Assembly (NCBI RefSeq): GCF_024521635.1
Contig: NW_026250414.1
Span: 868,001-932,000, forward strand
Origin: Tricharina praecox
Lineage: Eukaryota
Direction: 5' to 3'
DNA: 64,000 bases
The position numbers and the translations under genes are program-made. This document shows, piece by piece, positions 1-64,000 of this stretch. Within the stretch, counting starts at the first letter, position 1, and every line of letters begins with the position of its first letter. Below the pieces are notes generated by a model. It ran no database searches. It saw only the letters and a program-made list of their open reading frames with translations, and was not told the DNA's origin.

Positions 1-1158
1 ATCCCAACGTCGTAGATTCCTGAATCCTGAGAAACTCGGTGATTCTCTGGGCAGTATCTATGAGAAGTGCAGTAGTCCGAACCGTGTAGGGGAAATAGGT
101 ATTTCCCGACTCATAACATTCATTGGGCGTGGCTAAAGCTGGCACAGCTCATACATTCAGGTCTGCAGATTTGAGCCTCAGGGTTGCAAGTTACCCTTAT
201 TGTGTGTCTCAGAGTTGCAGATCAGGATTCGATATTTTTGGGTCTCAGGTCAATGCACCTCTGAGCTTGCCCAATCATGAGTGTGTCTCGAATTAGAAAG
301 AAAAAAGGCTAATTAAAGATAAGCACTCTAGTATGTAGAGTAAAGCCCTTCAGTATGAGCAGCATGATGTCCAGTAACTGCTCAATGTCTCCCTGTCGTT
401 TTTTAGGATACCTAATTAGACAAAATATGTGATCAGGACCTGAGGCTCCTATGCAGCATAATCTAGACCGTCTATTTTTTTTGTTCCATCATCTTTGCAT
501 TCAACCTTACTAGATCATGGCAGATACTTGCCCGTCTCCCACCCCACTGTGATTATATAATCTAGACCATCTTGAGGATGATTTCTCATGGAGCGGGAAT
601 ATGAGGCTACGCATGGCGAGCGAGTATCCATGTATGATTGCAATGTCTGCCCCCCACAGGCCTTAAAAATACCGGGCCAATGTGACTTTTGCTTCTGGTG
701 CTCTATTCCCATTCTCTGTGGACATTCCCACCTGCCCGGACACAACCAACCAATATATTACCATCAGTTGTTGCCTGTTGGTACCCAGTGGGACTCTGCT
801 TCACGTGATCGAGTTTGAAGCAAATTTAGTGATGGCTTCAAGGGCACACCCGGAGTCCTGGACTAGGCTCTTCTGATTGTCGGCCCTGCTCAAACACCAG
901 CTAAAACCTGAATTCAAAACCATGGATAACATTTCACTTACGCCGTACGACTATGCTGTTTGCACCCCAATAATCACCTCCATCTTTGGCGAGGATAACT
1001 CCCTAGTGCCCGACATAGGATCCCAATTTATGCCGGCTATTGCCTAGGTGGGATAGCATACTACTTCGATGCCGAGACCGCCGTCATACGATGCATAAAG
1101 CACGAGGTTTCTGACTGTACCGGTGCTTCTTGTCGGTGGCTTTGGCGTCAGCCCATGC

Positions 1159-1600
1159 CTTGGCCTCCTAATTGGTGGTTGAGAGAGGGGGAGAACATCA
1201 ATTTATTGTCGTTTACGGCCTTGCTAGACTATGGCTCCCATCAACTTCCTGAACTTTCCTGCCAGCTCCGCGGGGGTAGAGAGAAAGTGCTATCGCCCCA
1301 GCTCCATGCTGCACTGCTGCCTACCAAATAAAACACAACAACAAAAGTTCACGCCCATTGTCCGCAAGATCCACAAACACAGTACCTTACGGGCAGTCCT
1401 GTTTGATCCGGAGGCGTCACTTCACTCCTCGGCCTCCTCCTCTATCGTTGTTAATTGGTGGTTGAGAGAGAGAACATCCATTTATTGTCGCATGCGGCCT
1501 ATGAATATGGCGACCACCAACTTCCCGAACTTTCTTGCCAGCTCCACGAGGCCGAGAGAAAGCTCTACTACCACAGCCCGTTGCTGCACCGCGATGCCAC
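1159..1600. repeat. Diverged ~160-170 bp direct repeat (copies ~1159-1320 and ~1427-1600), probably part of a decayed gene or TE
   Basis: Shared blocks aattggtggttgagagag..gagaacatc.atttattgtcg..caacttcc.gaacttt..tgccagctcc..gagagaaag..tgctgcac in both copies. Confidence 0.7.
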
Positions 1601-2321
1601 GGTTGTAAATGGTGATGTCTGGATACAGCGCACATAACCGAGTGATATATTATGCATTCGTTCCAGTGCTATGTAGGAGTACTATTTGACTTAAGTATAT
1701 TGTTTGAGTGAAATAACTACTACATCCTATATACTTGTCAAACTCTCGGGTATTGCTTAAATATGTAGAGTAGAACGAGATGTTGTGTTGTGTGGTCGTC
1801 TCACTTTCGCACTTTTACGATCAGTCACCGGACAGGGCAGGCCGTGGGGCATCTATAGTAGCCACACCATCAGCCTCATTCAGCCACCTCCGCCACAAGC
1901 AGCCTTCACTAGCAGCTTTCACCAGCCACAATTGGAAATATTTACCGTATGTACCGAATTTTGTTTTACGATCACGTTACGCGATAATACGTGACAACAC
2001 ATGACTGTCATTACGGTTTACGTCCCAACTGTCGACTTTGTTGGTTTGGCGGGAGCTCTTGAGCTTGAGCTTACCTGTTCGATGCTGGTACCACGTCTGC
2101 TACTACTCGGCGTAGCCGCCCTACCAACACGTTTTCCGTTCGTACGGGTTCACTGCACCTACCTCGATTGGAAAAGACCACCAAACCATAAGCCAACTTC
2201 ACCGCCTACCAGTATCCCGTGAATCTACGCACCAAAACTCCCACCAGACCGACCTCGACACACTCATTTTCTACACTTAGGAGCACCGGGAGCCACGCGT
2301 TCGCTCCACACATACACAGTC

Positions 2322-2713
2322 ATGGTAGCCACCCATTCCACCTAACACAAGACAGGAGACAACCGAACATAGCTGACCCGACCGCCAGCTCGCCCAACTT
2401 GCAGGTCTCACCATGATAATCATCGCCACCGTCGTCTTCCTGTACTACACGATCTGGACTCTGTTCATGGTACCGCACTTTCGCCTTCCCCCAGTTCCCA
2501 CCCCTTTACTGACCCCCCTCGCAGCCGTTCGTGGACGAGAACATCGAGCTGCACAACTTCTTCCCGCCGCGCGTATGGGCGATCCGAATCCCGATGATCA
2601 TCATCCTCGTCGGAATCGCGGTCGTGGGGAGCTTCCTCAGCATGGTCATGATCAAGAGTGCGCAGAAGAAGAGGGCTAAGCAGGCACTTGCTGCGGGCAA
2701 GAAGAAGGCTTGA
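2322..2713 (+). CDS. DPM2: Dolichol-phosphate mannose synthase regulatory subunit DPM2; exons 2322-2324, 2389-2469, 2525-2713
   Basis: Spliced protein M-LAQLAGLTMIIIATVVFLYYTIWTLFM-PFVDENIELHNFFPPRVWAIRIPMIIILVGIAVVGSFL..KKKA matches the DPM2 family pattern; GT..AG introns with CTGAC branch sites. Confidence 0.92.
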
Positions 2714-3502
2714 TTTTGTGCATAGGGGTGACAAGAGGGGAGCGGTGGGGTGAGAGGAAGCTGTGCGGGGAGATACTGTACTTAATATGATACTCGTTGT
2801 TGGACGGATACGTGGAGAGGGTGGACTTCTGGCGTATTTCCGTGGGCCTCCTAACTAGCGAATACTAGCCTTCTTGCGGATCAACGCGAATTCGATGTTC
2901 TATGTTTCCTCGTAATACCAATTCAGGCCGCTCGAATCCCTCGGCTCGATCCAGTACCTCCATATACACGCTCGATCCAAGGCGCGATATTTATGCGATC
3001 CAAGGCTGCTGAAGCGCGCATGGTCCGTCAGGGGCTTTTGCCGGCTCGACCGCTACGTCATAGAGCCTTCAGGATCACGCGTCTTCTAGAGCCTTTCAGA
3101 CTTCTAGTAATTCTGACAGTTGTTTTCTTGGCAGCTTGTGCTTGTGGCCTCTGACTCTATTGACCGACCACTCTAATGAAACCAAAGACAAGTGGTGGAT
3201 TGCCTTCTGCGAGCCCTCAAGAGACAGTTTTCACCATTTGTCGTTCAACCGCCTACCTACAACCTCTGCCCTAAACCTTCCACCCGTCATCGTCTACAGC
3301 CAGCTCACTCGGCGATCGGGATAGCCGCTCCCCAAGATTTTACGGAATCTCAAGGTGTGTGAATGGCTATCCAAAAATAATCCACTGTCGCTTTCGACGA
3401 GTATACAAGTGCAGTTTCTGAGACCCCTAATCAATGTCATCTTGCTCAAACGCAACACCAAAAAGAATCCCAAACTTGCAAACGGCTTCCGCATGTAGAG
3501 TA

Positions 3503-3947
3503 TCAGAGGTAAACACCCTCCTCTTCTTCCGTCTGCAAACCATTCTCCTCAGCCCTGTTTCCATTCGCCGCAGTGCCACCCCCACCGCTTCCCCCAACTC
3601 CGTTTGTCTGCTGCTCCTCCTTCTTCTCTCCGCACGGCATGAGGAACCCCCTTCTCTCGACCTCCTCCTTAATCAACTGTACGCGTTCCTGCTGGTGGCC
3701 GATGGTGACCATATTCTCCCGTAACGCTGCACGACAATCCTCGTCGCTCGGGAACTCTTCTAAAGCATTGTTACTGCGCTCCAGGTGATAGATGGAGTTG
3801 TGCAGACGTGCAGATTCGGCATGGAGTTGGTCCAGTTGGAGGTCGGCAATGGCGATGAGGAAAGATTGCTGGAACGGTCAGCCATTCGTGTGTAGGAGAA
3901 GGCAGAGGAAGACCAACGGGGGTGATCGGATTGCTGGTGGCCGACAT
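3503..3947 (-). CDS. TMA17: Tma17/Adc17-like protein, 131 aa; exons 3947-3918 and 3868-3503
   Basis: Spliced MSATSNPITP-QSFLIAIADLQLDQLHAESARLHNSIYHLERSNNALEEF..DCRAALRENMVTI..EVERRG..EEGVYL, recognised as the fungal Tma17 pattern (L-x-N-S-I-x-H-L-x-x-S-N, A-I/L-x-E-N, C-terminal GVYL); intron GTTGGT..GCTGAC..CAG. Confidence 0.75.
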
Positions 3948-4246
3948 TGTGGTTAATGGTTGATGATGAAGGTGGTGCAGTGGTTGCACTTTGGATGTCG
4001 GTATGACGTCTCGTTGCGGCTCAAGGCGATAGTTAGAGCACTCTGAAGCGGGGGTTTCTAAGGTCGCCGAAAAAGAGCTTCAGTTAGAATTATTGGTGAA
4101 CTAGTGTCTCAGTACTTACAGAACTGGTTAGAGCATGTACTGTATGAATGACGTACCAAGCTCAATGAGCTCGGCCCTCACCATGAGACGTGATCGTCGC
4201 CTTTCGTGTCTCATTCACCATCACACGAAGTTACTCCATCATCCCA

Positions 4247-5682
4247 ATGGCACCTAAAAAGATCATTATCGATACCGATCCTGGGTACTGCCAATCCCTC
4301 AAAGAACTCTCAATGGTTACTGATTGCCAAAAAGCGTTGACGACATCCTAGCTCTCCTCCTCGCTCTCTCCGCATCTGCCGAAGAAGTAGAGGTCCTACT
4401 GATATCCCTCTGCTTCGGCAATATCGACGTTGAATGGTTCCTCCCCACTTCTATACTTCCTCACCACTGCCAGGCCCCCCGCTGACCCGGAGTCCAACAG
4501 CTGTTTACGCAACACGGTCTCGCTCTTCCATGTTCTCGAGCTCGAGCGGACCTGGCGTATCGAGAATGATCTTCCACTTGGCTTCGAGGCACTCAGGAAT
4601 TTCAAACCTGTTGTTTCCGTCGGCGCAGATCTCCCGATCGAGGGGGCTTCGATGCAGTATGATTACTTTCGTGGGTATCTCCATTTATGGGGGTGCGGGG
4701 TATGTGCTGACGTCTCTGGACCGGGGTAGATGGAAAGGACGGACTTCAGGGAGTCCATGAAAACGCACCCCACTTCACTCCAACAGAAATGTGGAAACAT
4801 CTCTTCGGACCTGGCGATGAAACGGACGTTTCGAAAGTGGCCCGCCTGCCGCCGAACTTCAAACCTTCCACGAACCTGAGCCATCTAGAAATCCTGAGAA
4901 CTCTCGAAAGCCACCCACCCGACACCATCACCATCATCGCTGTAGGCCCACTGAGCAACCTAGCGCTGGCCGCAAATACAGACCCGGAGACCTTTCTTCG
5001 CGCGAAGGAAATAGTGGTTATGGGTGGTGCCATCAACGTGCCAGGCAACATCACTCCAGTGGCAGAGTTCAATCAATACGCGTGCTCTTACTCTGCAGCG
5101 AGAATCTATGCCCTTACCTCACCGAGTCCAAAGTCTACCATGCCCTCGTGCAGGGACCTGAAGGCGTACCCGGAAAACCTGTCGAAACAGCTGAAACTCA
5201 CTGCGTTCCCGCTGGATGTTACGACTGTTCATTCGCTTTCCCTCGATACTTTCAATACGGTTACAAAGTCACTCTCAGAGCGTGGGTCGCCGCTGGCCCA
5301 ATGGATGCACCATTTCCTTAGGCCCACCTTCGACCACTTGAAAACCCTCTACACTGAAAAGGACGTCGGCCTCTCCCTTCACGATCCACTGTGTGTATGG
5401 TACCTCTTAACCAACGGCGAAGGCTGGGTCATCGATGAGTCGGTCGATGTGAGGGTCGAAACGGAGGGAAAGTGGACGAGGGGCATGTCGGTGGTTGATA
5501 GGAGGAAGAAGGTGATTGAAGCGAACCTATTGAGTCCGATCAAGATACATGATCGCGGCGTGTGGTTGCATAGGGGCCATGGGAATAGGGTCAGGCTGGC
5601 TTTGGATAGTGAGTACAAGACCTCGTTTGGGGAGACGATGTTGAGGAGGATCTTTGCGTTTGAGGGGAAGCTGGATTTGTAG
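4247..5682 (+). CDS. Inosine/uridine-preferring nucleoside hydrolase; introns ~4285-4334, 4437-4500, 4671-4729
   Basis: N-terminal MAPKKIIIDTDPG-VDD (DxDxxxDD motif), GPLSNLALA, VVMGGA, GNITPVAEFN, PLDVT and LHDPL motifs. Confidence 0.93.
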
Positions 5683-5920
5683 ATGAAGTTGATCCTTCGA
5701 TGTAAATCCACGGATGACGAATCTCTTTTATATATCTATAACCTCGCGACACCTCGGAGTATGGAATTGCGTGCCAACCAGATCGGTGCACGGGCCGGTT
5801 GTGGATCCAAGCGCGCAAATTTAGCGTCACTCCCGAACCGAACGATAGTGATTCAGCATCCCACCCCACCATCCCCCACTAACTCAATACCTCGATATAC
5901 AACCACCACCATCAGCGCCA

Positions 5921-7138
5921 ATGCGTCCACCAACTGCCTTCGCCAGGGCTCCGATCTGTACACTGTGTACCCTTCGAGCCCTCCCTCGTCTGCGACCTGC
6001 TCCGCGTCTACAGCCGACCCCATACCGTGCATTCCGAACTTCACCGCACCTCCTCAAAAAAGCTGTCACCTCCTCCACCGCCGCTGCACCCGCGCAATCT
6101 CCCTACGCTACTTCCACAAACTCTCTCAATTCCCTCGTATCAGCCGTCGACTCCCGCATCCTATCCTCTTCCATCCCACCCCCAGAAGAGGAAATCCTCG
6201 CGGCCCTCGCGGCCCTCCAATCCTACGCGCGCCAGCAACTCCACGTACCTCCCAGCGCCACCACCCGCGGCGCGTCTCCCGCCTCCGCACTCCTCTCCCT
6301 CAGCGGGAAACCCCCATCACCCCCCGCCGTCCGCAAAATCAGCGAACCCAGTAGCGACACCCCCACGCTCGCGCAGAAAGGGCAGTTCACGGAGCTCTCC
6401 AGCCTGGCTTACCGGCTGCTCTCGCACCCCACCGTCTTCCTAACGCCCGAGATCCTCCGCGCATTCACCGACCTCCAGCGGATAACGCGCGACGCCGCGC
6501 CGATCCCCGCCGTCTTCGCACTGTACGCCAACAAGCCGATTCTTCCGCCGTCGGGCAAGGGCGCCCCGAAAACTCCAAACCCCCGCCAGGCAAAGTATGC
6601 CATTCCCGACCACGTCGTCGTCACCGGACTCGAGACCGCCATCGATGCCGGCGATATCACCGCCGCCCTCGACATAATAGACACGTCGTATGGCGCGCCG
6701 GCGTACCGCCGTGCTAAGTTCGTAAGGAGGGTGTTGCCCGTCGTGAGTGTTGCCGCTTTGGCGCCCGGCGCCCTGTGGGTGCTGGCCGATAGGCTGGCGG
6801 GTTGGCAGGATACCGTCGAACACGACGTCGCCATGAGGTATGCGTTCGGCGGGTTCATCGTGTACGTGGGTTTGACCACGGGTTTTGGGCTGTTGGCCGT
6901 GGGCACGGCGAATGATCAGATGGTTAGGGTTTCGTGGGTTCCGGGTACGCCGCTGAGGGAGAGGTGGTTCAGAGAGGAGGAGAGGGCGGCGTTGGATGCG
7001 GTTGCTATGGCGTGGGGCTTCCAGGAGAAACATAAACATGGCTTTGAAGAGGGTGAGGAGTGGGAGCTGCTTAGGGAGGTGGTAGGTAGGAAGGGGATGA
7101 TGCTGGACAATCCTACGTTGATGGAGGGGATGGAGTAA
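5921..7138 (+). CDS. Hypothetical protein, 405 aa, probably mitochondrial inner membrane
   Basis: Long intronless ORF; Arg/Ala/Leu-rich acid-free N-terminus like a mitochondrial presequence; two hydrophobic segments near the C-terminus. Confidence 0.8.
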   Translation: MRPPTAFARAPICTLCTLRALPRLRPAPRLQPTPYRAFRTSPHLLKKAVTSSTAAAPAQSPYATSTNSLNSLVSAVDSRILSSSIPPPEEEILAALAALQSYARQQLHVPPSATTRGASPASALLSLSGKPPSPPAVRKISEPSSDTPTLAQKGQFTELSSLAYRLLSHPTVFLTPEILRAFTDLQRITRDAAPIPAVFALYANKPILPPSGKGAPKTPNPRQAKYAIPDHVVVTGLETAIDAGDITAALDIIDTSYGAPAYRRAKFVRRVLPVVSVAALAPGALWVLADRLAGWQDTVEHDVAMRYAFGGFIVYVGLTTGFGLLAVGTANDQMVRVSWVPGTPLRERWFREEERAALDAVAMAWGFQEKHKHGFEEGEEWELLREVVGRKGMMLDNPTLMEGME

Positions 7139-7319
7139 TGTGGAATTGGGGGTTATGTGTACAACAGTAGTGTAGATGGCGGTATTCGTCTATGCAGGTA
7201 CTTCATCATCATACGGAATACAGTAGAGACGTAAGATCTATCAATCGGATCTGTAATCCACCATCGTTGCCTCCATTAAGCCGCGATCCGAGGTGTCACC
7301 AACGTCACAGCTGATGTCA

Positions 7320-8442
7320 TCACCACCAACCCAGCCACTTCTTCTCCTCCAACTCCTTCCTTTTCCTCTCCAGTCGCCGCTTGTACTCTGCTAGGAGTGC
7401 ATACCCACTTACCACTCCCCATCCCAGCCCAGACAAATGCGCGACATGATCCACGATAGTCCAACCTCTTACAATACCCAGTGTCTCCACCATCGCCAGC
7501 AACGTAACGAGAACCTTCGCCTTAAACATTATGAAAGGCAGGAAGATGACATATAGCTCGGCATCCGGATTCACCACCGCGTAAATACCCACCAGCGTGG
7601 CAATCGCACCACTCGCACCCAGCGACGCGACGTTGAACCGCTGCCGGACCACATTGTAGGCTAAGGACGCCAGCGAACTCAATACTCCACCGCTCAGATA
7701 CAGTCCGATGAATGGACCAGCACCAATCTGCTCACACAGATTCGTGCCGAAGCAGTACAACACCACCATGTTCAACCCAAGATGCGAGAAGGACTGGTGC
7801 GAGAAGGCGCAGCCTAACATACTGGCGGCGTGGGGAATCGCGGGGACCGAGACGAAGTACCGGTTGAGGATGCGCCAGGTAAACGGTAGTGGGATCCTCC
7901 AGGCCACGAACACGCCGACATTCAGAGCCATGATCGTGGCGACGGTCGAGAAGGCAAGGGGAACGGTCGGGAACAGGCGTTCGCTGGGTGCTGGTGCCGT
8001 CCAATTGTAGGCGTAAATCAATGAGCCGCCGACAACGAGGAGAGTGAAGAGGGTTGGGCGGAGAAGCCGCTGGGCCTGCGGACGTTAGCCATCTGCCCCA
8101 GCTAGCTGGAAGACGAGGAAGTTGCACGGAAGACATGGCCGGTGGCGTGTCATGCTGGCTCAGTTGTCCGGCAGCCCACACACGGTCTATTAAGCGATCG
8201 CCCGTGGCTGGCTGTGTGATATTGGATTCGGCGGCGACGCTGGGTGGTGTTGGTGGTGGGGAGGGTTTGTTGGATTTGTGGGCGCGAGTTGATCGCGGGG
8301 GACGCGCATAGTAGCGGATGCTTGGCTGTGTCCGGGGGAGAAGTCGGAGGATGTTCCGACTCAGAGCGGGAGTGGGGGCGAGAGTGCGCGAGGCGGCGCG
8401 AGATGCGAGAAGGAGCGGTGCACGACCGCAGATTGCGAACAT
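7320..8442 (-). CDS. PCP1: Mitochondrial rhomboid protease (Pcp1/PARL family); one intron ~8127-8076
   Basis: Presequence-like N-terminus MFAICGRAPLLLASR..; FSHQSFSHLGLNM, catalytic LGASGA and DHVAHLSG motifs; intron GTGCAA..GCTAAC..CAG restores the frame. Confidence 0.88.
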
Positions 8443-8675
8443 TGTATGGTTGGAGCTCTGGCCGAGGCGGGCGGGAAATTCGTGGTTGTCGAGCGGTGGT
8501 GGAAAGCCGGAGGTGAAAAGCCGTGTCGTCTCTTTGTTCACCCGTTCGACTGGCCCGTGCCCAGCATCCGAATGCGGCTTAATCTCTTGACAAGCCGTGG
8601 AACCGAAAGTGTCAACTTCACTTCACTCCGGCGACCTCTCCTTTTCTGTTCCCACATCCAACAGCACCGCCAACA

Positions 8676-9433
8676 ATGCCTTCAGCATCAGCACCAACGC
8701 CGTTTCTTCCGTCTGCCCTCACGACGGCAAGTACACATCTTCACACCGTGTCGCTTCTAAGCAGTCTCGCGCTTCACCTTCCGGACCTAATCGCGTCACC
8801 GAGCCTGACCCTGACACGCACCGCGCTCCCACTGGCCGCTCTGCAAACTGTCTACCTCGTCCTCACCAGCACTTCTACCACACCCACAACCCCCAAAGCC
8901 ATACCAACTACACCGAAACCTGCCTCCAGCGCCCCAAAGCCCAAAAAGACCGTCCGCGCTAAAAAAGCTGCTACTGTGCCCTTCGCCATCCTCACCGCGC
9001 TTGCCTTCACCTTAGTTGTCGGGGCACCCCTCCTCTTCCTACTCCTTGTCGCCTTCGGCGCGCCGGTGACATCCCACCATGCCGAAACCCTCTCCACGGC
9101 AGTCCACCTAGCCCTGCTTACCATCTATCCACTGTCTTTCACCCGCGGCTGGGATGCCGGGAGGTGGAGAGAGATCCTCGCGCTTACTGGCGAGGTCGAT
9201 GAGGCTGTCGTTGGCGCACTGGGCGCCTGCGTCGGCGCGTGGGCCGGCGCCGTGCCAATTCCCCTAGGTATGTTTTGTTCCATCACATCAACACCACCGG
9301 TGGCTAACAATGCACAGACTGGGACCGCGAGTGGCAGAAGTGGCCTGTTACCATCCTGGTGGGGGCTTATGCTGGGTATGCGCTGGGGAAGATGGTGGGA
9401 GGTGTGTGGGCTGGAAGAAAGATGCCGTGCTAG
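8676..9433 (+). CDS. GPI11: GPI ethanolamine-phosphate transferase stabilising subunit Gpi11/PIG-F; intron 9268-9317
   Basis: FGAP motif and spliced [21 protein letters not shown], the PIG-F signature. Confidence 0.93.
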
Positions 9434-12059
9434 TCGTACTACGGCGGATAGAAGTGTGGTAATGGATGATGTGTAGACGACGGGACTTGGAGGAATGCAC
9501 AGGGATTTGTTTCGCGTTTGAGGCTCTGCCACTCTCTGCGGGTCATGGCGAACAATGGTGCTCGACTCTCACTAGCAGTTTGGTGCAATACGCACGCGCG
9601 GGTACAAAATATATTCTACTTAAATCTGCTTCACTCACTACACATAGATTAAATACTGTGACGTTTCAGGCAAAGTTATCAAGGAATGCTACATTTGTGT
9701 AATTTTCGCGACAAGGAAAAGTGGCTGAAGGGGCTGACTCGTGTCACGTGTGGCTGATACGATACATCACACCGGTATCCCTCGAGCCCTACTTGACGTC
9801 GGTTGCCTAGAATTTAAACCATCATTCCTGGCCACAACGGGCTTGGGGAGATGCAAAGACTTCCGGCGGTACGGTACGGCGGTGATACCGACATAACGTG
9901 AAAAGTTACTCAACACCTGGCCGTCTTCCTCGAGTTGTGCACACAACGTCACTCGATAGGAGACGAGTGATCCGTTATGTATGCTAGGAACACGAAATCT
10001 ACTGGTACCTACAGTAGCAAAACGTGGGGTGCAATTGATGCCGAAGGTCTCCGGTAGGTAGTATTACCGCTCGGATTTAAATCCAGCAGTCTCAGAGAAT
10101 ACAGATTTACTCTGGTATTTTTTTTTCCTATTCTCAATTCTACAGTAGGTATCGAAAAATTATACGCAGTGTTGTAAAGATACGCTTATTAAAAGGCCGG
10201 AAGACCCACCGCAGTTCTTCCGAATGCAAGATATTACGAGTGTCCAGAATACCAGAGAACTACCAGAGAACTACCTTATTCGCACAACAATGTACCTTGT
10301 ACAGAGAAAACGTTGACACTGTAGCACTCCCGCTGTCTGTAAATGACGTATTACTTTCCGATACGTGATGTGCGAAAGACCGTACAGCTCCTGTCCTTAT
10401 GGCAGCACGTATTCTTCAGACCTTCCTATAAGTAGCATGCGTATCGAATAAAAGTCTGGTACCTAGTTCTTCGTTATTCAAATGACCGCGGTATTCTTCC
10501 CGTACCAATCGTACCGCACTTTTTGCTACTGTACTTAGTGCGAGGTGACAAGTTCCTCGCGACAAAATCAGGGACATCCTCTTCCGCCATACGTCCAAGG
10601 CTCGCAAAAAAGAAGCGGTTCACTGACGTGCCAGCGGCCCTGGTGTAGGACTTTTCATTATGGCGCGAAGATCGGCATTCTGGTCACATGGCGAGTGAGA
10701 TAGTGTGATTATGGCCCATACACGAAAGCAGATTACCGTATGTATCCCTCAGCCGGCTCCAGTTATTGGATTATTTCTCCGCTGGGATGGGCTTGGCTCA
10801 CGCTCCCTATATGCCTGGCTCCTTATGAGCCGGTATCGGAGTGGAAGGGGAAATAAGCAACATGTGAAGACACATAGGGTCGACTCCGAGTGACAACGCG
10901 CTGCTGGTTGTGCAATGTTTTCAGAGAAGCACGATATTAATTTATCTGGGCTAAGTACTGCACTATTTCTTCCGGGCGAGTCTGGGTGTTGGCCCAAGTG
11001 TGAATCGGAGGTGGGAATCAGACTGATGAGCACGAGTGATTGGTCAGAGGTACTCTACTATATCCTCTGCCGCAGGTGGGGAGGAAGAAAAAAGAGAGGG
11101 CGCAGCGGAAGTAGGATAAGGCCCGAGGCTGAGAAAGATGCGGGAAGGGAGAATGATGAGGTGAAGAAGAAAGTAAAGGAGGTTTGGGATGAGAAGGAAT
11201 AGTGGGGCAGCAGCTGCGGTAAGAAGACATGACGTCCAGGTTGCTGTGGAACGAGGGTTTAGGTCTCAGGGCCCAGTCGTCGGCCAATTACTCAGCGAAA
11301 TACCAAGTACCTAGGAAAGTACGTAAGTCGTTCCCATGCGCCTTTGGAACTGTCAGGTCTCCATGTGGCACAATAAGAGTACGTAATACTGTTACAGCCA
11401 TTCATCCTTTGTCTCGCTTCCCCCCGGGGGATCGCAGTCGGTGAAGGGTCGGAGGAGTAGCCACAATAGGATAATATATAACCACAAAGAGGCAAGTAAG
11501 GGATCAGGCTGGGAGACGGTGAAAAATTCATGAGTGGCGTGGGTGTGCTTACGCCCGCCGACCAATCGAACTTCGAACGGTAGCAAGGTTCACACTGTAC
11601 GTACTGAACTTCGGGTCACTCCGAGGTTCAGCTGCCTGAGAACGTAATGGTAGCTAAGGTTGAATTAGATCGATCGTTCCTCTGATGTCTGGTGTGACGT
11701 GTGCGAATAATGATCGATCTGAGAGTTCGCATTTTTCGAGCTGGAGCCGTTTCATACCTTGAACATTCCGGTTCTATTGGCGAAGAAGCTGCTCAAGTCG
11801 ATTCCTACAACCTGAATCCGCGCAGCCACGGTCCATATGCAGGGCGTGTTTCTGGAGCCACCTTACGTAATTCCGTAGGACTGCCAGAGGCTATGCGCAC
11901 TCCCTATGGTACAGGGAATGGGACGAGGCCCCTTTAGTTGAATGCGAGTCTGCATGTAAACTGGCTATTACCACAAAGTGCGGCTCATTTACAGTGGTAA
12001 TTCAGGCTTCTGCCAGTAAATTGGCGTTTTTTTCCTCATAGGGCACAAGTTGCCATGTT

Positions 12060-12251
12060 TATTTGGGCGAAGCTGAGTCAATGGGCGGTTAGTAGTGATT
12101 GCAGCCAGTTTATAATACTCAAATTGGGCGAAGCCTAGTCAATAGGCGGATGGTAGTAATTGCAGGCCAGTTTGCTATGGCCAAATTGGGCGAATCCTGG
12201 TCAATGGGCGGTTAGTAGTAATTGCGGGCAGTTTAAAATACTCAAATTGGG
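12060..12251. repeat. Three tandem ~61-bp diverged repeats
   Basis: Unit a(a/t)ttgggcgaa....gtcaat(g/a)ggcgg.t.gtagt(g/a)attgc...cagttt at ~12060, 12121 and 12183. Confidence 0.85.
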
Positions 12252-12471
12252 CTCTTCTACCTAATTTGGCCGTCAATACTCAATGTGACGAATAGACAGA
12301 GGCCAGATTTGGCGTTGAGGTGTAAATTGGCCATCTGCAGTAAATTCAACATCTTTCCACCACTCTCTTCGGGCATCCTTTGGTAAAACGATAACTTTCC
12401 CGCTCATCAGGCTTCCGGCATGAGTGAAATGGGCTTCGATTTATAAATGGAGCATTTTCTCCTTATTCAGC

Positions 12472-13282
12472 CGCCCCGCCATGCCCCCTGCCATGCCCCC
12501 CGCCATGCCCATCAACGTTGATGCCCACTACATACTAACCACATTCGTTTCCTCCCGCCGATAGCTCCTCCATCACTACGCCATCCTCTCACCGGCACCC
12601 ACAGCTCCTACATCACTCCTCCTCCATCACCACTTCCTCCTCCATCACTTCCTCCTCCACCACTTCCCCCTCTCGCTTCTCCTCTTGCTAACAGCTTCTC
12701 CTCTTGCTAATAGCTTCTCTTCTCCCTTCTCCTCTTGCTAATAGCTTCTCTTCTCCCTTCTCCTCTTGCTAATAGCTTCTCTTCTCCCTCCTCCTCTCGA
12801 TGACATCACCCCCACTACTGAATCCCCACCTCACCGGTAGCTCCTCCATCACTTCATCCTCTCGCTTCTCTTCTTGCCAACAGCTCCTCCTCCCCCTCAT
12901 CCTCTTGCTGACAGCTCCTCCTTCACTGCCTCATCTTGCTCCCCCTCTAACCTACAGCTCCTCCATCACCGAGTCTTCTTTCCGCTCCTTCTTTCGCTTT
13001 CGTTCTTGCTAACAACTCCTCCACTCACTCTTTCTCTCATTAACAGCTCCTCCCCACGCTTCCTCCTGTCGGCAATAGCTCCTCCATCACCGCCGTTCTC
13101 TCTCACCGTCTCTGGTCTTACTACAGTAGGTACGTCTTGATAACTGCGCTCCTAGACCTATCTCGCTGCGGATACCACACTGTCATCGCCGGTACTAGTA
13201 GACTGTCTATTGAGCAGGCCGGGAAGCGAGAAGAGCGAGAAGAGCGGGGACAAGCGGGGACAAGCGGGGAGAGCGGGGACAA
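12472..13282. repeat. C/T-rich low-complexity tract with nested tandem repeats
   Basis: (gccatgcccc)x3 near 12480; ctcctccatcac motif repeated; 31-bp ctcctcttgctaatagcttctcttctccctt x3 at ~12698-12790; agcgggga(c/g)a repeats at 13225-13282. Confidence 0.75.
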
Positions 13283-14707
13283 GTAGGGTTCGGTTTGTTT
13301 GGCCGCGGAGGGGAGGATATATGTATATTGGGCAAGCAGCAGTAGCTAGAATCACAGCAATCTCAAGCTGCAGATTGCACTCGTATAATTGTTCAATGTC
13401 AGCCATATGAACTCCTAAAAGCCATTTATTATCCACGCCAGTTGAGCAACTGTTTCCTTTTCTAGCCGTATGTACTAGGTATCGCCCTTTATACCTTACA
13501 GCCTTTTTAATTTTTCAAGCCTGGATACAGCCTTTTCACAGCCTTTTCACAGCCAAATAGAGGTTAATTACAGCCAGAAAGAATATCGGGAGCCGATTTA
13601 AATGTGTGCCCATTCACCAAAACGGGCCCTGTCCCATTACCTGTACCATAGGGACTGCGCTAGGCGTAGGAATACCACGCACACACGTAAGTTTTCCCCC
13701 GCGGAGGTTACCGATGGTGGGGGAGTTGCGCACGTCCTGGTGCGCAGCCAGTGTAAAGTTTGAACCGGGCCCCTATATATGCTTATCCCGTCCGGTCTTC
13801 ACGGAGTGAAGTCATACCACTGAAAGAAGAACTTTCTCTCAGAAGGTGAAAAAGCACTTGTGTACTTGTCGTCACCGGCGATGATTCCACGTCATGGCCA
13901 GTCAGTCAATAGTGGATATGCTTTTGAAGGCTCTGTGCCCATATATCGTCATCTCTTCCGACCTTCATCACTTGAAGTCATACCACCGGCCAGAGTTTGC
14001 TTTGTCGGGAGGTGCAGATGCACCCACGACAGTCACTTACGGGAGCAGCATCAGGCCAGATTCCTCGCCCACCTATTTGTGGCTATATCGATATCTCTTG
14101 CGGCTACGGCCTTTACGAGCTTGTATCAAGTAACGCGTACTACCGGCTAGAGTGCGTTCGGTCGAGGCGGGGTGGACCGACCGAAAAAGCATCTACCTAC
14201 CACACGTCATCTCCAACGACACTTTGCACTCATGTCACCAGTGAGAAGCCATTTCCACTGTCCAGACTAGATCCGTTTTCTGCTGCTGTTGGGCAAGGAT
14301 CCCAACGCCTGAAATCTAATGATCTCCTGCCTTCCCTCCCGCGCACTTCGAGCGGCTACGCAAGCTGAAAGTTGAGTTCCCGGTGCATTCGGGGACAGGT
14401 GGGTGGATAAAATTTCTTGCGGTGAATACGACTGATCCAAGACACGTTTGCAGCAAGCCACGAACACCTTAACGGAGAAAATTGGAGTGTGGGGCTTCAT
14501 TCCCCTGAGCATTCATGCGCGCAATACCGGCCTCCAGCCGGGCGTCACAATCATCTTACAATAGTACCACAATCCAACCAAAACATATTTTATCCAAAAC
14601 ACCAAATAAGTAAGTACACGTACAGTTCATATTTACACCCCAGCCCAGCCCAGCCCAATTCCCCCTGAACGGCCTAACGCAGAACGAAATAACATAACGC
14701 AACCCAG

Positions 14708-15392
14708 TCAACCCTGTAAGGGCTTCTCTAACGACGGATGTTTCTCCTTGATGTGCTTTTTCAAGTTATCATTTCGGTTGTAGGCTTTCCCGCATTCGGT
14801 ACACGGGAAGGACATTCCATCCTTTCCGAGGCCTCCCTTTATGGCACAATTGGAGGACGAGTTGTGCCGGGTAAAGTTTGTGGATGTGCTAAAGGTACGC
14901 TCGCACCGTTCGCACTGGAAAGGACCCCGTTTTCGGGGCCGGGGACTTTGTGGAGGTGTATAGCAGGCGTCGGTCGACTGGTAGCCGTAGGAGAGAGGTG
15001 ATCTACGAAGAGTTAGCCCTAGACTCGATGCGGGAAGCAGAGTACAGACATGCTAGAATAATCGGCACCGGCCTCCGGTGAATAGGCGTCGAAGTGCCAG
15101 CCGCTGGTGTTGGGAGATGTGCCTGGCGTGGGATATTGTGCATTGGAAATATCACAGCTTGCGGGACGCGAATCATAATGATCATAATGACCTCCAGTGG
15201 CTCGATGGTAGAAGATTACTCCTGGCTGTGGCGCTACCTTCTTGAGTAAGGGGATGGGGGCAACTGGAGTGGAAGACTTACGCCATACAATAATTCACCA
15301 CACGGGCGCTCATGATATGTCCGTCTCAGGCCTAGTGATGGCAGAGATTCGATGGCGATTTCGGAGGAGCTTGATAGCTGGTAGTGATCCAT
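14708..15392 (-). CDS. C2H2/C2HC zinc-finger protein ZF-A (~197 aa); exons 15392-15282, 15237-15050, 15002-14708; not in the ORF track
   Basis: Last exon encodes FQCERCERTFSTSTNFTRHNSSSNC..FPCTECGKAYNRNDNLKKHIKEKH; upstream exons join in frame through GTAAGT..AAG and GTCTGT..GCTAAC..TAG introns. Confidence 0.8.
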
Positions 15393-17081
15393 AATATTGG
15401 TTTTCGGAACCTATTGACCGTCGGGGAACTGGTAACAGGACGCCGTGAGAAAGACGGCTACTTATGAGCACGGAAAACTGGCAACGGGGCTTTGCCCAGA
15501 AAGCCGAGTTCCGCGCAAGACCAGCATGATTTCGATTCAGCCACCTCAGTGCTATGTGAGGCGTGAGTGTCCTGCCATGTGGTTGATTATAATACAGCGC
15601 CTGAGGAGGCCCCCTGTAACTCAGAGCTACACCGTGCACATCTAGATATCTGTCGATTCTCGAAGTCTTCGTGTCAACCCAAATGATCCAGGCTCAATCG
15701 CTTTCGAACCAACAAATATTTCCACAGACAGCGCACCTTCAATTGACGTCATGGGGGTCTGCCTGGTCTGCCCCGCCGGACAGTATGCCTCAAGAATGCG
15801 CCCCGTGGACGGGTCGCGTCGGGCTTGCCGCATCGAGAAACTGCAAACCCTCAGGTTCGCGCAGGCTCCGAGCCTTCTCTGTCGGTGGTTGGGCCGCAGC
15901 CAATAGGATTGCACGCAGAGCTGCAGCTGGGCGGAGCAACCTGAGGACGTTACGTGGCGCTTGCACCTCAGGTTCGCACTCATGCGAGACATGATTAGCT
16001 CCTGTCTGTGCGACCTTGCGCATTGCCGCCAGGCTCCGCCGCAAGTGCGCACAGATTGCGCAGATGGCACAGCATGCTGGTTGCTCAACGCGCACACCGA
16101 ACCCCCGATTGCGGGGAGCTCGTCGGCTCCTGTCATGTGTCAGCACACTCGAAAGGGTATGCGAAGGATTGGGTGTCGCGCATTGTCGGCGATTTCCCGT
16201 TTTCAGGGAGAGCATTCGCCTTGCGCTTCTTTCCGGTTGCCTTTCAGCGTTTACACCCCTGGTCCTTCCGGCTACCCATCCTACCCAGAATCATTCAGTA
16301 TTGAACTTCGATGGTTCCCTGATCATTCCTCCACAGGATTTTCTATTCCTATCGATTCCTCCAGCATTCCTCTAACTTCACCTCGTATTCCTTTCGAAGG
16401 TATAAGAGGTTCATGTGTGCAGCTGCCTTTGCGTGCACAATTCCGTCTCTTTTGCTGTTCCAACACGTCGGACCAGTTCCACCGCTGTTACGAATCGTCA
16501 GAATAACGGAGCCTCATCGGCGATACGAACGACGACCGACGCACGGCGGCCGACAAACGACGAACGACGACGCCGAACCTTCCCCCGCTGCGAATCGGAT
16601 ACGGAACTTTGCGGCGGTCATCGTCGCTATCGACGCGATAAGCGAGCCGCGCCTTTCTGGAGCTCTCTGAAGCCGTGGCGCTTGCTGTCACGAAGTCGAG
16701 TTTTGGCTTCGAACGAAAGAGCTGAACAGAGAACTTGTGAGGTGATGCGCACCTCGTGTGGCTTGCCTTGTCGGAGGAAACCGGGTTGGTGTGCTTTTGA
16801 CGGGAAGGCCGGGGGAGTGGCCTTCTCGTCTTTTGTCTATGTGGTAAGTCTTAAGCATCCGAATTCATCTTGACGAAAAATTCTAACATTTCAGAAAAAT
16901 AGTATATAAATAATAAATTCATCAATGTGACCCCGCTTATCATCAATCAATGAGCGCAATGTGGCATGACATGATTCCCATCCACATAAACTTCATACAA
17001 AACATAAATAATGATAAAGATTGACGAATTTCTACCGTCTCCCCACCTCCCTCTCCCCTTTGGTGCGTCCTCAGAGAAGCC

Positions 17082-18235
17082 TCAGTTTCGCTGCACGTTC
17101 TGCACCACATCTCTCGCATGACGATCGGCCTGGTCCTTGGTGCAACGATGCTTCAAGATCAAATGCTGGCGCAAGTTGTCCATTCTGTCCAAATAAAACC
17201 CAGCGGCATTCCCGCAGTAGCTGATTGGGCAGATGACTTTCACGCGTCCGGCGGGGTTACCGACATCGTTATGCATACTGCGCATGTGACGCTTTATCGC
17301 AGAAACTTCACGCCCACAGATTCCACACGTCTTCTTCGTGTGTTTTCGAAGTTGTCTGCCGATCAGAGGTTAGTCAGATTGCACTTATTGATGGCTAATC
17401 ATCTAGCAGCAGTTCTGGTCGGTATACACATACTTGAGACTGTTCTTCGATCGCTTCCCGTCTGGCGGAACCAGTTTCGTGACCGCCTCCCTCGCCGTGG
17501 CCGCAAATCCCACCTCAATAGCCGTGTTGATTGGGGTTCCGTGTCCGTGGTAGCTGTACTGCGTGGGCTCGTATCCGTTGTTCGGCGGCATGGGCGGGAA
17601 TTCTCCCAACCCGTTGGCGGTTGACGGACGGGAGTTGTTCAGGGAGATGGAGAGGTCGTTGAAGCCCCGAAGGGGAGATTCCGGGAAGCTGCTCGAAAAG
17701 GAATGATTGCTCGCGGAAGACATAGGCGACACGGGTGGTGTCTCGTCGGCCGTAGCGAGTGGAAGATTCTGACGATATGCGTTGCTGTTGGCGACGTGAT
17801 GGACATTGATGATGAGGCCTCCGCCGCTGCGAGTCGAGTGGGAGCTGGTAGGGCGGCTGCCTTCGCCGAACGATGGATTGGGCGTGGGAGGAGGCGTCTG
17901 CGGCTGCGTTCCCGGTGTCTGTAGATGGGGGAATCCGCGATGGCCTCCTACGGGGTGTAATCTAGTTGGATCAAAACCCTGCCGACGATAGTTAGTATCC
18001 CCGCATGCTTCTGCACACAACTACACGGAAACTATGGCTCACGTACGAGGAAGGTAGTGTTGTAGCTCTCGGCTTGTTGCAGGCAAACGTTACCGCCACC
18101 TCTGCCCCGTCCACGCACCGAGCCGGAGGGAGTATCTGCTCCAGCGGCAGAGGGGTCGGCAGGAATGACTCTGGCGACTCCGTCTGGTGCGAGTTGCCAC
18201 GACCACTCCAGACCTGAGAAGTTTTGGGATAACAT
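17082..18235 (-). CDS. C2H2 zinc-finger protein ZF-B (~335 aa); exons 18235-18047, 17978-17434, 17355-17082
   Basis: Ser/Pro-rich body; C-terminal CGICGREVSAIKRHMRSMH and CPISYCGNAAGFYLDRMDNLRQHLILKH; canonical GTACGT and GTATGT introns with CTAAC branch sites. Confidence 0.85.
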
Positions 18236-21200
18236 TGTCGAAAGTCAGAGCAACTGAAGCGTGATGGGAAGTGTATTGTATATTCGGTTGACAGGTTATG
18301 AGTGTGAGAGAAGGGCGGCGAGAGGATTGGGGGGGGAGGGGCGTATAGGATTATAATAGAAAGTTGGGTGATGTTCAATTCTATACGGCTCAATACAAGT
18401 CTAGTTGGGGGGCAGGACTGAAGCCTTTGTTCGACGTGGTTCTGGTGAAGAGGCATACCTTGCTTATCCTTGGGCGTTAGGTATAGCTTCCTCACGGCTG
18501 TGAGGTGTTGTGGTGTCCTTCCTGTGGACTGGGGATTTTGCAATGTTTATGGTATTTGGGCCTAAGACCAAGCATCCATAACCTCCGTCGACCTGAGGGA
18601 AGTTGTTGACATGGCTCTTGGGGTCTGCGCCCCCCTCAAGTTACTTTGGAACCGCTCTCCTCCCCACTGTCTGGTGTGCCGATCGGTAGCCTTTCCGCGT
18701 TGTTGGTTGGCCGTTGTGTTGCGCTGTGCGGGACCAGGTTCGTTTTTCTAGTGAGATACCGTGAGCGGCACGCCCTCGGGCGCTGCGTTATGTTCCGGCA
18801 GGAGTGTATATATGCCTCCATGGCAGCAGCACCTCGAAGTCGGGTCGGCGCCGCTGGCACATCTGTGCGAACACCGCCCCCTTGGAAGGCTTTGAGTGCT
18901 TCCAATTGGACGCCTACCTGCTCTCCGGAGCCTTGAGTTAACCGTGGAGGTAGACTTCAGGTTCGCTGGCTGCTGCGGCGCACATTCACAAGGTATGCTG
19001 GATCCAGTGCGCAGTGTGCTCACGCACAACGCGGCGGTAGTCGCAATGCCATTCGATTATTACTACTACTAGCCAAGGACTCTGGCGCAAAACTACTCAT
19101 ACTCTACTGCTTCACCGCCCAATTCCGCTGGGCGACGTTATTCATGTTCTCACGGCCACGAATACTTCAGACCTGAGTGAACCGGGGTCGGCATTTGAGG
19201 TGTGCGCGTGCGCCAGCCCGACCAACGCGCAACCGCTTGACCAGGCTGAAACTCGGCGGTGCTCTGCTCTCAGCTACAGATTAATTCAGAATCCCTTAGG
19301 CAGACTGCTAGAGTGGAGTGGAATGGCCAGTCAACGTTGATCTGAGCCACATATGGCTAGGTATGGTGACAATACTCTACGCTACCGCCGTTGACGACAA
19401 TCATAGAATATCACTCGAGAGCTGTCAAGCGTTTCTGGGTAGTCTGACACTCTGAGCCGCATGCTCTGGTGGTTAAACGAAAAAGAATCTGTTGTACTGG
19501 CGTACCTTCCAATAATTTTACCCAGCTTCTTTCCTGACCTTGCCTTAGCTTGACGATGCGTCGGCAGGGTTCTTACCCCACAGCTCCGGTTTGGAGGATA
19601 GACTGGCGTGAAAACCGAAGATCGAAAGGAGCGTCGCCGCACAGGTCGACCGGTCTCAAGTGGTGATTCTTGGAGGGTAAAGAGAGAAAACTATTCCGCA
19701 ACATAGGGCATTCGTAGGGAAAAGCAAGAAAATACGAAGGGAACTAAGCATGCAAGTTGGAAGAAAGATGTTATGCTGACCGGTATCGAAGCTGTCAACG
19801 ATTGATAGGGAATGGGAATCTTCATACGTATTTGTCTACTGGGTAAGCGGCTCAATAACCGGTTCCTGGCTGCGGCGGCATGTTGGGTTCTTATAATGTG
19901 CCCAACAGCTTCATTAAAATGTGGCCTCTCTTCCTCTATGACGAAACTTATGGCTACTAGAACGCCCATCGGCTACTCTCATGTGGGGTAATTCGAAGCT
20001 GTGGTTATTTTTTTTCCGGCTGAAACACAGCTACAATTGGACCTCTACAGGCACGCTTCCTCAATGGGATTCGCATAAGACTGCCGAAAAATTGACCGCG
20101 TCGTCTGATACGTATCAAGAAGCGCCTTACCGTTAATTTTGTGATCTCCGCCCGAGGCTGAGGCGAAATCTTCCCTCAACAGAATGTAAACCCCGCGCAA
20201 AGTTGCCCCCTCAGTCCTGTGAGGCTCAATAAAATCGCCCGCGATGAGATGGTCATCGATGACCCGACCATAGGTGCGTGTATCTGCAGCTAAAATCTAA
20301 ACCTCGTAGATACCACCACGCCCGCAGCCGTTGGGGTGTGTGCGCCAATTCTCCCAAGTTATGTGCGCAATCTGTAGGGCCATCTGTCAGGTCTCACCAT
20401 CGAAGAGCGGCTATGTGTGATGCTGTGCGCATTGCGCACCCCAGGCTGTCACCTATTCATGTGCTTCCAATAGGAATCCGAGACAGCCTATCTATGCATG
20501 CTGATGCAGCCGCAGGTCTGGTTGGACAAGCGGATAAATACTGAGAACTTCGTTATTCTATCGAACACAAGGCTCGGAATTCGAATCCTACCACCGGCAC
20601 AATTCTACTTCTCGAGGAAAATCAGCTCTACATCCCCCGGGAAAAACAATGCAAGTGTGATGGTTAGCCATAGCCATGTGCCATGCCTCTAGGCAGCAAC
20701 ATACCGCTTTCTATATCTTATCAAAAGTATGCAGGATACCTGAGGTCCGCAGTCCACACAGCCTCGTTCAGCCGCATGAAGATACCATGTATTCAGCTGT
20801 GCACTGCCAGCGCATGAAACAACCTGGAGGCGGTAGGAATCTGATAGCTGAGTTCTGTACGCGCGTAAGGTTCAAACACTAGGCCTCGTTGTCGCAGTTG
20901 CCGATTTTCAGGTCGCAGAACGAAGGGGTGGAAAGTTGGGGTGTAGTAGCCAGATTGCCACTCCCCGTCACCTGCGCGGGCTCTGAAGCATCAGATTCTT
21001 TCAAAGCTCTCGAGCTCCGTGGAATCCATAATGAAGCCACTGCACGATCTTGTTTACTTGTACTTCGTTTGGTGATAATAGGTAAGCCGGATGAACAGTC
21101 GAAGCCCCTCACCGAGTATCCTCCTGTGACCCACTCATAAATCTCTCGAAAGTCGGGCTCACCGGTGGTCCCATACAAGATTATATGTCTCACCATTGAA

Positions 21201-21860
21201 GATCCGATATGCGACGGTGTGGGAAAAGTGGAGAAATTCTCGTGAACTGCTGTAGGCCTTCTGGCAGTGGACAAGTCAGTTGAAGACATCTCAACACAAG
21301 TTCAGAGAGACACAACGTTTTGGTTCTAATTGAACGCCTCACTAACAACCTTAGCGAAGCCCAGGCGTTCGACGCGGGCAAATATATGCCGAGTCCCTCG
21401 AGTGTAATATACATATCGGGGAGACCGGTAGAATGGCCAATTGAGTTATACACCTGAATACAGCCGTCGTGGGAGAGGACGGGATGGGGCGATATCTCGC
21501 TGAGGCGTATTAGGGCGGACATTGCTAGTAGTAGGGCGGCCATTTTTAGGGTCATAGACGCTTTACCCCGGTGCGATATGACATGTCAGTTTCCAGAGAG
21601 ATCAGAGGCGCTCGGAACAGTGTTCTAGTTATCCTTAAAAGAGAACGGTGCCCATGAGCACAAAGAAATGCCCGCCAACTCTCACACGTTCGTCGTTCAT
21701 CCATTACGATCCGCCCCTGCTCGACTATCACTCGATCAAACGGAACGTCCTAGTAAGTAGGTAAGAGAAATTCCATTGCTATACTTTTGCAAATTCTTAA
21801 ACGAAGAGTCAACGAAAAAGATGATAACTTTTTCATCTTCTAGCTAGCCCGTGATTCTAT

Positions 21861-22962
21861 CTATGACTGGACCACGCCCCCGGTGAACTCTTTGCGGAAC
21901 CTCTTCGGAATAGCAACGCCGTGGACGTTGCGGAGATGCTGGGTAAGGTTGTCCTTTCGAGTGAAGCTCTGGTCACCTCTCCTCTTGCATCCAGAAATTG
22001 TACAATCGAAGGTGGCGGCGCGAGGCTCGAGAGTGGAGCCGTGCCTGTCACGCAGGTGCCGGTTCATGAGACGGACAGACCGACCGCAAAGTTGACACTT
22101 CCCGTTGGGCCGTTTTCTGATGTTCACCACGGTTAGCTTGAGTCTCCCTTGACTTTACTATGAGGTTTTGTAAAACATGCCCTACTCGATTCTGACTATT
22201 GGTTGGAGGATCAAAGCCTGTCGCGCGTGCTTGTGAATCGACCTGAGCTTCATGACTACTATCGAGGTTTCTCGCAGTCAGTGTTGCTGTCCTCAGATTA
22301 ATCTATTCAATGACCGTGCCATCAGGATGACACGTACCAGGCGATGGGGAGATGATGGGAGCTAGCCAGTGAGCTGCTGTGGGCACTGTGGGCGCCGTTG
22401 GTGGAGCCACTGTCATCATTCAGCCGTATGAAACATACCCGACTCTATGTGGGCACCTACTCATATACTTCATATTGAAGTCGCGAACCGACCGGTGGAT
22501 CGACGCCTGATGGACACTCCATACTAGAGAACGGCAGAGCTTGAAGAAACCCTGGTTGATTCCCAATCCCCAACTGACGAGGATACAGTGCTTGATTATG
22601 CGCATCTGCCTAGCGATTGTCAATATGGTCCCATCACAGAGCATCTTGTGTCAGTCCCTTTCAACATACCTGGCCGATGTGGTACCCCTTCATGAGCATT
22701 TCCTGCCGTGGTTTAGTACATGCATGTCACCATTCGCCACATTCGCTGATAGCTAGCTTACCAAACTGTCGGCTCTGTTGTGAGTGGTTGGTACAGTTGG
22801 CACCGAGGGTCTGTACCAGACACCACCGTCCCTTCCGTAGTGTTGAAAAGCAACGGTCGTCTTGAACTGCTCGTGTCCGATTGCCAGACTGTGCTGCCAA
22901 AATTCCCTATGGGAGTCGTTCGGGGGAGCGAAATCGTAGTTGAGGCTGTTGAGGGGACTCAT
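21861..22962 (-). CDS. C2H2 zinc-finger protein ZF-C, multi-exon; middle exon boundaries uncertain
   Basis: Last exon CQLCGRSVRLMNRHLRDRH..FDCTISGCKRRGDQSFTRKDNLTQHLRNVH; clear GTAAGC and GTATGT introns after exons 1 and 2 from ATG 22962. Confidence 0.7.
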
Positions 22963-24199
22963 CGTGATTCGGCTTGCAATTGCTGAAGAACTGTACGAGA
23001 GAAGAGGGCACTTAATTATAGTGGGATATATAAAATATTGTTCCAATACTTACCTTCGTGTGCTGGTTTGTCATCGAAGAAGTCAGTACGTCTTGCCTCG
23101 CACAGTACATAACTTCGGGCGGTTACCTGAGTAGTCCTTTGCTACACGAACCGACACTTTATCACTCACTATCATCATACTCGTTGCCGGGCGGAGCACC
23201 TCTGTACGTTGTGTTGAGGCTATGACCTGGCCTGAAAGGATGGTGGGCGGTGATTGGTGCCTTGTTTTTTTTTCCACTTCCTGAGTATGCTTTTTGTCCT
23301 CATGCAGTTCTTACGAAGACCCCAGCCACAAGTGCGCAGCTATTCTATCACACGTCGTCATATGTGATTGGGCCCGTCCGGAGGAGACCTACTCAGTGAT
23401 TGACAGTGAGTGAGTCACTCAAAGACATTGCTAGGACACATTTTAGTCTGCCTCGCACTCGGATCAGCGAAAACAGATGTCCGTCCGCGTGTTAGACTGA
23501 ATTTTGAACGGTGCATGGCTACCCCGAGGCCATTTCCTGATGCAGCCCGATAGTAAACATGTTCCCGGATCCGACAGTGAACTGTCTACCGACACTTGGC
23601 ATGCCGATCCTCCAGTCCTGCTACCCCATGGTGCGGTGTGTATTTTCGGAAAATAGAAATGCGAGCTAGTTGGAAGGGGTGTAATAATCCAACGCACATT
23701 CGTCGGAGAACTAGGTATTTTACCGACATACAGGCTGCGTCGATCGGCAAATACTGAGCTTTAGGTCAGTTCTATCCGTGTTCTAGTCTTCCAGGTTTCA
23801 ACAGCTTTTACGAGGCTTTGTTTGAACCTATAGATAGATCATTTGTCTGTGTAGTCCACTGCCGCCATGTTAGGTATGTGCTTACCTATTTGCGCGCCCT
23901 AGACTCCTTTACGGGCGAAGTTGAATAGGCGTAAATCGAGTTATTTCATTATCACAGCGGTTCAAATCATAGGAGCAAAGAATAATAGAGAGTAGAGCGG
24001 AACGTGGTCACGGCAGTTAAAGGGAAGCGCCTCAGACAAGCTACCGATATTGGCGCTACACGCGCGGCTGTAATCATCAGGAACCATGACAGTCTTCCGC
24101 CACACATGTGATGCACTAGTTACGCCTCACATGTTACCCGGTACAGCCTCCAACCATGTCCCGGTGGCTGAATGGTCCGTGCGTTTTATGCCCCGCCAT

Positions 24200-24212
24200 T
24201 TCCAGAACCTTC
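24200..24212. promoter_or_regulatory. Perfect three-unit heat-shock element
   Basis: TTCcaGAAccTTC, about 155 bp upstream of the CHORD gene ATG. Confidence 0.7.
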
Positions 24213-24366
24213 CACTTTGAACCCCCGGAACCAACAACAACACTCTTTAAACGTGCCCAGCTCGCTCCCGTCCCACTCCGTCGGCCCCATCACCAACCCT
24301 TTTCGCATCCGCAACACGTCAGCGACCCGGTCGACCAGTAACACAGAATCTCCCCTATACCGCGCA

Positions 24367-25453
24367 ATGTCCTCCCTAAAGTGCACTCACAAAGGCTGTG
24401 AGAAGACCTTCACCGATCCCGAGGAGACTTGCTATTACCACCCCGGAGCTCCAATTTTCCACGAGGGGCAGAAAGGTGTGTCCGCACTTTGCCTTGTCCT
24501 TCGGCGCATGTTCACAGAATTCTCTCCGCTAATCCATCACAGGCTGGCAGTGTTGCAAGCCCCGCGTTCTCAGTTTCGAAGAGTTCCTCATTATCCCGCC
24601 TTGCACCTCTGGTAAACACAGCACCACGGCGCCGACCCTCGCGCCCGCACAGACCTCTGGCCCCGGTAGCGGCAGCCAGAAACACCCCGAAGTCGCGGCA
24701 CCCACATTGAGCTCGGACGGTACCGAATCCTACGGCAGCCCGGCATCGAAACCCCTTCCCGTTGTCTCCGGGACCCCCCCTCCACCGAAAGTCGAGAAGC
24801 CGCTAGAGCAGGACCCGACCGATGCGACCATCCCCGCCGGTGCCAGGTGCAAGCGTCTCGCTTGCTCTGCCACCTACCCGGGCGGCCCCCGCAACATCAA
24901 CACGGAGAAGTGCGTGTTCCACCCGGGTGCGCCGATCTTCCACGAGGGATCGAAGGGCTACAGCTGCTGCAAGCGACGCGTGTTGGAGTTCGACGAGTTC
25001 CTCAAAATTGGTGGTTGCTCGAAGAACAGGCACCTGTACGTGGGTGAGCCGAAGAGTGAGGAGGAACAGCAGCACATCGACTGTCGCAACGACTTTTACC
25101 AGACCTATGGTAACGTCATCGTCTCGATTTTTGCAAAGAAGGTGGATAAGGAGAAAGCTGTCATCCAGTTTTCTGAGCGCGAGCTGAGCGTGGATCTGCC
25201 CATGCCCGAGAACAAGAGGTTCAAGGTTATGTATCCACTGTATGGGCCGATTGATCCCAATGGCTCGACATTCAAGGTGATGGGTACAAAGGTGGAGCTG
25301 AATCTCAAGAAAGGTGGGCTCTTCTGTTAATCTTTGTGGGGTTTAAATGCCTAATGTATCGCCGACACAGCCAACGGTATTAGTTGGCCCACGCTCAGAA
25401 GCGATGAGGCGACTAACGAGATCATCCAAATCGGAAAACCTGCGACCGCTTAA
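24367..25453 (+). CDS. CHORD-CHORD-CS Hsp90 co-chaperone (CHORDC1/Rar1/melusin family); introns 24476-24542, 25314-25370
   Basis: Two CHORD motifs ([26 protein letters not shown] and [26 protein letters not shown]) followed by a CS domain (RNDFYQT..KVELNLKK-ANGISWPTL). Confidence 0.95.
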
Positions 25454-25719
25454 GCCCGTCTTCCATCTATCTCCTGGTTTCGAGCGGTTTTTTACCGGAT
25501 GTCACTGGCACATAGTAGAGGGATTTGTTTTGACGGGATTGTTTGCTTCTTTCGATGGTTGGGTTTAGGTTTCCCATACACTGCTGGCGTTAGAGAGCGT
25601 TCGAATAAAGCCTTTGTGTTTCCTTTTCAAAATTGTTGTCTTTTGGACGAGTGGTACTTAACACGGAAGACGAAGCTGCCACTAGATGAACCGGTTATTG
25701 AATCCTACTCCTTGCCTAG

Positions 25720-26170
25720 AAGTTTCGATCTACAGCATCCCGTCCCGCAGCCTTCCAGCTAGACACCCAGTCGTCGAGAGTAGGGTGCTCCAACCGGTTA
25801 GGGAGTACATACATCTTGTAATCTTCATATTAATCCCAACGGAGAAGCAGGAACTAGAGGAGACAGGATCAAGATGCCATATAGTTATACGAATGGAAAC
25901 GGTCGCATGGAATTATGACAAAGCGAAGGGGGTCACGGACTCACGGTATCCAGCCGTCCAAGATTTAGCCACGCACGACTCGCCACATCTCGGGGCCAAC
26001 ATCCACACCAACGCGGTAGAAATCACGATAGGGCACAAGGTCCGGAAACCTCAATGATTTCGCAAGAATGGATCAGTCGCCATGATAAACCAGCCAGATA
26101 GCGCGGCAGCCTGCTGGGCGTAGCTTGCGATGGGAGCGCCGAACATGCGCCGCTTGAGATGGACCGCGTG
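25720..26170 (-). pseudogene. Decayed coding remnant of unknown family
   Basis: Coding-like frames (FPDLVPYRDFYRVGVDVGPEMWRVVRG*..; FLLLRWD*YEDYKMYVLPNRLEHPTLDDW) broken by TAA stops, with a GTGAGT..CTAG intron-like segment. Confidence 0.3.
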
Positions 26171-26174
26171 CCGG

Positions 26175-26240
26175 GAGATGATGATCACGGGAGAGAGATG
26201 ATGATCACGGGAGAGAGATGATGATCACGGGAGAGAGATG
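26175..26240. repeat. 20-bp minisatellite x3
   Basis: (gagatgatgatcacgggaga)3. Confidence 0.9.
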
Positions 26241-27122
26241 GAAAGAAGGACAAGATGATCCTTCTACGCCTGCTATGCGCTAACCAAAAATCAATGCAGC
26301 TGGTGACGACGAGCCTGACGGTGGGAAACCCGACTGGCTGGGGTGGTCAGTGGGGAAGACGGTAGCCATGACGGCGGCGGCATTGCGGATTCTGAATGCA
26401 TCGGGAAAAAAAATTCATTATTTACGTAGTTGGCTACGGGTATACGAATTGCTGCATTGAGTGCGTCGAGAGAAGCACAAAAAATACACAGAAATTGGTA
26501 GGATTTTGTGTTATTTATTGATTGCATGTGGCCTACCTAGATAATGGTAGTATCTACATCCCGTCCGCTCCCTCAACTCTTCTAGGCCTTGGCTCTTCCG
26601 GGGCCTTGCCTTGGTCCCTGGACTTTTCCGCGGCCTCGATATGTTCCCAAAACTCTTCCGCGCCCTCGCCCTTGACTAGCACGTTCTCTCAGCTCTTATG
26701 CACCCTTGATTAGGCCTCAACAATTCCGGGGCCTTAACCCTTCCGTTCCTTGACTCGTCCGTGCCGCCAACTCTTCCGCTCCTTCAACCCTTCCGTGTTG
26801 ATGCGAATGTGAATAGATTGATACTATGGAAAGGACAGTGTGTTATTTTTGTTTTTGTTTAATCATCATAGCATTCGACCTCACCAGATCATGGCTGTAT
26901 ACTCATCCAGTTCCACCCCACTGTCTCTGACTGCTGGCCGCAAGCTCGATGTGGGTTCCCTATTGATCTCCGCCCTGCCCATCCGCAAATAGAAGGAAAA
27001 ACGGAAAGAAAGAAGAACAATGAGATAACAAAATGGAAAGGAAAGGAAAAGCGTCAGTCTTTCTCAAAACCCCACATCAAAGCTCCCCTCTCCAATCAAT
27101 TCCTGCATCCGGTCTATTGTTA

Positions 27123-27255
27123 GAGAGGTGGGATGGCTGTGGAACTGGCCTACCTGTCGAACCCGCTCAGACGCCAACCAATCATCCATAAACTCCTCTC
27201 CTAGCGACTGAGCGGGCTCGACAGGTAGGCCAGTTCGATAGCCATCCCACCTCTC
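27123..27255. mobile_element. MITE-like element with ~48-bp TIRs flanked by TA
   Basis: 27121-27170 and 27208-27257 are inverted copies with 3 mismatches; TA on both sides. Confidence 0.75.
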
Positions 27256-27465
27256 TATATAGACAGTGAAAACTTAGATACCGACTAAACTAGGCTCTTG
27301 GTGCCGATTCCACATCTAGGATCTTGATGCCGAATCTACATCTAGGTTCTGCTATCCACCGCCGCTCCCGCCGCTCCACCGCCGATCACTCGGCCGCCTA
27401 CGGCGCCGCCGGAACCTCAACATCCCGTTCCACGACTCTTCCATGCCCCCACCTCTTCCGCTCCT

Positions 27466-28900
27466 TCAACCCTTCATGGGAGCTCGGCTGCACTGGATAG
27501 CCTCAGAAAATACGACACGCTGAAGAGAGGATGGAGTTCGCAGGGCGCAATGTAAGACTGCGACAAGAAACCGAGACATAACTTTGATCTCCTTTCCCTG
27601 CCAGTTCGAAACTTCCTCATACGCCTTCTGGGGTTGCGCCATATCGAGATATGGCGGTACTGATAGCCAAATGATGTTAAACAGTTCGAGACGTTTATGC
27701 TGCTTGAGGAAGTCCTGCAACCATCCGAGGAGGTGTTTCAACATCCCCGGTTGCATCGTGTGCAGCAAGTCGGGTTTCGGGAGGTGGTTAACCACGCAGT
27801 CGAGATCCCATAGCACATTGGGACCGTGATGGACGTTGTGACATGTGAGACATTCCCTTGACGCCCGGGTATCCGTATTGCTGAGCGTCGTGTAAAAGGC
27901 GTGGCCCCGACGTCCATGAAGTTTGACGGGATATTCACCCATTTCCTCGCGTGGGCATTCGCACTAGTAGCAATAGCCGTTGCTGATGTTGTGAAGGTCT
28001 CGATGCTCCGGATAGTCGGCAATCCAGGCGGCGGGCGATGCAACAGAGTGCCTGAAGTAGCCATCAGCGCATTGTGCGCAGGACATGTGGCGGTTCGCAT
28101 CAATTAGCGGCCGGAGGACGTGGTGTAAGATGTGTTGCTGTATCATCCGATTGTACTCCTTCTGGGTATTGTATTCGGCGATGCGGACATCGCGCATCTT
28201 AACCGGAATTGGGAGGAGAGCGACTAATAGGATACCGTGTTGGCTCGGTGCCATTCTGACGGTGGCGGGTAGGTTTCCGATCGTCATGTATACTGTCCAC
28301 GCTTTCTTATCACCGGAGAAGTTGGTTAGATGCGTCACATCAGACACAAATATCATCGGTACCATGGTATCGCCGGCGTCTAGAGAACTCTATGGGAATG
28401 ACAGCAAACTATACAAGCCTCTAAGATAGCAATTGAATAACTAAGAAGGGCTCGCACCTGTCGTTCCCACCACCAGTCTGCAGTGTACATCTCACTGTAG
28501 ACGCGGTTTCCGTCATCTTCAAACCGCTTCTCAGGAGCGTAGGAAAGATACTGCGTATAGGCTCGCTGTTGCAGAAGCCATTTCCCGCACTCGATAATGT
28601 CACGGTGCCAGAATTCGATCGGCTCTTTGGTATGCTGCGCATTCCAAACCATATTGTCCAACTGGCTTTCCCGACAGGAGCTAGCCCCGAGTCCGTCCTC
28701 CATTCGATCGAGCATCTGCCGTAGATGGTAATTGGACTTCAACGAAGCCTTTGTCTCATCCTTAATACCAACACTTTCCTTCAGCATCTTGTCGATAGTC
28801 TTCGTGCTTAGCTTTCCAGCTATCATCATCTCCGCAAAGTTGAACTCTTTACGTATTGTTGGAAGGTGTGGCGAATCACCTTGATACCAGCACTATACGG
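27466..28900 (-). mobile_element. Plavaka-type transposase pseudogene (intron-containing, premature stop, 3'-truncated)
   Basis: RVYSEMYTADWWWERQ-(intron)-SSLDAGDTMVPMIFVSDVTHLTNFSGDKKAWTVYMTIGNL..LLVALLP..CADGYFR..AWIADYPE..PDLLHTM are Plavaka transposase motifs; in-frame TAG at 27966-27964. Confidence 0.85.
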
Positions 28901-29311
28901 AGATGTGGGTGGTCAGCGGCGGCGCCGGCAGGAGTCGTCGGCAGGATATAAGAGTCGATAGATAGCCGTCAATGGAAGAGCAACTCTCATACAAAACATC
29001 AGATGTTCGAGTGAAACTATTTCCCGTGCCTTTCAACACGTATTGGAGTCCGTCGAGGTACATCCATCTAACGGGGGGATGTATGAGCAGGGAAGGCCAG
29101 TATTTGGGTACGTATGCGTTATGAGCTGTTGGAATATTTGGATAGAAGGGAAGAGATATTCATATTCGATACAGAAAGAAAAAAGAAGAACCTATTGTCC
29201 GCGGCGAAGACCCCTATTTAAGACTAAGGCGGCCGCCCAAGGTTGGCCGCCCATCAGAGTTGGCCGCCGCCGCGTACAGTTTTCCGAGAAACTGAGCAAA
29301 CAAAACCGTAA

Positions 29312-29872
29312 CCCTGTTTGGATGGCACAAAAACCGAGAAAAAAACTGAAACTGTGGGGCTCCGGCGATAAAACGGAAATTGATCTCTAGAGGTCTTTTC
29401 TTCACCTCCACTTAGTACCGCATTTTAACTTCAACCATGGACTCCCCTTCCGACGATGAGAATTTCACCAACCACCGCAATATATTCCCCCCTCAGCTGA
29501 TGAGACACATTGCACAGCTGGCTGGCGAAGCTGTATATACCACGAGTTCCGGAAAAATTCCGATCCGTACCTCTACTCTTTCCGGAAGACAATATGTCCA
29601 AGAGGTCCTTGCCTACGAAAACCCCCTAGTACTGGGCTGGTGTCTTCACCAAGGCACGGGGAAGAGAAAAAAGCGAGGCTACAATGTTACTATTAAAGTT
29701 CTGGTGAAGCCCATTATTCGAACTTTTGGCTGAATATACTGAAAACTGCCAAACACTCTGTTCACCTCAAGAGTTTCCGGAAACTGGAACTGAACAGTAT
29801 TCAGTGTTCCGGTGGGGATCTGGATTTGGCTCTAAAACTGGAACTGAAAACTAAGGCCATCCAAGCGGGCCC
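29312..29872 (+). mobile_element. Internally deleted PIF/Harbinger-like element
   Basis: Imperfect TIRs ccctgtttggatggc (29312) and gccatccaagcgggccc (29856-29872), each flanked by TAA; subterminal aaactg(g)aactg repeats; ORF 29437 contains PIRTSTLSGRQYVQEVL, resembling the N-terminus of fungal Harbinger transposases. Confidence 0.65.
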
Positions 29873-30686
29873 TAAGGTTGATATTGCCATCATTCATCTG
29901 AACTTTACGGTAGATAGGCACGTGGCCCACCCTTCAGTCGCTTAGCATAATCTTGCCCCTTTGCTTAGGACTAGAAGACATCTCCTTTCATCTGAAGGTT
30001 CGTCATTCTTTTACTTGAGCTTCTCGCTGTCGCTAGTTAGGACCGGCCCCACGGATTACCGTTCCAATCAAAAATTATCAATCGTAGAAGCTACTTGAAT
30101 TACTTGAGTATAGTAGCCTAATCCAACTCGTCCAGTACCGATCACTTCTACTTGGAACCGCGTCGAGCCACCGACGCAGGTTTTTCCGGTACCGAATGGG
30201 GGGGGGGGACACCGGACGAAAAGAAAGATCCGCTGCCACTACGTCCCATCAACACCATTACATAGCGCCCACTCGATACATCTGATTAGGGTACCGCTCC
30301 TAGGCACTCTACTGACATGATCGCTCCAACTACACCAGCAGAACCTCCTCGAACAAGTACAACCGTGAACAGTAACGCCTGGAGGCTGGCAGGAGCATGG
30401 CAAGACTTCACGGGTTCGCGATCCGTAGCAGCAGCATATGAATAAAACAGGGTACGTTATTCCATCTCAAATAGCCCTTTACTATACATCTTTAACATTG
30501 CACCTCCAGTCCACTTGCTCGAATAACCAAAAGACAGCCTTCTGCGCCTCCCCTACTACCCTCCACTACCCCAAGAAAGCCGTTGGATACCCGAAAAGAA
30601 AAGTTGGCGGTGAAGATCGATCGATTGTCGCGAAGGAAAGACAAAGGTGAAACTTGATCCGGCCGTACCGAGGATCCAGTGAGAAT

Positions 30687-30859
30687 CTAGCAGATGACGC
30701 ACATGTGGTCTAGTCACCGTCGTCAGTTACATCCATACGGTTATCCATGACCGCGAGAGGAAGGAAGGAGAGCAACTAACAGCCATCGCCGTAGTTCACG
30801 GGGGTGGTATCCTCCTCGGTCGCAGCGCCGGCGGAGACGATGTTGGTGATTGGCTGCAT
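30687..30859 (-). CDS. Putative a-factor-like (CaaX) lipopeptide pheromone precursor, 33 aa: MQPITNIVSAGAATEEDTTPVNYGDGYHMCVIC; exons 30859-30781 and 30709-30687
   Basis: ATG with A at -3; 71-nt intron GTTAGT..ACTGAC..TAG; spliced product ends CVIC-stop; N-terminus MQPIT and an N|Y junction as in S. cerevisiae Mfa2; HMG-box sites upstream. Confidence 0.8.
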
Positions 30860-31101
30860 ATTGACTGCGGTTGGATGGATAGCGACGAAGGTGTTGTTTG
30901 TGTGTGCTGATTGCTGGTGCTGAGAGAGGATTGCTGGCTGGATGAGAATCTGGAAAAAATTACGAAGATGGGCTCGTCCTTTATGCGAATCTCTCATTCA
31001 TCAGGACGATTCTTCACATCAGCCTTTCTGCTGGATGAAGCCCAACAGAGGACGGCCATTGTCGCGGTGCGGCGGGCTTGCGTGGTTGTGGTGGCGCTCT
31101 T

Positions 31102-31187
31102 ACGATTGTTCCTGAATGAATGCGCTGGCTAAGCGACATGAATCTCTGCGTTCAAATCGTGGCGGGAAAAAAAGAACAAAGAACAAT
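31102..31187 (-). promoter_or_regulatory. HMG-box binding sites (TR-box plus AACAAT elements) upstream of the pheromone-like gene
   Basis: GAACAAAGAA at 31174-31183 (reverse complement TTCTTTGTTC) overlapping AACAAT 31182-31187; ATTGTT at ~31105. Confidence 0.6.
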
Positions 31188-34100
31188 AGCAAGACTTTCC
31201 ACAAGCGATGTACGTGATGCAAGGGGACAATCTAGCGAGCGGTCAGCCATCAACAGACACTCGTAACGGAATCGCTGTGGACTCTTTCTCGTGGAGACTT
31301 GAGTAGAGAATGGGCTTGTTGGATTACATTGTCCCCTCGAGCGGAGAAATGGGCTTATTGTAGTACCCATTGTCCTCTCGAGATTGCAATTGTCCTCCCG
31401 AGAGGTCTAGATCTCCGAAACGTGTGCCTCAAGACCGGATATGGCTACAGGTGCCCTTGCCCGAACAGATCTGCTCGTTCGTCTTGTATTTTTTGGTTGT
31501 TGCCCGTTGGCGGGTCTATTGGTCTTACCTAAAGATTGGAGCATTGGTTCAACGAGGCTGGCAATAGAGTACCTACATAGCATGCACCTTCTACCGCCGT
31601 GCCGGAGATGGAGTCACCCACCCTCCTATCACATGGCGCCCACTCGATACATTTGAGAACCGCTATTGGACACTTGACCGACATGCTCGCTCCATCTACA
31701 CCAGCAGAACCTCCTGGAAAAATTACACTCGTGAATCGCAACCCCTGGCAGGAGCATCGCAGAATGTCACGAGTTCGGCCAGGATCACCAGAACTGCGTT
31801 CTTGTTTTTGGAGTGCCAACTGTGTCCGAACAGACGCAATTCCTTGAAATATCGCGGTTATTCCCTGAGTTTGAGAGTAGTTTTTCAGTAGCTTCTGGTT
31901 AGAAATCAGTCCAGTCACATGTTCCAGTGCCAATGCTGCCCCAAGTAAACCAGGTGAAGTGACTGAACTACCTAGCTTCGGACCGGTTCGTTGAACCAGT
32001 TAACATGCCCGGTCGGTCAGTTGCATACTTACCTAGTAGGGAGAGGGAGGTGTACCAGCACGTGATACCGGTACTGCTTGCAGGAACAGGCTTACTATCA
32101 CCATCCAAGAAATCACTCGGAGATGCCTACGTTCCAACTTGCCCGCCATGCTTTAGGAGTTCGCGTCTGGTATCTTCGAGCCCACCTATGCTGGACGATT
32201 GCTACTACTCCGGTGAACTCGAAGATCCAATAAAGAAACACAGTATATCAATTGGATGGCTCGGAGAAGAAACACTGACGATGATGATTGCGTTGTCAAC
32301 AACCATGGCAGCCCCGAAAAGTGCATACAGTACATACATGCGGGGGGTTTACTATAGCTATTTAGGGCTTTTAACTATACACTTTCGGATATCCGGAGGT
32401 TTCATTGTTTTGTTGACGGTCTCCGATAGACCGGATGACAGCGACCCTGGTCCTCGTCATCGGCCCCCGGCTTAATACAACTTCCCTATCGATATGGGAC
32501 CGGCAGGGGAAGCAGGGCCAAATAGTAAAAAGTTCGATATTCATCAATCTTGGGGTTATGCGCTTTCACTCTACTCCTCTACTCTTCACTCTAAACAACT
32601 CTTCACCATTTTAAGATATGCCTACGGTCAATGTTAATTTTTTACAGCGTCTTATGATATGAGTGATCTCTTCAACACCAGCCCGACCCTCGGTTATCTA
32701 CATCTATACCCTCTAATCTAATATATGTCAAGTTGATAGTGGATATGGGGGGCATATAGTGGTGATACTGGTAGATTGTAGCTATCGTGACTCGTGAGGC
32801 GGCTGCGAGGATGAGGCAGGAGGTAGAAAACCCCGATTTAAGCGCAAGATTCGAGCTTCTAACCGCAGTACGAACCTTGACAGAGGTTTTGCGGACGGCA
32901 GTGCAAATGGCGTAAAAGCGAGAATATCCTTTTGGAGAAGAACCTCTTGAGGCATATTTCTCGCCCGTTCTTGTCACCACTCCGTGCACTAAACTTCAGA
33001 GGATCACCGACTTTTCGCGCCGGGGCGCAGAGGGGTGCTACCATTTCCGCACAGCTTCTTGAACATCATCGGCTCAACTGTCGGCTTCCGCCGTCAGATC
33101 GTTCGAAGACTCTCCTCATGGCTCTCCGAGCAGCTTGCCGTACAGCTAGGTCGCCTTCCTCGGCCGTGCTCTCGATTTCCGGCTCCGGATCGTTCGCCGA
33201 ATCGTTCGAAAACTCTCCTGAGTTCTGATCACTTGCAGAACAGTCAATTTCCACACCGCTGTTTGGATCTAGGTACTCTCATTTCTAGCGTGTGATCAGA
33301 GGCTAACAATCTTTATCACTCGCCAAACGGCCAACTGGGCAGTGGACAATCGAGCCTTGCGGTTAGCATAACCACGAATGGGGTCGTGTTTTCTATCCAG
33401 AAGACGCAAGAAGCTCGCCGAGAAGGTTAATCCCCCGGCGGGACGCAGAGCCGGTTCCGTTCGAGAAGCACGCCATCCGGTGATACGGAGTACCTAGGTA
33501 TGACCCGATAGCCAGCTCACCCTCAAGACATACCACGATGTTGGAACAAAGAAGGTCCGTCAGTCAATGCACCGGATATTTAAGACGTCCAGCAGGAAAA
33601 ACGGGCATGAGCCCGGAGAAGTTCAGGGGCGCCTTCGCTGCCTGCACGTAGGCCTCAGCCCTGTATGGGGTCGAGTTGTGGTGGAATAATCTAGACCTAC
33701 AGGAGAGGGGAAGCGTTGAAGAATTCCGGGGACTGCAGTCAACCTGTGGGATCGAGATCTACCGCCGCCTGGCACATAATGGCATCCCCAGGAATGCGAT
33801 CGCAGACGGATGGTGGGGAAAACTAGCCGCCGGCGAACCCGATGGCCACAGTTTTTATCGGGTCGACCACGCAAAAAAGTACTCTACGGCAGCCGCAAAT
33901 CGGTAGCGGTACCGGCGTCCCTCGCCTGTCTCACACGTCGAATTACCGATAAACGTTAGCTAGAGGCTCGGTTGTGCGGGAGAGATGAGGCAACTTAACA
34001 ACAGGTAGATACCTAGGTACTCCGGAAAAAGGACAAACCGGGCCGTGATACAGACCAGCCATGTTAGACTTCCTGCGCAACACCGACGCTGGCGGGTTAG

Positions 34101-36361
34101 TCAAAATAGAAACGAGAGGGAGCCTGGAGGCGGCCAGTGAACCATCCGAAGCGATGTGTATAAACGAGGTTGGAGGGACCGAGACAAACAAGAGATGGAG
34201 GAGGCAATGCGCTTCTTAGGTAGGATTGTATCATACAACACATAGAGGAGAATTTTAAAGACGTGGTCGGACGATTGTTTGCGATTTCCTTGACACAATC
34301 TCTCTTAATGGCACTCCTTCTGGTAGGGCTTAGCAGGGGGTCGATAGAGTCTAGATATGTAGAGTAGAGTAGAGTATGAGGGGTAGACCCCCACGACATC
34401 AGGGGAGAAGGGCCGCACGGGCGCTGGGCTTCCTTGGTGAGATCTCTTTCTTGTAGCCTGGGGTGCCGCATTGAAGCCTGTCATTGGGCATATATGATAT
34501 ACTCACACGGCCGGAAAGACTTATCCCCCCCCTGTTATATCTGTGGCTGTGATTAGCTCACCGCAGTAATTGAACATCCTCAGCCACAGATCCAACAGGG
34601 GGGTGATAAGTCTTTCTGGCCATGTGAGTAGAGTACGGACAGGAAAGATAGGATCTACATAACATGGATACTGGCTCCCCTGTCCACGGAGCACAAGGGT
34701 ACAAGATAGAGTACACAGCAGGCAGGAGAGCTGGAAGGCTAGGGGACAAGGCCGAGTCTTCGGCGACAAGGCCGGGCGGTGCACAACAGTGGCACAGCAA
34801 GGCAAGATGGGATGATAGGAGGCCGCTCTTGTTCGGACGGCAACAAGAGAGAACATCACGGCGTCAAATGCCATAACTACTACCTAGCTTGCCGTATGGT
34901 GGATATTGAACACATCCCAAGCATCTGCTTGAACGGCAGAATAGATTGTTTGTGATGCCGGTGGGTTTGCCGTAGTAAAGACATGAATGATGAATTTACG
35001 GAAAGTTACTATACCTAGGCCTGTAGTCCGTGTGACCTGCCTACTATCTTATTTAGATGAGGAGTTGGATTGTGCCATGTTATTTCACGAGTCTTGGAGC
35101 ATTTTATAGTTGGCTGGAGACTTGGTTATAGTTGAACAGGCAATATCGGTTACGGGAGAGCAACATCGAGGGAACTGAACCCTAGTTACCACCGCATACT
35201 ATTAATAGGGACAACTTAGAAGTTAATTCCATCTATGATCCTATCCTAAAATCCCCTCCAAGAAGATTTGGGGAATCTGGGGGTTCCATGTCCCAATTGT
35301 GGGGTTTTGCCAGTTGCCGTTACATAGAGTACTTGGTAGGTGCGGCGGATTTGCGGTCGACGATCGAGGTTTTGGAGTTCCGGGCGGCGGGCGGGCGCAG
35401 GTCGCAACGACAACAACTACAACTACAACAATGCCATTGTTTTCGGCGATCCTTGAAACCGATCTGATGATTTGTGCAATTATGCAACGGCCTGAGGAGT
35501 GAGGACAGAGCATAAAAAGCATGGTGCAAAGGCCGTGCGTGCGTCCAATGCCAAGAAAATACAGACACGCTGATTGGTTAGGACAATATACGGTCTCACA
35601 AGCAGAATAAACTTGAAGCTGGAACCCCACAGTATCGTGGTGGTTCCTACAGATGTTTGTGGGACGAAAGTACTGCCGAAACGTCATACGAAAGGATCGG
35701 CTGTAACTAATGATATAGTATGCGTGCTCTTTAGATTTTAGAGACCACGTGGACTCATCACGTCGTCGCAAGGGACGGACGGACGGTTATAACAAACTTT
35801 GGTAAACCCCCCGAAAGCCCCACAGCCTCCCTTTCTTTCCGTGCGTGCATCGGACGAAAAAAAGTAACCCACCCAACACTCCCCAAAACTTCGATATTGC
35901 ATCCAGAAGCGGGCTACGGCCGAGGCGATGGACATGGATGTTGCCCGTGTGCTATATCTTAATTTTGCTGCGACGATCATACAAACATAGTGGCCACTGT
36001 CCGCGCAGGTTGCAATAACTATGGTGCCAGGTCCGGGATTGCGCCCCCGTTTCATCGTTTCATCGGCGCCCGTAGCCTTTTGCGGGGTGGAGGAACGAGC
36101 ATCTTCATCTCCAACTCCTGGGTTGCAGGTGTTTGCATCTTGGCGAGCACTGGCACTGCAGACTTCATCAACACTGTACAATGGGATAAAGAGTGTGAGA
36201 ACCCCACCCCGCCGCCGGTTCGAGGTGCTCCACCAACTACGCAGTTCTCAATTGCGCACTTTCATTCTTTTACAGCTTCGTACTCGTCCTCTTTCTTACC
36301 AACTACTGACACTCTTTGTAACTTTTTTCTATCCTTACTAGCTTGCTTGCTTCACCTCACC

Positions 36362-37558
36362 ATGGTCTCGATCCGCTCCCTCCTGGCCATTGCCCTCGCC
36401 GCCGCCGCAGCGCAGGTCTATGCGTCGCCCATCGCCCTGGCCGACCACACACATCTCTCGATTTTTGACTACGCCAGCCCGCCCTCTTCGCTCTCTTCGC
36501 CGCAAGGCTCCGGAGGAGGGTGCAGCGAGATCCTTCAACGGCGTGCCTGGTGCGCAACCCTCTCCCCGAGTGACACCTTATGCCCCTCCCTAACACCCCA
36601 TATGTAGGCAATCCCTGAGCGCCTCAGAGAAGCGGGCGTACCTCGACGCGGAGCTATGTCTGATGTGGCAGATCCCGGCGCAATCGGGACTCGCAGCGAC
36701 CGTCAGCCGCTACGACGACCTAATCAAAGCGCACCAGCTACAGTCCGGCGTCGTCCACGGCGACGGCTGGTTCCTCCCGTTTCATCGCCTGCATATGTAT
36801 GCGCATGAAAAGCTGCTGCGTGAGGAATGTGGATACGAAGGCGCACAGCCGTATTGGGATGAGGAGGCGGATGCCGGGAGGTTTACACAGGCGGAGATTT
36901 TTGATACTGAGTTGGGCTTTGGCGGCACGGGCAGAGTGGGTGATCGCTGTATCACCGATGGGCCGTTTGCGAATTACACTGTTTGTCCCCCTCCCCCACC
37001 TCGCCCCACCACCTTCCCCGTGGATCTAACCGTGGGAAACAGCTCCACACCGGCCCCGGCTACCAAAACACCGATCACTGCATAACACGCACGATCAGCG
37101 ACCTCGAAAGCCGCAACAGCGCAACCCAATTCGTCGAGGAGTGCCTGGCACTCCCCACCTTCGCCCGCGCCTGGCCGTGTATCGAGTCACGCCCGCACGC
37201 TGGCGGCCATGCCGGCGTCGGCGGGGAGATGATGAACCCCATTTCCAGTCCCGGCGGTACTTTACCCCTCCTTTACCCCCACCCCCCCTCTTTCTCCCGA
37301 CCCAGCTGACAAACAAGAGTAGACCCACTATTCTACCTCCACCACACGTTCCTGGACCGCGTCTGGTGGCGCTGGCAGGAGCGGGACCTGCCGGCGCGGC
37401 TCGAGGATATTGCGGGGTACACGACGCAGACAAGACCCCGCAGTGGGTGGGTCAATGCTACGCTCGACGATGAGCTTAATATGTATGGCATCATTCCGAA
37501 TGCCACCGTGAGGGAGGTTATGGACATCAAAGGGGGGTTGTGTTTTGAATATGTCTAG
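36362..37558 (+). CDS. Secreted short tyrosinase/catechol-oxidase-like di-copper protein; introns 36550-36607, 36981-37042, 37257-37322
   Basis: Signal peptide MVSIRSLLAIALAAAAAQVYA; CuA AHQLQSGVVH..FLPFHR, PYWD, CuB PHAGGH..SSPG-DPLFYLHH; ends CFEYV with no C-terminal shielding domain. Confidence 0.92.
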
Positions 37559-37697
37559 GGGAAGAGAAGGTGGGGAGAGGGGGGTATGGGAAGGGGGGAG
37601 GGGGAAGGGAGAGGGGGAGGGGATATGGGATGGATATGGGACGGATATGGGATGGATATGGGACGGATATGGGATGGATATGGGACGGATATGGGAC
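37558..37697. repeat. G-rich tract and 11-bp minisatellite (ggatatggga(c/t))n directly after the tyrosinase stop
   Basis: About seven copies at 37621-37697, preceded by multiple G runs. Confidence 0.85.
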
Positions 37698-38165
37698 CGG
37701 GAGATGGTCGGAGGATTACATAGGTACATACTAATGGTATTAAATATCGAAACTCGGCTCGCCGTCGTCGTTCGTCCCGATACTACCTCGCCACATTGAC
37801 GAGAAAGAATGAAAAACGTGACTTCACATCCAACCATGCACATGATCTCACTCGCTCGCTTCGCCCGGCCCCCAACTTCCAAGCGCTCGTCAACGCACGT
37901 ACCGGCCGTTGTTCAAGCGAGAATACCGCATACCTGTTACCTAGCGAGCGAATCCACGTGTGTGCGTAACCTGTGCCGGTGAGAGGTGGGAGTCAGGATC
38001 GATAGGCCATAGGGTACCGGTACCAACTAGGTACGATTCGTCACCTATCACTCGCTTCACTCAGTGCACAAACGGGATATCAGCCAGTAATCTACATTAT
38101 CATTCACGCCATTAAAGCTCGCGCGAACCTCGCTATCTAAATACAAAACTAACTTCCATTCCCTC

Positions 38166-40046
38166 TCAATGCGCAACAGCCTGCACCGTCTTGGGATACA
38201 ACCCGACCCTATCTAGGGGATTCCACCTCCGTACTAGATCCCGCTGTACCTTCCCGTAGACATACATGCCTATGCTGAGTACACAAATAACCGCCTGAAT
38301 GGCGCCAATGATATAAAACATTTTCTTGGCACCCACAGCGGCGACCCACTTATTAACAAAGAACGTAGACCCAAACGCCCAAAAGTTCTTCAGCAGGAGA
38401 ACGGACACCATCATCTCGACGGAGATATCTCTATGCGCGTCGAGCATGTACGAGAACGTAGCGGTGCAGGACATGACAACGCCGAACGTGAGGAGGCCGT
38501 AGCAGATACTGGGCGCGATCCAGTGGGTTGCCGCCTCGGTCGCGTAGCCGAACGCGAAGATCCCCGGGAGCGCGAACACCGCCACCGGTATCACGAGGAG
38601 GATCCGGAACTCCGGCTCGTAGATGTTGTTGTTCCGCTTCGCCATCCACTTGGCTACGACGTCGGAGAACACGCCGGCCGCGAAGTACGACAGGATCGCG
38701 CCGATGAACGGCGCCGCGTACATGTACCCCAGCTGGGTGGGGTTGAAGTTGTAGGGCGGCGCGGTGAAGAGCTGCGCGAGGATTAGGGAGACGCCGATGC
38801 CCCAGGTGATGAACGTGCCCTGGAACAGGAAGCTCCACAGCGTGGCGGGGTAGATGAACAGCACGAACGGCGCCAGCAGGCAGCGGATTATGCTCTCGTC
38901 CGAGAAGCGGCCGTTGTACACGCCGAGCTCCTGGAGGTAGGTTCGTTTCGTCTCCTCGACCGCGGCGGAGCCGGCTTCGGGCTTGCTGTCGGCCGCGGCA
39001 TCTTCATCCTGTGCTGCGGCGAGCTGCTCGTCGAGCTCGGAAAGGTTCTCGCGCGAGGACGTGTCCGTGTCGAAGATCGCGGGACGGTTGTAGGCGTGCT
39101 CCGGGACAAAGAGGAATACGAGGATGCTGGCGACCCCCAGGAACCCGGCCATGATGTAGAACTGCGTCCGCCACCCGTGCTTCATGCTGATGTAGCCGCC
39201 CAGCACAGGCATGAAATACGTGCACCCCAGAAACGAGAGATTGTAGAGCGCCACACGTTTACCGCGTTGGTGTACCTGCGCCAGTTGTCAGCCCTGGCCA
39301 CCACAGCCCGGAAAACCCACTGGCACTCACGAAAAACAAATCCCCAATGGAGCTGGGCACCAGCATCTCGAACGCGCCCAGACCTAGACCCTCGACAAAC
39401 CTCGCGCCTAGGAACGAATCGCCACTCTGCGAGAACCCATTCCACAGCACGCCGATAAACACCAGCAGGATCGAGACGAGATAGACGGGCCGCTTCCCCC
39501 AGATCCGCGATACCGCTGACGCGATCAGCCCTGCCACCCCGCTCGCCCAGAACTGCCATCCGCTCCAGCGAGATACCATCGCGTACGACGTGTCGAACTC
39601 CTTCACGAGCACACCGTGGATCGGCGCCACTGCCGGCCCGACTATTGCCGCTGCAGGGTGTCAGCAACCACCACACCATGCGGCAACTGCCCGCGCCGAG
39701 GGGCTTACCAATGGCACTAGCGAGACACAGCGTGAACATCGTCAAGTCCCGCTTCCACATCGGCCAGTTCTGCGATGAGACCCGGGCGGTCAGTCATTGG
39801 TTGCAGATGAAGTAGTGTTGTCGGCGGGGGGGGGGAACATACCAACGGATCATTTGGCGAATTCGATGGCTGCGGGATCAACAATATATCCACCTCCTTC
39901 CCGCTGCCATGCTTGAGGTGGTTATGATGGTGCGCCGCCGCCTCGCCGTCGCCGTCGCCGTCAACGGGGACGATGCTGTCCTCGAACAGCCGCGCTGTGC
40001 CCGGCACATGGTGTCCGGACTTTGGCTCCACGATTCCGACGGGCAT
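38166..40046 (-). CDS. MFS transporter, DHA1/Hol1-like; introns 39842-39770, 39708-39651, 39330-39276
   Basis: HVPGT..LIPQPSNSPNDPL-NWPMWKR, WGKRPVY, IGDLFF-VHQRG and YEPEFR motifs; multiple hydrophobic helices. Confidence 0.92.
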
Positions 40047-42464
40047 TGCTGCTGCTGCGATGGAGTTCGGTATGGGCGATGATTGAATGAGTGAGCGGTA
40101 ACCTGCGTGTGTTGGACGTGTGTCGGGAATGGGAGGGGGAGAGGGGTGTCATATAGAAGATTTTCATCGATACTTATCCCTCCCCAACACTACCTCGTCT
40201 GCATCTCCGTCAGGGTATGCGCATATACCGGTACTCTACCTATATAACCGGAAACCTGGGAGGGAACCCCACACCTTCGTCGAGCATGTCTGTCTCTCTC
40301 AGTCTCTCTCTACGTTTACTCTACAGTAGTCTCTAGATGCGCAGCATGTAGGCATGTGTGTGTGTGTACGAGTCCACGAAAATCCCGCGCACCCTGCTCC
40401 AACTACCCGGATTTGCATGGATGATCGCCTGGGTTCTCCATTCACGGCTGGTCTCCAGCTACCTACTCTGCATAAAAATAGAGTGCGCCCCACTCGAAAC
40501 GAGACGAGAATTGGATCCCCCATCCCAGCCCGGTGTATCAAACCGCTGAGCTTGAGCGAGCTGCTGACTGCCAAGGCTCGCCAAAACGGAATAAGGCGGG
40601 CTGGTGCTGGTTCGGTGCAAGTGAGGTGCTGGTTCTGGCGCGCGGAGGGATGCGGTGGTGGAGGCGGTGGAGCTCCTGGCGTGGAAACTTAAGGCAGGGC
40701 TACCTGGTAGCGGGCCGGACCGTTTCATCGCCTCGATCGCGTTGAAAGATGGACCGACCGACTGACCGACCGACCAAGAAGGCGAGGGTCCTTAACTTCC
40801 ACATTTTTGCGTGTATACATCCCCGTCCCATCCGATCCTCCCCACCGTCCACGGAGACGGAAAAGGACCCATCCATCCATCCAGCACATGCGCTCGGACA
40901 GCATTTTCGTTTTCGGGAGACGCATAAGACTCCACACATATGAGCGTTTGCTCGGTAGTTATCCCTGATTCCGGCAATGGCTGTAGGGCCGAAACGGTTC
41001 TTCAACTGTGTAGATCAACGACTTATCCGGAAATCCAGCGTTTGCCGCAGTGCAGTGGAGAATCCCGTGGGTGCGTGGGTGGGGGAAGATGTGTACGAAG
41101 AAATTCAGTTTTGAGGCTGCGATGAGTGCAGTGAGTGCGGAGATGGGGGCGGGGGCTTCTTCTGTATGCATATCGCCCGGACTTCATCCCGTACATCGGG
41201 ATTGTATGGAAACGGACGGAAGGTACCAGCATCTGATGCACACACATATGCCACACACATACATCACACTTAATGCGTGCGTGCTACCAGTCCCAGATCC
41301 GTGAAACTCGCGATCATAAGACGAGATGAGAGAACGCAAATTCGAAGATGGACCTCGGCGCACATCTCCCGCCGAGACATCGTCGAACGACCTATACTAA
41401 CTACCGCATTTGGCTATTTACTCGTTGCTGTTCCGTCCGGACTCCGGAATCTCAAGTCCGGTTCCGGTTCCGCTGATACATGTGCTGCCACGAGCCACGA
41501 CGTTAGACTGGATTCAGGAACTGATTGTGGAAGGGAGCTTTGATGTGGGTTTTTGAAAAAGACCGATGGGCATGTTTTTCTTCTTTCTTTCTGTCACTCT
41601 TTCTATGTGCGGATGGGCCGGGCGGAGAGCAATAGAGAACCCACATCGAGCTGGCGACCAGCGGTCGGAGACAGTGGGGTGGAACCGCACGTGTGTACAG
41701 CCATCATCTGATAAGGTCGAATGCTATGATGATCAAACAAAAAAGCCACGAGCCACGAGCCACCGGTGGTGGCAGTGTTCTACCCCAGAGACTGGACGAC
41801 GCCACATTGCCGCCCACGGATGGTCACTCGCGTTCAACTTTCGAGTCCTCGCGACGCTTTCACGAGAGCTAGGAGCCATTCGTATCAGCAGCATGGAAAT
41901 TTCCACACACAATAGCTCGCCCAATTGTTGCAACTTGCGTATATATTCAAGTCGGCGATAGCCACACCTGACCTGATACGTGATACCCACCTTCTTCGGA
42001 TGAATAGGATTACATTCAGAGCGGCTCTAGTGATGGACGCGAGGCGGTTACGGAATATCGATATCCCCTTCCACTTCACATGCACTCTCGCTCAGCTCTA
42101 TACGTCGTAACCTGATAGGAGTTACGTGCCGTCATGGCCTCTATTCCGAGTGACACTCTATGACCCCGCGTCACACGAGTCACAGTGCGAACCCTCATCT
42201 TCGCCTTCACGTTTCAACTTCAACAAACTCAATACACACAGCGACACACAGGGACGCAACAGACTTGTGAAGAAAGGAAATCAAATGCAAGTTCGGACGG
42301 GCAGATAAACACAAGCAAACGTAAAGGTGACCAGCAATAGCGCCAACCCCCAAACCAACCACTCCCCTCCTCTCTCGCTCCCTCCACTTTCCTCCACTTT
42401 CCTCCACGCTCACATCCACCCCCCCATCTCCCTATCCCTTTTACAACATCTGCATACAGAGAGT

Positions 42465-43610
42465 TTAGTAGACCTTCTTCTTCTCGTCCACCGAGAGGGA
42501 GCCGGGGCCCATGTTGACCAGGAGGACCAGACCACCGCTGGGAAACGTCAGTACGTGATGGCGCATCTGCGAGAAGTAGAGGCAACTTACACAATCGACA
42601 GGATCTGGAAAAAATCGTACTTGGCAAAGTCCCTCTGGGGGTGGTGGGGGTGAAGCTAGTCGGCAGTCAGCACGGATCCAGGCAGGGACAGACGGAAAAG
42701 AGGAACCCACAGTCCAGAAGTTGTTGATCAGAACATTAAAGATGCTCAGAATGACCACCAACATGACGGCACTCCACTTAGCCTTGAAGCCGACAACAAC
42801 CATCACGCAGGCCACGAGTCCGACCAAGCTGACGAGAATCCTGCTGATGGTCCATTCGCCCGAGAACACGAAGCCGATGAACAGGAAGACGAGGAGGACA
42901 CGGCCGGCGAGCTGGAAGTAGACCTTGCGGTCCTTCTCGTCGATCTGCGGGAGTCCGGCAAAGGCGAACTTCTTGCGGTGGAACGAGTCCGAGAGCACCA
43001 TCAACAGTCCTCCGACGACCGACAGGTTGCGGAGGAAGAAGTTGAGATCGAAGATGAGACCATAACCGAACGCCTGCGTGACCACGACTCCGAGGAGTCC
43101 TCCGACGGCGTACTCTGAGTGCTTGCGTGCGATGACCAGTGCGGAGCCAGCCAGCATGAAGATCACGTTCAGCCCAAGGAAAAGGTGTGTTATTCCAGTC
43201 GGAACTATATTCTCGGTCAATCACAGTCAACACCGGAGGTGGTGCGGGAGAAACGAACTGTGCCGGTAGTCGTGGAGGTAGGATAGCTGGTCACTCCATT
43301 GCGTGATTATCCGCAACGCGTCTTCGAGGAAGGTTACCACGATCAGGAAACGTCCTATCATAGGGAGGTATCTGTAAATCGGAGTTAGCTGACACGTCCC
43401 TGACAGCTCGGGGGGGAGGAGGGGGGTTCGGAAGGCGTACGGCTTGACGGGGTCAGCGAAGGTGTCGAGGAGGTCCTCGATCTTGCTGGTCTGCGCTCGA
43501 ATGGCGTCAAGCGGAGAAGGGTCTGAGGTAGCGGAGTTCATGGAGGGACCACCGAACGGCCTGTTGTCAGGGCCCAGGTGGTAGCCTGCAGTTCCTCTGA
43601 TCTGCGACAT
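42465..43610 (-). CDS. ERV29: ER cargo receptor Erv29/SURF4; four introns (43440-43372, 43258-43205, 42710-42656, 42590-42538)
   Basis: GRFLIVVTFLEDALRIITQW, FFLRNLSVVGGLLM, DFAKYDFFQ, GPGSLSVDEKKKVY SURF4 signatures. Confidence 0.96.
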
Positions 43611-44800
43611 GGTGTCGAGCGGTGGTGAAGTAGGGGTTATCGGTAGCTGTTGCGGGTGCTGGTGAAGCTGGATTGAAAGCGAGCAAAGCTCAAGGTCGTC
43701 GAGTCGAAGTTGAAGCGGTTGAAGTTGTTGTCGTTGTTGTTGTTGCCAGGTGTCGCAAGTCTAGAACGAAAGAAGGGACTCGCGCGGACGGGATCGATCA
43801 ACAGGAGGCTCAAGCTTCCGAGTTGTGTCTATCGTTTCACGGGAGTGAATCGGTGGTGGCTCTGTTGTTGTCGTGACGTGCAGAAAGAGAGAAAGAAGAG
43901 GGAGAAAGAAGAATGAAGGAGGAGAAGATGTTCGTCACGTAGGGCAGTTTTCGTTGTTGGGTAGGAGAGGGCAGCAAGTACGAAGAGAAGAAGCAAGGTG
44001 GTCAAATCATCAACATCATCGCTGTCGGCCCAAATTCCTCAAAATGCATTACAATGTTCAAAGAGGCTGTTTTTATTGGCTCAGTCTCTCGAGGAGATAC
44101 TTTTGAACATTTCTAGACGCCGTCGCGGGGCCAGTCCGAAGTCTTGTTACATATCGCGAATTGGGTTCCAGTTGCGGCGACGGCAGGAAGGGATCGCGAT
44201 TGAGTTGGGGAAGTGAGGAGGGATCGCAACAAAGAATAGCCGATGTGTCAACGATATTGAGGCTGAAGATATTCCGCGGCGAGTGTAGAAGAAAAGAGAT
44301 GGAGATGAGGCAGAAATAAAGATACGCAGTCTAAGGCAGCTAAAGAGGAAGAACTGGAAGGGACGTTACGTAGGTCGGCAGCAGGCAGGCCCCGCCAGCA
44401 GGCACACCGAAGCCGGGAGCTCGGAATGTGCGGATTACATGGTGTGGGGGGCTTGGCTCAGTGACTAAGCGTGTGCGAGTCACCAGCTCTAGGCACGTGA
44501 TCGCACCTGCTCTGCTCACTCGATCGGGCTGCGGTTGCTGCCTGCATACAGCTGCTGCTGCTTGCTCCATCACTGGGATTTGCTCTCTCTTCCTCGCTTT
44601 CTATCTCTCTCAAACCCTTCGTTATCCAAAGCCCATACAGCCATCATCGATATTACTCCTGTCTCTCCGTTTGATCATAATAGAGTACCTACCTACAGCC
44701 TTCTTTCCCGTTAGCGCACCTTCAATCCGTCTTCTTTTGATTCTTTTGAGTCTTTCAAGTGAATTGTTACCTTCTTTGTGTCCATTACCCACCGTCCATT

Positions 44801-46040
44801 ATGCCTTCCATCAACGGTATCACCGCCAACATCCTCACTCATGACGGCCCGCTCGAGGAGTTCGAAACGGACGAGTTTCCGGGAGGAGTTAGCTGTTACA
44901 TCACTGCTCACAGGTTCTTATCCATTGTCAACATGTGTACTCGCTCCTCTGACATTCCCTCGCAGTGGTCAGCAGTTCTGGCTCAACTACAGCATCGACC
45001 ACCCGATCCGAGCGAAGGCCTTGAGCGTTGAATTCCATGTCGACGGCAACAGGGTGGATACACAGTTCCCGATTGCAGCGGACGGTGATGGGCCCCCGAA
45101 GGTGGGACCCGTGAAGTCGAGTATCACATCTCAGTATGGAAAGGACGCGGCGGGGAATGTCTACCGCCGGGACGTCTTCTTCACACTGGTTGAGAAAGAC
45201 AAGAACTCCTCCTCACGACCGTCGAGTGCAGCCGGAAAGGATTCACAATTCGAGTCAGCTGGACTGATCGAATGCAAAGTTTTCAGGGCTGAGAAGACTG
45301 GGGAGTGGAGCGGAATCATCAATCCGGACGAGATCCCGGACCCGGTGTCGGTACGCCAAGTCTATCGTCGGAAAGGCCTCTCTCACGGTGTCCGGATGGG
45401 TGCTTGTATCCCAGCGGCAAAGACGGTGCGGTACACCTTCAAGAATCTGGACCCAGAGGATGCTCCCTACGCATTCTTCAGATTCTACTACCGCTCCAAG
45501 AAGTTCTTCTGCAAGTTAGGCGGCAGTTGGTCCCTGACCAGACCCGGCTCGCCGATACAGGGCATTCCTCGACCCCCCAGCAGAGGCCTCAGCCGGAAGG
45601 TGTCGCTGTACCAGTCGTTGAGCAAAGGGAAGGAGTATCTCGCTGATAGACTGTCGTCCCGTCGAGCTGGCTCTCCTGACCCATCCTCGCTGGCCGTGTC
45701 GACGACCAACAACAACCATGAGAGCGACGAGGAAGAAATCCACCGATTGGAAGCGGAGCTGGGAATGTGTCTCACCAAGGATGTCGATGATGGTGCGAAA
45801 CTCCGAATGCTGCGAAATAGGCTCAAGTCTCTGGGAACCTTGCCACCACCGTCGAGGGAGCCAGCGGATCGGGTCAAGAAGTCGAAAGGAAAGGAGATTG
45901 AGGTGCATCCAGATCGTGAAATGCACTCGGGGCTGCATGTGCACGAGCCATCATCGTCGGTCGATAAAGACACGAATAGCAGCAGCGATGGGAGGAATCT
46001 CGACGGTGTGAACCGCGTCAAATCCCCGGTGCCTCGTTGA
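44801..46040 (+). CDS. Fungal hypothetical protein (N-terminal beta-rich domain resembling DUF7918); intron 44914-44965
   Basis: MPSINGITANI..PLEEF..SCYITAH-SGQQFWL..VDG..GLIECKVFR..PYAFFRFYYRS pattern, then a Ser/Arg-rich tail. Confidence 0.78.
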
Positions 46041-47021
46041 ACGGGAACGTGGGAGGTGGGACGCGTAAGAGGTGCACGGGTATCCAGAAGGCTGTCGTGT
46101 CCGTCCCGTTCATGCGCTGGGCGTTTTGATTTCTTGCGTTGGGAGGCAGTGTTGGGTTCTTTTCTTTGCGAGGCGGGGTAGATGAGGTGTCCGTTCGTTG
46201 TAGAGCGATTGAGCTCGAAGTGCACGAGGTGTTTGGAGTTTGGGGCCTGGATTCAGGTTGAGTTGAATTGAATTGATGAGTTGTCTGGGTGGGGTGGTGG
46301 TTTTACAATCTCGCGCCCACGTCGATCCAGTCACAGTGATCTCAACCATCAGCAAATCATCTCCATCACCTTACGTGCTGCAGTACTAGACCACCTTAAC
46401 CGCCTCGTCACGATCATGACCGCCTGTGCCACCCACCAATTAGCACAGCCCCCCTCCCAAGCCTCCCCCCACCATCCACCATCCACGGCGGCGGCAACGC
46501 GATGCCAGACAGCATATCCGTTCCACGACGACGATTCGCTGCATTATTATATTCCCTCCCTCAAGCGCGGGCGCGCATATTCTTCTCCATGCTTCGTGCT
46601 TCATGCTCTATCTATACGTGAGTCTTTATGAAGTAGGCGTGAAACGTTGACTGATTGAGAAATGTGCACGGTGCCGCCCGCTTGGCTCCTGGGGCAGGCG
46701 GAAGGGAATGGTCTCATATAAGTACAGGGGTACCATCTTCATAGCTTGGGGTCTGTAATTACTCTACTTTCTCTCTCCTGCGATACTCTAGAGAGGATAC
46801 GATATCTCTCCTTTTCTTTGTTTCTTGTTTGCAGTTTCTTGATAGTTTTCCCCGCGATCGCGATTCGAACTGTGCGCTGTCTTTCGTCGAAGCGTGCCGC
46901 GAGAAAACGCCTTTTTGGTCCCTGCGTCGGAAGCGGAACACCTTCGGCTACCTTTCACCTCCCCCTCCTCCTCGACCTCCTCTCCACCTCCTCCAGTGTC
47001 ACCCCTTCACCACCCGCAGCG

Positions 47022-47774
47022 ATGTCCACCACCGCCGCCACCACCACCACCGCCTCCGAACCCTCGGAAATATCCCGCGTCCTCTCGGTGCTGACGTTCT
47101 ACATCTTCAGCTGCGGGTGTTTCGTCGCGCGGCCGCGGAACCCGCGCGCCCACAAAACCACCGCACACGCCTGGCGCGAAGAAATTGAGAACCACCCGTC
47201 GCTGGCGCGCACCCACTCCAGCACGCCCAGCGAGCTCCCGTCGACCCCCGTGCAGCCCGTCGACATGCTCGAGCTGCCGATGCGCGCGCGGATCGTCGGC
47301 GGCGAGGAGACCGGCTGGATGATGATGCCGCCGCCGAGCGTGAAGGAGGTCGGCGAGCTGAATCGGGTCATCAATCGGGCGAGGGCCCTCGAGAGGCCCG
47401 GCACCGCCAGGACTGTCGAGAGTGCTAGGAGCGGGCTGTCCGGGATGAGTCTGAGTCGCGAGGCGGAGAATTTGCAGATTACGGGAGGAAGGGGCGGCGG
47501 TGCGGGCAGGAGGAGGCGGTTTGAGGAGGGCGTGCTGGATGATATGGATTCGCCCGCGATGAGACGGAGGGACACGGAGGAGGCGTCCAGGCCGAGAACG
47601 GCGGGGAGACGCAGGTTTGCGGAGGGCGTGTTGGACGATATGGAGAAGCCACGGCCCGGAACGAGGAGGAGTAAAACCGAGGATGTGGAGAAGAGGAGGT
47701 ACTTCGACGGGGATATGGAGAAGCCGATGAGAAGGGATACGGAGGAGGCAGTGAGGGAGAAGGAGCTGAAATGA
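47022..47774 (+). CDS. Hypothetical 250-aa protein with C-terminal basic/acidic repeats
   Basis: GC3-rich ORF from ATG 47022; hydrophobic VLSVLTFYIFSCGCFV segment; repeats RRRFxEGVLDDM and MRRDTEEA. Confidence 0.7.
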   Translation: MSTTAATTTTASEPSEISRVLSVLTFYIFSCGCFVARPRNPRAHKTTAHAWREEIENHPSLARTHSSTPSELPSTPVQPVDMLELPMRARIVGGEETGWMMMPPPSVKEVGELNRVINRARALERPGTARTVESARSGLSGMSLSREAENLQITGGRGGGAGRRRRFEEGVLDDMDSPAMRRRDTEEASRPRTAGRRRFAEGVLDDMEKPRPGTRRSKTEDVEKRRYFDGDMEKPMRRDTEEAVREKELK

Positions 47775-49371
47775 TTACTACCACCATCACAACTTTTCCT
47801 TGACTCCGGTGTTTTTTTCTTCATTTCTTTTTCTTCATTTCTTTCCGTTTTTTGCATCCACCACCACCACCACCACCACCACCACCAGATCTCTCTTTCC
47901 CCATTGCATTGCACCCGGGCGTTCCTCTCTTTTATTTCTTGTTTTATACGTTTTCGGATTGGATTTTGATTATTGTAGTACCTACTTTACGAGGCGGCAG
48001 TTTTTTTTTCCTTCTCTGTGTTTGATTGATTTGCGACGACTGTGGGATTGTTCTGTGGGATTACATACTAGATGCGCGCTTTTCGTTGCTTTATTGGGAT
48101 ACTTTATGGGCGGGTTGTTTTTTAGATGTGATTGATCAAAAGAAAGTGGGTTTGATTCTTTGCTTCGGATTGCAATTGAGTGGGAGTGATTGCCTCCGAG
48201 TTGAGTGAGGACTGAGAGTGTAAAGTAGGTGTTGCCAGCATCACACGAACGCAGTCTCCCAAGCAATTGCTCGTCCACGACGCAGTCCAGTTCACGGGGA
48301 TACCACAGGGTCGAGATGCAATCAATGATGGAAGAGAAAAAAAAGGTGAAGGGGATGTCTTCGCCCGTATGTGCCCCAAATTTCTGAGGGAATCGGGAAT
48401 CGTCTAATCGTGATTAAGGTTGTCGACACCCTTCCAGGTTATACCCCGCAGTCCTCCCTCCCTACCACAGTATGCATACGAAGTATGTAGGGGAAGTATG
48501 TAGGGGAAGTATGTAGGCATGGGTCTACTCCGTCACTACGATGTATTATGTACACATTGAAGCCCACGGGATCCCACCGGAGCCGAACGGATGGATCGTA
48601 GGAGTGGAGTGGAGCAGAAGCGGGCGTCGACGGTCTACATGTACACATACATGGTGGACAATCGCAAGGTCGACACCCGGATACCGGAGAGATATCTAGA
48701 TGGGGTAACTCTCGACAATTGATGACTGGGGTTGGGGCTGGGGGGAATATACCTAAGTACAGACCTTCACTACTCCATAGCTAGGGAACCAGAGCAGGAG
48801 ATATCACTCACATTGCCCGCCCCAATTACAACCACAGTTATGTAAGTGGCTACCAAATCCAACCAACCAGCCAGCCAGCCATCACCAGGGTCCAGGAATG
48901 CAATGGAGCAAACAAACATACATACAGACGAGTAAAGAACGCCTGCCTGCCAGCTACTTCATCGCAGCCTCGCAAAACGCGCGGATTCCACATGTCGGGT
49001 ATGTACTTTATATCATACCTAGATGATAGATCTTTCACTTCCGGTCTCCGGGACAGAAGTCGAGAATTCGAGAGCAAGCCGAGCGCAGCGCGGTTCGACG
49101 CTCGTGGGTTGGGTCCTTGGGAAACCCGCTGGAGATGGAAAATTTGAAATAAAAAGAACGGCAAACGTCTATAATGCCATAGTTTTTTCCCGACGATTCA
49201 ACCACCACTCAAACCCACCACCACGCAAACCCACCACCACGCAAACCCACTGTGGCGAGCGATTCCGACGAGAAGAGGGAGCGAGAGGAGAGCTTGTCGG
49301 CGGAAGGAAGCGGAAGTGGTTACATTGTAGGGAGCATCAACGTTGGTGGGGCCAGCGAGTCGCCTGCTCCC

Positions 49372-49766
49372 TTAGTCGTCTGCGTGTTCTTCTTTCTCTC
49401 TCATCGTCTACAGAATAGACCATCAACCTCTACATCCTCTCTTTCCTTGTGTGATCTCCTTCTCTCGACCCGCTTCCCAGCCTGGAGAAGCATTGGCGAA
49501 AGCGCACTCGCAAAAGAGTATGATTAATTAACACCCCATATGCTCTGCCATGCTAAGCGTGTATTCTTCATTTGAGCTTCACTGCCTTTCTGTGGTGTTT
49601 TAGTGGTGGTGGTTTTTCGAGGGCTCTTTGCTAATGCTTTTCCAGGCCGACAGGCGTTCGGACGAGGGAGCACACACAGAAGAGAGGCTAGAGATGGGGG
49701 GTTAGCCGTATACCTACTCGATAGGTGATGATCCAGAGAGAAGAAGAAGAAGAAGAAGAAGACTAA
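49372..49766 (+). ncRNA. Long imperfect fold-back, candidate pri-milRNA or other structured ncRNA
   Basis: Core 49480-49515 pairs with 49613-49647 (21 contiguous bp including 3 G-U); pairing extends outward to 49372/49766. Confidence 0.5.
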
Positions 49767-52700
49767 ACCCACTCGACCCAGCTTAAGTCCCCCTCAAAAA
49801 TAAAATACACTGCGGCGTCACCGGGTGACATTTTATGATCACGCTCACAAACAAAAAAAGAAAAAACCGGAAAAAAACGGAAAAAACCACAACTCCCTCC
49901 CGCTCTTGTCCTGTACTATATCACTCGTATACGTGTGTAGCCTGATTGGATATTCGCTCCCCCCACTCTCCGCCGTTGAGCAGTGCGAGTTGCAGAAACG
50001 CAGATGGCCAAGTACCCAGTGTGACGACAGAGGCGCTTCCTATAGTACATAGAAGCGGATTCGACGGCCACGGCAGCCGCTGAACTCGGTCACAAGATTC
50101 ACACAAAGCATTCCGAGCCGTGCGGGCACTTGATCTCCACAGAAGGGATGAATCGTGAGAGCAAGCCTATTCTAGTATAGCTACTATGCAGTACTCTGGG
50201 AGTCTGGGACGATTGTTGTTTGCAGTGGCTACTATATCCACCAACTTAATAGGTATGCCGCATCGGGAGCAACCCGTGAGCGTCGAAAGCGGTACATAAG
50301 TATGTACTTGTTTATACCCACCCGCTTACAGATACCGGTATTAGGAACGGGATTATCGTGGTGATGGAGTTGCCCCGGTTCCGTGTCGACGGAAGCCCGG
50401 AGGACTCGACACTCGTCACTCGTGCAACCCACACTCGCCGCGCTGGGCTCGGGAGTCGGGAGTCGGGATGGGAGTTTCTTCCGGACTCCGAATCACGCTT
50501 ATGTAGCATCGGAGCTTTTGTTTACTCATCATAGGTACTTACATAGCATTCGACCTTGAGTACTAGTAGATCGTGATCAAGTGCATGGTCAGGTGCACAA
50601 TCCCCATTCGCTTCCACGGTTCCACCGCACGCTTACATACCTGTCACCATCACCATCGGTGCGGAATATTACTGTACCGGGTGATCCACCATGACCCGAC
50701 CAACCGATCAACTTACACAGCAGCAGCAGCGCTCTCGCGTCGCTTATCGCCTTACATACCTGCAGTGCGCACCGGTGTGTATAAAATCGGTAGCAGGACG
50801 CACATACCTGGGTATCTGTAGACTCGCGCAGCCTTTCGTTCGATGTCGCGGCAATCTGCTGGCCGGCCACGTGCGGTCGGTGACCGGTCAGCTGCCTATC
50901 GTCTACCGAGTAGGTACTCGGCTGCTCCTCCACCGGAGCCGTGCGGAAATCTTTACTGTACGTACTACTGAACCAGCACGAGGCGAAAGAAATGGTCATG
51001 TCAATTCCGGTGCAGCTCCCCAGGTGGCTAGGCCCCAGGGGGTGACTCACGGTGACAAGTCACCACACGGACGAGTTCCCTCCTACCGCGTGAGACGAGA
51101 GCGAGCGCGAGACCCGCGTACCGAGTGTGGAGCATCTGAGGCCGGTCAACGGCACACGTAACTATCAGTCTATCATACACCCACGCCACGTCTCGTCTCG
51201 TCTCCGGTCAGCAGTCTATTCCATTCCGTTCCTCTCCCGCCACTACTAGTACCAGTACACTACCAGTACTAACAACTAGACCGATCTGCCGTGCAAAAAG
51301 AGTGCTTAGGTGAGTGAGTCTCCGTCTCCGTCTCGGTACGAAGCGAAAACGAGACGCGGATTATGCGGATTATCATATGTGGATTAACGATGTGGAGCCG
51401 GTGAGCCGGTGAGCGAGCGCGGGGGTGGAGGGGGTGGAGATGCGGGCGCCTGGCGGGGAGCGAGGTCAGCTAGACTACTCTAGTGGCAGAGTGCACGCAA
51501 AATTCTGTAGAGTAGAGTAGAGTACCTAGAGTAGAGAACTACGCGGCCCTTGAGGCCACGGATTTGTTACTTGGGTATGTGACTGTGTGAGTGTGAGTAT
51601 GTACTCGCCGACTACTCTCCGACTGGTCGCAACTCGCAGGAGTTGAGCGTTTCCCAGCATCTCCAGCGCCGTCCAGCTGCCGTTGATGTCGGATATGTAC
51701 CTACATCGCAGCCCCCAGCAGCTACCAGCAGCGCGCATACCCCCCTCCCCGCACCCCGGCGGGCCCCAGGATTTCGGATTTCGCGCAGCTGAGTTGAGCT
51801 GGCCTGGACTACGGTGCGTCGGTGCGCGGTAGATCCAAACCGCCAATCCTCGTCGTCCAGCACCGAAGCCAAAATCTTTTCCTTTCAGCTCGACTTCCAT
51901 CGCGAGTTCTGCGGGTACGTACATACAATAAATACTCTGCGTGCGATGGATCTGGATGCCCCAGCTGCAGCAATAGCAGCAGCTGCTGCAGCGAATCATC
52001 CAAGTCCCCAGCCTTTTTCAGCTCTCGTCGTCCATCTATACATCCAAGCATCCAGCCAGCGTCCATATTTATGTAGTGTACCTGTGATATTTTGGTCTGC
52101 ATAACAGAGATCCGTCAGCGGCGGCCAGCCCTATGCACGTACTTACATAACTGCTAGTAATTATAGTTATGCAAGTGTGGAGAGTAACGTGGGCGTTTGA
52201 AGTTTCGGCTCACTCCGCCGTGGTCCTCCTCTCGATACCGCCGCGACGACTTTTTTCTGCTTTCGTTCTTTCTTGATTCGTTTCTGTCGTTCGTTCTTTG
52301 CCTTAGGCCCCCCCTCCCCCCTCGTTTCCCGTTGCCATTGCCCCGTCCCCATTGCCCCGCAGGAGCTCGTGGGGGGAGGGGAAAGGGGAGCCTGATGGTT
52401 TCAGATGTACCGTACACCACTATATAGATTTTTTAACTCCGATGCGATGCAATCGCGCCTTTAGGGGGGCGGGGGGGCGGACCCCACCATCCACCATCGC
52501 GGGGAGATTGCGTTGCAACTTTGCTGGTTGCGCGTTTTGCTTGCCGGAGGGGGGGGGAAGTTTTCTCGTTTCGCTTGAGGAGGAGGAGTTTTGTCGAGTG
52601 TCTATCATCCGATCTTCCCAGTTGTGCAGCGTGCTCATTGATATTCAGGGCTGAACCTTCGACTCCTCCCCAGTCCCCACATCCCCGCAGCTACATGAGT

Positions 52701-53754
52701 AGCTAGGGAACTGGGGGACTGGGTAACTGGGTGGTTATTAGTTGTACATGTATACACGCGATTGCAATTCGCAATCTCTTCACATTCCCTTCCCCTCCTG
52801 TTCTTCTTCTTCGCTTCTTCCTGCTCCCCTCGCGACTCCCCTCCAGCCCCAGAGTCCAGAGTCCCAGACTGTCCCCGCAGGCTCGCACTGTTATCCGCTC
52901 CATCCGTCGCCCATCACCCATAACCCATCACCCGTCGTACGCAATCTCAATCTCAAATCTCAAAAACTCCCGCATGCTGTATCTAGAGTGCGAACGGAGT
53001 AGCGATGATCCGCACCGGTGACCAGTAAGTGACCAGTCGGCGCCGACGATCCGATCCGCTGTTGCCGCCGCGCCGCTATGGGTACGAGGGTACTCTGCTG
53101 GCTAGTAGGCTGCATGGGGCCAGGCTCCAGCCAGCCAACCAATTCGTTAGTTGGTGGGGGGCTCCCGAAATTGCAGTGTTGGAACTTGTTCATTTCTGGA
53201 TTCGTTTCGATACGGTGCGTACGTACGTGCGTGCTTGAAGCGGAGGAAACAGAAGCAGGAGGAAACGAAGCAATCGCGCCGTGCATACATGGAGTGACGA
53301 CTCACGAAACGCACGACGAGTGCGGCTGGCTTGCTGGCTTGCTGGCTGAACTGGTGGGCGGCGGGGTGGAGGGCTGGAGGGCTGGTGGGCTGGTGCCTAG
53401 GCCGACCTATTGCCCCACAATACCCACAATACCCATAACGCCCATAATGCCCACATGGCGCGCTGGGCTGGGAAGTGGGCTTGGATATTGAGCTTGGAGG
53501 TTGTGCTGTTGCCTGGTTACTACTCTATGATACCATGGTACCGTATCGAGTATCGACGGGTGTTGCCTTGCCTTGTGTTGCCTTGGGTTGTGCTGCCTTG
53601 TGTTGTGTTGCATCGCACTTCCGTGGCCGCTTCGAGGACCTCCCATCAACCACGCACCACGCACCACCATCGCCCACAGTCCAGTCCACCCCACCGTCGC
53701 ATCGGAAGTTCAAGCACCTCACCCCTCACCCCTCCATAGAGTACCGTACGGTAG

Positions 53755-53905
53755 ACCATGGACCATGGACACCCGTGTACCTTGCACATGGACCATGGAC
53801 ACCCGTGTACCTTGCACATGGCACATGTCCGGTACATATAACATGCCCGGTACATGCCCGGTATCTACATGCCCGGCACGTACATGCCCGGTACATGCTC
53901 GGTAT
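53755..53905. repeat. 30-bp tandem duplication followed by an ACATGCCCGG-type repeat
   Basis: (accatggacacccgtgtaccttgcacatgg)x2, then acatg(t/c)(c/t)cgg about six times. Confidence 0.85.
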
Positions 53906-54558
53906 CCACATTCCCGGTCACGGCACCAAACACCCATGCAGACATATTGCTCACACATTGTATATTGCACATTGCACATTGACATTGCACGGTGGACATT
54001 GCACGGTACGGTGCCGCATTCTGGCCGAGCAGAATAGACAGACCCAGGTACTCTGCCTTGAGGCTTGAGTACCGTGAGTACCGTGGGTGGTGCACGCAGT
54101 ACCGCAGCACGAGTATCTATGTAGAGTAGGTAGAGTAGATAGAAGGTAGCGAAGGAGCGAAGGAGCGTCGCATACACAAACACAAACACGTACCGTACAT
54201 ACCCGGGCACCCGGGCACCCAGGTACCCAGGTACGCAGCGATATGCGTCGGGGCAAATCTATGCACCTGCATACCCACCATACCGTCGCATAGCATAGGA
54301 TAGATACCCTACGTCACCCCGCCGCTCCCATCCAACCCATACTAACCATCCGTCCCCGCCCTACTCCCACCTTACCTCCGCCGCACTTCCGCCTAACTTC
54401 CGCCTAACTTCCGCCACGCATCCTTCCGTCGCCGCCGCACATCCGCCCGTCTCCGGCCATCCCAGCCATTCCGGCCGGTCCGGGGGCGGGCCACGAATCC
54501 ATCCTGCCGCTATATACTCTACATATGGGTATCATATGTATCATATGTATGCACTCGT

Positions 54559-54593
<35 letters not shown>

Positions 54594-55282
54594 CAAGTAT
54601 GTCTCGCGAGCGTCGGCACAACTAATACCCCTCCCCCCTCCTCCCTCCTCCCACCCACGTCCCCCATCCCCCATGCCCGCCCTGCTTGCTTGCGCTTCCT
54701 CCCTGCGTTCACCGGGCATGGGCTTGGGCTACACGGGCGGGCCAATCACAGACCGCTGTCGCCCACTGTTGGTAGGTAGTCTGCGACCAGCACCACCGCG
54801 CCGCCGACGCCGCCGCATTGCTGCAGTGAATGCAGATTCCAGACTCTCCAGCGCAGAGAAGACCACTACGGAAATGGACACGACGAGATGAGACCGGACA
54901 TGTGACTTGAGTGCGCTTCTTCTGATCCTCTGCTTCTTCTATTCCGAAAACTGAACCACCATATCGCCATACCATACATACATCAAAAATACCCGCCCTT
55001 TACTCCCACTCCCATTCCCATTCCCATTCCCGCGCGGAAACCCATCGCAAAAACCCAAACCCAAACCCCCAAAAGAAAACAAAATGTAAAACCTCAGCTC
55101 AACCCAGACATACAGCACATGCACAGTCTCCCAAATAGAAGTAGAAGAAGCGGAAGTAGAAGAAAAAATCTGTTCAGTTCATAAAAGAAAAAAAAACACC
55201 GTTTCGGCCAATCAAGACTTGGCCCCCATCGATATCTCATGCGCACTGTAGCTGTAGAGTACTCTACTTCTCGAGCAAACCA

Positions 55283-55316
<34 letters not shown>

Positions 55317-55936
55317 CCAATTCGACCCAACCCACACAACCCATCCCAACCCAGCCCAGCCAAACCCACACGACCCAACCCACCCCCCGCTACCCCCTTT
55401 CGAACGAAGAATCGCCAGAGCAAGAAAGAAAAAGAAAAAAGAAAAACCCCTTCCGAACCCGCACCAAAAAGCAAACGCGAGAACACCCCGCCGAAAACGA
55501 AAACGAAAAGAAAAGAAAGACGTGAAGAACAATGTGCCCAGAAAATACAGCCAGTTAAACACCTTCGCGAGAGAGACAAGAGAAAGAAGAAAAAATCGAA
55601 AAAGAAAAGAAAAGAAAAAACAGTAATCGGAAAAAACAGGCAGAAAATCAAAACATAACATCATCATCTAAGTGTTGCGCCCAATACAATATGGATACAG
55701 TTGTCTGCCTCGCGGCAGTTCCCAGTTCCCGTCTATAGCCCCCCGGATAGTAAGAGAATACAAAGGAAAGAGATGGAGGAGATTCGGAAGGAAAGAAAGA
55801 AAAAGAAAACAACGGAAGCGATTCTAGTTCTCCTGCTTTATCGTCACGGCCGAGTGTGTGGGAGGGCTGTGGTGGTGGTGGTGGTGGTGATCCTGCGCGT
55901 AGTAGTTGTTGTAGTAGTTGTTGGGATCTGGGGTTT

Positions 55937-56877
55937 CTAGGGGTGATCTGTTAGTTCAACGCTTGGGAGGAGAAGATCGGGGTAGCTGCTAATGCTCACC
56001 TGAGAGGCCGGTGTACGACAAGTAGTACGGAGACATGGTGTTCTCGTAGGCCGGAGTCGTCTTGGGCGCTGCGTACTCGGGGGCAACGCTGCTGTAGCCA
56101 GAGATGCGGGATGAGGGCAGCGGCAGGTAGGCCGACTCGGCGCCCGAGGACGTCGTTGGCACCGGGGTTCCGCAGGTCGCCTCGACTATCGAGGACAGTG
56201 TCGGGGTCGAGTAGGTGCTGTACATGTAGTGGGGAGGGGTGTTTGACGAGAGATCAGCGATCGCCGGGAGCTGTGAATGCGATGCGCCGGTGGTGGAGGG
56301 CTGGTAGTAGCTGTAGCTGCTGGAGTCGGACGAGAAAGCCGGGGCGTACGAGGGCGAGTGTGCGCCGCCGGTCGACCGGTACGAAGAGTAGTTGCTGCTG
56401 GAGGTGGTGTAGGCGCTGCTGCTGACCGAAGGGTAGCTGTCTCGTGACGGGGGAGAGTTGGTCATGTGGGGCTCGGAGCTGGGCGGCGGCGAGTGGAGGG
56501 GCTGCTCGGCCGACGACTCGCGGGTCGAGCGACCATCAGTGTCCTCTCCGTTGGGAGAGATGGAGCGCGAGGCAGCGCGGCGCTCGAGGTCTTCAAGACG
56601 ACGCTTCAGCTTCTTGCCTGTTTATCTGTTAGCTTTGTCGGAGGAGGGGAGGGGGTTGTGGGAACGTACGGTAGTTGCGCTGAGCGATGCGGTTCTGGAT
56701 CCTGCGACGCTCGGCAAGGTCGCTGATCTTGGTCCAGTCCTCGTCGGGGTTGGTTGACCCGCGGAACTCGGTGGTGCTCGAAACACGGGTGGGTGCCGGG
56801 CGAGCGTAGTGCTGTGGCGAGACTGAAGGCATGTTTACTGGGGAAGCGTATTGATACTGTGTCTGCTGGTGGTGCAT
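55937..56877 (-). CDS. bZIP transcription factor of the EDWTKISDLAERRRIQNRIAQRNYR class; introns 56669-56618 and probably 55999-55948
   Basis: PDEDWTKISDLAERRRIQNRIAQRNY-RKKLKRRLEDLE basic region split by a GTACGT..CTAAC..CAG intron; Ser/Tyr/Pro-rich tail; probable terminal micro-exon DHP* (stop at 55989 if the intron is retained). Confidence 0.9.
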
Positions 56878-58772
56878 GCTGTCTGGGTAGGAGATGGGTG
56901 AAGCTCGGAGGTGTAGTAGTGGCAGTAGTAGTAGTGGTAGTGGTGTAGTAGTAGTAGTCGTTGCAGTAGTCGGGATAGTGGATCTGGATGTGGTGGATGT
57001 GATGTAGTAGTAGGGGTGGTTTATGGACTGTACCGCCTGACTGGCTTGGTGGTGATAGTGGTGGTGATGCTGATGGTGTTGGTGATGATGATTTCAGAGT
57101 GAGGGGGACGGAAGGGTAGATATTTATCGACCTCCGATCTGGTGCCCGGTGGTGAAGGCTGAGTCGTCGGAACCATGCAAGGGAGATGCTTTCTTCGGAG
57201 GTGGCTTGAGTAGCGTGTATTACTGGGGGGGGGGGGGGGTGAGTGCATGGAGGTATGGTGGAGGGAGCCCATGTAGGTAGTGCGGCCTCACAGCTGCTGT
57301 ACGAGCTGCTGCTGCTGCTTGCTGCGTTAGACGGAGAAAGCAGAAGAAGCAAAACAGCCTTACCCAGCGACTAGGCCATGGACGATGGGGCCAGCATCGA
57401 CCTAGTGGCATCACCCACACACCCTGGCTCCCCTCGACCTTCGAACCCCAGACCACCCGCCGATGGAAGGACGCATGGAATCTTCTCTGTGGCTTCCTTT
57501 CCCACCCACCCCTCTAGCTCGTCCGCACGAGTGTCTCGGCCAGCGTCTTCCCCCTTCCCCCCCTCCCATCCATCCCCCTCTCCCCCCCTCCCAGATTTGT
57601 GGGTATCTTCCCGGTGCCCGACCAGCTTCGGACTGGAGTTGCTCTCGGGGTCGCACAGCAGACGTCCCCTGCTATTTCTCCATGCAGTCCGAGCTGGTTT
57701 GGGACACTGCAGCCCAGTCGACACTGGACAGCTTCTGACCAAGCACCTTACAGAAGCCACCACCAGGAGCAATACCACGGTGGAGAGGTGGAAACCACAC
57801 ATCCCATAGAATAGTTGCTCTGGCCATCACGCCCACTTTCACGGCGCATGGCGAGGGAGTCCGAGTCGCAATGCATTGCGCCAGCCAGCCAGCCAGCCAT
57901 AGCCTCCCTCCCCCTTCGAGGCTTGTGGTTGATGCATGGCGCGCAAACGTTTCTCGCGGGCAGATCTGTCAGAAGCGGAATATGTATCATGGACGAAGAA
58001 GAACAAGCAGTAGAAGAACAAGCGCAAGGCAGCAGAGACAGTCGCTGCAGCCGCACACCGATAATCCCTCGCACATCGTTGTCCTACACACATACATACA
58101 TACATACATGGCAGGCAGGCAAATCGCAAAGAGGCCATACATGTCGGCGGCGGCACCACTCCTGCCCACTGCCCAGTGTCGCCCAGGTGATGGGAGGCTA
58201 TGATTCTGGCCGCCGTGGTGGAGGGTGGGCATGGCCGTGGTTGGGATGAGTGTGCGCAGTGTGAGTGTGTGTGGTGTGTGTGGTGTGCACTGTGTGTTCT
58301 ATGTGTGGTGTGGGTGTGTGTGCTATGAAAAGTGCTCTTGGGTGGTCTTGGATGTCGGCCGGCGGGGCTATTACTGGCTGCCTGGGTTCACCGTAGCGAC
58401 ACGGTCGACCACCAGTCCACCACTCCTCACAATAATTTGACCGACTCCGACCCACCACCACCACCACCACCACCACCACCCCTCTCACAGCGAGCTGCAT
58501 TATCCGCAGTCCCCGCCGCCGTTTCTTTTTCGCCCAGCCCTGGATGGAGCGATGGGAGTGGCCCAGTGAATGTTTTTTTTGGGATGCTTCCCCTCCCCCC
58601 CCGGGCACATGTTCCCACAATATTCCGCTATGTGATCGAGCTTTGGGTATTGTTAGCTCCCCTCGCGTTTGCTACCGCTTGTGGTTGGTTGGCAGTTGGC
58701 AGTTGCTACTCCTCCTCCTCCAGCTCCTCCTACGCGGAAGAAGCTAAAGCTGAAGCGGAGGAAGAAATTGCA

Positions 58773-58820
58773 ATGGAAATGGAAATGGAAATGGAAATGG
58801 AAATGGAAATGGAAATGGAA
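58773..58820. repeat. (ATGGAA)8 microsatellite
   Basis: Read directly; other SSRs nearby: (GCAG)n ~54559-54595, (CA)n ~55286-55312, (CAC)n ~58452-58480, (TTCC)n ~63561-63606. Confidence 0.95.
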
Positions 58821-61089
58821 ATGTTCCCACACCTGGACGAATCGGTATCGTATGGCTTTGAAAAAAAGAAAGAAGAAAAGAAAAAAAAGAAGAAGGAAAG
58901 AGAAAAAAAGTCGGGATGAAAGTTGAAACGCGCAGGTATGGAAATAGCACCTGACAGATCATCTCAAATCTCGATATATCCCCAGCGACCGTCGGCGTGG
59001 ATCTCGCTGCTGCTGCTGCACGTAACTACGGTACATACATACATACCATGCTGGGGACGGTTGCAAATAGATGGGTACTCGAGCTACTCGAGGCTCAAGC
59101 TTGAAGGCTTCAGGCGCCAGGTGCCGGAAATGCATCGTGACTCGCATCGTGAGTCGGGGGCCGCATCGGCCGTAAAGACTCAAGGATCGTGAGCGAGTGC
59201 TCTACTCTATTCATGTCTATTCAAGTCCGTTCGTATTCTCGGGCAACATGCTCGTCATGTCCGCCCCACTACCCACTACCTATCCACCGTGACGATTCGG
59301 GAACGCCGGAAGTGGATGTGGGCGTAGAACGGTGCAAGACCAGAATTCACCAGAGCAGCAAGGGGAAACCGAGCGTGCGACGGGCATCTCCTACCATGAT
59401 GCCATCTCCTCCCATCCGTCCACTCCTCTCTAGAGTCCACGTGGTTATCGAAGGCTGAAGCCAAGCGAATTCATTATCCAAGCAATCCAAGTACATACAT
59501 CATACCGGTACATCACCAATGCACTCTATGTACATACAATGAAATGAAATAATGGGGTCGGTTCGCAATCAGTAACTGTTATCCCGATTTCCAAGGCGTG
59601 CTCCGGGATCAGGAAAGATCGCCCTCCTTCCCCGGGGACGAATGTACCTACATCAGTACGTACTTTGTTACCGGGAGAAGGAAGAGAAAAGAGAGAAAAT
59701 GGCAACCGTTCCACTTCCCCGGCTTCCCCGTCCGGTCCCGGCAGGATTCCATGTAAATGTAAATGTAATCGCGATAGGTATGTAGGTACTCGCCCCGCGC
59801 GCCGTACGAGGGATACCTAAGTACGGCAGGTATGCATGCGTGCCTAACTACTATATCTATTGTTTTCCTTTCAGATGTTGGGCCTTCAGGCTCGCCGTTG
59901 AATGGTACGGTATGTACGGTATGTACGGTACCCGGCCGGCTGGCCGGCTGAAGTCCTGCCTGCCATTGCGGGGTCGCAATCTCTCGCATCATAGCCTCGC
60001 TCGCTCGCGAGAGAGAGGAAACTACTAGTAGAAATTGAATTGAATTTGGAATTGATTTAGAACTGGAATTGCAATTGTAAATGGAATTGAATTTAGAATT
60101 AAGTAGATCAAACCGTGGCGGGGCAATACGAACCACATGCATCCCTCGCGAGTCGCGATCGCCACCACCTCCGCCCCGCTCCTTCAGGCCCCAAGGGGCA
60201 ATATTCGAAACATGGTAACGAAGCACAGGACACGGACGGATTTCCATAAATGGATGTGCTCTACTCTAGGTGGGGATTCTATTTTTTAATCTAGGTGGGC
60301 ACTGGGCAGTAGGTACACGCCTAAATGCAAATCGTATGTCTATTATCTAGCACTGCTGGGTGCTAGGTGGGTAAGTACTGGGTGCTGGATGGGTGCTGGG
60401 TGCAGTGGGCATTGGGTGCTGGGTGCAGTGGGCATTGGGTGCTGGGTGGGCAGCTGGGTGGGCGGGGCCGTAAGGCTGAGCTGCACGTATCATATGTATG
60501 TATGTGTGGTATGTACCAGGAGCTGCCAATAAGTGGTGCCTCACCACCATTACGAATTATAAGCACTAGTCTGTACCAGGAGCGCACTAAGCCAGATTCA
60601 ATTAAATGAGTGAGTGGTTGTGACCAAGTTGTATGGGGGAAAAACGCTAAGTTGTATGGGGGAAAAGCTGGTGAGGCAGCACTTACCCTTACACCCGAGT
60701 ACATACCGTATGTATATGTAAAGAATCCAGTCCACGGGCGTCGGGCGCAGGCAGACAGGCAGGGTCTGTAAATAAATACATCATACATAGAGGTATATGT
60801 AGATGTATGTATGCAGAGTAGGTATGCAAGTACACAGGTAAGGTATAAGCATGTTCTTGCCGTATGGCGTAGTTGCTCTGCCCAGTGCCCGGAGATGGAG
60901 TGGAGTACATACCTGTGTGTGATGTATGTATGGACCTGCGGTACTTGGGTATCACCCACGTGCTCACTGCACTGCACAGGGAAAGACGGGGGAAGTGTAA
61001 GGTGCGCTGAGGCGGATGAGATCGAAATACTCTACATCTATCCGCACGCGCGGTACCGTACGGTACCGTATGTAGACTACTAGTTATGG

Positions 61090-61170
61090 CCGTTGTCCAC
61101 CGTTGTAACTTGTCCACCGTTGTCCACCGTTGTAACTTGTCCACCGTTGTCCACCATTGTCCATTGTTGT
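61090..61170. repeat. 27-bp tandem repeat with a ttgtccacc subunit
   Basis: ccgttgtccaccgttgtaacttgtcca x2 plus degenerate units. Confidence 0.85.
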
Positions 61171-62676
61171 CTACCGGATATCCACATCTTTAACCGACTA
61201 GAGTAGAGCAGAGAAGAGTAGAGCAGAGTAGAGCAGATCAAAGCAAGAGTACCGTAGAGTACCATAGTCCGTCACTACCGTAGAGCAAATAGTAGCGCTG
61301 GTAACTACGGTACAAGTAGTACCGGTACATACTTGCCGGCAGGGCCATCATTCTTTTCGACAAAGTAGCCGAGCCCAGTCCCACACGGTAGAGTACAAGT
61401 ACTTCTTTAGGGAGAAGGTACCTACTCCAGAGTCCAGACTGCTGCCTAAGTGGATTTTCATTTTATTTTGTTCCTTTTGTTCCTTTTGGACGGTTGGCCC
61501 CAATTCCCAACAAAATGTCCGCATTTCGTAGCCCGCTGCCCGAAGCCCGCAGTTCGTAGCCCGATTTCGCGACCTCCCGAGTCCCGACCTCCCGCTGGGT
61601 GGCGTGCGTAGATACTAGTGGAATCGGGAGGGGTGGAGGAGCGCGGAGGTTCGTGTCCCTCGAATCCTACGTAAAACTCTAGTTGGAGTCTACTAGTAAT
61701 TGAGTATGAAACTGGAATCAAACGGCCGTTTACTTTCGGCGGTCGAACGGACTGGACATAACGGACTGAATGCGGGACCGGAATGAGCGCGGGACCACTT
61801 CGGGGGAGCTATTGACGCCACTAACTACTATTACTATCTTGAGTAACTACTGGGTATAGTTGCTACCGTAGTAGGTATGCCTGCGTAATTTATACCTGGG
61901 TAGGTACATGGCGCTTCGTTTCGTCACCGAGCAGTTCAGCCTTATCCTTTCCGATCCTCCCCTCCCCTCTCCTCCACTCCGAGTCCGAAAGTCTCTGGCA
62001 CGGCGCAACGGTGGGGTACCGTGCTTTGCCGTACTCTGCCGTCTCTACCGTGCCGTAGGTACCGAAGGGGGAGTAAATACCTCTGGCGAGGTGGATAATG
62101 GGTGTGTATTTTATAGTACCGTGTAGTATCGTATAGTACCGTCTAGCACTATACCATAGAATATACGGGTTGACACTTGACAGTACCTACATACCATAGA
62201 ATATACGGGTTAACAATATCGTATAGAATATACGGCTCGAGAAAGTATCCCTCTCCCCAAACCCAACCCGCCAACCCGCCAACCCGCAAAGTTCAAACCC
62301 ACAACCTCCCACCTTCCCCATCCGAATCCTCGGCTATCTCGAGGATTAGAGTGGTGAGTAATATGTCCCTAGGTATGTCCCTAGGTATGTCCCTACCTAG
62401 AGTACATACATACATACATGCCGTACATCGGTGGGAGGGGGGGTCTGCCTGGGCAGGCCTTGCCTTGCCCTTGCCCTTGCCCTTGCCGGGGGAGGGGGGA
62501 GGGGCGCAGGCCAACGCCTGTTTTGGGCCAGGGAATCGGACTGCTGCACAGGCACCAGCACGAAGAAGAGAAATAGTATGCTATGTAGGAGGGCGGCAAT
62601 TCCGTCACGTTGGCGGTCGGCGGAAAGATTATTCATAATTCGTGCCTGTATGATACCTACCGTATGTAACTAACTA

Positions 62677-62700
62677 GGGGGGGGGGGGGGGGGGGGGGGG
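62677..62700. repeat. Poly-G run (24 nt)
   Basis: Read directly. Confidence 0.9.
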
Positions 62701-64000
62701 ACGTGGTATGCCTAATCGTGGCGGAGCCTCCTGCTCCTGTCGAGTATACAGTATCATACGGAGTAGAGTTGGTGCCTCGCATGTCAGCGGCTGGCGGCTG
62801 GCAGGCAAGCAGGCAGCCCCCACTGTTTTCTACCTACTTGTTGCTGGACCTTCATCTACAGTAGGTAGAGTACTGTTGCATCTATTTCACCCTACATACA
62901 TACAGCCAGCCAGCCAATTGGCCGCCCGCCGATGCAGGTATCGACGAGGGAAGGTCGAATTCCCGTCCGTGATTGGATGCGCCGACGACGATGGGAAATT
63001 TCCTCAACGCGGGGGCCGAATGGCTGGGAAGTAGGTGGGAAGTAGGTGGGAAGTAGCTACCTTCTGAACGCGACGGAAGGAAAGAACTCCAGGTTGGGTT
63101 CGGATGCTGCCAGGCAGGCCATCAGGCCACTTTCTTTTGAAAGAGACGAGACGAAATGAAACATGCCTCCTCCTCCTCCTCTTCTTCTTCTTCTTTTCTC
63201 TTGCTTCCGCCTGACCGGAGGAAGACGGGTGCTGGACGAGGCCGGCACTGGCACTGAGGGGGCATGGGGGCGCAAGTTGCGTCCACACCGTGGAATTCCC
63301 GACGCGCGAAATCGGCGGGTTAGATTAGAGTACACTTCTACCGGCTCCGGCGAGCGGGCGTATTTCGCGGTCTGTCGATCAGTCGGTAGCTTCCCTCCCC
63401 CCACTCCCTCCCCCGCGCACTCCCTCCCCCGCGCAACTATTCTACCCCGCGCGCGCGATGGCCCGCACGGCCGCACCCCGTCTGATCAGTGCCGTTGGGG
63501 TGTCGGGGAACGCCTCTCAGCACTTGCGACTCGAACCCTTCACCCTTCACCCGTGTCTGACTTCCTTCCTTCCTTCCTTCCTTCCTTCCTTCCTTCCTTC
63601 CTTCCAAGTTCTGTCTGTCTGGCTGGCTGGCTGACTATCCACTGGCCGCTTACGAGCGCGAGCACGAGCGCGAGAGCGAACGACGATCCGATCTTGCAAG
63701 ATTCGGATGTGCAGTACCTACTCTACTGCAGTGCACTGTGCAGCGGTGCGGTGCAGACTCCTGGTGCAGACTGTATGGTGCGGTGCGGTGCTGAGGTGAG
63801 AACGATAGGGCTGAATTACCGTTACTCTACTTGCTCTACGATACGGTAGGTACTCTGGGTAGGGTAGTTAGAGTAGAGTGGGTAAAAGTGCTCTGACAGG
63901 TTCTCGGTAGATCTGCGGATTCTTGGCGGTTGGGGAGGGGGGAGGGGGGTGAGATGAGAAAGATGGGTAAGATGGATGGGTAAGTAGGTGGACGGGTGAT

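Follow-up and report, generated by a model that had tools for sequence, protein, structure and literature searches.

The 64,000-nt stretch of DNA that was analysed, referred to here as the window, carries on its minus strand a short two-exon gene that is preceded by three further exons of a spliced transcript. The parts of this locus are collected in Table 1, together with the features that lie around it. The start codon of the gene is the ATG at 30859..30857, with an A at -3. Exon 1 comprises 26 codons and the first base of a split Tyr codon, and it encodes a 22-residue pro-region, which starts with M-Q-P-I-T and ends with P-V-N, as well as the beginning of the predicted mature part. Exon 2 finishes the split Tyr codon and continues with H-M-C-V-I-C and a TAG stop, which places the CaaX box CVIC at the very end of the peptide. 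The intron has a recognizable branch sequence, ACTGAC, 13 nt 5' of its acceptor. The joined coding sequence is 102 nt long and encodes a 33-aa peptide. Splicing is obligatory for the CaaX box because only the spliced mRNA brings CVIC into frame: the unspliced frame from ATG 30859 meets a stop after 27 aa and has no CaaX, and the CaaX frame is blocked 5' of exon 2 by stops within the 71-nt intron. The preliminary description had proposed this same model (ATG at 30859, with exons of 79 and 23 nt on either side of a 71-nt intron), and the independent joining of the coordinates reproduced it and gave the identical peptide.

Table 1. Parts of the two-exon gene, its possible leader and the surrounding features, in window coordinates.
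Feature	Coordinates	Strand	Details
Exon 1 of coding sequence	30781..30859	minus	79 nt; coordinates joined by script
Intron	30710..30780	minus	71 nt; donor GTTAGT, branch ACTGAC, acceptor TAG
Exon 2 of coding sequence	30687..30709	minus	23 nt including the TAG stop
3' untranslated region	30460..30686	minus	at least 227 nt; X1 contig matches 30460-30709 with 0 other letters
Leader exon 1 (first seen)	31328..31400	minus	X2 contig record 4; 38 further letters beyond 31400
Leader intron 1	31327..31232	minus	96 nt, GTAATC..TAG
Leader exon 2	31104..31231	minus	X2 contig record 4
Leader intron 2	31103..30979	minus	125 nt, GTAAGA..AAG
Leader exon 3	30922..30978	minus	X2 contig record 4; end 63 nt before ATG 30859
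Direct repeat copy B	30257..30418		162 nt, just beyond the 3' UTR
Direct repeat copy A	31628..31777		upstream of the leader exons
Plavaka-family transposase relic	27466-28892	minus	Pfam E 1e-32, 5.6e-18 and 0.006 over three frames
Nucleoside hydrolase piece	4711-5682
PIG-F piece	8583-9476
CHORD+CS protein piece	24533-25330	plus
Tyrosinase piece	36594-37085
MFS transporter piece	38166-39287
SURF4/Erv29 piece	42465-43220	minus
DUF7918 piece	44763-46040

Transcription and splicing of the gene

Contigs of public runs were aligned to 30200-31400, and two of the four runs, X1 and X2, which belong to two different studies and have two organism codes, contain one contig each in which 30709 is joined directly to 30781. 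The joined contigs skip exactly the predicted 71 nt, and the CT..AC borders of the gap on the plus strand correspond to GT..AG on the minus strand. The X1 contig (282 nt) consists of 30460-30709 followed by 30781-30812 and the X2 contig (162 nt) of 30580-30709 followed by 30781-30812, each with 0 other letters. The other two runs, X3 and X4, are soil metatranscriptomes from another study and yielded no contig that aligned to 30200-31400. Within exon 1 the contigs cover its 3' 32 nt (30781-30812). Contig cover is absent from all positions below 30460 and from 30813-30921, so that the ATG and the 5' 47 nt of the coding sequence fall outside it. From another X2 contig, of the same orientation, two further GT..AG introns (96 nt and 125 nt) are missing in the interval from 31400 to 30922. 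X1 and X2 are read as cDNA, or transcriptomes, of this species because three clean intron removals are found within 1.2 kb; their nature as RNA runs is presumed from these three joints. The exact junction in cDNA-like contigs of two runs establishes a real spliced and transcribed two-exon gene, and the junction of 30781 with 30709 that the preliminary description had put forward as a check was thereby seen once in X1 and once in X2. Both spliced contigs stop at the same base, 30812, which lies 32 nt into exon 1, and their other ends differ. This shared end could reflect a branch of the assembly graph at 30813, caused by a variant or by alternative upstream sequence, or it could reflect low depth (2.7 and 3.3).

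The exons upstream of the gene contain no convincing open reading frame of their own. In the pheromone frame the spliced leader contains a stop and no ATG, and on the long transcript the ORF therefore starts no earlier than 30859. Two upstream ORFs are found in another frame of the leader, and one of them, which has 72 codons and an ATG in leader exon 2, overlaps the pheromone start. A longer precursor that begins at the in-frame genomic ATG at 30997 was considered and rejected; this ATG lies inside the 125-nt leader intron that is removed in X2, and the in-frame stop of the spliced leader, with no ATG before 30859, excludes such a precursor as well. The transcript at 30922-31400 and beyond may serve the pheromone mRNA as its 5' leader, or else it is an RNA of its own, non-coding or regulatory. 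A long transcript laden with upstream ORFs would hinder translation of the 33-codon ORF unless there is also a shorter mRNA, which would begin nearer to the ATG; the alternative is that the long form is a distinct RNA or a regulatory one. A search for promoter motifs in 30860-32000 on the minus strand gave no TGAAACA and no TATA[AT]A, and a single CTTTGTT at 31181.

Related sequences and genomic surroundings

A further X2 contig, record 3, is 264 nt long and has a single region of likeness to the window, at 30672-30704. The match is 33 nt long, contains 2 mismatches and is bordered by flanks that are unlike those in the window; it spans the last five codons of the gene, the stop and 15 nt of the 3' UTR. 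Hand translation of the 30-letter upstream flank of record 3 gives N-T-P-V-N-N-S-N-N-W directly before the matched M-C-V-I-C-stop, compared with T-T-P-V-N-Y-G-D-G-Y-H in the window. T-P-V-N is kept through 3 synonymous third-base changes, whereas the core from the Asn to the Met-Cys differs. This comparison is based on the 30 visible flank letters and on a 33-nt match for which the mismatch positions are not given, and the CaaX box of the paralog is accordingly a predicted one. Record 3 would represent another gene for a CaaX peptide, one whose mature core is different; selection acting on the peptide frame, on the processing site and on the CaaX box would be expected to leave such a pattern. 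No second copy of the gene was found within the 64-kb window.

Searches for relatives elsewhere were also carried out. A protein word search with a 40-codon stretch of the window gave no candidate that shares three words, and a metagenome scan by peptide with a 50-codon stretch gave 555 pattern matches, 0 of which were confirmed by tblastn. A degenerate DNA pattern was built from the last five codons and the stop, a gap of 65-95 nt and the V-N codons, and within the window it matches only the gene itself. In the metagenome collection the same pattern identified 3 loci. Two of these (L001 and L002) were rejected as relatives, as they offer no plausible ATG and intron model. The third (L003, 1942-2048) was also rejected; it is an uninterrupted 27-codon ORF from an ATG to M-C-V-I-C-stop, which has neither an Asn-aromatic site nor any other likeness to the gene, and it is probably a chance occurrence, as the other two are taken to be.

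The protein-coding neighbours place the window among the Pezizomycetes. The best 8 organism-named matches of the SURF4/Erv29 exon are all Pezizomycetes, with an identity of 74% to Trichophaea hybrida and of 65-69% to Geopyxis, Choiromyces, Kalaharituber, Tuber, Tirmania, Morchella and Terfezia. The best 9 organism-named matches of the CHORD/CS exon are likewise Pezizomycetes, from Geopyxis and Pyronema at 71% down to Peziza at 57%, and the next match beyond this class is a Eurotiomycete at 49%. Two of these names were checked against the taxonomy.

The gene lies in a gene-poor stretch, about 5 kb from the CHORD/CS gene at 24.2-25.3 kb. The seven annotated pieces of the window are ordinary housekeeping or metabolic genes, and none of them is an obvious mating gene. 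Pfam gave no domain in 8 of the 10 ORFs within about 7 kb on either side; of the other two, one gave a tyrosinase domain and one a weak match to Plavaka transposase. Rfam gave 0 matches on 29000-33000. For a 156-aa ORF on the minus strand at 31529-31999, Pfam showed no domain and a search of 1.84 billion representative proteins gave 0 relatives; this ORF is probably not a gene. In these Rfam, Pfam and protein searches nothing else came up that would explain the locus. The Plavaka relic is a decayed and frameshifted copy of a DNA transposon about 2 kb from the gene. Additionally, the entire transcription unit is bracketed by the two copies of a direct repeat, which are 75.3% identical over 162 nt (E 9e-27) and have no further copies in the window. 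This repeat could be a transposon relic or the scar of a duplication. Toward the far end of the window, at about 63563-63602, a short tandem repeat with a 4-nt register appears as a ladder of BLAST self-matches.

Pheromone-like features and alternative readings

The 33-aa precursor has no signal peptide by inspection, and its CaaX box C-V-I-C stands immediately before the TAG stop. A Cys in the X position of a CaaX box directs farnesylation, owing to the specificity of the farnesyltransferase. The a-factor filters described in the available text of Srikant et al. consist of a prenylation motif, a length below 100 aa and an Asn-X site 5-20 residues before the Cys; the ascomycete cleavage site is described there as Asn-X, where X is aromatic or uncharged and the mature length is 5-20, and cross-species conservation is named as the most discriminating filter. 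At 33 aa the precursor lies well below the length limit, and its candidate cut Asn22|Tyr23, in which X is aromatic, would leave 8 residues up to Cys30. All three of the filters that can be read from a sequence are passed by the peptide. The criteria given in the available part of Wilson et al. (2023) are an N-terminus rich in Ser and Thr, a G-Y motif near the C-terminus and a CAAX or CPAX end. Gly26-Tyr27 of the peptide lies two residues before the Cys, and Ser and Thr make up 5 of the 22 pro-region residues, which is a moderate enrichment.

The locus is best read as an expressed two-exon micro-gene of a Pezizomycete that encodes the precursor of an a-factor-like lipopeptide pheromone, and a probability of roughly 65% is assigned to this reading. 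The preliminary description had reached the same a-factor-like interpretation from traits of the a-class (a short peptide with no signal peptide, a CaaX end and an N|Y site). These traits are present in the 33-aa sequence, and the interpretation gained support from the transcript, the exact splice, the paralog that matches the CaaX exon region and the family filters.

By analogy with a-factor of S. cerevisiae and M-factor of S. pombe, Cys30 would be farnesylated in the cytosol by a Ram1/Ram2-type farnesyltransferase, V-I-C would be removed by Ste24/Rce1-type proteases and the new C-terminus would be carboxyl-methylated by a Ste14-type enzyme. The 22-residue pro-region may then be trimmed in two steps, of which the last cut, after Asn22, would be made by an Axl1/Ste23-type metalloprotease. 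The predicted octapeptide, YGDGYHMC(S-farnesyl)-OMe, has a calculated monoisotopic [M+H]+ of 1163.53; it would be exported by an ABC pump of the Ste6/Mam1 type and might be recognised by a partner through a receptor of the Ste3/PRE1 class. All of these biochemical steps are proposed by reference to the two yeasts, as are the limits of the mature peptide and a function in mating.

The first alternative is that the spliced transcript is real, and that it is non-coding or acts through something else, the 33-codon CaaX ORF being a chance by-product. How often such an ORF arises by chance was addressed with a script that enumerated constructs of the form ATG..GTNNGT..CTRAY..YAG..CaaX-stop, of at most 100 aa, on both strands of the 64-kb window. 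Exactly 1 such construct is present, and it is the gene at 30859-30687. In 100 first-order Markov simulations of 64 kb, in which the location of the intron was left unconstrained, the mean was 0.70 constructs, and at least one occurred in 40 of the 100; with the added demand for an Asn located 6-14 residues before the Cys, the mean fell to 0.18 and at least one occurred in 12 of the 100. The pattern by itself is not beyond chance because at least one construct arises in 40 of the 100 simulated windows. For yeasts, Srikant et al. give a figure of 100-700 ORFs in each genome that satisfy the filters for CaaX, length and Asn. Such constructs are therefore common, at a mean of 0.70 per 64 kb and in the hundreds per yeast genome, which agrees with a by-product, as do upstream exons that look non-coding and carry upstream ORFs, an upstream 156-aa ORF that has no relatives, and the empty result for an orthologue in the protein word search and in the metagenome scans by peptide and DNA pattern. 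What lifts the gene above chance is that independent contigs carry the predicted junction: the sole construct of the window coincides with an intron that is verified by cDNA-like contigs. Moreover, the paralog agrees with the gene in the region of the CaaX exon and preserves T-P-V-N synonymously in surroundings that are otherwise unlike, the ORF begins at the first ATG after the in-frame stop of the leader and has an A at -3, and several independent a-factor features occur together, namely the M-Q-P start, Asn|Tyr at 22/23, G-Y and Met-Cys before a-a-X. A chance by-product is, on this evidence, considered unlikely.

A second alternative, which is regarded as quite improbable, accepts a genuine prenylated and secreted peptide and gives it a role other than mating, such as autocrine or density signalling or hyphal or developmental signalling, possibly through the same Ste3-type receptor. 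CaaX peptides this short (40 aa or fewer) are not known from fungi outside the lipopeptide pheromones, and all the features fit the template of a mating pheromone, which speaks against such a role. The mature cores of the two paralogs differ, however, and this is not what redundancy for a single mating signal predicts. A precedent for autocrine action is also available in Fusarium oxysporum, where both pheromone/receptor pairs take part in the autocrine control of germination, as described in the available part of a review. The last alternative, in which the locus works through a different ORF on the long transcript, for example the S/Q/P-rich one of 72 codons from leader exon 2, is very improbable; the ATG of that ORF does come first on the long spliced leader, but the ORF is of low complexity and the similarity to the paralog is confined to the CaaX exon and lends it no support.

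Genes of the a-factor type have been elusive in filamentous fungi. The Pezizomycetes include truffles and morels, and their mating biology limits their cultivation. By the title of a 2025 paper by Krappmann et al., an a-factor-like pheromone, PpgB, has reportedly been described from Aspergillus fumigatus, a filamentous ascomycete outside the Sordariomycetes. Because genes of this type are very short and little conserved, those of filamentous ascomycetes other than Sordariomycetes long escaped discovery, and before the Leotiomycete candidate none was on record there, according to the available text of Wilson et al. (2023). In the 2013 genome paper on Pyronema confluens every class of mating genes was found except the pheromones, and the word pheromone is absent from a Morchella genome paper. 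The literature searched, of which the 2025 A. fumigatus PpgB paper and the supplements of the Pyronema paper and of Wilson et al. were not part, contained no a-factor gene of a Pezizomycete. It follows that the gene is undescribed for the class within that literature, and within the same scope the suggestion in the preliminary description that the pheromone is new for its lineage holds. A validated lipopeptide pheromone would supply a missing half of the mate-recognition system of the Pezizomycetes. It would also provide a synthetic ligand for a Pezizomycete Ste3-type receptor and a template (intron-split, N|Y...M-C-a-a-X) with which the gene could be found in relatives, and it would show how much of the layout of yeast a-factor is ancestral.

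Comparison with known pheromone genes

The likenesses to known pheromone precursors are likenesses of layout only, and at 33 aa the peptide is too short for a statistical test of homology. The CaaX box of yeast a-factor is CVIA, and the box found here, CVIC, differs from this sequence in its last residue. The M-Q-P-I-T start is shared with S. cerevisiae Mfa2, and a literature search for this start returned no supporting text. In the S. cerevisiae a-factor precursor an N-terminal extension comes first, then the mature part and last the CAAX box; the precursor is cut at T7/A8 and then at N21/Y22 and yields a peptide that is exported by Ste6, as described in the available text of Chen et al. (1997). 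The gene resembles MFA1 and MFA2 in that it encodes a short cytosolic precursor with the same three parts and no signal sequence, and the candidate cut at Asn22|Tyr23 of 33 residues nearly coincides in position with the MFA1 cut at N21|Y22 of a 36-residue precursor. The yeast precursors are 36 or 38 residues long with a mature part of 12, whereas the precursor described here has 33 residues with a predicted mature part of 8, and the gene is intron-split, unlike MFA1 and MFA2.

The fission-yeast M-factor provides a counterpart for the ends of the mature peptide. M-factor of S. pombe, like that of S. octosporus, is a nonapeptide that starts with Tyr and ends with Met-Cys(farnesyl)-OMe, and it is encoded by intron-bearing genes, three in S. 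pombe (mfm1-3) and six in S. octosporus (So-mfm1-6), according to the available text of Seike et al. (2019). The Tyr start, the Met-Cys end, the pro-sequence and the intron are all shared, although M-factor has 9 residues compared with the 8 predicted here. The several M-factor genes of a fission-yeast genome specify one identical mature peptide, in contrast to the paralog described above, which has a different core. The lineage of M-factor is the Taphrinomycotina, whereas the present gene belongs to the Pezizomycotina.

The Pezizomycetes are the earliest-diverging filamentous ascomycetes. A tentative proposal, which is on the whole doubtful, is that they retain the ancestral a-factor architecture of both yeast subphyla (M-Q-P, Asn|Tyr at about 22, Tyr...Met-Cys and an intron) and that a duplication produced two paralogs with different lipopeptides. 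If this is true, the paralogs would encode two distinct farnesylated signals and not redundant copies, which hints at a second recognition channel or at a role outside mating.

The a-factor-like genes of Sordariomycetes and the putative ones of Leotiomycetes, the latter being the family of B. cinerea BCIN_13g03330, share with the present gene a short product, an N-terminal part that contains Ser and Thr, the G-Y motif and the CAAX end, and they too are of a kind that usually goes unannotated (Wilson et al. 2023, available text). The Leotiomycete candidates in that text are longer, at 45-64 aa compared with 33 aa here, and most of them close with CTVM, the variants being CVVM, CIVM, CTIL, CSIM and CSVM, where the present peptide has CVIC. 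X = Cys is missing from the CaaX ends listed there, and the H-M that stands between G-Y and the Cys in the present peptide is likewise a difference from these candidates. An a-factor ORF interrupted by an intron is found in Yarrowia lipolytica, where YlMFA4 was missed by pipelines that trace ORFs; the fission-yeast pheromone genes, which also contain introns, were missed together with it by the pipeline of Srikant et al., as described in the available text of that paper. There, YlMFA4 is one of four copies that encode the same pheromone and the other three are intronless, and it is in the interrupted reading frame that YlMFA4 resembles the two-exon gene described here.
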